Below are positions 1 through 32,000 of a stretch of 32,000 bases of DNA, one piece after another. The stretch is taken from assembly GCF_001545095.1 (NCBI RefSeq), contig NZ_CP013213.1:1410001-1442000 (forward strand). The letters run 5' to 3'. Under the pieces are notes generated by a model. That model ran no database searches, was not told where the DNA came from, and saw only the letters and a list, made by a program, of their open reading frames with translations. Every line of letters starts with the position of its first letter. Positions within the stretch are counted from its first letter, which is position 1. The position numbers were made by a program, and so were the translations under genes. Origin of the DNA: Erysipelothrix larvae (GTDB taxonomy: Bacteria > Bacillota_I > Bacilli_A > Erysipelotrichales > Erysipelotrichaceae).

Positions 1-766
1 CACCACTTCCATTTGTGTGTTCACGAATTAAGCCTTCGACATCCACATTTGGATCTTTACTGTTTATCGTGCAGGTTGCACCTAATTCTTTCGCTTTGAG
101 TAGACGTTCATCGTTTATGTCCACAGCAATAATCTTTGAACACCCTGCAATCTTTGCGGCCATAAGTGACGCAAATCCTACTGCTCCAGTTCCAAAGACG
201 GCAATTGACTCGCCTGCTTTCGGTTTTAACACACTTAACACAGCACCACTTCCAGTACCCAACCCACAACCAAGGGGTCCCAATAGCCGAAGGTCAATAT
301 CTTTATCGACTTTCACAATGTTTGATTCATCGACTAAACTATAGGTTGCGAAAGATGATTGATTGAAGAAATTATTGATGGGTTTATCATCTTGTGTAGT
401 AAGAACATACTCTTGTCGTCCATTGGTTCCTGAGTTATTTATCCCCATCCAGTGATCACATGAGGATGGATGTCCTGTACTACATCCTTCACACTTTTCA
501 CAATAACCATAGGATAAGATAACATGATCTCCAGGTTTGACACTTTTAACAGAAGGCCCAACACGTTCAACAATTCCTGATCCTTCGTGCCCTAAAACAT
601 TTGGAAAACTGATTGAGTTCCCATTGCGCTCACCATAATCAGATCGACAAATTCCTGCTGCTACAACCTTAACAAGAACATCACTTTCTTTAGGTTCTTG
701 AAGGTTCACATCCATAATCGTATAGTCCATTCCCTTTTCTAAAACAACGGCTGCTTTTATTTTCAT
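1..766 (-). CDS. Zn-dependent medium-chain alcohol dehydrogenase (partial; C-terminal end lies beyond the left edge)
   Basis: Own translation of the minus strand from ATG 766-764 (AGGAGG ~10 nt upstream): MKIKAAVVLEKGMDY...AAGICRSD...LGHEGSGIVE...CEKCEGCSTGHPSSC (catalytic and structural Zn ligands)...VFGTGAVG (Rossmann). It stays open to position 1, so it is absent from the ORF track. Plus-strand ORFs 15-344 and 166-366 are antisense artefacts. Confidence 0.9.
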   Translation of the reverse strand, partial: MKIKAAVVLEKGMDYTIMDVNLQEPKESDVLVKVVAAGICRSDYGERNGNSISFPNVLGHEGSGIVERVGPSVKSVKPGDHVILSYGYCEKCEGCSTGHPSSCDHWMGINNSGTNGRQEYVLTTQDDKPINNFFNQSSFATYSLVDESNIVKVDKDIDLRLLGPLGCGLGTGSGAVLSVLKPKAGESIAVFGTGAVGFASLMAAKIAGCSKIIAVDINDERLLKAKELGATCTINSKDPNVDVEGLIREHTNGSG

Positions 767-1667
767 CTTGAGCATCCTCCTTTACTTTAAGTATATCGGC
801 AAGCCCCTTTAGCGTGATAGTAAAAAACGGAACTCAAATTAGCTCTAGTAATAATGTTTAGTGCATTTAAACCACAAAAAAAGAGACAAAATGGATGTCA
901 TAGCCCATCACAAATTGAATCTTTGTATATTTCAAATGCTCGAAAATCATGTATATTTCTTCTTGATTTGTCACCTAGACATAAAAAAACACTCACGCTT
1001 TTATACTTGCATTCGTGTTTAGTTTCAGTCATGTGTGATGACTAACCGCGTTTAACTCAAGGCTTCCTACTATTCAATGGATATTAAGATACCTTGATCA
1101 AGTCCTTTGTTCATGAAGGTATCAACTAAATAGTTTAATGGTGTCGTAGTGCCCAATAAACTTCAGGCTTAACATGTGATTACATGACTTATTAAACAAT
1201 GTATGCGCACATGTTTTTTGAATATAAAGGGTTTGATATTGACCCTTGTTTCATCAGAAATTGATAACGATTATAAATGCTAATTTCAGTTTATTTTATC
1301 ATCCTTGGGGTTGATCCAGGACATATATGAATAAAAAATGCCCTAAAACATGATCCATGAGTGACCACACCCTACTTCCATATTCAAAGACTCTTCTCAA
1401 TCTAACAATGCACTGATATAAAATCAACATATAATATATGTTTGTTATTGGAATTAAGTTCCTTTGATTTTAGGATAATCATAAAAAAGTCTTAAGACAC
1501 TTCATTTCTCTTTACCTGTTTTTCACATAACGCTTCCGATCCTTCATAATCCATCATTCCTCACTCCTTATTAGGTGTTTCAAAGACTTGTTAAACACAT
1601 CATTTTGATCGTTAATACTAGAACCATTATCGTATATTTTTATTCACGTCCTCATTAATTTATAACA

Positions 1668-1708
1668 CACAAGAAAACGACAGTGTGATATGAAAATCAA
1701 ACTGTCGT
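1668..1708 (-). terminator. Rho-independent terminator downstream of the AraC-type gene
   Basis: Perfect 8-bp stem ACGACAGT (1677-1684) / ACTGTCGT (1701-1708) with a 16-nt loop. On the minus-strand RNA it is followed by UUUUCUU. It lies ~25 nt after the stop at 1733. Confidence 0.6.
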
Positions 1709-1732
1709 ATTGAAATTATTTAGGTTGTTATA

Positions 1733-2710
1733 TTATACCTTACGCACGGGTCTTATATACTTCCAAAACCGTAAACAATCGTGGTAGAAATAGAAAATTC
1801 GATTGGGTGAGGTATCAAGGCAGTACCCTGTAGCTGAATAATCAAATGTTTTCATGGCTTCTTCGATTAATTGTTCTACGCTACTGTTTTCTGTTTCAAA
1901 ATCAAAGGGTCCATGTTCGAATACGATATATTCTGCTTCTGGTACAACAACCATGTGCATCTGTGGTGGAATTTCACCATCATAATCAATTGGTAAGCGC
2001 ACTCCATAACATTCTGAAAGTGGAATACCCCAACTACAAATTCTTCCAGTGGGTTCATTGATATAAGCCATGATTTGTCCACTACCGCTATTCATTTCAC
2101 TTCCACCATTATCATCCAATTTCCCCTTAATACTATCCAGAATTCCGCAAATCGTTTCGCAATCCTGACCGGGAATAAGACTCTGTTTTTGCCAAAAGTC
2201 CCAATAGCCTCTGCTTTCGTAATTCTTAATATGCAAAAACTTATGTGCTGGAATCCTAACAAAATAAGTTTTTATATCCTCAACTGATCCTAACATACCA
2301 GTTCCTCCTGCTTCTAAAAGATAACAGTCAAAGGGTCTTATGATTGATTGAAGGTGCACGGGTGTTGGGTTTTGTCGATATTCACGGGGAGACATTCCAT
2401 ATGTTTCCTTGAATGCACGCGTAAACGCTTCATGTGAAGAAAATCCGTGATTCAACCCAATTTCTAAAAAACTGCTTTGTGTATCGCGCACTTGCTTCAG
2501 TGCAAAAGCAAGCCTTCTATATCGTAGATAATCTCTGAACTGCATCCCAGAGATTTCTTTAAACTTTCTTGAAATATAGAATTCTGAATATGATAACTTT
2601 TGTGCAAGATGTTCTAGAGTAAGTGCTTCATCATTTTGATGCTTGATGCAACGGTCAATTTCATCAACGATTACTTGAATATTCTTGTGCCACTCATACA
2701 TCACATCCAC
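1733..2710 (-). CDS. AraC/XylS-family transcriptional regulator with C-terminal effector-binding (GyrI-like) region
   Basis: N-terminal double HTH typical of AraC (LAQKLSYSEFYISRKFKEISGMQFRDYLRYRRLAFAL...GFSSHEAFTRAFKETYGMSPREYR), followed by ~200 aa of non-HTH domain. 325-aa ORF. Confidence 0.85.
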   Translation of the reverse strand: MDVMYEWHKNIQVIVDEIDRCIKHQNDEALTLEHLAQKLSYSEFYISRKFKEISGMQFRDYLRYRRLAFALKQVRDTQSSFLEIGLNHGFSSHEAFTRAFKETYGMSPREYRQNPTPVHLQSIIRPFDCYLLEAGGTGMLGSVEDIKTYFVRIPAHKFLHIKNYESRGYWDFWQKQSLIPGQDCETICGILDSIKGKLDDNGGSEMNSGSGQIMAYINEPTGRICSWGIPLSECYGVRLPIDYDGEIPPQMHMVVVPEAEYIVFEHGPFDFETENSSVEQLIEEAMKTFDYSATGYCLDTSPNRIFYFYHDCLRFWKYIRPVRKV

Positions 2711-2927
2711 CTCTTTTCTACTGTTATAGAACCATTATAAAAGAACACATGTTAAGGCGCTTGATTTCACTTGTTATTATACTCTCTATATTTTTGATTT
2801 AAGTCTTGATTAACAAATTCGTCCTTATATGAAACATTTTACTACTTATCTGATAGATTTAAACTTCATTTGCTATCTTGAAATAAATGCAACTTATTTC
2901 TTCAATCATGTTAATTTATTGATAAGT

Positions 2928-3422
2928 TTAGCACTCAATGATTTCTTTCACAATCGTTTGGATACTCTTATTGCTGGTGTCAATTTTGATTGTATTTAGG
3001 TTTTGATACATTGGAAGTCTTTCAATACTTCTTTGAACAACCGATTCGTTACGAATGCCAGCTTGAATATCTTGTGCAAGTCTATTTCTTAATTCACTTT
3101 CGTTGACTACAAGCGATATGCATTTAGTAGTGTACGCTTGAAGATCAAGTCTTTCAATCACAGAATCAATAATCGTCTGTTCATGCATCACCCAACCGAA
3201 AACAACATTGTCATATGCAGAGCATCTCATAAAATTATTCAGCAAGTAACAAATGTTGTCGATTACCATTGCTTTTGTTTCTTCAGTGATCAAAAAAGGA
3301 TTCGCATCCCAGCACCAATCACCATCTAAAAAAACAGATTGAGGTAATGTATTTTTTAGTTGTTGACAAATGGTTGTTTTTCCCACCCCCATTGTGCCAC
3401 CAATCATATAAAGTGTTTTCAT
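2928..3422 (-). CDS. P-loop NTPase / small-molecule or nucleotide kinase-like protein
   Basis: Walker A motif GGTMGVGKTT near the N-terminus, ~165 aa, kinase-like size. Start moved to ATG 3422 (AAAGGAG 9 nt upstream) because the track start at 3431 abuts the SD. Confidence 0.7.
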   Translation of the reverse strand: MKTLYMIGGTMGVGKTTICQQLKNTLPQSVFLDGDWCWDANPFLITEETKAMVIDNICYLLNNFMRCSAYDNVVFGWVMHEQTIIDSVIERLDLQAYTTKCISLVVNESELRNRLAQDIQAGIRNESVVQRSIERLPMYQNLNTIKIDTSNKSIQTIVKEIIEC

Positions 3423-3824
3423 CTTCATCATCTCCTTTGGTTCCAGTACTTCTGATACTAACCGTCTTCACTATCTTGTTTAACCTTGCCACGAACACAC
3501 TTATCATGGTTTGAATGGGCAAACTAAACGAAATGAAGCCATATTAACCATAAAAAATCAATTCATCCCCCACTTATAGAAATCGAAGATTTCTTGTCAC
3601 TTATGTTTAAGCCAATACATTGATAAGAAAGGCGCTCAAAGACAATATGCTATAGCGCTATGAAATCTCTTGCTAACTTGACATTAATCGTCAATTTTTG
3701 GTCTCACGTCTAAAACTTCTGCGCTTCTCATTTCACGTAAAATATACTTGTAAATATAACGACTCATATCATCGGTATTAAATACGCTTATCCTTTATGG
3801 ACATTATTTAATGATCAAGGGTTG

Positions 3825-4103
3825 TTACTTTACTTTTACGCCTGTTTCCTCAACAAATTGCTTCCATTGTTTTTTTATCAGCGCTTTGTGTTGTGTGTCT
3901 GATAGATTTTCTGAGACATCATAACCCTCTTCTTCGAGATAATAGGCGAAGCAATCTGCTTCATATTCGTTTCTTCTATGCATGGCTGGAAAGTGTTTAA
4001 TCAAGTAATAGTTGAAATCTAAGTCAAAGTCCATGCGGTCTTTATTTCCAACAAGGTAATCCAAAACGAATGAATACATATACTTACTGTTGCTTTTTGT
4101 CAT
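3825..4103 (-). CDS. Hypothetical 92-aa protein, reminiscent of small helical colicin-D-type/self-protective immunity proteins
   Basis: Isolated ORF between two ORF-poor gaps. Acidic/aromatic helical composition (DFDLDFNYYLIKHFPAM...EADCFAYYLEEEGYDVSENLSD). Weak SD (GGAAAG ~11 nt upstream). The family assignment is by eye only. Confidence 0.5.
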   Translation of the reverse strand: MTKSNSKYMYSFVLDYLVGNKDRMDFDLDFNYYLIKHFPAMHRRNEYEADCFAYYLEEEGYDVSENLSDTQHKALIKKQWKQFVEETGVKVK

Positions 4104-4320
4104 AGTTGGTCTACTTTCCGTAGTACTATTTCTATTTGAATCTTTGAATAATTACTTTTTGTTATAAAATCATCTTAACCTATCTAGATGTAGTGACAGT
4201 ATGGATACTAAAAAATGATGAATTACTTAAAATTTACACTCGTTGTAACAAAACTACCGTCTCCACATGTTTTGAGATGAATTCATAGCTGTCAAGAAAT
4301 ATTGGCTCAAATGCTTTTAT

Positions 4321-4356
4321 CGAAAATTCCCTCTGTGGAAACATATCCACAGAGGG
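4321..4356 (-). terminator. Terminator of the metal operon (hairpin plus U-tract on the minus strand)
   Basis: Perfect 11-bp stem CCCTCTGTGGA (4329-4339) / TCCACAGAGGG (4346-4356) with a 6-nt loop. The minus-strand RNA continues AAUUUUCGAU. It lies ~120 nt downstream of the HMA gene stop. Confidence 0.6.
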
Positions 4357-4478
4357 CTTTCGTATGTGAGAACATATCAGTCAAAGTATGGATTTATTAC
4401 ATAGCTCCTCTAATACAGTTCTTAGGAAAAATTGCTTCCCAAACACTATCTCCCATACAAACTTAATTGGTTCGCTAC

Positions 4479-4712
4479 TTAAATATTTTTGACCTGGGAT
4501 TTTAATACTTCATAACCTAATTTGTCGATAACATGTTCAATGTCTTTTATAGATACTTTTTCATCGTCAAATTCCACCCTCACCTTGCTTGAATTAAATA
4601 GTACTTTTAAACTCTCTTTACTTACCCCGTCCAAAGATTTCACACCATTCTCTATTTTTTGCATACAAGACGGACATGTTAATGTTTCTAATTGAATCGT
4701 TGCTTTTTGCAT
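4479..4712 (-). CDS. Heavy-metal-associated (HMA) domain metallochaperone, CopZ-like
   Basis: 77 aa. Metal-binding CxxC (LTCPSCMQKIE) at the usual position of the ferredoxin-like HMA fold. SD AAAGGAGAG upstream of the ATG. Confidence 0.85.
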   Translation of the reverse strand: MQKATIQLETLTCPSCMQKIENGVKSLDGVSKESLKVLFNSSKVRVEFDDEKVSIKDIEHVIDKLGYEVLKSQVKNI

Positions 4713-4743
4713 TTTCTTCTCTCCTTTAGTTTATATCGATTTT

Positions 4744-4785
4744 ATTATACTCGATTATTATCATCATTAAATTGATTTGCATCAA
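4744..4785 (-). promoter_or_regulatory. FNR-type box TTGAT-TTGC-ATCAA plus TATAAT -10 (predicted class II promoter of the HMA gene)
   Basis: Perfect 5-4-5 core at 4772-4785 (centre 4778.5). Minus-strand TATAAT at 4749-4744. With a start 7 nt past the hexamer, the box centre is at -41.5. Confidence 0.65.
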
Positions 4786-4807
4786 CAGCTTAATTTGTTG
4801 TTTATTT

Positions 4808-6655
4808 TCATAGTTTGTAGCGTAGCAACCTCATGCCATTTAAAATGACCACTAATATGCTTGCTTCGTGTACTAACATTCCGATTGACATGTTCATCCA
4901 TTCACTAAAGAATACGCTGGCAAGAAGGACTAATACAACCCCTACTGCAATAATAATATTTTGAAGCATGTTATTAGCGGTTGCTTTTGTTAAACCTAAT
5001 GCATGTGGCAAGCGGCTGAAATCTGAATTCATTAAAACAACATCTGAAGTTTCGATTGCTACATCTGTTCCATTTCCCATAGCAATTCCAATTTGTGCTA
5101 GAGCTAGTGAAGGACTATCATTTACTCCATCTCCAACAAATGCCACAATTTGACCTTTTTCTTGTAACTCTTTAATATATGTTGCTTTATCTTCTGGCAA
5201 CATATGTCCATGAGCTTCTGTAAGTCCTAGTTCACGTGCTACTAAATCAACTGTTCCTTGGTTATCACCAGAAAGAACTACTAGATTTTTAACACCAAGT
5301 TTTTTCAACTTTTTAAGATCATCTTTTACACCCGGGCGAATTTGATCACGAATACCCATCAATGCTTTTAATTCACCATCAACTGATGTTAAAACAAGTG
5401 AGTTTCCATTTTTCTCAAATCTGGCAATATCTGCACGAGCTTTTTCACTTAAAAGAATATTTTCTTGCTCCATTAGTGCCACATTACCGACTGCAACTTT
5501 ATGACCTTCTACATGAGCTACAATTCCTCCACCTTTTACAACATCTGTTTTTTCAATTGTATATAATTTTATATCTCCAATATATTCTACAACTGCTTTT
5601 GCTAATGGATGATCTGATTCCTTTTCAACACTTGCTAGATACCCTAATACTTCATATTCATTATCTGCATAAATTTCTTTATCAGCTACTTTGGGATTTC
5701 CTATTGTTAATGTACCTGTTTTGTCAAATACCATGGTATCTAGTCTGCTAAAGTCACTAATAACCTCGCTACCTTTTAGAAGTACTCCATGACGTGCTCC
5801 ATTGCCAATCCCCGCGACGTTTGAAACTGGTACACCGATTACCAATGCTCCTGGACATCCTAAAACTAATATTGTAATTGCAAGTTCAATATCCCTTGAA
5901 AATATCCATACAATAAAAGAGAGAACTAAAACAGCTGGTGTGTAGTATTTAGAAAATCTATCAATGAAACGTTCTGCTTCTGATTTTGAATCCTGTGCTT
6001 CTTCAACCAACTCAATGATTTTACCAAAAGTAGTATCCTCACCTACACGATCAGCAGTGATTTGAATAGTTCCATTTTCTAAAATTGTTCCGGCATATAC
6101 CCCCGAATCTTTCTTTTTACTTACAGGAACCGCTTCTCCTGTAATACTTGCTTCATTAATATACCCTTCTCCTGTTAACACTGTACCGTCAACTGGGATT
6201 TTTGCACCCGTTTTAACAAGCAAAATATCTCCTACATCAACTTCATCTATTTCTACTTCTTCAAACTCACCATTTTTCAGTTGCTTTAGAGCAACTTCAG
6301 GCGCCATTTCAGTTAATTCTTTTATTGCAGAACGTGTTTTATTCAGTGTTCTTTGTTCTAGATAAGCTCCAAATAGAAATAAAAAGGTAACAATTGCTGA
6401 CTCCTCATAATTTCTAATTAGAAACGCGCCAATGACTGCAATGGTCACTAACACATCAATACTGACTACTTTAACTCTGAGTGCTTGATACGCTTGGATG
6501 GCAATCGGTATAACTCCTAAAACAGAGGCAATTATTAGTGACCATATGGCTATAGGTTCGTTTTGAAATCCTAATTTACTAACATATGCAATTATTATTA
6601 AAATTGCACTTACTATTGTAATATGATTCTTTCTTCCTAAAATTAATTTTTGCAT
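4808..6655 (-). CDS. P1B-type heavy-metal translocating ATPase without an N-terminal metal-binding domain
   Basis: TGE (SITGEAVPV), DKTGTLT and GDGVNDSPSLA motifs. Four predicted TM helices lie before the actuator domain and four after. TM6 has CPG (5849-5857) and the last TM has HEAS (4865-4870). Start set at ATG 6655 (GGAAGGAG 7 nt upstream); the track start is 6697. Confidence 0.9.
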   Translation of the reverse strand: MQKLILGRKNHITIVSAILIIIAYVSKLGFQNEPIAIWSLIIASVLGVIPIAIQAYQALRVKVVSIDVLVTIAVIGAFLIRNYEESAIVTFLFLFGAYLEQRTLNKTRSAIKELTEMAPEVALKQLKNGEFEEVEIDEVDVGDILLVKTGAKIPVDGTVLTGEGYINEASITGEAVPVSKKKDSGVYAGTILENGTIQITADRVGEDTTFGKIIELVEEAQDSKSEAERFIDRFSKYYTPAVLVLSFIVWIFSRDIELAITILVLGCPGALVIGVPVSNVAGIGNGARHGVLLKGSEVISDFSRLDTMVFDKTGTLTIGNPKVADKEIYADNEYEVLGYLASVEKESDHPLAKAVVEYIGDIKLYTIEKTDVVKGGGIVAHVEGHKVAVGNVALMEQENILLSEKARADIARFEKNGNSLVLTSVDGELKALMGIRDQIRPGVKDDLKKLKKLGVKNLVVLSGDNQGTVDLVARELGLTEAHGHMLPEDKATYIKELQEKGQIVAFVGDGVNDSPSLALAQIGIAMGNGTDVAIETSDVVLMNSDFSRLPHALGLTKATANNMLQNIIIAVGVVLVLLASVFFSEWMNMSIGMLVHEASILVVILNGMRLLRYKL

Positions 6656-6706
6656 ATTCATACTCCTTCCTATTATGATTTTTATTAATTGTATCACTTG
6701 TTTCTT

Positions 6707-7009
6707 TTATGATTCATATGCTTTATCTAATTCTGCCAACAGGTTATATACTGCTTCATAGCTTTCACAAACATCCTCTGGAACTGTATAATTGTCTGTA
6801 ATTTTACGTAACTTTACAAATTCATCTACTAAGTCAGGTTTTCCCCTTCCTGTATCTTTTAATTTTTTTGCAAGCTTATCATATACTTCACGAACTTGGT
6901 GAAATTCTGGATGATTGCCGCCATGAACTCGTGCTACAACTGGTACATACTGTGCTAATGTTTTTAAATGTGTTTCCTTAACTTGATTAAAATCTAATTT
7001 TTTTGACAT
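6707..7009 (-). CDS. Small RIC/YtfE-like (hemerythrin-fold-like) protein
   Basis: 100 aa. VVARVHGGNHPEF resembles YtfE KVERVHADKP, and NYTVPEDVCESYEAVYNLLAELD resembles YtfE [23 protein letters not shown] (recalled sequence). It lacks the central HxxxE/EEQILFP-type motifs. First gene of the ATPase operon. Confidence 0.55.
   Translation of the reverse strand: MSKKLDFNQVKETHLKTLAQYVPVVARVHGGNHPEFHQVREVYDKLAKKLKDTGRGKPDLVDEFVKLRKITDNYTVPEDVCESYEAVYNLLAELDKAYES
6980..6999. promoter_or_regulatory. Imperfect third FNR-type box inside the 5' end of the RIC-like gene
   Basis: AACTTGAT-TAAA-ATCTAATT matches the 8-4-8 site at 7073-7092: left arm 8/8, right arm 6/8. The two centres are 93 bp apart. 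Confidence 0.35.
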
Positions 7010-7047
7010 GTTTTTTTCCTTCTTTCTTTTTTCTTTGGGTTGATTAC

Positions 7048-7092
7048 ATTATATAAGGGATTAAAAGATATTAACTTGATCTACATCAAGTT
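7048..7092 (-). promoter_or_regulatory. FNR-type box AACTTGAT-CTAC-ATCAAGTT plus TATAAT -10 (predicted class II promoter of the RIC-like/ATPase operon)
   Basis: Perfect 8-4-8 palindrome at 7073-7092 (core TTGAT-N4-ATCAA 7076-7089, centre 7082.5). Minus-strand TATAAT at 7053-7048 places the centre at -41.5 of the predicted start (~7041). SD GAAGGA lies upstream of ATG 7009. Confidence 0.7.
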
Positions 7093-7107
7093 TGTTCTTT
7101 TTACGCA

Positions 7108-7158
7108 GAAAAATAGAACAGTTGGTATTTTTAAATTAATGCCAACTGTTCTATTTTT
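7108..7158 (-). terminator. Strong bidirectional rho-independent terminator after the FNR-like gene
   Basis: Stem AAAAATAGAACAGTTGG (7108-7124) / CCAACTGTTCTATTTTT (7142-7158) is perfectly complementary (17 bp). T-runs flank it on both strands. It lies 18 nt downstream of the stop at 7176. Confidence 0.8.
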
Positions 7159-7175
7159 TATTTTAAGATTATCTG

Positions 7176-7925
7176 CTATATCAGCAACAAACCATCTAAA
7201 TCTAAAATCTCAATCTTTCTGTTTCTTTTTTGCTTTATATAACCTGCCTCTTCAAAATCAGCAAACTTTCTACTTATCGTTTCAGGTGTAGTTCCTAAGT
7301 AAGAGGCTAAATCCTTTCTATTCATTGGCAATTCAATTTCCATTGAACCCTCATCACCATCCAAGCATTCTGCAAGAAACAGCGCTATTCTAGAATCCAC
7401 CTTCTCTGTGGCAAATCTGGTTGTTTGTTTTTCTGATGTTTCCAATCGGTTAGAAAACTCTGATAAGAACTTCAAGGATATCGTAGGGTACTTTAATAAA
7501 AATTCTTGTAAATCATTTTTACTAATCATACACACATCAGTATCACTCATTGCTTCTGCATACGCTTCATGGATTGATTCACGAAACAAAGCAAGTTCTC
7601 CAGTAAAATCTCCTGGATTTAAAATTCTCAATAATTGTTCTTTTCCAGACTCAGATAAACGGTAGATTCTAATTTTACCCTTACTTACAACATATAAGGC
7701 ATTGGATGTATCTCCCTCCCGATAAACCACTTCACCCTTTTTATATGAAATTGACCTCATTACTTTCATAATTTCATCCATCTGTTCTTCTTCTAAATGA
7801 TTAAAGATTGGAACAACACTGATACATGAAGTCTGTGAATCTGAGTTATCTCTGCGATGATGAGTGTGAGAGGAAGTATTACACCCATTCTTTCTTTTGT
7901 CTTGTATAGAATCCTTTTTTGGCAT
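7176..7925 (-). CDS. Crp/Fnr-family transcriptional regulator (FNR-like) with Cys/His-rich N-terminal extension
   Basis: cNMP-binding-type beta-barrel region followed by a C-terminal HTH MNRKDLASYLGTTPETISRKF carrying the FNR E--SR motif (E215, S218, R219). The N-terminus is GC15NTSSH20TH22H23...SC34ISVVPIF, and Cys132 lies in DTDVCMISKNDL. The start ATG abuts the upstream stop (TAAATG). Confidence 0.9.
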   Translation of the reverse strand: MPKKDSIQDKRKNGCNTSSHTHHRRDNSDSQTSCISVVPIFNHLEEEQMDEIMKVMRSISYKKGEVVYREGDTSNALYVVSKGKIRIYRLSESGKEQLLRILNPGDFTGELALFRESIHEAYAEAMSDTDVCMISKNDLQEFLLKYPTISLKFLSEFSNRLETSEKQTTRFATEKVDSRIALFLAECLDGDEGSMEIELPMNRKDLASYLGTTPETISRKFADFEEAGYIKQKRNRKIEILDLDGLLLI

Positions 7926-8165
7926 TTAGATACCCCTTTCATACCTTATTGTGAACTTGTTTATCTTTTCAAAATATTCATGAATCCAGTAAATGCAAGT
8001 AGATTCATACGGAATTGTAATTGGGTTATCGCCATAGCCTAGACTTTCCATAGAATTTTTTAGACGACCTATTTCTTGCTTAAGTCCTCGGATGGCGGTC
8101 ATTATTTCTTCTTTTGTTTTTCCTTTGAGATACTCTTCATAGTGACTTTCCGGACTAATCATCAT
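7926..8165 (-). CDS. Hypothetical 79-aa protein, co-transcribed between the XRE gene and the FNR-like gene
   Basis: AGGAGG 9 nt upstream of the ATG. The stop is directly adjacent to the FNR-like start. No recognisable motif. Confidence 0.6.
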   Translation of the reverse strand: MMISPESHYEEYLKGKTKEEIMTAIRGLKQEIGRLKNSMESLGYGDNPITIPYESTCIYWIHEYFEKINKFTIRYERGI

Positions 8166-8180
8166 ATTAGACTGCCTCCT

Positions 8181-8405
8181 TTATTCGTTAGATATTTTTA
8201 TTTCATCTCCATCTGGTAAAATAAATGCCTGCACAAACTTGACACCTAGCACATCAGCAATGGCCTTCAACTCATCCAAGGTTACCGTTTCACGTTGTAA
8301 TTTCTTATTGAAATTTTGTGGAGTCTGGCCGATACGTCTGGCAAGTTCAGAAACGCTTATATTCATTTGCTCACACAGTTCTTTAATCATTTCTGCCGTA
8401 GTCAT
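8181..8405 (-). CDS. XRE-family helix-turn-helix DNA-binding protein (74 aa)
   Basis: HTH ISVSELARRIGQTPQNFNKKLQR. GGAGG SD upstream. This small HTH type is common on Firmicute mobile elements. Confidence 0.8.
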   Translation of the reverse strand: MTTAEMIKELCEQMNISVSELARRIGQTPQNFNKKLQRETVTLDELKAIADVLGVKFVQAFILPDGDEIKISNE

Positions 8406-8433
8406 ACAGCACCTCCAAGTTTACGCTAAGAAT

Positions 8434-8462
8434 ATTGTAAACCATTTGGTTGATAAATACAA
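8434..8462 (-). promoter_or_regulatory. Sigma-70-type promoter of the XRE / 79-aa / FNR-like operon
   Basis: Minus strand: TTGTAT (8462-8457), 17-nt spacer, TACAAT (8439-8434). The spacer contains the inverted repeat AACCA-tt-TGGTT (8440-8451), a possible operator. Confidence 0.5.
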
Positions 8463-8494
8463 TAGTTATTAAAATATTATTATAATCAGCAAGC

Positions 8495-8530
8495 AAAAGA
8501 AAACCCACAACTCTACTGTAGAGTCATGGG
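8495..8530 (-). terminator. Rho-independent terminator ending the recombinase operon
   Basis: Minus-strand RNA CCCAUGACUCU acagu AGAGUUGUGGG forms an 11-bp stem with two G-U pairs, followed by UUUUCUUUUG. It lies ~18 nt after the stop at 8548. Confidence 0.75.
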
Positions 8531-8547
8531 CTATTTACTTCTGGTTT

Positions 8548-10110
8548 TCATATTTCCATTTCGATGCCAGATTTGAAGGCTATGACGAAGTGGTCTTCAT
8601 AGACTGTAACGCTCTGGATTATCTTCCTTACAAGCTTATCATCATATTCTAAGGTGCGGAATTTGTTCTTGCGGATAAATTCAATCAGCTCATTGATTCG
8701 CTCGTTCTCGCCACTGAGGGAGGCATCTTCTACTAAAAGGAGCTGTCGCTTGTCTCTCAGCTCATCAATCTCATCTGCTAGGTGTTCATAGTCTTGACCC
8801 TTGTTCGCCAGCTTGATAAGTTCTTTTTGCTTTTCCTCCAGTAAGTTGTTAATCTCTGAAATTTGATACTCTGTGGTTTCACCAATCACAGCATGAATGT
8901 TCTCTTCCAGGGTCTTTATCATGTTGTTGCCACCAGCAAGTAGCTTATTAATTGCGGTCATTACAGCACCATAGAGTTCATCTTCTTTTACGGTTCGGTT
9001 CTTACAAACTTCAGGACCTTGCTCGATTCTAGTCACACATCGCCAGACAAATTCTTTTCTGCCATGAATATTCCAATAGGTTCTCCTATAAATATCGCCA
9101 CAATCTCCACAGAAGGTAATGGCACTTAAAGCGTACTTGCTGCTGTAAATTCTTTTGTTCTTACCTTCTCCTGTGTAGATATTGCTTCTTCGATGAATTT
9201 CCTCCTGCACCTGTAAGAATAATTCTTTGGGAATGATAGCCTCATGGCTATTTTCAACATAATACTGAGGAAGATGACCTTCGTTCTTCACTCGTTTCTT
9301 GGTAAGAAAATCTACTGTGACAGTCTTTTGCAGAAGGGCGTCTCCGATGTATTTTTCGTTTTGAAGGATCTTCTTAACGGATTCTGGTCGCCATCTTGGT
9401 TTTCCTGCTGCTGTTAAAATACCATCCTTTTCAAGACCTCGACCAATGCGCACTAGACTCTGACCTTCAAGGTACTCTCGGTAGATGCGTTTGATAATCT
9501 CAACTTCCTCGGGAACAATGATTAAATTGCCATCTTCATCTTTGGTGTAGCCCATAAATCGTTTATGGTTGACCTGTACCTTTCCTTGTTGGTATCGGTA
9601 CTGAAGTCCAAGTTTAACGTTTTGTGAAAGGCTCTGGCTTTCCTGTTGTGCTAGAGATGCCATAATAGTCAGCAAAACCTCACCTTTGGCATCCATGGTG
9701 TTAATGTTCTCTTTTTCAAAATAGACGGATATGTTCTTATCCTTGAGCTGTCTAATGTATTGAAGACAGTCTAGGGTGTTACGTGCAAATCGGCTGATGG
9801 ATTTTGTAATAACCATGTCGATGTTTCCGTCCATGCACGCTGCAATCATACGATTAAATTCGTCACGCTTTTTGGTGTTCGTACCGGAGATACCATCATC
9901 TGCAAAGATTCCAGCAAACTCCCATTCAGTATTCTTCTTTATAAACTCCGTGTAGTGTGCGACCTGAACCTCATAGCTAGAATTTTGTTCTTCCGTTTCT
10001 GTAGAAACACGGCAATAGGCAGCAACACGAAGTTTCTTTATCTTTTCTTTTGCGGCTGTACTTCCCACTCTTTTACGAGCAGGAATGACCATTATATTTT
10101 TCTCTGTCAC
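8548..10110 (-). CDS. Large serine recombinase (integrase), copy 2
   Basis: Resolvase catalytic domain ([25 protein letters not shown]), recombinase domain, Zn ribbon (CGDCG...C...C) and C-terminal coiled coil. GTG start 1 nt after the upstream stop, with GAGGA SD. Confidence 0.9.
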
Positions 10111-10111
10111 T

Positions 10112-10528
10112 TTATTCCTCGCTTTCTATCAGACTGTATAAGTATTCTGCTCGTTCAAAAGGATCCACGGGCATCTTATTATCTGCCTTTTTCATTTTGA
10201 ATCGTTCTTTGGGAGGGGGAGAGGTAAAAGCGGCAAGCTCTACCACTCGTCCTAAATCCTTTGCACGTTTATCTCTAACTTCTTCAGCTTTATCAAATAT
10301 CTCTTTATCAATAATTGCTGGATACGTATCATTTCCAAGGTAGTTGACGTTTTTCAAAATACGTCCCATTACTGAGTGTGTCTTATCAATACCTGCCTGT
10401 TCGCCAGCCACTGTAAGGGATAGTCCTGATATGTATTTCTCAAAGAATACCTTTACTTGACCTGCTGCCTTTTCATCGACAGTAACCACTCCGTCTTGAA
10501 TTTTGTATCCATATGGAATATATGCCAT
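10112..10528 (-). CDS. Recombinase-domain-only protein (no catalytic resolvase domain, no Zn ribbon)
   Basis: 138 aa beginning [35 protein letters not shown]...[10 protein letters not shown]...[12 protein letters not shown]. This is the pattern that follows the catalytic domain in large serine recombinases. The ATG is immediately adjacent to the upstream TAA. Confidence 0.7.
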
Positions 10529-12094
10529 TTATCTCACCACCTTTTCTTTCAGGGAAAGACCGCATTTCAAATTGAATGTCAGCTCATCCCTGGAATTTAC
10601 AATGATGTTCTCTACAAATTCTTCAAATAGTTCTTCCGTGTAGTCACCATTAAAATTATCTGCTGACACATAATTAATGAGGTCCTTTATATCGTTTGCT
10701 CGTAAAACCCCACTCGTAGAGTTCGTTACCAGGTTTGTTTTTTCAGTTGTAAGATTTTTTATCTCACTATCCAAGACATTACGTTCCTGATTAAAAAGAG
10801 CTGGCTCAAGGAAACCTTTGGCCATCAGTGTAATAAGGGTGTTGCGTTCTTCCATGAGTTGCTCCATTCGCTTATCAATAGCATCCATTCTTTCACGGTC
10901 GCTTTCTTCATCAATTTGGCTAATTGATTTGAATAGCGGTTCTAAGATTAGCTTATGACTGAAAGCAAGCTTATTCATCATGGTTGTCAATGTGGCTTTT
11001 ATTTCTCCATCTCGCAAGAACAACATGGAGCAACTCTCTTTGTCTTCGATATGACCGATGCAACTCCAAGCAATGTAACTCCTACCAGCTGAGTAGTTTG
11101 TCTTTCTCCTAAAATTGCGACCACACTCTCCACAGACAATCTTGCCACTTAAAGCATATCGATTAAGATAAACGTTCTTTTTCACGCCCTTACACTTCAT
11201 CTTGGCTCTTTCATCAATGAGATCTTGTGCCTTAGCAAAGTCTTCTCTACTTATAATAGGTTCATGATTGTCCTTGTAATAGTACTGGTCTTTTTCACCT
11301 GTATTCGAATGGCGGTTGTAGTTACTATCAGTGTAGGTCTTTTGTAACAAAACATCTCCCATGTATTTTTCGTTTCGGAGCATGTCTATCACCGTGCCTG
11401 CACTCCAGTGATTACCTCTTCTTGCTGGGATTTTGTCTTTGTTCAAACCTCTTGCTATAGTACCTCCACCTTTCCCTGAAAGGCACTCAGTAAAAATACG
11501 TTTGATGATTTCTGCTTCTTCTGGGACGATTACCATTTCACCATCTGTATTGGTGTAGCCGTAGGGTGGAGTACCAACATAACTGCCATTTTGAAATCTC
11601 TTTTGAATGGACCATGTTGAGTTTTGTGAAATAGATGCAGACTCTTCTGCAGCAAACCCTGAAAGAATAGAAAGCATCAGTTCACTTTCCATATCACCCG
11701 TATTTAGATTCTCTTTTTCAAAATAAATATAAACACCGATATCAATCAGTTTTCTTACTAACTCTAGACAATCTACTGTATTACGAGCAAAGCGGCTGAT
11801 TGATTTGGTGATAATAAAATCAATCCGACCTTGCTTACAATCTCGTATCATACGGAGCAGTTCAGTCCGTTTCTCCATCTTGGTGCCGGAGATCCCTTCG
11901 TCATAATAAAGACCAGCAAATACCCATTCTGGATTAGACTTAATATAGCGCTCATAGTGTTCACGCTGTGCTTTAAGGCTTTCAAGCTGTTCATCACTAT
12001 CGGTTGAGACCCTGGCATAGGCGGCAACCCTAAGTTTCGTATTAGGTAGTTGTCCCTGGGGCAGTTCATCTATTTTTGTTATCTTTTTCATCAT
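10529..12094 (-). CDS. Large serine recombinase (integrase), copy 1
   Basis: LRVAAYARVSTDSDEQ catalytic Ser motif, [10 protein letters not shown], recombinase domain (PPYGYTNTDGEMVIVPEEAEIIKRIF), Zn ribbon (CGECG...C...C) and coiled-coil tail. GAGGTGA SD. Confidence 0.9.
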   Translation of the reverse strand: MMKKITKIDELPQGQLPNTKLRVAAYARVSTDSDEQLESLKAQREHYERYIKSNPEWVFAGLYYDEGISGTKMEKRTELLRMIRDCKQGRIDFIITKSISRFARNTVDCLELVRKLIDIGVYIYFEKENLNTGDMESELMLSILSGFAAEESASISQNSTWSIQKRFQNGSYVGTPPYGYTNTDGEMVIVPEEAEIIKRIFTECLSGKGGGTIARGLNKDKIPARRGNHWSAGTVIDMLRNEKYMGDVLLQKTYTDSNYNRHSNTGEKDQYYYKDNHEPIISREDFAKAQDLIDERAKMKCKGVKKNVYLNRYALSGKIVCGECGRNFRRKTNYSAGRSYIAWSCIGHIEDKESCSMLFLRDGEIKATLTTMMNKLAFSHKLILEPLFKSISQIDEESDRERMDAIDKRMEQLMEERNTLITLMAKGFLEPALFNQERNVLDSEIKNLTTEKTNLVTNSTSGVLRANDIKDLINYVSADNFNGDYTEELFEEFVENIIVNSRDELTFNLKCGLSLKEKVVR

Positions 12095-12152
12095 CTCACC
12101 TCGCTTTCGCCCATTACATACATCACTCTAAAAGCTATTAATAGCAAGCTTT

Positions 12153-12368
12153 TTAGAACATAATCTCGGCTAAACGGGGAGAAAATTTCTGCCTGTTCAA
12201 GGCTGATATTTTGTGTAATTCATCCGCTGTGATTTTGCCTTCTTTATATAGGTTTGCGACAATACTCTCTGCTATGTGAAAGTCATATTCCTTTTGCAGT
12301 TCTTCCTCTGTCATCTGCTCGGTTTTGCCCTTTAAAGGACAGCCGTCTTTTACTTCATAAATGTTCAT
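12153..12368 (-). CDS. Hypothetical 71-aa protein heading the recombinase operon (possible recombinase accessory factor)
   Basis: ATG 12368 with GGAGGT SD 8 nt upstream (MNIYEVKDGCPLKGK...KITADELHKISALNRQKFSPRLAEIMF). The longer track version (to 12467) overlaps the polymerase 3' end and was rejected. Confidence 0.6.
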   Translation of the reverse strand: MNIYEVKDGCPLKGKTEQMTEEELQKEYDFHIAESIVANLYKEGKITADELHKISALNRQKFSPRLAEIMF

Positions 12369-12407
12369 AGAAAAACACCTCCTACCTAGTAGCCACGGCA
12401 GGAGGTG
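12369..12407 (-). terminator. Intrinsic terminator whose 3' arm is the SD of the next ORF
   Basis: Minus-strand RNA CACCUCCUGCC-guggcuacua-GGUAGGAGGUG-UUUUUCU-AUG forms an 11-bp stem. One pair is G-U on this strand but an A-C mismatch on the other. It starts 16 nt after the polymerase stop codon. Confidence 0.65.
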
Positions 12408-12421
12408 AAATCTGATGGTTT
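12382..12421 (-). repeat. Conserved intergenic repeat, copy A
   Basis: Aligns with 16676-16715 as identical blocks of 13 (CTACCTAGTAGCC), 3, 7 (GAGGTGA), 7 (AATCTGA) and 5 (GGTTT) nt, with 2 mismatches and two 3-nt indels. Same orientation. Confidence 0.8.
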
Positions 12422-12423
12422 TA

Positions 12424-14364
12424 TTAATCTTTTTGATAAAAGTCACATTCATAGCCATCGGCATCAAGTAGCAGCCCTTTTGCCCAAGGTGGCACTTGAC
12501 TCATCTGTTTACATACTTCAGTAACCGATATTTGAGGATTCGCTTCAATAATTACTTCATCATGGACATGAGCCACAATAGGATAAGTACTAAGCATCTT
12601 CATTGAATACATCAAAATATCACGGGAGATGGCTTGAACAATATTCTCTACAAACTTAGGACCGTAACTTTCAAGACGCTCCCATTTCTTTGTTCCACCT
12701 ACTCCTTCATAGGTAACAGACTCACCACCAAACTGATTCTCACCAATTCGAGGTTTTACATAGGCAAGCCTTCTGCCGGAGGGAAGAACGATAAAAAGCA
12801 TGCCACTAAGACAATGAAACTCGATGCCATGGGTTTCTTGTGATTTATTTTCCTTTACGCATTGTTTAGCCGCCCGATCTACATCCCACCAGAACTGTGT
12901 GATGTTGGGATTAGACATTCTCCAGGCATTCACAAGCGGTTTTAATTCTTCCTCTTCAAGCCCCATCTCTAATGCGCCCATGGCTTTTAATGCACCAACA
13001 GAACCACCATAGCCAAGTGCCAATTCAGCAATTTTACCCTTCTGTCTCAAGTGACCGTTCACACCATGCTTTTCAACGGAAACACCAAACATCTGTGAGG
13101 CAGATGCACAGTAGATATCACCACCACTAGCAAATACATCCGTTCGCCATGTCTCACCTGCAAGCCATGAAAGCACACGAGCCTCAATGGCTGAAAAGTC
13201 AGCCACAATAAACTTATGACCAACTCTTGGTACAAAGGCTGTACGAATTAGTTGTGAGAGTGTATCGGGTATATCTTCATAGAGCAGTTCTAGTGTTTCA
13301 ACATCACCATTTCTGACAATAGTTCGCGCCTCTTTTAAATCTGGCATATGGTTCTGAGGGAGATTTTGCAATTGCACAAGCCTACCGGCAAAGCGACCGG
13401 TTCTGTTAGCTCCATAAAACTGAAACATTCCCCTGGCGCGAGAATCTGCACAAACCGCATTTTCCATTGCTGTATATTTCTTTACCGAGGATTTTGCCAG
13501 TTGCTGACGAAGTGAAAGAACTTCATTTAGTTCACCATCTGTTTCCTCAAGTTTCTCAGCGACAGCCTTTTTCCCGAGTGTCTCCATCTCTAGACCGTTA
13601 TCTGAAAGCCAGCCTTTCATCTGTTGTACGGAGTTTGGGTTTTCGAGATGTGTTATCTGCTGCATGGCGGTTAGTAGTTTTTCATGAGAGATGTCATCCA
13701 TAGCGATGGCCTGCTTAACAAAATCCATATCCACCTTTATGCCTCGATCGTTAATTTCTTGGTCGAGATGATACTCATCCCAGATGTCCTCTGGCACTGG
13801 AAACTTGATCAATCTTTGTTGTATCTGGATTTCTGCCTCCACATCACGCTTGTTATATGCTTTAAACTGCTGCCATTTATCTCTTTCATCGGTTGGCAAA
13901 TTACGAGTTCTACCACCATTTATTTTTGTTGGAGTACATGGAAGACAAAAATATCGTATCAGGTCTTTACCCTCCGTCAGCTTTTGCTTTTCAAGGCCTA
14001 GCACTGCACCTACACCTTCTAAAGAAAGAGGAAGTCCCATATAGGCAGACCAAACCATGGAACATTTCCATGAGGAAGGATTTAGATAAGTCCCAGTGGG
14101 ATAGCCCAAATAACGTGAAAGGCATACTCGCTCAAACTGAGCATTAAATGCCCACTTCGTAATGGTTTCATCGGTTAAGGCATCTAGGATTTCTTTTGGA
14201 ATCTTTTCTCCATTCATCAAATCGATGACCTTAACTTCATCACCGTCAACCGCATAACCAAACAGCATCACCTCAAAATCATCTGCTTCTACGTAACGAT
14301 AAACACCACTTTTTTGTAGATTGGTAGATGAATAGGTTTCGATATCAATTTCTAAGTTCTTCAT
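12424..14364 (-). CDS. Family A DNA polymerase (phage PolA-like, with 3'-5' exonuclease domain)
   Basis: Exo I DIETYS; motif A IVADFSAIEARVLSWLA; motif B RQKGKIAELALGYGG; motif C VAHVHDEVIIE. Start set at ATG 14364 (AAGGTGG 6 nt upstream); the track start at 14478 overlaps the upstream gene. Confidence 0.92.
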   Translation of the reverse strand: MKNLEIDIETYSSTNLQKSGVYRYVEADDFEVMLFGYAVDGDEVKVIDLMNGEKIPKEILDALTDETITKWAFNAQFERVCLSRYLGYPTGTYLNPSSWKCSMVWSAYMGLPLSLEGVGAVLGLEKQKLTEGKDLIRYFCLPCTPTKINGGRTRNLPTDERDKWQQFKAYNKRDVEAEIQIQQRLIKFPVPEDIWDEYHLDQEINDRGIKVDMDFVKQAIAMDDISHEKLLTAMQQITHLENPNSVQQMKGWLSDNGLEMETLGKKAVAEKLEETDGELNEVLSLRQQLAKSSVKKYTAMENAVCADSRARGMFQFYGANRTGRFAGRLVQLQNLPQNHMPDLKEARTIVRNGDVETLELLYEDIPDTLSQLIRTAFVPRVGHKFIVADFSAIEARVLSWLAGETWRTDVFASGGDIYCASASQMFGVSVEKHGVNGHLRQKGKIAELALGYGGSVGALKAMGALEMGLEEEELKPLVNAWRMSNPNITQFWWDVDRAAKQCVKENKSQETHGIEFHCLSGMLFIVLPSGRRLAYVKPRIGENQFGGESVTYEGVGGTKKWERLESYGPKFVENIVQAISRDILMYSMKMLSTYPIVAHVHDEVIIEANPQISVTEVCKQMSQVPPWAKGLLLDADGYECDFYQKD

Positions 14365-14369
14365 AGCTA

Positions 14370-14396
14370 CCACCTTTCCTAAATGAAAAAAGGTGG
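14370..14396 (-). promoter_or_regulatory. SD-sequestering hairpin in front of the polymerase gene
   Basis: Minus-strand RNA CCACCUUU-uuucauuuagg-AAAGGUGG-uagcu-AUG. The 8-bp stem has the polymerase SD as its 3' arm, and no U-tract follows. Confidence 0.4.
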
Positions 14397-14437
14397 CAGA
14401 GGGAAGACCTCCACCACCGTCAAGTTTATTGTTTCTA

Positions 14438-14989
14438 TTAGGCAAGGAAGTCATCATCGACAAGAGTCGTAAAATCATCTACTGCAGAAGTCTTACCGCC
14501 TAGAGGTTCTCCGTCTCTAATTTTTTGAATGTTACCAAGACCACAAGCTACACCTTTATTACCATTTGAGTTGAAAGCATAGAAGTTAAGAGAAACCCTG
14601 CCATAACAACCGCTATACACCTCACTGCGATCCATAATCGGCTTAACACTTTTATCTACAATCTGTGGCGCTGTCTTGCTATTTGCATTGATGAAGTAAT
14701 GGCCTTTATAAGCCTCATCATCACGCTCTACATCACCATCACGCAGCGGTAGTTTAATGGCTGCCTTATTTGGTTTCTTACCACCAAACTTTGCGATACC
14801 TTCCTCAATGGCAGCATCAACTGCTGCATGGATAGCATTAATGGTTTCCTTGTCATCCTTTGGAATAAGGACGGAAACGCTGTACTTTTCTGCACCACCA
14901 TTAATAGATACAGGCTCCCATCCGTGGAAGTAAGAAAATCTTGAGTTTACACCTGTGATAACTTTTGTTTTGTTTTGCATATTTGCCAT
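14438..14989 (-). CDS. DUF2815-like phage single-stranded DNA-binding protein
   Basis: 183 aa ending in the acidic tail TLVDDDFLA, reminiscent of SSB tips. It sits in the conserved position between the DUF2800-like nuclease and PolA seen in Firmicute phage replication modules. Confidence 0.75.
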   Translation of the reverse strand: MANMQNKTKVITGVNSRFSYFHGWEPVSINGGAEKYSVSVLIPKDDKETINAIHAAVDAAIEEGIAKFGGKKPNKAAIKLPLRDGDVERDDEAYKGHYFINANSKTAPQIVDKSVKPIMDRSEVYSGCYGRVSLNFYAFNSNGNKGVACGLGNIQKIRDGEPLGGKTSAVDDFTTLVDDDFLA

Positions 14990-14994
14990 AATAT

Positions 14995-16131
14995 TTAATC
15001 CTCCATAATTTCGTTAAATTCGTTTTTAGCATTTACTACGTTAATCGCCGGTCTTTTATCCGAATTGGGAACAAGAGTCGGCTTGCCCGGTGGTTTGTAA
15101 ATGAAGTCACCGAGGAGTTCCTCAAACTTGGCTTTACCCATCAGTTTTTGCATCTCTGTCATCGGAATAAGGCTCTTTCTGTAAATATCCTTATATCCAC
15201 CTGCTACAGCTTTTTCTGCGATGGCTTCTTCATCTTTATACTTACGAACCGAGCGACCTTCCACAACTTTAAAACCATTCCACTCTTTACCGTGATTGAC
15301 TGCTGCATCAGTGGCATAGGCAGTTATTTCATTTGCCCATTTGGTAAGGTCGGGAAGAATAAGTAAGATTTCTTCTATTTCAGCATCCGTCAGAAGAGGT
15401 GGCATCTTGAATTCTTTCTCAGCAAGTTTTAGTTTTTCTTCGGCTCTAGCCCTACATTTGTTTGCCGCTTTACAGAAGGTACACCATGGACCGGGGATGT
15501 ATTCACCCTCACCGTTGAAGGCTTTGACAGCTCTGGGCTTTAGTTCCTCTTCAGCCCAGTCTTTTAGTTCTTCCACCGGTATTGTCCAGGTGCTGACATT
15601 CTCTCTTCTAGGCTGAAAGATCGTCATGGACACTTCTTTGATGTCGTACAGGTGATCATAGATTCCAAGTGCTCCTAGGGCATACAGTTTCATCTGTGGA
15701 TTGTCCACGGCATCAACTAGCACACCCAGTCCATATTTAAAGTCTACGATGTGAAGTCTGTCATCTGAAATGATTACACAGTCTCCTGTCCCAAAACCAT
15801 CTGGAACATAACAAGAGAAGTCAAGACGTTGTTCAATAAGAACGATAGGATCTGTGCAAGACTTTCTTGCAAGTTCCACCTGCTCCATAACAAAGTCCAC
15901 GTAAGCATCTGTACATTCCTCCATCTCATCAGAGTTATACTCAGAGACAGGTCGCTGACTTCTCATATGAAGTGCCTTTTTTAGTTTGTGTTCACACAGG
16001 TCATGAGCCGCTGTGCCTTCTTTTGCTGCCTCACCACTTTGGTCTTCAAACTCCAGTTCAAGTCTTGCAGAGGGTAGGCAGTTAAGCCACCTGTGGGATG
16101 AGGATGCAGATAATATTGCATGATTACCCAT
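14995..16131 (-). CDS. DUF2800-like PD-(D/E)XK (Cas4-like) nuclease
   Basis: ILSASSSHRWLNC N-terminus, acidic/Lys nuclease core (DCVIISDDRLHIVDFKYG) and a C-terminal Cys cluster (WCTFCKAANKC). Start set at ATG 16131 (GGAGGG SD), overlapping the upstream stop as ATGGGTAA. Confidence 0.75.
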   Translation of the reverse strand: MGNHAILSASSSHRWLNCLPSARLELEFEDQSGEAAKEGTAAHDLCEHKLKKALHMRSQRPVSEYNSDEMEECTDAYVDFVMEQVELARKSCTDPIVLIEQRLDFSCYVPDGFGTGDCVIISDDRLHIVDFKYGLGVLVDAVDNPQMKLYALGALGIYDHLYDIKEVSMTIFQPRRENVSTWTIPVEELKDWAEEELKPRAVKAFNGEGEYIPGPWCTFCKAANKCRARAEEKLKLAEKEFKMPPLLTDAEIEEILLILPDLTKWANEITAYATDAAVNHGKEWNGFKVVEGRSVRKYKDEEAIAEKAVAGGYKDIYRKSLIPMTEMQKLMGKAKFEELLGDFIYKPPGKPTLVPNSDKRPAINVVNAKNEFNEIMED

Positions 16132-16441
16132 TCCCAAGACCCTCCGCATCTTTCAAGATGTCAGCATAATACGCCTTATCAATAGCACTTAACTTGTCTG
16201 CACCATACTTCTGAATGAGTCCTCGCACTTCGGTGGTAAATCCAAGCTGGCTCTTTTCAGCAAGTACCATACGCACTTTTTCCAGTGGGATATCTGGCTC
16301 TTTTACTGGTTCTTGTTCAGTTACAGCTTTTGCACTTGGAGTAGGATCTCCTTCTGTCATCGCATCGCAAACTGCCTGTATGCTGTCAGCAAGACTTCGC
16401 ATATCATTGACCACTTCAAGCAGTAGCTTTATTTTGCTCAA
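16124..16441 (-). CDS. Hypothetical phage protein (105 aa)
   Basis: TTG start with AAAGGAGGA 7 nt upstream. Conserved-looking C-terminus VLAEKSQLGFTTEVRGLIQKYGADKLSAID. Translationally coupled to its neighbours. Confidence 0.6.
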   Translation of the reverse strand: MSKIKLLLEVVNDMRSLADSIQAVCDAMTEGDPTPSAKAVTEQEPVKEPDIPLEKVRMVLAEKSQLGFTTEVRGLIQKYGADKLSAIDKAYYADILKDAEGLGNG

Positions 16442-16634
16442 GGTCAGTTCCTCCTTTCGTCATTTCACAGATAGAGAGTTCCTCGATGCTGTCTCCAGGG
16501 ATCACAATCGTTACACGCTGTTTACTCCCTAAAAGAAAGCGAAGAATTCGTTCCCTTACGGACAAATTACGGCAGGTAACAAGTCCGCCTGTCTGTGGTT
16601 TCTTAGAAACACTAATTTTGAGATTGTGTTTCAT
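16416..16634 (-). CDS. Hypothetical phage protein (72 aa), first ORF of the replication module
   Basis: ATG 16634 with GAGGTG 6 nt upstream (MKHNLKISVSKKPQTGGLVTCRNLSVRERILRFLLG...). The track start at 16643 overlaps the SD. Confidence 0.55.
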   Translation of the reverse strand: MKHNLKISVSKKPQTGGLVTCRNLSVRERILRFLLGSKQRVTIVIPGDSIEELSICEMTKGGTDLEQNKATA

Positions 16635-16675
16635 ATCCATCACCTCTTTCCAAAGGGCGATTTATTTCTTGCCCT

Positions 16676-16715
16676 CTACCTAGTAGCCTCGGGAGGTGAT
16701 AGAATCTGACGGTTT
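16676..16715 (-). repeat. Conserved intergenic repeat, copy B
   Basis: See copy A. It lies between the lysis-cassette terminator and the first replication-module ORF. Its AUCACCUC (16700-16693) is complementary to the downstream SD region GAGGUGAU (16646-16639). Confidence 0.8.
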
Positions 16716-16716
16716 A

Positions 16717-16759
16717 GAAAAAAAGAAAGCCTACCAAAGAGAAATACTCCTTGATAGGC
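16717..16759 (-). terminator. Rho-independent terminator of the lysis cassette
   Basis: Minus-strand RNA GCCUAUCAAGGAG-uauuu-CUCUUUGGUAGGC forms a 13-bp stem with two G-U pairs, followed by UUUCUUUUUUU. It lies ~15 nt after the endolysin stop. Confidence 0.8.
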
Positions 16760-16773
16760 ATTCTGGATTACTA

Positions 16774-17712
16774 TTATTTCAAGAGTTCATTGACCCTTTT
16801 TTGTACTGAAATATAGTCATAACCGGCATTTGTAAGTTTGTTTTTTCGATCTTGTCCGTTACCCCAATCGCCACGAATGACTTCCTTTGCGATGGCATCA
16901 ATAGACTTTTTACTAGATAGCATTTCATTGACTTTTGATTGCACTGCCGCGTAATCATAGCCTGCATCCGTTAAACGTTTCTTTCGTTCTTCGCCATTAC
17001 CCCACAACCCTTGAATGACTTCCTTGGCCAGTGCCCCGACCGATTTCTTTTCTGTAGGAGCAGGTATATTTTCTTCTTTACCAAGATGATTTAGCCTTGC
17101 ACTTTGGATAATCGTTTTATAATCCTTGTAGGCATAGTTCATATCCAAATTGCCTGAATAACCATTCAATTTACCTTTGCTTGTGTACTGCCAGATACCA
17201 TGACGAAGTGTCGGTTCTTTACTCGACCACTGAGCGACCCAGAAATCATAAGGTGCTAGACGATCCAGTTCTGTCAAATCTTGAAACCAAGAACTAGATG
17301 CATAGATACCGGCATAATAGCCTGCCTTTTCCACGGTTTCACAAAATCCTACCAACGCATCGGTAATGGCTTTCTTGCCACTTGGTCGCTGATGATAATT
17401 ATCCTCTGTATCAATAAAAACGGGATAAGAGATGGTCTTGCCTTTGATAATTTCTAGGCATTTCTTCGCTTCTGCTATGCTTTTGGTTTTGGTATTGGCA
17501 CAGCTGTACCAGTAAACACCGATAGGAATACCTCTCTCGTGAAAGGCTTTGTAGTGTTTTTCAAAGACATCATCTTTGTGTAAACTCACTCCTGTACCGT
17601 GACCGGTGTATCCTGCACGTAGAATGACAAAATCAACCTCTTTCGCAAGTTGGTCATAGTTTATCTGACTTGGTTTTTGCCACGTGCTGATATCGATTCC
17701 TTTAGTTTTCAT
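16774..17712 (-). CDS. Endolysin: GH25 muramidase domain plus two Cpl-7-type (CW_7) cell-wall-binding repeats
   Basis: N-terminus KGIDISTWQK...DFVILRAGYTG is typical of GH25. Two C-terminal ~40-aa repeats are present: AKEVIQGLWGNGEERKKRLTDAGYDYAAVQSKVNEML and AKEVIRGDWGNGQDRKNKLTNAGYDYISVQKRVNELL. Confidence 0.9.
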   Translation of the reverse strand: MKTKGIDISTWQKPSQINYDQLAKEVDFVILRAGYTGHGTGVSLHKDDVFEKHYKAFHERGIPIGVYWYSCANTKTKSIAEAKKCLEIIKGKTISYPVFIDTEDNYHQRPSGKKAITDALVGFCETVEKAGYYAGIYASSSWFQDLTELDRLAPYDFWVAQWSSKEPTLRHGIWQYTSKGKLNGYSGNLDMNYAYKDYKTIIQSARLNHLGKEENIPAPTEKKSVGALAKEVIQGLWGNGEERKKRLTDAGYDYAAVQSKVNEMLSSKKSIDAIAKEVIRGDWGNGQDRKNKLTNAGYDYISVQKRVNELLK

Positions 17713-17714
17713 GA

Positions 17715-18125
17715 TTATTCCTCCTTATCGCTCTTGTTGTGGAGCTGTTTTAATACATCTTTTAGTTTTTCTGGGATAGGTAGTCCAAGGTGAGCTGAAT
17801 TTTCTAACAGCGAAATCCCCTCATTCGATAGATAGAAGAAAACAATCGCTGTTCTTAGTACGCTCCCATCACCAATCACATAAACATCTAAAATATTAGC
17901 TACACCCACTAAAACAAAAATCAGCACTTTACGGCTGATTCCGATAAATCCCACTTCACTTGATAGGGTCTTATCAGCGATTGCACATAAGACACCTGTT
18001 AGATAGTCGATGACTACAAAGACTAGTAGCGCATATAAAAACCCGTCTGCTCCTCCTAAAAACCATCCGAAGAATCCACCGATTGCTGTTATCACAACTT
18101 GGATCCAGTTCCATATTTCTTTCAT
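17715..18125 (-). CDS. Phage holin (holin_4_1 / toxin-secretion holin type)
   Basis: 136 aa with several TM helices (VVITAIGGFFGWFLGG, LYALLVFVVIDYLTGVLCAI, VLIFVLVGVANIL). It lies immediately upstream of the endolysin. AAAGGAGGA SD. Confidence 0.85.
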   Translation of the reverse strand: MKEIWNWIQVVITAIGGFFGWFLGGADGFLYALLVFVVIDYLTGVLCAIADKTLSSEVGFIGISRKVLIFVLVGVANILDVYVIGDGSVLRTAIVFFYLSNEGISLLENSAHLGLPIPEKLKDVLKQLHNKSDKEE

Positions 18126-18146
18126 TTAAAATTCCTCCTTTTGTTG

Positions 18147-18179
18147 AAATAAAAAGAACACCTACTTTTGCAGATGTTC
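18147..18179 (-). terminator. Possible attenuating terminator between the GH18-motif gene and the holin
   Basis: Minus-strand RNA GAACAUCU-gcaaaagu-AGGUGUUC forms an 8-bp stem with one G-U pair, followed by UUUUUAUUU. No obvious promoter lies between it and the holin SD. Confidence 0.4.
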
Positions 18180-18185
18180 CTTTGA

Positions 18186-20654
18186 TTACTCTATTTGTTT
18201 TGGTAGCCACTCCCAGAGTCTTAAATCCTCCTGGCCTAGTGACCACATACACATGCCTCGAAGTTTCCACCGATAAGCTGCTTCATTTGCCCAGTACACC
18301 AGGCTATCCACATCCTGATAATAAAGAATGGAAAATCCGTCACCATCACCTAAGAAAATACGAGATATCCAGATGTTAATATCCCTTGGAATGATGGTGA
18401 CACTGTAGTCCTTTCCGCACTGGATGGACGGCATCATATCTGAATGAAAAAAATCATAATCTAGGGAGATGCTTTCACTTCTTGTGGCTGATTCCTCAAG
18501 GTCTGCTGTTAAAGTAAACACTTGAAACTCATCATCCCAAGAACAGTTACTTCTTGATAGCCGACCATAAGTTTTAAATGTTCCATCGGGCATAAGCACG
18601 TCAAAGCGTTCATAAGGCTCATAGGTCCAAGCATCGCCTAAGCGAAGCAACTGGCAATGGACTTTATTATCCGAACGAATACCTGCATACCCTGTCACAT
18701 CCGAGCAAGTGGCTGTAAAGCGCAGTGTATTAGATGCAGAGGAATAGACCCGCACTTGATTGCCACGCTTTCGAATTTCTAGAGTGTAAAAGCTTGGATT
18801 CGATCGAATGTTTGCGGCCGATGTTTTTGAAAAGCTGGTGGCATAACTACCTTTTAAAGTAGAACCTTCATACAGTTCAATACGCTGGTTATCATAATTA
18901 AAGCAACAATACATCGTTCCAATAAAAACACCTGCCTTGCCACTAAAGGTCTCAGGAAAAATAATCTGCGCCCTTAAATGGATATCTGAAAAACTGTTGT
19001 AGTTCCATGCTAACTGCCCCTTACCCTCCAGTTGGGAATAGGGTCTATTCATCGAACTGCTTGTATCTTGCCAAACACTCCATTCGCCTGATAATGTTGT
19101 CCAGTAGCTTTGGGGGAGAGGGTTATCATCTCTAAAATCCTCATACCACACAAGGGCAGAATCTGCTTTTCTTCTAAGCATTTCAAGCGTCAACTTAAAA
19201 CCAGTTGCAGGTCCTACCATATCACCATTTACATCCTTGAAATGTCTAGGAGCTAGGGTATATTCTGCTTCACCAACTGTTGGCTCCTCAGAAAATGAAG
19301 AACAGACTCTAAATCCATAAAACTGTACACCCTTTGCCCCAAGCGAAATGGTGATGGTGTGTGTTCCTGCAGAAAGGCTCACTCCTTTTTTAAGCACCGC
19401 CCAGAAAGTCGTTCTCCAATAAGGCCACCACAGTCTGTTTTCAGAAAAATCTACTTCATTTCCATCAAGGGAGATATGAATATTATTCTTATCCCAAAAT
19501 GGAAAGCCTAGCTTTACTGCTACATCATAAGTACCTGCCTGAGCAAGCGTAAAATGATAGGTTGCCGCACCTTCATCCCCCAGTGTTGTGACGCTATTAG
19601 AAACAGAAACAACACCAGAATAACTATCCGGCATGGCATCATGATCCACATAAACAGTTCCAAAGGCTGACTTTTGTTGTTTGCCATAGGCCGTCAGATA
19701 CTGTCTGCCATTGTAGCTTGCAGATAAGAGTGGATAGCTATAGCGAGCGGCATCTCTTCCTTCCATATAATCGTAGACATGCGGCAATGCCCAAGGCACT
19801 TTATTATCATCATCCCAGTAAGCCACGATGGGAATAAACGGTTGAGGAGGTGCATCGTGTGTGAAATTATAGACTCCTGTCATCCAGTATTTTGCCGCAT
19901 AGTAGGTATGAGACGTTCCCCTATAGGCTTTACCTAGGTTTTCTGGTGTGTCATAGATTTGCCAGTTCCAGCCGTAAGCAGGCATCCCAAAGAAAATCTT
20001 ATCGGGATTCATCACTGTAACGGCATAATCATAGATCCCTTCAAGCCAGCTCCTTGGAGATACAGGTCCCGGTGCAGAACCTGACCAAGCCATACCATAA
20101 CTCATAATTGATGCGGTATCGCAATAAGGGTCTAGGTCACCATATACGCACCAGTTCTCACCACCTACAGAGCCATTGACACTAGTCATACCTGGAAGGC
20201 AAATGTTCATCAGTTTACTTGAATCATAGGCTTTGATGGTGTTGTAAATATTTTTAAACATGGTCGTTGACTCAGCATGAGTGGAATAGTCATCGCCCCT
20301 TTCTAGGTCAATATCAATACCATCGCACCAAGGATACTTTTTCATAATACGAATAAGCTCGGATAGAAACAGTTCCTGAGCGCCATTCGTGTTATCTCTC
20401 AATGCTCTGAAAATACTGTTTGCTCCATCATTGGCAATGGTAAGTAACCATTTGATGTGACGATAACGGTTGATGTAGGGGAGCATACTACTGATGGTAA
20501 CACCACTCTCAACAATTTCACCCGTAGCTCGTACCTTAAAAGAAAAAAGACCGATGGTATCAATCCGGTCTCCATATTTCTCTAAAGCTTCATACATCCG
20601 TGCATTTCCCATAAAAGTCCACACCATGATTTTCTTGCCTTTTAGTCGTTCCAT
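18186..20654 (-). CDS. 822-aa multidomain phage protein: N-terminal GH18-type glycoside hydrolase domain plus carbohydrate-binding-like and LamG/DUF1080-like regions (candidate tail-associated depolymerase or receptor-binding protein)
   Basis: Perfect GH18 catalytic signature DxxDxDxE as D111-G-I-D-I-D-L-E118 (nt 20301-20324). The middle region (ATYHFTLAQAGTYDVAVKLG...THTITISLGAKGVQFYGFRV) looks like a CBM beta-sandwich. The C-terminal part (WSVWQD...YTLEIRKRGNQVRVY...GYAGIRSD) looks jelly-roll-like. The start overlaps the upstream stop (TAATG). Confidence 0.8.
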   Translation of the reverse strand: MERLKGKKIMVWTFMGNARMYEALEKYGDRIDTIGLFSFKVRATGEIVESGVTISSMLPYINRYRHIKWLLTIANDGANSIFRALRDNTNGAQELFLSELIRIMKKYPWCDGIDIDLERGDDYSTHAESTTMFKNIYNTIKAYDSSKLMNICLPGMTSVNGSVGGENWCVYGDLDPYCDTASIMSYGMAWSGSAPGPVSPRSWLEGIYDYAVTVMNPDKIFFGMPAYGWNWQIYDTPENLGKAYRGTSHTYYAAKYWMTGVYNFTHDAPPQPFIPIVAYWDDDNKVPWALPHVYDYMEGRDAARYSYPLLSASYNGRQYLTAYGKQQKSAFGTVYVDHDAMPDSYSGVVSVSNSVTTLGDEGAATYHFTLAQAGTYDVAVKLGFPFWDKNNIHISLDGNEVDFSENRLWWPYWRTTFWAVLKKGVSLSAGTHTITISLGAKGVQFYGFRVCSSFSEEPTVGEAEYTLAPRHFKDVNGDMVGPATGFKLTLEMLRRKADSALVWYEDFRDDNPLPQSYWTTLSGEWSVWQDTSSSMNRPYSQLEGKGQLAWNYNSFSDIHLRAQIIFPETFSGKAGVFIGTMYCCFNYDNQRIELYEGSTLKGSYATSFSKTSAANIRSNPSFYTLEIRKRGNQVRVYSSASNTLRFTATCSDVTGYAGIRSDNKVHCQLLRLGDAWTYEPYERFDVLMPDGTFKTYGRLSRSNCSWDDEFQVFTLTADLEESATRSESISLDYDFFHSDMMPSIQCGKDYSVTIIPRDINIWISRIFLGDGDGFSILYYQDVDSLVYWANEAAYRWKLRGMCMWSLGQEDLRLWEWLPKQIE

Positions 20655-20996
20655 TAGAATGGTTCACCTCCGTCTTGCATTTCTTGCATGGTAAACAGCA
20701 CCCTTGCAGATTTCCCTTTTTCAAGGGTCACTTTGTGCTTTGAGTCCCAGGCAGCACTGTATTGATAGAACCCCTCTTTGGGTTCGCTTGCTCCGTTTTT
20801 GGTACACTCTCGTGTAGATGCTAGAAGTGCCAAATCAGCATCTTTTCCAATGGTTCCAGGGAAGGAGACCTGTTGCCCTCCTATACCTTGGCTTAGTTTC
20901 ACTGTTCCAGCAGACATAGAAAGCTTTGGATAGATATGAATATCAAGTCCTGCAGAGGTTTCACCAACATTAAATAAAATAATGGTTTCCTCTGAA
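20654..20996 (-). pseudogene. 3' part of a tail-accessory gene interrupted by IS21-family insertion
   Basis: The reading frame is open from the IS junction (20996) to the stop at 20654. It is in frame with the 5' part once the IS and one copy of the 5-bp duplication are removed (checked codon by codon). Confidence 0.8.
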
Positions 20997-21109
20997 TGTA
21001 TTTGTTAATCTAAAAGTGGGCCAATTCTCAATTGAAAACTGGTCCACTATTTTTATAACTTCAGAAGTGTGTGATAATGCTTTTGGAGGTGAAAGAGGTG
21101 ATATCACAA

Positions 21110-22558
21110 ATGAGCAAATATTCAATTATCACATTAAAAAAGAAAGGATGGTCCAACAGAAAGATTGCCCTTGAATTGGGTATAGACCGAAAGACGGTCG
21201 CACGGTATCTTCAGGAATATAATAAATGTCAAATACAATTGATTGATAATCATGATTTATCAGACGAAAGAAAAGTAGAAGTCATTGATCAAATTGTTGG
21301 GGACCGTCACTATGATGCAAGCAAACGAGGTAAGCGCAAGTTAACGCAAGAAATTCAAGCACGCATCATTGAAATTATGGATTCAGAAAAAGATAAAGAT
21401 ATGTTACTAGGAAGACATCATAAGCAAAAGTTAACAGTCACTCAAATTTTTGAAATTATCAAAAGCGAGGGACATGATATTGGTCAGACAACCATACGAA
21501 ATTTTGTGCATGAAATTCAAGCTTCACGAGAAACATTTATTCGACAAGATTATCGATATGGTGAGCGGTTAGAGTTTGACTTTGGAGAAGTAAAGCTTTT
21601 AATTAATGGTGAACCAAGAACATATTATCTCGCTGTTTTCTCATCACCAGCAAGCGGATATCGGTATGCATATTTATATCCAAACCAACGCAAACAAGTA
21701 TTCATAGATGCACATGTTCGCTTCTTTGAGCATTCTAAAGGCTCTTGGGGTGAAGTTGTATATGACAATATGAGAAACGTCGTGAAGCGCTTTATAACGC
21801 CTTATGAAAAAGAAATTAATGATGATTGCCTCAAACTGGCACTCTATTATAATTTTGAAATTAACCTGACTAATATACGAAGTGGTCATGAAAAAGGAAG
21901 TGTAGAAAACAGTGTTAAGGTAATTCGAAATCGTGTATTCGCAAAGGACTATAAGTTTGAAACATTTGAAGAGGCATGTGTTCATCTTGAACAGACTCTT
22001 GATGAAATCAATATAAAGAGTTCAATCGAAGATGAAAAGAAAGAACTTCAACCTTACAGAATTCCTTATGAATTCGCTGATATCGAAGTATATAGTGTTG
22101 ACAAGTATGGTTGTATACACGTTGAAAATAATTTTTATTCAGTCCCAGACTATCTCCAACACAAAAGAGTTACGGTCAAAAACACCGTAAATTCGATACG
22201 CATCTATTCAAATCACACATTTGTGTACGAACATAAAAAGATAGATGGTCATCATCAATATCAGCTTGTGTTGGACCACTATCTGAATACAATGATGACT
22301 AAGCCGGGATCTGTAAAGAATTCACTTGTCCTAAAACAACATCCTGAGCTTTATAACATCTACCATAATCATTATAAAACAAGAACTAAAGAGTTCATAG
22401 AAATTCTTCAAGAAAACAGGAATGAAACGTATAAAACGCTCAAAGATGCTTTAAAGTATCGGTTGGTTTCAAATACAATTGACACCGTTGAGTATGATGA
22501 CAGCATACAAGAACAATCACGTAAACAACTTAAGAAAATAAGCCAATTAATGCACTAG
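21110..22558 (+). CDS. istA: IS21-family transposase IstA
   Basis: N-terminal HTH (GWSNRKIALELGIDRKTVARYLQEY) followed by a DDE-type core. It sits upstream of an IstB-like gene. Start set at ATG 21110 (AGAGGTG 9 nt upstream). Confidence 0.9.
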   Translation: MSKYSIITLKKKGWSNRKIALELGIDRKTVARYLQEYNKCQIQLIDNHDLSDERKVEVIDQIVGDRHYDASKRGKRKLTQEIQARIIEIMDSEKDKDMLLGRHHKQKLTVTQIFEIIKSEGHDIGQTTIRNFVHEIQASRETFIRQDYRYGERLEFDFGEVKLLINGEPRTYYLAVFSSPASGYRYAYLYPNQRKQVFIDAHVRFFEHSKGSWGEVVYDNMRNVVKRFITPYEKEINDDCLKLALYYNFEINLTNIRSGHEKGSVENSVKVIRNRVFAKDYKFETFEEACVHLEQTLDEINIKSSIEDEKKELQPYRIPYEFADIEVYSVDKYGCIHVENNFYSVPDYLQHKRVTVKNTVNSIRIYSNHTFVYEHKKIDGHHQYQLVLDHYLNTMMTKPGSVKNSLVLKQHPELYNIYHNHYKTRTKEFIEILQENRNETYKTLKDALKYRLVSNTIDTVEYDDSIQEQSRKQLKKISQLMH

Positions 22559-22569
22559 GAGATAAATTA

Positions 22570-23316
22570 ATGGAAACAATTGAACAATTGTCAAAAGAAT
22601 TAAAACTTTCATTCATAAAAACACACTATGAAGCAGCAATACAGGAAGCGAAACACAAAGGATTGGATTTTCAAGAATTTCTTAACGAACTGCTTTATTG
22701 CGAACGAAACAATCGTCGTGACAACGGAATAAAACAACGCATTCGTGCTGCTCGATTTCCTCAAAACAAGACATTGGAGGATTTTACGACTGTAAAATTT
22801 AATTCAGAATTAAAACGAAAGTTTAAAGAACTGGAAACATTGAACTTTATAGAAAATAAAGAAAACATTATCTTAATGAGTAATCCTGGAATGGGAAAAA
22901 CACATTATGCGACCGCACTTGGAATCAAAGCTTGTCTAGAAAATAAAAAAGTGCTATTTATCAGCGTTCCTAATCTAATTATAGAGTTAAAAGAAGCTAT
23001 GTCAAAAAATCAAATTACGCAATACAAAAAGAAGTTTGAAAAATTTGATCTAGTAATTCTTGATGAACTCGGCTATGTATCATTTGATAAAGAAGGAAGT
23101 GAAATTCTATTCAATCTAATCTCAAATAGAATAACAGTGGGCTCTATGATTATTACAACAAATTTAATGTTCGATAGATGGGAAGAAATATTCAAAGACC
23201 CCATTCTAACAACTGCTCTAGTCGACCGCTTAACCTATAAATCACATCTATTAAATATGAGTGGAGAGAGTTATCGTGTTGAAGAAACAATTGCTTGGCT
23301 AAAGAGCAAAGAATGA
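22570..23316 (+). CDS. istB: IS21-family ATP-binding helper IstB
   Basis: Walker A NPGMGKTH, Walker B LVILDELGY, 248 aa. It starts 11 nt after istA, with a GGAG SD. Confidence 0.92.
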   Translation: METIEQLSKELKLSFIKTHYEAAIQEAKHKGLDFQEFLNELLYCERNNRRDNGIKQRIRAARFPQNKTLEDFTTVKFNSELKRKFKELETLNFIENKENIILMSNPGMGKTHYATALGIKACLENKKVLFISVPNLIIELKEAMSKNQITQYKKKFEKFDLVILDELGYVSFDKEGSEILFNLISNRITVGSMIITTNLMFDRWEEIFKDPILTTALVDRLTYKSHLLNMSGESYRVEETIAWLKSKE

Positions 23317-23376
23317 CAAACGGTAGTGGACCAGTTTTCAATTGAGATTTGGACCATTATTCAGTTGACAAATACA

Positions 23377-23623
23377 CTGAACGGACCACACCGTTAAACC
23401 AAACAGGATTCTTGATACTGCCATCTTCCTTTAGTTTTTCTAACCTGCTCTCCGTATGAGGCGCATAACCATTTAGAACAGGTCCTTCTTGTAACTGGAT
23501 GTCCGTAAACCAAATCATGCCAGTGCAATCATAGAGGGTAGGTTTTATGCTTACACTCATGACACGCATATCTTGTTTTTTATTTATGACTTCTGCCAAC
23601 CTTATAAATTTAACCTTAGCCAT
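23377..23623 (-). pseudogene. 5' part of the tail-accessory gene interrupted by the IS21-family element
   Basis: ATG 23623 (overlaps the upstream stop as ATGGCTAA). The track ORF 23357-23623 ends with 7 codons read from the IS end. The restored product would be ~194 aa. Confidence 0.8.
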
Positions 23624-23816
23624 CTAACGTCCACCTTATTTCACAGGGATGACCTACCCATCCCGTGACCACTGACCCTGCTTGTAAAAAGAGATCCGTA
23701 ATATAAAAAGTGCCTGTGCAATTTGTGACACAGACACGGACGGTAATGGATTTTACTTTAGTAGAGTAGCTTTCTGGGTGTATCTTTTCTGATGTTCTTG
23801 AAAAATAGGCCACCAA
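23616..23816 (-). CDS. 66-aa ORF in frame with Tal, separated from it by a single TAA (C-terminal half of a jelly-roll/CBM-like domain)
   Basis: Tal stop TAA (23828-23826), then GGA GGT GGA, then TTG/GTG start, all in the same frame. The ORF carries the terminal strands ...SITVRVCVTNCTGTFYITDLFLQAGSVVTGW of a domain whose first half ends Tal. Confidence 0.55.
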   Translation of the reverse strand: MVAYFSRTSEKIHPESYSTKVKSITVRVCVTNCTGTFYITDLFLQAGSVVTGWVGHPCEIRWTLDG

Positions 23817-23825
23817 TCCACCTCC

Positions 23826-26351
23826 TTAATACAAATCAATAAACCTTGCTTCTGTCGTTCCATCTTCATATTCAATAACCACTTCAATGCCAACCTGTGA
23901 GTTGCTACTCAGCTTTTCAAGGTTTTCAGATGCGATTTGTGCCGAGAGCGTGTAGCTAGAGCGATTAGCTGGATAGATGGTCTGAGCCATACTTTTTGTC
24001 ATATTGGCTATACCCATTGCCTTAAAGGATGTCGACCCACTTACACCGTTATCACCATCTACTTCAAAGCCTGAGTTAACCCAGTAAGCCATTCCATCAT
24101 CAGCACGAGAATTTCGCAACAGATTAAAAGGCACCATTTCCCGGATATCATTGTTTGTCACCATACTTGTGCCTTCAAGAGAATCTGCCACGTTATCCCA
24201 CTGGCTTGCAGAACTACCCAGATTTTTAAGGGTAGTAGATAGTTCTAATACTGTATTCCATGGTTCTTGTAAGTTGTATTCTCTTCGTATGACACGAGTG
24301 GTCACCGACAGCCCTAAATCCTTATCTTCTACATGAACGTAATCGCCAAGCGACCATGCCTCATGCTCATAACCCGTTAAGACTGATAAATCCATTGCAT
24401 TTAAAACATAGGAGATATTGGGTTTTGAATACTGAGCCAGCCTCATCTCGGTATATTCTTTCATCTGATAGGGATTGGTAAAGGAAGAACAATCAAGCGT
24501 TGATATTCGAATATCAGACGAATAAGTATAGTCCTCCACATACGCCTTTCCTCCATTGATGTCTGCAAAGGTAAGACCATCGCTGCCAATGGCATAGAGC
24601 CTTGTTACAAGACTTCTGGTATCAACGACTCTTTTAATGCTCTTCATATTTTTCTTATAGGCGAACAATGCACCACTATCCGTACCATAGACCGTTAAGA
24701 GATGGACCAGTCTATTCGGGCAATCAAAGACAAGGTCTCCACCGTGTAAGTCAGCAACCGTGCGAAGGATGGAAAGTGCATTCTTTTCTGTACTCGTCCA
24801 GGTTCTTTTAGTTCGTACATTAACTGTGCCTACGCTCCATTCCGTTCCTTCTAAGGCATAAGCCATAGAGACTTCAGCAGTTTCTGCATCAAATTTATGC
24901 TCTTCTTTTCGCACTGAAAAAGTCAGGTCATAAAACTCTGCCTCAGCATACACTTCAGTCGCTAGATTTCCTTCGCTGTCTTTTGTATCTGTTAAAGTCC
25001 TTACTTTATAGATGTCATCAACAATCTGAATTTTCTTTTCGCTATCAATAAATCCCCGCTTGGGATCACGGTAGGGGATCATAAAGGAGAGCGTATCCTC
25101 GCCATTGATTTCACTGGTTACCACAATGTTATAAGCATTTTCTAACACAGCCTCCCAAGCCCCATTTGAATCCAGTACGACCGGTCTTGAAAAACCAATC
25201 CTCTCATAAGGTGACTTTGGAATGTCATATAGCCTGATATCAATAATTCGAGGGGTCTTACTCGTATCTGTGGTAGTAAGTGTGACCTTAAAACGAATGT
25301 ATGCCTTATTTGGAGATACCAGTTTTCCATCAAGTGCGATGGCTACCCAATCACTCCAATGAACTAGGTCATCGCTTGTTGAGGTTTCTATCGGCCCAAC
25401 TGCAGTTACCCCAGAGATATATTCACTGGTAACGGAGACCCGACCTGTGCCAGATAGATTGCACGTTGCCGGAGCAGTATATAGTGTTCCTTCCGTTGGA
25501 TAGACACCTTCTGTTTCCCTTAAGCTCACCACTCCCGGTACGCTAAGAGCATCAACAGCACCGCCCATATCACCACCGTTAGTCAAAAGAGACCCATTGA
25601 AATAATCAATCAAATCATCCACTGTAAGACTTGAATCCATATCAAAAAACCAGTCATCAAATCTTCCAGCATACCAATAGGCATCTGCATGCATGCCCAT
25701 AATGATGTCGGCCGTGCAAGAAGGATTTAGTGTGCCTGTAAAGGAATAAGTCGGTGACACCCAGCTTGTTCCGCTCGTCTTATCTCCCAGTACAATCCAT
25801 GCATTTTTATTGTTTGGTTCTATGACCGTGCAAATAAAATACACACCACCATTGATGAGTGAAAAAGGCGGTGTGGTTGTTTGGTCGAGTATGAGAGAAC
25901 CACTAGCGTTATAAAGCATGATTCTAGGTCTGCCTGCAAAGAGCGACAGGTAAAAGATAGGCTGACCAGGACCATAGCGCGTATTTAATACGGGGCAATA
26001 GGTATTTCCCACCGAATAAGTAGTCGGTATCATCCAACCGCCAACAAGGATTCGCTCTCCCATCTCCGAAAAGAAAGTACCATCATTGGCCACTTTAAGG
26101 TAGGTTTTTTCTGTAGCGGGATTGTTGATGTTGATTCGGATTTGTCTCCCTTTTTGGCCACTTAGAAGGCTCGCAGTTGTTCCTAGATAATTGACAAGCT
26201 CTATTTTTCTGTCTAACCCAGAAGAGTCTGCAAGATAGCCATATTCATCAACTGATACATCATTAAATCGCCACAGTCCAGATTTTGCATATTCGACTGG
26301 GAACTCTCCCGTAAAATCTGTCTGCTTATTTAATATTGTTTTTAGTGCCAC
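23826..26351 (-). CDS. Tail-associated lysin / tail-tip protein (Tal, prophage endopeptidase-tail type) with N-terminal LamG-like extension
   Basis: From ~aa 385: VLENAYNIVVTSEINGEDTLSFMIPYRDPKRGFIDSEKKIQIVDDIYKVRTL is typical of the prophage tail endopeptidase family. The N-terminal ~385 aa contain a LamG-like end motif (YAGRFDDWFFDMDSSLTVDDLIDYF). GTG start with GGAGGTG SD. Position is directly after Dit. Confidence 0.85.
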   Translation of the reverse strand: MALKTILNKQTDFTGEFPVEYAKSGLWRFNDVSVDEYGYLADSSGLDRKIELVNYLGTTASLLSGQKGRQIRININNPATEKTYLKVANDGTFFSEMGERILVGGWMIPTTYSVGNTYCPVLNTRYGPGQPIFYLSLFAGRPRIMLYNASGSLILDQTTTPPFSLINGGVYFICTVIEPNNKNAWIVLGDKTSGTSWVSPTYSFTGTLNPSCTADIIMGMHADAYWYAGRFDDWFFDMDSSLTVDDLIDYFNGSLLTNGGDMGGAVDALSVPGVVSLRETEGVYPTEGTLYTAPATCNLSGTGRVSVTSEYISGVTAVGPIETSTSDDLVHWSDWVAIALDGKLVSPNKAYIRFKVTLTTTDTSKTPRIIDIRLYDIPKSPYERIGFSRPVVLDSNGAWEAVLENAYNIVVTSEINGEDTLSFMIPYRDPKRGFIDSEKKIQIVDDIYKVRTLTDTKDSEGNLATEVYAEAEFYDLTFSVRKEEHKFDAETAEVSMAYALEGTEWSVGTVNVRTKRTWTSTEKNALSILRTVADLHGGDLVFDCPNRLVHLLTVYGTDSGALFAYKKNMKSIKRVVDTRSLVTRLYAIGSDGLTFADINGGKAYVEDYTYSSDIRISTLDCSSFTNPYQMKEYTEMRLAQYSKPNISYVLNAMDLSVLTGYEHEAWSLGDYVHVEDKDLGLSVTTRVIRREYNLQEPWNTVLELSTTLKNLGSSASQWDNVADSLEGTSMVTNNDIREMVPFNLLRNSRADDGMAYWVNSGFEVDGDNGVSGSTSFKAMGIANMTKSMAQTIYPANRSSYTLSAQIASENLEKLSSNSQVGIEVVIEYEDGTTEARFIDLY

Positions 26352-26355
26352 TGGA

Positions 26356-27132
26356 TCACCTCCATCTACTGCGAGCCTTTATTTCAAGTGCTGTAAACAC
26401 AGCATTATTCGTTGTTATTGCTAGGGTATTCGTGCCCACATGAAGACTTGGAAAATCTATATCCTCTAGGTAAGGCAAAGCGTTTCTTAAGATTATCCCG
26501 TTTTCGTCTTCCACATAAGCCGTCATCTTACCTGTATCAATGACAAGGGTTTCTTCTGCCAAAAGTACAGCATTCACTATTTTCATTTCCAAGCCATTGG
26601 TTGTAACAGAAATAGAATTGTTCACACCCGATGTGATGATTCCCTTCAAGCGATACATAGGATTGGAATCAACATTGCCGGTCAGTCTTGTAACCGTGTG
26701 GTCGCCTTCGCTTTCTATTAAATAATTTTCATCCGTAATGGCATAAGCAAAAGGGTCAGGACAGAAAAACTTCAAGTTGAAACTTCCTGCAAAACGAATG
26801 AGTCGTTCACAGTCCACTTTTTCATTCAGCCTTGCCATGAAATACCTGTCGGGTACATCATCAAAAACAAGTTCTTTTAACCCTTGCATGGGATCAAGCC
26901 ATGTTGAAAGTTCATCAAGCGTACTCACCAGAGCAGAAAAGCTATGCTTGGGATAGATATTGCAAGCTACATTGATTTCTCGGTAATCAAAATCAGCTCC
27001 AAAGTCTGTCACCCCATACTTTCCAGGTACGTTGGTGGTGAAATTTCGCATTCCTCCACAGACCTGCCAGGAAGTGAGCCTGGCTTTTAGTCCCATGCTT
27101 TTTGAAGAAATATCGTCATATGAAAAACCCAT
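26356..27132 (-). CDS. Distal tail protein (Dit, siphovirus tail component)
   Basis: Located between the tape measure and Tal. N-terminus MGFSYDDISSKSMGLKARLTSW..., size ~258 aa. Start set at ATG 27132 (GGAGGTG 5 nt upstream). Confidence 0.8.
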   Translation of the reverse strand: MGFSYDDISSKSMGLKARLTSWQVCGGMRNFTTNVPGKYGVTDFGADFDYREINVACNIYPKHSFSALVSTLDELSTWLDPMQGLKELVFDDVPDRYFMARLNEKVDCERLIRFAGSFNLKFFCPDPFAYAITDENYLIESEGDHTVTRLTGNVDSNPMYRLKGIITSGVNNSISVTTNGLEMKIVNAVLLAEETLVIDTGKMTAYVEDENGIILRNALPYLEDIDFPSLHVGTNTLAITTNNAVFTALEIKARSRWR

Positions 27133-27144
27133 CGGCACACCTCC

Positions 27145-29751
27145 TTATGTTGTAGAAAACCGACCCTGAGCACGAGAGCCTGTCTGAATTAAGTTATAAA
27201 GTTCCTGAGATACCCTTCTGATATCATCTTCACTTCGTACAATCATCTGCTGTATAGTAACTAGCGACCCACTGACACCACCTAGGGAAGAGGTCGCTGC
27301 ATTTGAAATCACGCCGCCTACAGAAGTATCCACTGAAAAGTCTGTAGGCAAGGATGTACTCATATCACTGGCAAGACTGGTCATCACATCGTTGATATCC
27401 TCGCTCATCATTTCAGCTGCTTTTACAGCCTCATCACCGTTATCTTGGATAGAACCTGCAAGACCTTTCACAAGCATTTCACCAACCCACCCCATCTGTT
27501 TCGAGGGTGATTTGATACCGAAGAAATCCTTGATACCCGTCCAAATGCCACTAATCCAACCACTCACTTTATTCCATAACCAAGAAGCAAGGGATTGAAT
27601 ACCCTGCCATAACCCTTTTACAATGTTGCCACCCACCGTCACGATGGAACCCATGGAGTTTGTAAATGCTCTGACGATGCCGCCAATAATCTGAGGCACT
27701 GCTTTTACGATCTCTACCACAATGGTTGGTAAATTCTGAATGAGTGCTACAAATAGCTGAACCCCTGCCATAATGATCTTGTCGATGTTTCCAATTAAGG
27801 CATTTACGATACTTGAAATGATTTGAGGGATTGCCACCACAATGGTGGTAATAATGGTCGGTAGATTTTGAATCAGTGCAACAAGTAAGTCGACACCCGC
27901 TTGTATGAGTTGTGGAATCGAACTTAAAATCCCATTTAATATTCCATCAATTATCTGTGGAATCGCCTCTACAATAGCCGTAATAATTTCAGGCAAGGCT
28001 GTAACCAACGATGTTAATAGCTGAATACCTGCATCTATAATCTGAGGAATTGCGCTTATAATAAAATCAACGATTGCCAAAATAATCTTAGGGAGAGCCT
28101 CAATTAGTTGCGGGATCGCCTCGAGTAGCCCCTGAGCCAAACCAAGTATTAACTGCAGTGCTGCATCGAGAAGCATGGGTAAATTATCCACCAAACCTTG
28201 CACAATCGTAGTAATTGCATTAACTGCCGCAGGAATCAGTTCTGGGAGAGCCTGCCCAAGACCGTCCACTAAAGCTGCTATTAACTGAACGGCTGCATCC
28301 ACTAGCAGTGGTAAGTTTTCAATCAAGGCATTCACAATCGTAAGGATGGAATCAACCGCTACCGGTATTAAGGTAGGTAATAGGTTCATCAGTGCGTTCA
28401 GTACCTGAGTAAATAAATCTGTCACCGTAGCAAGCAGTGTCGGTAACAAATCAGAAACCGCATCCAATAATGCTTCAATTGCGATGGGCAGGGTCTTTAC
28501 GATATTTTCAATCACTGGAGTAATGTTTTTTACCACCGACTGAAAGGCATCCACCATGTTTTTACTGAGTTGTTCCATATTCGCATCGGCATTTCCAAAA
28601 CCAACTAAAAGATTTTGTAAAGCAGATTCAAAAGCATTCAAGGACCCTGAAATAGTCTCCTCTGCCTCAAGAGCAGTCGTACCAGCAATGCCCATGCTTT
28701 CTTGAATGACATGGATGGCAGAAACTACATCGGCATAAGAAGAAACATCGTACTCAATGCCAGAGATAGCCTCGGCATCGGCAAGGAGTCGCTCCATTTC
28801 ACTTTTTGTACCACCATATCCAAGTTTAAGGTTGTCTAGCATGGTGTAATTTTGTTTAGCAAAACCCTGATAGGCATTTTGAATGGATTCCATGTCTGTA
28901 CCCATTTTATTGGCATTGTCAGACATATCAGTAATTGCCATATCCGCATATTTAACGGCTTTTTCAGTATCTCCTCCAAGAGAAGAAATAAGGCTTGCAG
29001 AAAACGAAGTGACCGTTTCCATGTAGTCATTGGCAGAAAGACCTGCCGTCTTATAGGCATTCGATGCATAGTCTTGTAACTGCTGAGAGTTTTCTTTAAA
29101 AAGCGTATCCACACCACCGACTAATTGTTCGTAATCTGCATAAGCGGAAATGACTTCTTTACCCAGTTTGACAGCCGCCGCACCTGCTGCAACAGCAACT
29201 GCTCCCATGGCAATGCCGATAGATTTTAGAGTTGTACCTAAACCTTTAAACTTAGATTCGGATTTTTCAGCAGAGTCAGCCGCCTCATCAATCTCTTTTC
29301 CCATATCATCTGCACTGTCGGTGACATCGTTCATTTCACGGTTCATGTCATCGAGAGCATCTTCAGCATCATCATAATTGGAGTTAGCTTCTTCAAGAGC
29401 AGCATTATTGCTACTTAACTCTCGCTCCATATTGTTGAGTGCCGCCTCAGCATTGTTCAATTGAATCTGCCAGTTTTGTGTTCTTCTATCAGTTTCTCCA
29501 AAGGAGGTAGCTGCATTCTCAAGAGCCGACCTCAAGGTATCAATTTTGCTTTTTTGGGTTTCAATCTCTTTATTGAGGACTGAATTTCTGGCGGAAAGTG
29601 CCTGGACAGACTTATCGTTTTTATCAAATTCTGAGGCTACCAGTTTCATTTCAGAGCCAAGTACTTTAAAGGAACGATTGATATCGGTTAATGCCTTTTT
29701 AAATTCTTTCTCGCCTTCAAGACCGATTTTTAAGCCAAAATTATCTGCCAT
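27145..29751 (-). CDS. Tape measure protein
   Basis: ~868 aa with an N-terminal coiled coil, a hydrophobic segment (IGIAMGAVAVAAGAAAV) and a long array of degenerate (A/V)IPQII...LPTI... repeats. It lies downstream of the G/GT chaperone. Start set at ATG 29751 (GGAGG 8 nt upstream). Confidence 0.92.
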   Translation of the reverse strand: MADNFGLKIGLEGEKEFKKALTDINRSFKVLGSEMKLVASEFDKNDKSVQALSARNSVLNKEIETQKSKIDTLRSALENAATSFGETDRRTQNWQIQLNNAEAALNNMERELSSNNAALEEANSNYDDAEDALDDMNREMNDVTDSADDMGKEIDEAADSAEKSESKFKGLGTTLKSIGIAMGAVAVAAGAAAVKLGKEVISAYADYEQLVGGVDTLFKENSQQLQDYASNAYKTAGLSANDYMETVTSFSASLISSLGGDTEKAVKYADMAITDMSDNANKMGTDMESIQNAYQGFAKQNYTMLDNLKLGYGGTKSEMERLLADAEAISGIEYDVSSYADVVSAIHVIQESMGIAGTTALEAEETISGSLNAFESALQNLLVGFGNADANMEQLSKNMVDAFQSVVKNITPVIENIVKTLPIAIEALLDAVSDLLPTLLATVTDLFTQVLNALMNLLPTLIPVAVDSILTIVNALIENLPLLVDAAVQLIAALVDGLGQALPELIPAAVNAITTIVQGLVDNLPMLLDAALQLILGLAQGLLEAIPQLIEALPKIILAIVDFIISAIPQIIDAGIQLLTSLVTALPEIITAIVEAIPQIIDGILNGILSSIPQLIQAGVDLLVALIQNLPTIITTIVVAIPQIISSIVNALIGNIDKIIMAGVQLFVALIQNLPTIVVEIVKAVPQIIGGIVRAFTNSMGSIVTVGGNIVKGLWQGIQSLASWLWNKVSGWISGIWTGIKDFFGIKSPSKQMGWVGEMLVKGLAGSIQDNGDEAVKAAEMMSEDINDVMTSLASDMSTSLPTDFSVDTSVGGVISNAATSSLGGVSGSLVTIQQMIVRSEDDIRRVSQELYNLIQTGSRAQGRFSTT

Positions 29752-29768
29752 GCTCTCCACCTCCTTTG

Positions 29769-30340
29769 TCAGATTCCATCAGGGATGATGTCATCAATAA
29801 ATATCTCTCTTTTTGGTTTTGCCAGCCCCTGATACTGTTTGTGACACTCCCACAAGTCTAGTAGCAAACCAAACGGCATCAGCCAAAATTCATCCATGGT
29901 CAGATGTAATACGCTGATGCCGTAATATAAAAGCCTCGTAAATAACTCTTCGTCACTTACGGGGCTACTGCGTTTTTTTGGCTTTCCTCACTGAGTACAT
30001 TTCTTTTTGCACCCTTGTAAAGGGCATTCATAATTGCCTCTTTGTACTCTGCCAAATCAATCGGGCTTGTGAGAATTTCTACCTCATCTTCTGTCAGTAA
30101 TTCCTTCGGAGCATCCTTGTGCTTGATGTTATAGACAAGAGTACTTTGATTGGCCAGTAAGGTAATCAGCCACACAATCTCTGAAAGTGCCATCTCGACA
30201 TTCTCAGACTTCATTAGCTTATCGCCTAAGTTTTCAAGACCACCATATCGTCCTGCGATTTCCTTTGTTGCTTTTGTAGTAAGTAGTAGCACATATTCAT
30301 CGCCACCAATACGAATGCTTGCTGTTCGTTCGTTATCCAT
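29769..30340 (-). CDS. Tail assembly chaperone G-T fusion made by -1 programmed ribosomal frameshift
   Basis: Slippery A AAA AAC in the zero frame (T7 run on the plus strand, 29973-29979). The -1 frame is open for 67 further codons (RSSPVSDEELF...MDEFWLMPFGLLLDLWECHKQYQGLAKPKREIFIDDIIPDGI) down to TGA 29771-29769, verified base by base. Canonical position upstream of the tape measure. Confidence 0.8.
29957..30340 (-). CDS. Tail assembly chaperone (gpG-like, zero-frame product)
   Basis: 127 aa between the major tail and tape measure genes. GGAGGG SD. Confidence 0.85.
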   Translation of the reverse strand: MDNERTASIRIGGDEYVLLLTTKATKEIAGRYGGLENLGDKLMKSENVEMALSEIVWLITLLANQSTLVYNIKHKDAPKELLTEDEVEILTSPIDLAEYKEAIMNALYKGAKRNVLSEESQKNAVAP

Positions 30341-30343
30341 CGC

Positions 30344-30937
30344 TTAGCCCTCCGTAACTGTGTAATCCGGTTCATAGACTTCTGTATACCAACTGCTGAT
30401 AATCGATGCCGGTACATCCTTATCGCCTTCGGTCACTTCCGCTTTCCACGGATGTTTACCGCTTGTATCCGGCTTGTTTCTTCGGAGAACCGTACCTTCA
30501 ATTGTTGGTGTTGAGAATGTAATACTGTCACCTTTTGTTGCTAGGTTTGTCGCAGGAATACCGAATTTCACTCGATAGAGCCAATAGTATTTATACTTGC
30601 CATTGGATTTCTTTGCTCTAAAACCAACAGCCACAGGATCCCCGCCATCTTCACTGTTAGAAACCACAACGTTGTTCTTATCAACCGTGACTCCGGTTAA
30701 GGCGGCTGCAGTAGTCGAGCCAATATCATCCACTCCAAGAGAGATAGTGCCATTTTTAAATTCTTTAACGATTTCTGCCGCACCATCATCTGCATAGAGA
30801 GTTGCCTCTGCCAGTTCAACAGATAACTCTGCTGAGATTGCTTTTGCCAGCTGAGTGGGTGTGCCATAGATTTCTTCGCCATTTTCATCATCTGTGATGG
30901 TCGCATAATAAAGTTTATCCAGACCAATTGTTGCCAT
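30344..30937 (-). CDS. Major tail protein (phi13-family type)
   Basis: MATIGLDKLYYATITDDENGEEIYGTPTQLAKAISAELSVELAEATLYADDG is typical of Firmicute siphovirus major tail proteins. Position fits the module. Confidence 0.88.
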   Translation of the reverse strand: MATIGLDKLYYATITDDENGEEIYGTPTQLAKAISAELSVELAEATLYADDGAAEIVKEFKNGTISLGVDDIGSTTAAALTGVTVDKNNVVVSNSEDGGDPVAVGFRAKKSNGKYKYYWLYRVKFGIPATNLATKGDSITFSTPTIEGTVLRRNKPDTSGKHPWKAEVTEGDKDVPASIISSWYTEVYEPDYTVTEG

Positions 30938-30939
30938 TT

Positions 30940-31284
30940 TTAATTACCTCCTATTTCATAATGTTTGGCTACATCCACGTTGTAGTGGTAATAGCCCGTA
31001 TCATCTTCAAAGCCGATGTAGCTCCGTGCGGTTATGGTGAAACTGGAAGCCAACAATAACTGCACCACTTGATTTTTTAACGCTGTATAACTGCCTTTGC
31101 TATAAATTGAAATCCGTGCCTCTTGAACATCGATGCATGGTAGATTATCCGAATGAAGGTCAAATCTATCGCTCATCGGAACAATCACCATGTACTTTGA
31201 CGGCGCAGTATCCGAGAACACGCCTGTTTCTATTGGAACATCCAGTGATTCTAAAGCGACTTGTAAGTCTGCTAGAATGCTCAT
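30940..31284 (-). CDS. Tail terminator / tail completion protein (DUF3168-like)
   Basis: 114 aa between the gp10-like and major tail genes. Overlaps the upstream stop. Confidence 0.65.
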   Translation of the reverse strand: MSILADLQVALESLDVPIETGVFSDTAPSKYMVIVPMSDRFDLHSDNLPCIDVQEARISIYSKGSYTALKNQVVQLLLASSFTITARSYIGFEDDTGYYHYNVDVAKHYEIGGN

Positions 31285-31712
31285 ATCTTTTTGACCTCCT
31301 CTTCAAAAGTGCTTTTCATTACTGAGATACACTCAGACTTTGATGCACTTTTAGCTGGTTTCAAAAAAGGTTTCGCAGGTTGACCGTGTTTGCCATACTC
31401 AAGGATGTTTGCTATTTTTGCGTTACTCTCACCATCAGGCCTTGGTTCAGAAAATCCAATTTTTATATTGTGGTTTCCGTTCCTATCTAGCCTGACTGAA
31501 GTGACACCGAGTGCCTTTTCTAATTCACCCGTTGATCGTGATTCATGCTTTGTACCTTTACCGATTACAGCAGAAAGATTGCTCTTCGTTCGTTTGAAAA
31601 CGACTTCGCCACCTGCTTTTAGCACCTTTTCGGCAACAGGGTCAAAGTCAGATCCAAGCTTTGAAATCTTGAGCAAAAAATCATCGGGCATCTTAATATC
31701 AACTTTTGCCAA
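31281..31712 (-). CDS. HK97 gp10-family head-tail joining protein
   Basis: 143 aa (...KSNLSAVIGKGTKHESRSTGELEKAL...NILEYGKHGQPAKPFLKPA). This pattern and position are typical of the HK97 gp10 family. Confidence 0.8.
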   Translation of the reverse strand: MAKVDIKMPDDFLLKISKLGSDFDPVAEKVLKAGGEVVFKRTKSNLSAVIGKGTKHESRSTGELEKALGVTSVRLDRNGNHNIKIGFSEPRPDGESNAKIANILEYGKHGQPAKPFLKPAKSASKSECISVMKSTFEEEVKKI

Positions 31713-32000
31713 TACTGCTCACCACCTTCTTTGCCAAAACTTCTGTATACATACCTCGACCTTTTACGTTTTCTACCGAGGTAATATCAAAACGCTCTCC
31801 ATCACACACAATAAAATGTTCTGTCGTGACCTCGACTCCTGGAATCGCACGAAACCTGAATAAATCTGTAGCCTCTGAAAAAGTAGCTAGGTTAGCCCAG
31901 CGTTCACTGCCATGACGCCCTTCCCGGTAGACTCGAATCGAAGCAATCACGGTTTCTGATGTTGTCGCAAATCCTTCACTGTCTTTTGTTTTTGTGACTA
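31699..32000 (-). CDS. Head-tail adaptor / head closure protein (partial; N-terminus may lie beyond the right edge)
   Basis: The frame of track ORF 31699-31950 (GTG start) stays open upstream to the window edge (VTKTKDSEGFATTSETVIASIRVYREG...FRFRAIPGVEVTTEHFIVCDGERFDITSVENVKGRGMY), which matches the Phage_H_T_join pattern. Confidence 0.75.
   Translation of the reverse strand, partial: VTKTKDSEGFATTSETVIASIRVYREGRHGSERWANLATFSEATDLFRFRAIPGVEVTTEHFIVCDGERFDITSVENVKGRGMYTEVLAKKVVSSIGKS

Follow-up and report, generated by a model that had tools for sequence, protein, structure and literature searches.

A candidate Flp-type (FNR-like protein) regulon for a RIC-like protein, a P1B-type ATPase and a stand-alone HMA protein in Erysipelothrix larvae

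Background

Loci encoding the FNR-like proteins FlpA and FlpB of Lactococcus lactis/cremoris were reportedly described by Gostick et al. in 1999 and by Scott et al. in 2000, and the FLP protein of Lacticaseibacillus casei is said to prefer a site that differs from the FNR site. According to a published account (PMC7162690), oxidised Flp gains DNA binding, and in L. casei FLP oxidation leads to an intramolecular disulfide and thereby to DNA binding; the same account reports that a flpA flpB double mutant is hypersensitive to H2O2 and that it is still unclear which genes L. casei FLP controls. FlpAB have also been tied to metal homeostasis and oxidative stress (PMC4829306). For PfeT, a pump of Bacillus subtilis, derepression by H2O2 via PerR and induction by iron via Fur are described (PMC9993123). 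Here we compare these systems with a locus in a 32-kb stretch of E. larvae DNA, the whole of which is referred to as the window.

Results

The features of the locus are as follows:

8181..8405, minus strand: XRE/Cro-type HTH gene (Pfam HTH_26, 3.9e-14)
7926..8165, minus strand: 79-aa ORF, read from the sequence, function not assigned
7176..7925, minus strand: Flp-type Crp/Fnr regulator, 249 aa (Pfam cNMP_binding 7.6e-26, HTH_Crp_2 7e-20)
7109..7158: intrinsic terminator, usable in both directions, between the regulator stop codon and box 1 (also matched by the plus-strand terminator scan)
7073-7092: box 1, AACTTGAT-CTAC-ATCAAGTT, with a perfect FNR core at 7076-7089, centre 7082.5 (direct read)
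7048..7053, minus strand: -10 hexamer TATAAT of the RIC-like-ATPase operon promoter (plus strand ATTATA; direct read)
6707..7009, minus strand: RIC-like four-helix protein, 100 aa, first gene of the operon (weak NCBIfam RIC matches)
4808..6697, minus strand: P1B-type ATPase (Pfam E1-E2_ATPase and Hydrolase; TIGR01525, 554.8 bits)
4772-4785: box 2, TTGAT-TTGC-ATCAA, a perfect FNR core, centre 4778.5 (direct read)
4744..4749, minus strand: TATAAT, -10 hexamer of the HMA gene's own promoter (plus strand ATTATA; direct read)
4479..4712, minus strand: stand-alone HMA metallochaperone-like protein, 77 aa, CPSC motif (Pfam HMA, 6.9e-13)
4329..4356: terminator-like stem-loop past the HMA gene, at the module end (terminator scan: both strands, 11 pairs including 7 G-C)

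Much of what the preliminary description of this DNA had reported was recovered. Its gene content (RIC-like protein, P1B ATPase, HMA protein) agrees with the ORFs and domain matches, both perfect boxes were read at the same positions, and the adjacent regulator with TPETISRKF in its HTH is borne out by its domains and by alignment to a solved FNR. The terminator, which had been placed at 7108-7158 and taken to part the regulator operon from its target, has 21-nt arms (7109-7129 and 7138-7158) that are 95% complementary, and its fold in the minus-strand RNA reaches -22.4 kcal/mol (z = -6.8).

At both boxes of the window the spacer from the box end to TATAAT is exactly 22 nt, and the box centre lies 29.5 nt upstream of the first -10 base. 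With the hexamer taken as -12 to -7, i.e. with transcription assumed to start 7 nt past it, the boxes are at -41.5; the position claimed earlier is thus upheld as a spacing that occurs twice, while its value depends on the assumed start. The stop codon of the ATPase gene and the start codon of the HMA gene are 95 nt apart, and box 2 is contained in this interval. A usable -35 is absent at both box promoters of the window: 17 nt upstream of TATAAT we find AGTTAA (operon, 1/6 match to TTGACA) and ATTTAA (HMA gene, 2/6). A generic sigma-70 scan did not call the operon promoter after box 1, because it is without a -35. Judged from the DNA alone, the box promoters have class II geometry.

The sigma-70 scan did call a weak alternative promoter, TTGATG-17-GATAAT (4785..4757), near the HMA gene, which overlaps box 2 and would, if used, make this box an operator. 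Crp/Fnr proteins can repress from overlapping sites, and the boxes in general might accordingly be operators at which the regulator represses by occluding overlapping promoters. We consider this unlikely for three reasons: what divergent loci conserve is the geometry of an activator, in which the -10 follows the box at exactly 22 nt and a -35 is missing; Bacillaceae loci have not kept the alternative promoter; and the loop that aligns with activating region 3 of FNR shows no variation.

Perfect TTGAT-N4-ATCAA occurs twice in the 32 kb compared to 0.11 expected, and two or more were reached in none of 100 dinucleotide-preserving shuffles. The earlier expectation of about 0.03 was about fourfold too low because equal base frequencies had been assumed, but the conclusion that such cores are rare stands. 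One-mismatch boxes (5 observed, 3.3 expected in the window) are not significantly enriched, so that only the perfect pair carries weight. This lack of excess is what chance palindromes in AT-rich intergenic DNA, devoid of a regulatory role, would produce. However, such an origin is extremely improbable in view of the shuffles, of the equal spacing of both boxes from a perfect TATAAT, and of an arrangement kept in dozens of divergent species; the conservation analysis effectively refutes it.

For this analysis, 80 genome loci encoding relatives of the regulator were compared. The same unusual P1B ATPase type is encoded within 7 kb of the regulator in 50 of the 80, and a box followed after 22 nt by TATAAT recurs ahead of RIC-like, ATPase and HMA genes. 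Among the fetched loci, 92 box orientations have at least five of the six TATAAT bases at exactly 22 nt, compared to 1-12 for each other spacer except 27 nt (28 box orientations). Box and -10 are present at 22/22 RIC-like promoters, 21/26 HMA promoters of architecture B and 14/21 of architecture A. Boxes lie 65-98 nt before the RIC-like start codon in all 22 architecture-A loci. Ahead of HMA genes they are 64.5-71.5 nt, mostly 65-68 nt, from the start codon in either architecture, apart from a few outliers. Box and spacing are therefore kept at orthologous loci, on which the preliminary description had made its model depend. In several architecture-A loci, including one with a 98% identical regulator, the HMA box is degenerate or absent; a separate HMA promoter is thus not universal.

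Gene set and box geometry are also found on plasmids of Ligilactobacillus, Latilactobacillus, Listeria and Lactococcus. The RIC-like gene is always linked to genes for a CPG ATPase and an HMA protein, even in an archaeon. In relatives, boxes also precede genes for Dps, hemerythrin, DUF1858, cupin and DUF6448 proteins, the last a secreted protein that has His-Cys at its N-terminus and a tail rich in His, and the Dps, hemerythrin, DUF1858 and DUF6448 genes are predicted to be co-regulated there. A boxed RIC-like-ATPase-HMA trio occurs without an adjacent regulator in Paenibacillus and in another Bacillota genome. To call the regulon self-contained, as had been done, was too strong in the light of these additional boxed genes and of the trio lacking an adjacent regulator.

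The latter arrangement, and the fact that TTGAT-N4-ATCAA is a generic FNR-class site, would fit boxes serving another Crp/Fnr regulator encoded by the host, such as a true FNR or ArcR, with the adjacent regulator acting elsewhere. This is very unlikely, as regulator and boxed target are adjacent in 50 of the 80 loci, with either of two gene orders and also on plasmids from several genera; moreover, a mobile module with its own regulator would need no host factor, and the E--SR helix of the adjacent regulator matches the box. Going by this comparison, the cognate factor is very likely the neighbouring Crp/Fnr regulator or at any rate a member of its family. Of the earlier claim that it activates both promoters, the regulatory link is strongly supported by the comparison; binding and activation are what we infer from it.

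The module adjoins the recombinase end of a prophage-like element, and related phages carry resistance genes at the position matching that of the module. Related loci and phage Javan630 have the XRE gene beside a serine recombinase. The 79-aa ORF, for which Pfam and NCBIfam searches returned no match, is conserved ahead of the regulator in many loci of architecture A; since its stop codon abuts the regulator ATG (TAAATG), co-transcription and translational coupling of the two are probable. XRE gene, ORF and regulator probably form one transcription unit, with the XRE gene first.

The recognition helix of the regulator, TPETISRKF (E215, S218, R219), aligns with TVETISRLL of the solved FNR 5cvr, and its E--SR pattern is invariant in the family (family conservation; alignments to FNR and FlpA). 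Equally invariant is the SGKEQL loop, which aligns with FNR residues 84-89, i.e. activating region 3. The conserved cysteines C34 and C132 are equivalents of FNR C29 and C122, and R24 and N27 occupy the positions of FNR C20 and C23 (alignment to 5cvr), which makes a canonical four-Cys [4Fe-4S] cluster impossible. With two of the four cluster cysteines missing, the regulator is no FNR proper (NCBIfam Fnr model: 87 bits, cutoff 228).

Histidine makes up 20% of the N-terminal segment of the regulator compared to 1.4% of the remainder, and the approximately 24 residues before the invariant Cys have, as a median over the sequences compared, 5 His, in addition to 0-4 further Cys. The regulator might therefore be a direct metal sensor within the same architecture: the substrate of the pump, with Fe2+, Zn2+, Co2+, Cd2+ or Ni2+ as candidates, would bind to the His-rich N-terminus, C34 and C132 and, by analogy with the cluster-driven dimerisation of FNR, bring about dimerisation and DNA binding, so that the metal would itself induce the pump and the chaperone that handle it. 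The targets comprise a metal pump, a protein resembling metallochaperones and a small protein in which certain His, Cys and Glu residues are invariant. These targets, Dps and the His-rich DUF6448 protein in the regulon of relatives, and the location of the module where related phages carry resistance genes are all in line with metal sensing. However, our literature search found no metal-sensing member of the Crp/Fnr family, and neither Flp nor FNR is mentioned in an excerpt of a 2024 review on bacterial metal sensing; the reported Flp biochemistry is that of a redox switch. Furthermore, the FlpA-like branch controls the same genes with a far shorter N-terminus (median 6 residues, 2 His). Direct metal sensing is thus a possible but doubtful alternative. 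The His-rich N-terminus and the metal-handling targets suit it and a thiol switch equally well.

The RIC-like protein has no match in a Pfam search and scores 50.6 bits with the NCBIfam RIC model (cutoff 204.7). Its homologues form more than 1000 clusters of about 100 aa each, and residues invariant in their alignment include H29, H33, E35, C81 and E82. Its AlphaFold model (pLDDT 79.6) has four helices, with ScdA/RIC as the best PDB matches (TMq 0.64-0.69). The P1B-type ATPase is without an N-terminal HMA domain and likely starts at ATG 6655 (615 aa) rather than at GTG 6697 of the ORF. It carries CPG in TM4 and HEAS...LNGMRLL in TM6 and aligns with PDB entries 7qbz over its full length and CopA 3rfu in part; a motif census found CPG, not SPC, in TM4 of 59/59 Flp-linked pumps. 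The HMA protein has CopZ-like NCBIfam matches, all under cutoff.

Discussion

With a probability of roughly 0.7, we interpret the module as a Flp-type (FNR-like protein) regulon that would work as follows. A dimer of the regulator would bind both TTGAT-N4-ATCAA boxes via its E--SR helix; each box would stand in for the -35, with the -10 following 22 nt downstream and the site at about -41.5, and the bound dimer would recruit RNA polymerase as at class II promoters. In this way it would switch on the operon of the RIC-like protein and the P1B ATPase, which itself lacks a metal-binding domain, as well as the gene of the free-standing HMA protein. The regulator, presumably transcribed with the XRE-type gene and the 79-aa ORF and insulated from its targets by the terminator, would not be autoregulated here. 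The two conserved cysteines and the His-rich N-terminus are most likely the sensing site, and the signal we favour is a thiol/oxidative switch as in Flp proteins, the oxidised form binding DNA. If so, pump, chaperone and RIC-like protein would be induced by oxidative or metal-linked stress.

The regulator has the fold, E--SR helix and TTGAT-N4-ATCAA site of FNR from E. coli and Aliivibrio fischeri, and the box promoters of the window resemble class II FNR promoters, in which the site takes the place of the -35 at about -41.5 and the activating region 3 loop is conserved. Unlike FNR, the regulator has only the C29 and C122 equivalents and falls far under the NCBIfam Fnr cutoff, and its targets are metal-handling genes rather than genes of anaerobic respiration.

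The RIC-like protein shares two sequence blocks of the hemerythrin-like domain with RIC/ScdA/YtfE, and its predicted four-helix bundle best matches ScdA/RIC structures; however, it has less than half the length of RIC, lacks the ScdA_N domain and scores far under the family cutoffs. Compared with YtfE, its sequence presumably ends before the last His/Glu ligand block and is without the middle ligand helix.

Like PfeT of B. subtilis and PmtA of streptococci, the pump has no N-terminal HMA domain and is linked to a putatively stress-responsive regulator. It aligns with the P1B-4 pump 7qbz over the full length and has the TM6 His-Glu motif in common with it, but carries CPG in TM4 where P1B-4 Fe(II)-efflux pumps carry SPC. 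The module further differs from PfeT and PmtA in having a free HMA protein dedicated to it, in its RIC-like protein and in the Crp/Fnr activator proposed here in place of Fur-family repressors.

Closest are the Flp systems. L. casei FLP is likewise a Gram-positive Crp/Fnr protein with an incomplete FNR cysteine set, and a 219-aa relative from Lacticaseibacillus saniviri aligns with both cysteines of the regulator. L. cremoris FlpA ('FNR like protein A'; 35% identity, E 3e-46) has both cysteines, the SGKEQL loop and the GTTPET-SRK helix in common with it. Also encoded at the flpA locus are a P1B ATPase of 620 aa, which is of the CPG type and lacks an HMA domain, and an HMA protein of 75 aa, with FNR boxes 65.5-66.5 nt before their start codons (66.5 nt for HMA) and a -10 at 22 nt after each box (TATACT for the ATPase, TAAAAT for HMA). 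The order there is ATPase, HMA, a 179-aa ORF and flpA, which, as the last gene, is presumably autoregulated; in contrast, the regulator of the window lies upstream, separately transcribed and terminated. The lactococcal locus also lacks the RIC-like gene, which comes first in the window, the His-rich N-terminus of the regulator in the window is long (about 33 residues compared to about 22 or fewer), and only the module of the window adjoins the recombinase end of a prophage-like element. The preliminary description had seen Flp as a loose precedent only and had taken the control of a P1B ATPase by the FNR family, with a promoter of its own for the chaperone, to be undescribed. With an ATPase and an HMA gene behind equally spaced boxes, the flpA locus is the same in kind, and this novelty was overstated. 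The little-studied Lactococcus Flp loci and the system of the window thus belong together, the latter adding a new member to the Flp kind and arguably forming a subfamily of it.

Arrangement of the boxes and promoters

The regulator gene is followed on the minus strand by the operon for the RIC-like protein and the pump and then by the HMA gene, and a perfect FNR-type box (TTGAT-N4-ATCAA) and a -10 element precede both the operon and the HMA gene.

Features of the regulator-ATPase module in the window
Upstream of the regulator: 79-aa ORF, its stop codon abutting the regulator ATG (TAAATG), preceded by an XRE-type HTH gene
7925-7176, minus strand: regulator, 249 aa, with cNMP_binding and HTH_Crp_2 domains (Pfam)
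7076-7089, plus-strand reading: box 1, TTGAT-CTAC-ATCAA, perfect core (direct sequence reading)
7053-7048 and 4749-4744, minus strand: -10 elements TATAAT (direct sequence reading)
7009-6707, minus strand: RIC-like protein, 100 aa, first target gene
6697 or 6655 to 4808, minus strand: P1B ATPase without HMA domain (Pfam)
4772-4785, plus-strand reading: box 2, TTGAT-TTGC-ATCAA, perfect core (direct sequence reading)
4712-4479, minus strand: free-standing HMA protein, 77 aa, with a terminator-like hairpin behind it (4329-4356)

Direct reading widens the core of box 1 to a 20-nt palindrome, AACTTGATCTACATCAAGTT, at 7073-7092. At both promoters exactly 22 nt separate the end of the box from TATAAT on the minus strand, giving a distance of 29.5 nt from the box centre to the start of the -10 element; if the hexamer occupies positions -12 to -7, the centre would lie at -41.5, and the geometry relative to the -10 element would then fit class II activation exactly. 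The preliminary description had reported two perfect boxes, each upstream of a TATAAT, beside a regulator with an E--SR recognition helix and with a terminator at 7108-7158, and this observation was confirmed in every particular. The terminator between the regulator and the target operon is formed by an inverted repeat (7109-7129 and 7138-7158) with arms that are 95% complementary, and the minus-strand RNA folds with -22.4 kcal/mol (z = -6.8).

The perfect pattern occurs twice in the 32 kb; dinucleotide-preserving shuffles give an expectation of 0.11, and not one of 100 shuffled sequences had two. That the boxes arose by chance is thus hardly credible. With one mismatch allowed, the number of sites in the 32-kb window (five versus 3.3 expected) is at chance level, for which reason one-mismatch boxes were rejected as extra sites; only the perfect pair carries weight. 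One such one-mismatch box, TTGATTAAAATCTA, is found at 6983-6996, where the coding sequence of the RIC-like gene begins, and the closest of the loci fetched for comparison (L006-L009) have kept it. It could be a weak second site, but was left uncounted because it lies inside coding sequence and is probably conserved as such.

The sequences found 17 nt before the two -10 elements, AGTTAA and ATTTAA, match the -35 hexamer at one and two of six positions, so that neither promoter has a -35 element, and neither was called by a generic sigma-70 scan. The same scan found a weak alternative promoter, TTGATG-17-GATAAT, which overlaps box 2. This overlap would fit a regulator that represses its targets rather than activating them, but given the missing -35 elements and the position of the boxes we regard repression as quite improbable.

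An Flp-type regulator with a histidine-rich N-terminus

The two-domain architecture of the Crp/Fnr family is present in the regulator (Pfam cNMP_binding, 7.6e-26; HTH_Crp_2, 7e-20; Crp, 3.4e-07), and its best full-length solved relative is FNR of Aliivibrio fischeri (5cvr). In the alignment with 5cvr, C34 and C132 are the equivalents of C29 and C122 of E. coli FNR, and the positions of FNR C20 and C23 are taken by R24 and N27, leaving the set of four cluster cysteines incomplete. These two missing cysteines, together with a score of 87 bits against a cutoff of 228 for the NCBIfam model of Fnr (NF008365), rule out FNR proper. The recognition helix TPETISRKF aligns with TVETISRLL of 5cvr and thus contains the E--SR helix, and SESGKEQ matches TEQGDEQ, the loop that forms activating region 3 in FNR. 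An alignment of 18 family members shows no variation at C34, C132, SGKEQL or GTTPET-SR; a second alignment, which comprised the regulator of the window, plasmid forms, FlpA and relatives from Enterococcus and Lacticaseibacillus, showed the same for C34, C132, SGKEQL and GTTPET-SRK. One further cysteine of the window's regulator, C15, is not conserved. Histidine makes up 20% of the segment before C34 versus 1.4% of the remaining protein, and the median of this segment is 5 histidines, with 0 to 4 additional cysteines. Judged from these alignments, the regulator has the Flp pattern of two cysteines together with an additional histidine-rich tract.

The regulator gene has no FNR box of its own. 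The TAAATG junction behind the XRE gene and the 79-aa ORF indicates that the regulator is probably made from an XRE-orf79-regulator transcript. Three ORFs gave no Pfam or NCBIfam match: the 79-aa ORF, one of 92 aa at 3825-4103, and one of 179 aa in the lactococcal locus discussed below.

Conservation of the boxes at related loci

The regulator family comprises 2094 database clusters at E <= 1e-10, and relatives are encoded in 417 stretches found in a scan of species-representative genomes. Of the best 80 of these 417, which were analysed as loci, 50 have an ATPase no more than 7 kb from the regulator, in one of two gene orders. Architecture A, with regulators 68-98% identical to that of the window, is represented by 24 loci (Lactobacillales, Clostridia and others) and mostly follows the order of the window, that is, regulator, RIC-like gene, ATPase and HMA gene; in two of its loci (L030 and L059) the ATPase is downstream of the regulator and the RIC-like gene is absent. 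Serine recombinase, XRE and orf79 often precede the module in this architecture. Architecture B (26 loci, mostly from Bacillaceae, with several MAGs of the class Clostridia or other Bacillota; regulators 63-71% identical) has the order HMA gene, ATPase, regulator, and flp is the last gene of the regulated operon in its 26 loci.

Boxes that were absent from orthologous loci would have spoken against the two-promoter scheme of the preliminary description, and the scheme survives this comparison. All 22 RIC-like genes (22/22) have a box with up to two mismatches followed after 22 nt by a -10 element, as do the HMA genes of 21/26 loci of architecture B and 14/21 of architecture A. In both architectures the centre of the HMA box mostly precedes the start codon by 65-68 nt. 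When boxes with no more than one mismatch were taken from all fetched loci, 92 were followed exactly 22 nt downstream by a hexamer matching TATAAT at five or more positions of six; other spacers give 1-12 boxes, with the exception of a secondary 28 at a spacer of 27 nt. Apart from this layout, many of these promoters show no sequence relationship to one another.

The three-gene unit of RIC-like gene, CPG-type pump and HMA gene is conserved from Bacillota to a methanogenic archaeon: the RIC-like gene lies upstream of a CPG-type ATPase and an HMA gene in the loci of architecture A and in three distant loci (L088, L089, L090). In Paenibacillus and another Bacillota genome the boxes are present and the regulator gene is not adjacent; in the archaeon Methanoculleus chikugoensis the boxes are absent. 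In the window the boxes lie beside a regulator with an E--SR helix, and we hold it to be very improbable that they serve a foreign regulator.

The module of the window is a mosaic. Its regulator is 98% identical to that of Vagococcus fluvialis (L003), but its RIC-like gene and ATPase share only 87-94% identity with L003, as against 100% and 99%, respectively, with Bavariicoccus seileri (L007). The HMA box of L003 is degenerate and stands nearer to its gene than in the window. Bacillaceae-like loci were also seen on contigs binned as Sphingomonadaceae (L043, with the full HMA-ATPase-regulator set) and Gaiellaceae MAGs (L063, with the HMA gene and the regulator only), which is probably due to binning contamination or recent transfer.

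Target genes

Only the E1-E2_ATPase and Hydrolase domains of Pfam were found in the pump, with the match to the ATPase domain beginning at residue 132. The pump can be aligned over its whole length with 7qbz, a solved P1B-4 pump that likewise is without an HMA domain. Unlike the window's pump, 7qbz has SPC and HEGS at the CPG and HE[A/G]S positions; in TM6, LVHEASILVVILNGMRLL of the window's pump aligns with LVHEGSTLVVVANALRLL of 7qbz, and in comparison with HEGxT His-Glu is kept, Gly is replaced by Ala (Gly in some relatives) and Thr by Ile. P1B-4 was rejected as a firm assignment since TM4 has CPG and not SPC; the end-to-end alignment combined with these differences indicates a P1B-4-like yet distinct subgroup. 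All 59 Flp-linked pumps (59/59), including lactococcal, plasmid and archaeal ones, have CPG, and not CPC or SPC, in TM4 and HE[A/G]S...N..RL in TM6, and no Flp-linked pump has an HMA domain at its N-terminus. By these features, the Flp-linked pumps appear to represent a distinct, uncharacterised subgroup whose metal-binding domain is encoded as a separate gene.

The 100-aa RIC-like protein has no Pfam match, and neither ScdA_N nor a full hemerythrin-like di-iron domain was found in it. With TIGR03652 it scores 50.6 bits, spread over two short blocks, where the cutoff is 204.7, and its predicted structure is a four-helix bundle (pLDDT 79.6) with best, though weak, matches to ScdA/RIC and YtfE. 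As the score is far below the cutoff and the protein short, assignment to the RIC family was rejected; the fold is similar. Its own family comprises more than 1000 clusters, nearly all of about 100 aa, and H29, H33, E35, C81 and E82 are invariant in the alignment. Some records of this family are named 'iron-sulfur cluster repair di-iron protein, ric'; current annotation thus mislabels a small RIC-like family as the full iron-sulfur repair protein.

Other genes that stand behind promoters with a box, 22 nt and a -10 element in regulator loci encode Dps, DUF6448, DUF438-hemerythrin, DUF1858 and cupin proteins, and the theme of the boxed genes is metal handling and oxidative or nitrosative stress. 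DUF6448 is found behind such promoters in Clostridia-type loci (L054 at 4669, L059 at 5972 and 10118-10172, L067 at 5377, L050 at 2156). Its product has a signal peptide followed by HCDTMDGP, with an N-terminal His-Cys, and a histidine-rich C-terminus; from its sequence it looks like a secreted metal-binding protein of the same regulon.

Position beside a prophage-like element

The module adjoins the recombinase end of a prophage-like element. Positions 8548-32000 of the window share about 96% identity with Streptococcus phage Javan630 and Erysipelothrix phage phi1605 and encode tail proteins, a GH25 lysin, a family A DNA polymerase, an Enc34-type ssDNA-binding protein and a DUF2800 nuclease, in addition to two large (approximately 520 aa) tandem serine recombinases with a 138-aa ORF between them that is annotated as 'recombinase' in Javan630. 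In Javan630 (L087, 42349-46580) the recombinases and XRE are followed by genes for an aminoglycoside 6-adenylyltransferase and a spectinomycin adenylyltransferase, and the match to phi1605 includes tetM. In the window the Flp-ATPase module (compared region 4400-8405) occupies the position of the resistance genes of Javan630, and the position after the serine recombinases and XRE looks like an exchangeable cargo site. The location of the module suggests that it is traded as an adaptive cassette for stress or metal tolerance. The cassette is absent from all records of the phage collection, in which only the recombinase/XRE edge matches, and the IMG/VR viral contigs contain no relative of the regulator; a search for direct or inverted repeats delimiting the cassette yielded none that was convincing. 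Within the element, two plus-strand ORFs (21071-23316) of 495 aa and then 248 aa interrupt the minus-strand block of tail genes; the first has an HTH and a Mu-transposase C-terminal domain, and this looks like an inserted transposable element.

Proposed mode of activation and possible signals

Knowledge of Flp proteins goes back to the late 1990s, and operons of the type orfX-orfY-flp with FNR sites were reportedly described by Gostick in 1999 and Scott in 2000. To our knowledge, the Flp regulon and its signal have never been settled. For the module in the window we favour, with a probability of roughly 0.7, the explanation that the adjacent Flp-type regulator would activate both promoters in a class II manner, with sensing at its Cys2/His-rich site. 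We are more confident about two parts of this explanation, namely that the regulator is the cognate one and that the sites are functional, and much less so about the nature of the signal. According to the summary in PMC7162690, oxidation of Flp produces an intramolecular disulfide by which the protein becomes able to bind promoters, and a double mutant in flpA and flpB shows hypersensitivity to H2O2; PMC5039431 adds that N-terminal residues other than cysteine may allow FlpA to carry an O2-labile cluster. Direct sensing of metal by the regulator is a serious, if on balance unlikely, alternative as to the signal, to be considered together with the histidine content of the segment before C34.

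More tentatively, and with considerable doubt, one might go further and see in the histidine-rich subfamily the first Crp/Fnr-type factor that senses a transition metal directly. The histidine tract and the two leftover cysteines of the FNR cluster would then bind metal, leading to dimerisation and class II activation, and the regulon would consist of an as yet unclassified P1B subgroup with CPG in TM4 and HE[A/G]S in TM6, whose partners would be a separately encoded HMA domain and a mini-protein derived from RIC. Class II activation by the adjacent Flp-type regulator remains our preferred explanation.

Literature searches yielded nothing specific on FNR-family control of heavy-metal ATPases; the accessible part of a 2024 review on metal sensing mentions neither Flp nor FNR, and a paper on Listeria plasmid transcriptomes does not discuss the Flp cluster. 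In the literature within reach we found neither the breadth and strict geometry of box conservation nor the histidine-rich regulator subfamily, the subgroup of CPG pumps whose HMA domain is a separate protein, the small protein derived from RIC or the position of the module beside a prophage-like element. The recurrent unit of Flp-type regulator, boxes with class II spacing, CPG ATPase and free HMA protein provides a testable set of targets for a neglected family, and the analysis flags an uncharacterised subgroup of pumps and a small RIC-like family.

Comparison with plasmid-borne and lactococcal Flp loci

A plasmid-borne branch of the regulator family is represented in 497 plasmid records, which hold a relative that is about 54% identical or less and are mostly from Enterococcus (246), Lactococcus (78), Leuconostoc and Listeria. 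Plasmids of Ligilactobacillus, Latilactobacillus and Listeria have a cluster of Dps, Crp/Fnr, HMA and ATPase genes with perfect or one-mismatch boxes before its genes, and on the L. lactis plasmid pNCDO2118 the ATPase and HMA genes have perfect boxes at upstream distances of 69.5 and 68.5 nt, respectively. On the Listeria plasmid pLmcIH1-6 (L083, 3600-9501) and on enterococcal plasmids, the Flp-HMA-ATPase cluster is accompanied by Dps and the iron exporter gene fetB, a neighbourhood that hints at an iron-related role of the plasmid branch.

A search with the L. lactis plasmid regulator recovered 'FNR like protein A' of L. cremoris, with which the window's regulator shares 35% identity over 221 residues (E 3e-46); the lactococcal comparison rests on the retrieved sequence of the L. 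cremoris flpA locus and on secondary citations. This chromosomal locus encodes an ATPase (620 aa, without HMA domain), an HMA protein (75 aa), the 179-aa ORF and flpA, with boxes at 3226 and 5157 (coordinates of the flpA locus) before the CPG ATPase and the HMA gene. The ATPase box is TTGACAGAAATCAA; it precedes the start codon by 65.5 nt, and TATACT comes 22 nt after the box. The HMA box is TTGATACAAATCAA, which precedes its start codon by 66.5 nt, with TAAAAT likewise 22 nt beyond the box. The preliminary description had taken control of a P1B ATPase by an FNR-family protein for an undescribed kind of regulation, a claim that goes too far in view of the same genes, boxes and spacing at this locus: Flp regulators beside metal-transport genes with FNR-type sites in Lactococcus make the kind already known, and because this precedent exists, accepted P1B ATPase regulation is not overturned. 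The flpA locus of L. cremoris thus resembles the window in having boxed metal-handling genes, a CPG ATPase with an HMA protein, and the same spacing. Unlike the flp loci in which flp is the last gene of the operon, the window has its regulator gene upstream of the targets, unboxed and followed by a terminator.

Follow-up and report, generated by a model that had tools for sequence, protein, structure and literature searches.

On the sequence evidence we lean, with modest confidence, towards the view that the repeat flanking the replication module of this prophage belongs to a promoter regulon that depends on a phage sigma factor and takes in both the replication and the recombinase operons. 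Each copy would be a promoter, or a promoter together with an activator site, for RNA polymerase carrying the prophage's own phrog_11138 sigma. The first-pass annotation of the window (the whole stretch of 32,000 nucleotides that was analysed) placed the cores of copies A and B correctly on the minus strand and described them as a pair that brackets the replication module; the flanking copies stand, but they are not a pair, since there are three copies and the third, outside the window, belongs to a sigma-like gene.

Read on the minus strand, copies A and B both have the form AAACCRTCAGATT-N14-GGCTACTAGGTAG (Table 1). From 5' to 3' the element comprises an A/T-rich upstream part, with a TTT...AAA stretch immediately before the 5' block, then the 5' block itself, a 14-nt spacer, the 3' block and RRGG, the purines after the 3' block being conserved in the conservation profile. 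AAACCRTCAGATT is matched exactly at both copies, and GGCTACTAGGTAG occurs exactly twice in the window, where 0.27 matches at up to two mismatches would be expected. The repeat alignment proposed earlier holds apart from its two 3-nt indels, which cancel out: aligned without gaps, the blocks lie exactly 14 nt apart in both copies (17 nt when they are taken as the hexamers CAGATT and TACTAG), and the difference is confined to the spacer. In neither copy is one block the reverse complement of the other. The blocks resemble no known -35/-10 consensus, a literature search found no published consensus matching TCAGATT-N14-GGCTAYYAGGTAG, and any assignment of particular bases to -35 and -10 is provisional.

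Table 1. Positions of the element, its hairpins and the neighbouring genes (window coordinates, except for copy C).
Feature	Position	Strand	Remarks
Copy A, full conserved element	12376-12427	-	Weight-matrix match 75.2 bits; starts at the DNA polymerase stop codon
Copy A, core repeat	12382-12421	-	
Copy A, 5' block	12409-12421	-	AAACCATCAGATT
Copy A, 3' block	12382-12394	-	GGCTACTAGGTAG
Hairpin H1, copy A	12371-12407	-	11-bp stem (12397-12407 with 12376-12386) and U5 (12371-12375)
Copy B, full conserved element	16670-16721	-	About 52 nt; weight-matrix match 72.2 bits; conservation profile
Copy B, core repeat	16676-16715	-	
Copy B, 5' block	16703-16715	-	AAACCGTCAGATT; proposed to be -35-like and read by the sigma-4 domain
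Copy B, spacer	16689-16702	-	CTATCACCTCCCGA; 14 nt, pyrimidine-rich
Copy B, 3' block	16676-16688	-	GGCTACTAGGTAG; proposed -10-like block and start region; conservation profile
Hairpin H2	16651-16678	-	UAGAGGGC-12 nt-GCCCUUUG; -10.1 kcal/mol, z = -2.3
Copy C (third copy)	G000:C1:1460109-1460148	-	Genome coordinates; outside the window
Intrinsic terminator of the lysin gene	16718-16759	-	13-bp stem and T-run; ends 2 nt before copy B
Replication module downstream of copy B	12424-16634	-	phrog_7234 (start ATG 16634), phrog_408, DUF2800 PD-(D/E)XK exonuclease, Enc34/Gp2.5-like SSB-annealing protein, family-A DNA polymerase
Operon downstream of copy A	8548-12368	-	Members in the next four rows
SHOCT_2 protein	12153-12368	-	
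Large serine recombinase	10529-12094	-	
138-aa recombinase-domain ORF	10112-10528	-	
Second large serine recombinase	8548-10110	-	

A weight-matrix scan of the 2.5-Mb genome returned three sites only (70-75 bits; the next best scored 1.7 bits), all of them in one prophage, co-oriented with the genes and 12-45 nt ahead of start codons. Copy C lies 33 kb upstream in this prophage and overlaps the stop codon of a 182-aa sigma-70-region-4 protein (phrog_11138). Related prophage loci across Bacillota contain the element by the hundreds. The recurrence at module junctions that the first reading had proposed to check is thus seen, relatives having the element at the same junctions, and it is predicted to be functional. 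When a loose pattern allowed spacers of 13-15 nt, 218 of the 219 matches had exactly 14, and this spacing is kept across at least 62 distinct cores, every junction class and the most distant relatives. In all 59 loci holding the sigma-like gene, and likewise in 80 of 80 loci picked by the sigma-like protein alone, a copy overlaps the gene's 3' end (two of these 80 carry a one-base variant of the last block); the element is also present at that gene in the two inspected database phages with a sigma-like protein of only 30-33% identity. In the Bacillus/Clostridium subgroup the frame in which the sigma-like ORF crosses the motif is a different one, which places the constraint on the nucleotides rather than on the coding. 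Within one phage, all three copies share the same variant of the 5' block (TCAGATT, TCCAATY or TCAACTT), and the sigma-4 recognition helix differs between these three groups, a match that is confounded by common descent.

The protein encoded beside copy C belongs to a family of 177-189 aa that is a candidate divergent ECF-like sigma factor, recognisable in its sigma-4 part. It scores 26.1 bits with Sigma70_r4_2, against a Pfam cut-off of 25.7, and 31.9-34.6 bits with TIGR02937 (sigma70-ECF), which is below the cut-off of 42.9 and covers positions 69-164 of the 165 in the profile. In an AlphaFold2 model the C-terminal domain is confident and the N-terminal domain poor (pLDDT 40-74), and no sigma region-2 model matched the latter above its threshold. 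Among the best Foldseek matches, almost all are sigma factors or sigma-4 domains, mostly of the ECF type; several of the sigma factors are full-length, and the E-values are only 0.01-0.3 throughout.

A terminator ends just ahead of copy B, and a sequence scan found no sigma-A-type promoter between this lysin terminator and the first replication gene, so copy B needs a promoter of its own. The upstream A/T-rich stretch, the 17-nt distance between the hexamers, the conserved purines and the fixed-offset hairpin also suit a promoter. Relatives show the same terminator-then-element layout, and the sister group's lysin-to-SHOCT copies, like copy B, start 2-13 nt past a strong intrinsic terminator with no promoter between. 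Copy C has no terminator ahead, so the genes downstream of it could be co-transcribed without a new promoter, which counts against the promoter explanation. According to that explanation, the 5' block (TCAGATT in this phage) would be read by the sigma-4 helix-turn-helix and GGCTA..AG.TAG, exactly 14 nt further, by the N-terminal domain, and transcription would start at the purines around the boundary of ...TAG and RRGG. Once the sigma gene was expressed, the copy overlapping its 3' end would fire the antirepressor/primase operon, copy B the replication module and copy A the SHOCT-serine-recombinase operon.

The element also has features at the level of RNA. The 11-bp stem described for copy A is real: CACCUCCUGCC pairs with GGUAGGAGGUG in a region that folds at -25 kcal/mol (z = -5.4), and the 3' arm of this hairpin, H1, is the SD GGAGGUG of the SHOCT gene. 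H1 is terminator-like, with its stem and U5 shortly past the PolA stop, and copy A thus has the stable GC-rich stem, the U-run directly after it and the position downstream of a stop codon that characterise an intrinsic terminator; it was missing from the terminator-scan list because its 10-nt loop is longer than the 3-8 nt that the scan accepts. The covariation check called for on the leader structure came out in favour of H1 (89% of cells paired, 0 of 500 shuffles). Its outermost pair, at alignment columns 9 and 40, is CG in 12 cases, GC in 4, UA in 3 and AU in 1, and the conserved pairs include G-U pairs workable on this strand only; in class B, H1 is out of register or absent. Copy C also folds far better than shuffles (z = -3.8). 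In copy B, the pairing claimed between AUCACCUC (16693-16700) and its complement GAGGUGAU (16639-16646) in the SD region is present in the minimum-energy fold, but that fold is no better than shuffles (z = -0.85). No gathering-level match to Rfam 15 was found in the window, and around copies A and B there were chance-level matches only (E ≥ 0.2).

The complementarity of spacer and SD, claimed from the outset for both copies, exceeds what composition explains: the duplexes have a mean energy of -12.4 kcal/mol, whereas shuffling the spacers gives -8.6 and permuting the partners -10.9 (0 of 200 in either control). The pyrimidine-rich spacer, which resembles the 3' end of 16S rRNA (anti-SD), would be present only in transcripts entering from upstream, where it would hide the downstream gene's SD and, in the case of copy A, also form the terminator. 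Transcripts started at the element would lack the spacer; those from copies B and C would begin with a 5' hairpin, and those from copy A directly with the SD. H2, which begins at a fixed offset inside the 3'-block end of copy B, would be the 5'-terminal stem-loop of the copy B transcript, and a hairpin with differing stem sequences is found at the same offset in all but about 3 of 86 distinct non-A instances. The fuller proposal, a dual DNA/RNA device in which a private promoter of an uncharacterised phage sigma family is combined with a spacer that mimics the 16S rRNA 3' end and masks the SD of read-in transcripts (terminated at copy A), is tentative and, taken as a whole, rather unlikely. 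If it were true, only sigma-started transcripts would be translated, and this start-site-dependent translational gate would insulate the operons from read-through.

A conserved C/U-rich spacer is unusual for a promoter and, with RNA stems enclosing the 3' block at copies A and C, would also fit a pure RNA element. Such an element would be a purely cis-acting leader, transcribed from upstream, whose hairpin of spacer and purine tract presents a conserved GGCUA..AG.UAG loop beside a 5' block that stays single-stranded; an RNase, or a protein of phage or host origin, bound to it would then govern how the next operon is terminated, processed or translated. The compensatory changes and strand-specific G-U pairs of H1, the folds of copies A and C, the excess of spacer/SD complementarity and the fixed-offset hairpin all favour a leader, yet at copy B and the sister-group lysin-to-SHOCT copies the 5' block would rarely be transcribed, lying where it does just past a strong terminator, and is equally conserved there. 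That block takes part in no conserved pairing, H1 does not hold in class B, the fold of copy B is not significant, and an exact N14 whose spacer sequence varies is typical of protein-DNA recognition; association with a helix-turn-helix sigma-4 protein also points to DNA, and no Rfam family matches. We therefore regard a leader of this kind as unlikely. The GGCUACUAGGUAG block, which the first-pass annotation saw as conserved within an RNA loop, makes more sense as a DNA recognition block whose distance from the 5' block is fixed, and of the two co-regulators it had suggested, a leader RNA or a protein-binding site, the latter comes closest to the sigma-promoter reading. It is more doubtful still that the element is a DNA operator at which the sigma-4-like protein acts as a conventional activator or repressor and forms no alternative holoenzyme. 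The helix-turn-helix is the sole domain confidently recognised, the 5' block co-varies with it, and the sites are few, at operon heads, co-oriented with transcription and asymmetric, which invites comparison with the stoperators of mycobacteriophage L5, which are asymmetric and orientation-specific. However, two different non-palindromic blocks at a rigid spacing over some 50 bp need two DNA-reading modules, as in sigma-2 plus sigma-4, copy B offers no host-type promoter on which a regulator could act, and the best structural neighbours of the protein are almost all sigma factors or sigma-4 domains.

Recombination as the primary function, with the copies serving as sites for the two serine recombinases or as dedicated linkers for module exchange by which the 4.3-kb replication cassette is excised or moved, seems very improbable. 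The module is indeed flanked by direct repeats, and in a sister phage group the same module has the sigma-like gene and the antirepressor as its neighbours, not lysin and SHOCT-recombinase, with all three junctions falling inside motif copies. Against this function stand the lack of the dyad symmetry and central-dinucleotide architecture expected of serine-recombinase att sites, the fact that each of three co-oriented copies comes with its own start codon, SD and leader hairpin, the constant presence of one copy on the sigma-like gene, and the loss of replication genes that excision would entail, which would kill the phage. The rearrangements are rare events between lineages rather than polymorphisms among close relatives, and the A-to-B distance of about 4.29 kb recurs in most metagenomic contigs holding both copies. 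Because the same ~50 bp heads three operons, recombination between copies has moved the replication module among junctions as this phage group evolved. The earlier suggestion of a module-boundary sequence for cassette exchange is thus borne out as an evolutionary outcome, although exchange seems incidental to what the element primarily does; the secondary recombination site suggested alongside it finds no support. An attachment site of a large serine recombinase was considered separately and rejected, as the blocks are not reverse complements and each phage has three direct copies, against one attP per element.

Alternative sigma factors that recognise middle or late promoters of their own are familiar from phages, as with gp28 and gp33/34 of Bacillus phage SPO1, and from ECF-type sigma regulons generally. 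The present case resembles these systems in its small candidate sigma-family protein, in its predicted short, rigidly spaced bipartite promoters unlike the host consensus, and in the few copies at phage operon heads that would make up the proposed regulatory cascade. It differs from them in that phrog_11138 is recognisable in its sigma-4 part only, that a copy invariably lies across the 3' end of the sigma gene itself, and that the spacer would double as an anti-SD. In mosaic temperate phages, module boundary or linker sequences are short conserved intergenic sequences where modules are exchanged; here too a short conserved sequence sits at module junctions, and the same module is found at a different junction with breakpoints inside the sequence, but the element has an evident regulatory anatomy and a dedicated gene for a trans-acting factor.

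Lambda nut and HK022 put likewise are repeated, co-oriented elements of about 40-70 nt at phage operon heads, with a single-stranded box and a hairpin. They sit downstream of a promoter and upstream of terminators, whereas copy B directly follows one, and the present element has neither a boxA-like sequence nor an Rfam match; a nut/put-type antitermination RNA was rejected because copy B lies 2 nt after the terminator T-run with no promoter between. Copy A shares with SD-sequestering leader hairpins and intrinsic terminators a covariation-supported stem and U5 that follow the polymerase gene and bury GGAGGUG. Unlike in plain terminators, the loop and arms of this hairpin are conserved far beyond need, and the same sequence stands at two other sites without a U-run.

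The first-pass annotation had described a 40-nt direct repeat bracketing the phage replication module, with two 3-nt indels between its copies. The repeat stands, but the indels cancel: the 5' and 3' blocks lie exactly 14 nt apart in each copy, and it is the spacer that diverges. Both blocks are exact at copies A and B (see table) and occur at no other place in the window. In the whole genome (2.5 Mb, 37% GC) the 13-mer is present three times, the third occurrence being copy C, which precedes a Bro-N/KilAC antirepressor, DUF7768 and primase. When the genome was scanned with a 52-column weight matrix made from relatives, the three sites scored 70–75 bits and the next-best site 1.7 bits. We conclude that the repeat is real and functional, and that it makes up a third of a small phage regulon linked to a sigma-like family that is uncharacterised.

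Positions of the repeat copies and neighbouring features (G000:C1, contig of the source genome; L-numbers, compared loci)
Feature	Location	Strand	Sequence or content
Copy A	window 12382–12421	minus	AAACCATCAGATT TCACCTCCTGCCGT GGCTACTAGGTAG
Copy B	window 16676–16715	minus	AAACCGTCAGATT CTATCACCTCCCGA GGCTACTAGGTAG
Copy C	G000:C1:1460109–1460148	minus	33 kb upstream, same prophage; overlaps stop codon of 182-aa Sigma70_r4_2 ORF
Hairpin ~45 nt upstream of sigma-like gene start	L003 2118–2148 (G000:C1 ~1460726–1460756)	minus	terminator-like; 12-bp stem and T-run
Hairpin between SSB-like and polymerase genes	window 14392–14418	minus	terminator-like; 11-bp stem, 7 GC pairs, T6
Two ORFs in tail/lysis region	window 21071–23316	plus	495 and 248 aa
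Javan630 resistance genes	L080 42349–46580		aminoglycoside and spectinomycin adenylyltransferase genes
Place equivalent to Javan630 resistance genes	window 4744–8405		FNR-type regulator and metal-pump locus
Tandem motif copies, Aerococcaceae prophage	L152 ~5835–5990		TCCTTTC...GGCTACTCGTTAG, then TCCTTTT...GGCTAAACGATAG
Other-subtype motif	L082/L257 (G003:C2:199610–199643)		TCAATTC...GGCTATTAAGTAG

Copy B starts 2 nt past the T-run of the lysin terminator and is followed by phrog_7234, phrog_408, a DUF2800 exonuclease, an Enc34/Gp2.5-like SSB and the family-A polymerase. Copy A starts at the polymerase stop, and 3' of it are the SHOCT_2 gene and the gene for a large serine recombinase, then an ORF of 138 aa with a recombinase domain and another large serine recombinase gene. 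The hairpin between the SSB-like and polymerase genes is the sole terminator-like signal inside the otherwise tightly packed replication module, and the minus-strand tail/lysis region is broken up by two plus-strand ORFs.

The motif also recurs in related elements: an exact-pattern scan found it in 71 viral-contig loci, many of which carry two or three copies, and of the 219 matches to a looser pattern, which allowed a spacer of 13–15 nt, 218 had a spacer of exactly 14 nt. More diverged versions, for example TCAACTT-N14-GGCTAATAGATAG, occur across many Bacillota genera in loci picked via the small protein encoded 3' of copy B. In the compared stretches the prophage and Streptococcus phage Javan630 are collinear, and Javan630 holds the same three copies; the only named relatives identified are Javan630, phi1605, Javan422 and the NatCom Ruminococcus phages, and we claim no membership of the Heliusvirales or phi1207.3/phi-m46.1 groups. 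The cargo or flank beside the recombinases varies, Javan630 carrying its resistance genes 3' of the recombinase operon and the window a different locus in the equivalent place. An Aerococcaceae prophage has two tandem copies ∼80 nt apart before its phrog_7234 gene. No Rfam family matched around copies A and B, either at gathering level or at E up to 10; the literature gave no match to the exact 13-mer, and no description of the element was found in that on DUF2800/DUF2815/sigma, Heliusvirales and phi1207.3/phi-m46.1.

A copy of the motif overlaps the 3' end of the sigma-like gene in all 59 loci holding a homologue of the 182-aa protein. To avoid selection by motif, viral contigs were also searched by protein alignment alone, and the motif was at the 3' end of the gene in 80 of 80 loci so selected; in two of those the last block differs by one base. 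Distant database phages, whose protein is 30–33% identical, keep the motif with N14 (NatCom_3870, TCCTTTT-N14-GGCTACCAGGTAG; Javan422, TCCGATT-N14-GGCTACCTAGTAG). Because in the Bacillus/Clostridium subgroup the ORF crosses the motif in another frame and ends in GGC-TAA, conservation is at the nucleotide level. The 5'-block variant is uniform within a phage, with three copies each of TCAGATT in NatCom_38182, TCCAATY in NatCom_28274 and TCAACTT in a Bacillus-type prophage, and the predicted sigma-4 recognition helix differs along with it (ENNITQKLKRA with TCAGATT, KSAISHRLDTA with TCAACTT, RGTVYKRLQRA with TCCAATC and ANTVSHRYRRA with TCCTTTT). Such co-variation is what a private trans-acting factor and its sites would show, and is confounded by common descent. 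The terminator-like hairpin upstream of the sigma-like gene could be an attenuator governing entry into the cascade.

The protein is assigned to phrog_11138, of unknown function in PHROGs. Pfam recognised sigma-70 region 4 alone, and the NCBIfam sigma70-ECF superfamily model gave a sub-cut-off match over profile positions 69–164 of 165. In the AlphaFold2 model the C-terminal domain, of four helices, is confident and the helical N-terminal domain weak; the best Foldseek matches (E = 0.01–0.3) were nearly all sigma factors or isolated sigma-4 domains, among them SigB, SigL, RpoE, BldN, sigma-E and AlgU, and a PDB profile search with the alignment of the family returned weak sigma-4 matches only. 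We call the protein sigma-like, and its sigma-2 assignment is putative.

With modest confidence, we lean towards the element being a promoter read by this sigma-like protein, which would place it in a known class of system, a phage sigma factor with cognate promoters. The blocks are non-palindromic and rigidly spaced, and to read them two different modules would be needed. Copy B and the sister-group copies between lysin and SHOCT genes lie 2–13 nt past a strong terminator, and no sigma-A-type promoter was found between that terminator and the next gene. The replication genes need a promoter after the terminator, where no conserved sequence other than the motif is available. Directly upstream of the 5' block is an A/T-rich TTT...AAA; the block distance is 17 nt if the blocks are taken as hexamers (CAGATT and TACTAG), and the purines after TAG are conserved. 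With ∼3 exceptions among 86 distinct non-A instances, a hairpin begins at one fixed offset, and its stems vary (GAGGGC/GCUCUC, GGAGGU/ACCUCC, GAAGG/CCUUC, GGGGCG/CGCCCC and GGAGC/GUUCC), as would be expected of a 5'-terminal stabilising stem-loop. An ECF-style register (AAC...N16–17...CGT) was rejected, since the spacing of 20 nt misfits and its bases vary between groups.

Features at the level of RNA are real as well. The 11-bp stem proposed at copy A, stem H1, carries U5 and buries the SD, in a region folding at −25 kcal/mol (z = −5.4). It also covaries, one pair appearing as CG 12, GC 4, UA 3 and AU 1 times; pairing in the stem amounts to 89% across 24 A- and C-type sequences, as against 36–57% with partners slid by 1–3 columns, and none of 500 shuffles reached that value. 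Pairing of the spacer with the SD, likewise suggested at the outset, has an energy of −12.4 kcal/mol, compared with −8.6 for shuffled spacers and −10.9 for permuted partners (0/200 each). A read-through transcript at copy C is predicted to fold with the spacer paired to GGAGGUCAA and the CCUCC following it paired to the true SD (z = −3.8). The fold at copy B is non-significant (z = −0.85). We therefore propose that the spacer would serve as an anti-SD only in transcripts entering from upstream. A search for conserved pairing of the 5' block with the 3' block or the downstream coding sequence found nothing. A small RNA hairpin within the 3' block, CTAC-NNN-GTAG, was rejected, being broken by variants such as GGCTAATAGATAG and GGCTTATAAGTAG.

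Of the main rivals, we regard an RNA-only leader as unlikely and an operator as more doubtful still. A recombinase site was rejected, the element having no dyad symmetry. The promoter reading would account for the early expression of a replication module sited after the lysis genes, and would give phrog_11138, a family in prophages across Bacillota (clostridia, bacilli, streptococci and Erysipelothrix, some relatives with antibiotic-resistance cargo, as in Javan630), a concrete function and DNA target. The sigma-like variants with their own 5' blocks (TCAGATT, TCAACTT, TCCAATY, TCCTTTT and TCCGATT) could be orthogonal expression switches for Gram-positive hosts.

The idea of a module boundary survives as an evolutionary consequence. 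Two phage groups join one set of three left and three right flanks in different ways: in the window's group the sigma-like gene 3' end, the lysin terminator and the PolA 3' end are joined to the antirepressor, phrog_7234 and SHOCT leaders, respectively, and in the Bacillus/Clostridium group to the phrog_7234, SHOCT and antirepressor leaders. The pattern equals a shift of the phrog_7234-to-PolA block between two junctions, with breakpoints inside the motif, and accounts for the odd post-lysis position of the replication genes. This is a clean case of phage module shuffling with breakpoints within a repeated regulatory element.

Near-identical prophage fragments (91–93% protein identity) in MAGs labelled Francisellaceae, Cytophagales and Micrarchaeota (L097, L098 and L105) are probably binning contaminants and not from true hosts. 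At one locus (L082/L257) a SHOCT gene is preceded by an other-subtype motif, and a TCAGATT-type copy B lies only 1.6 kb from that motif; a Crp/Fnr-like gene is found upstream, and on the downstream side an apparent holin, not a recombinase. Two elements may meet here.
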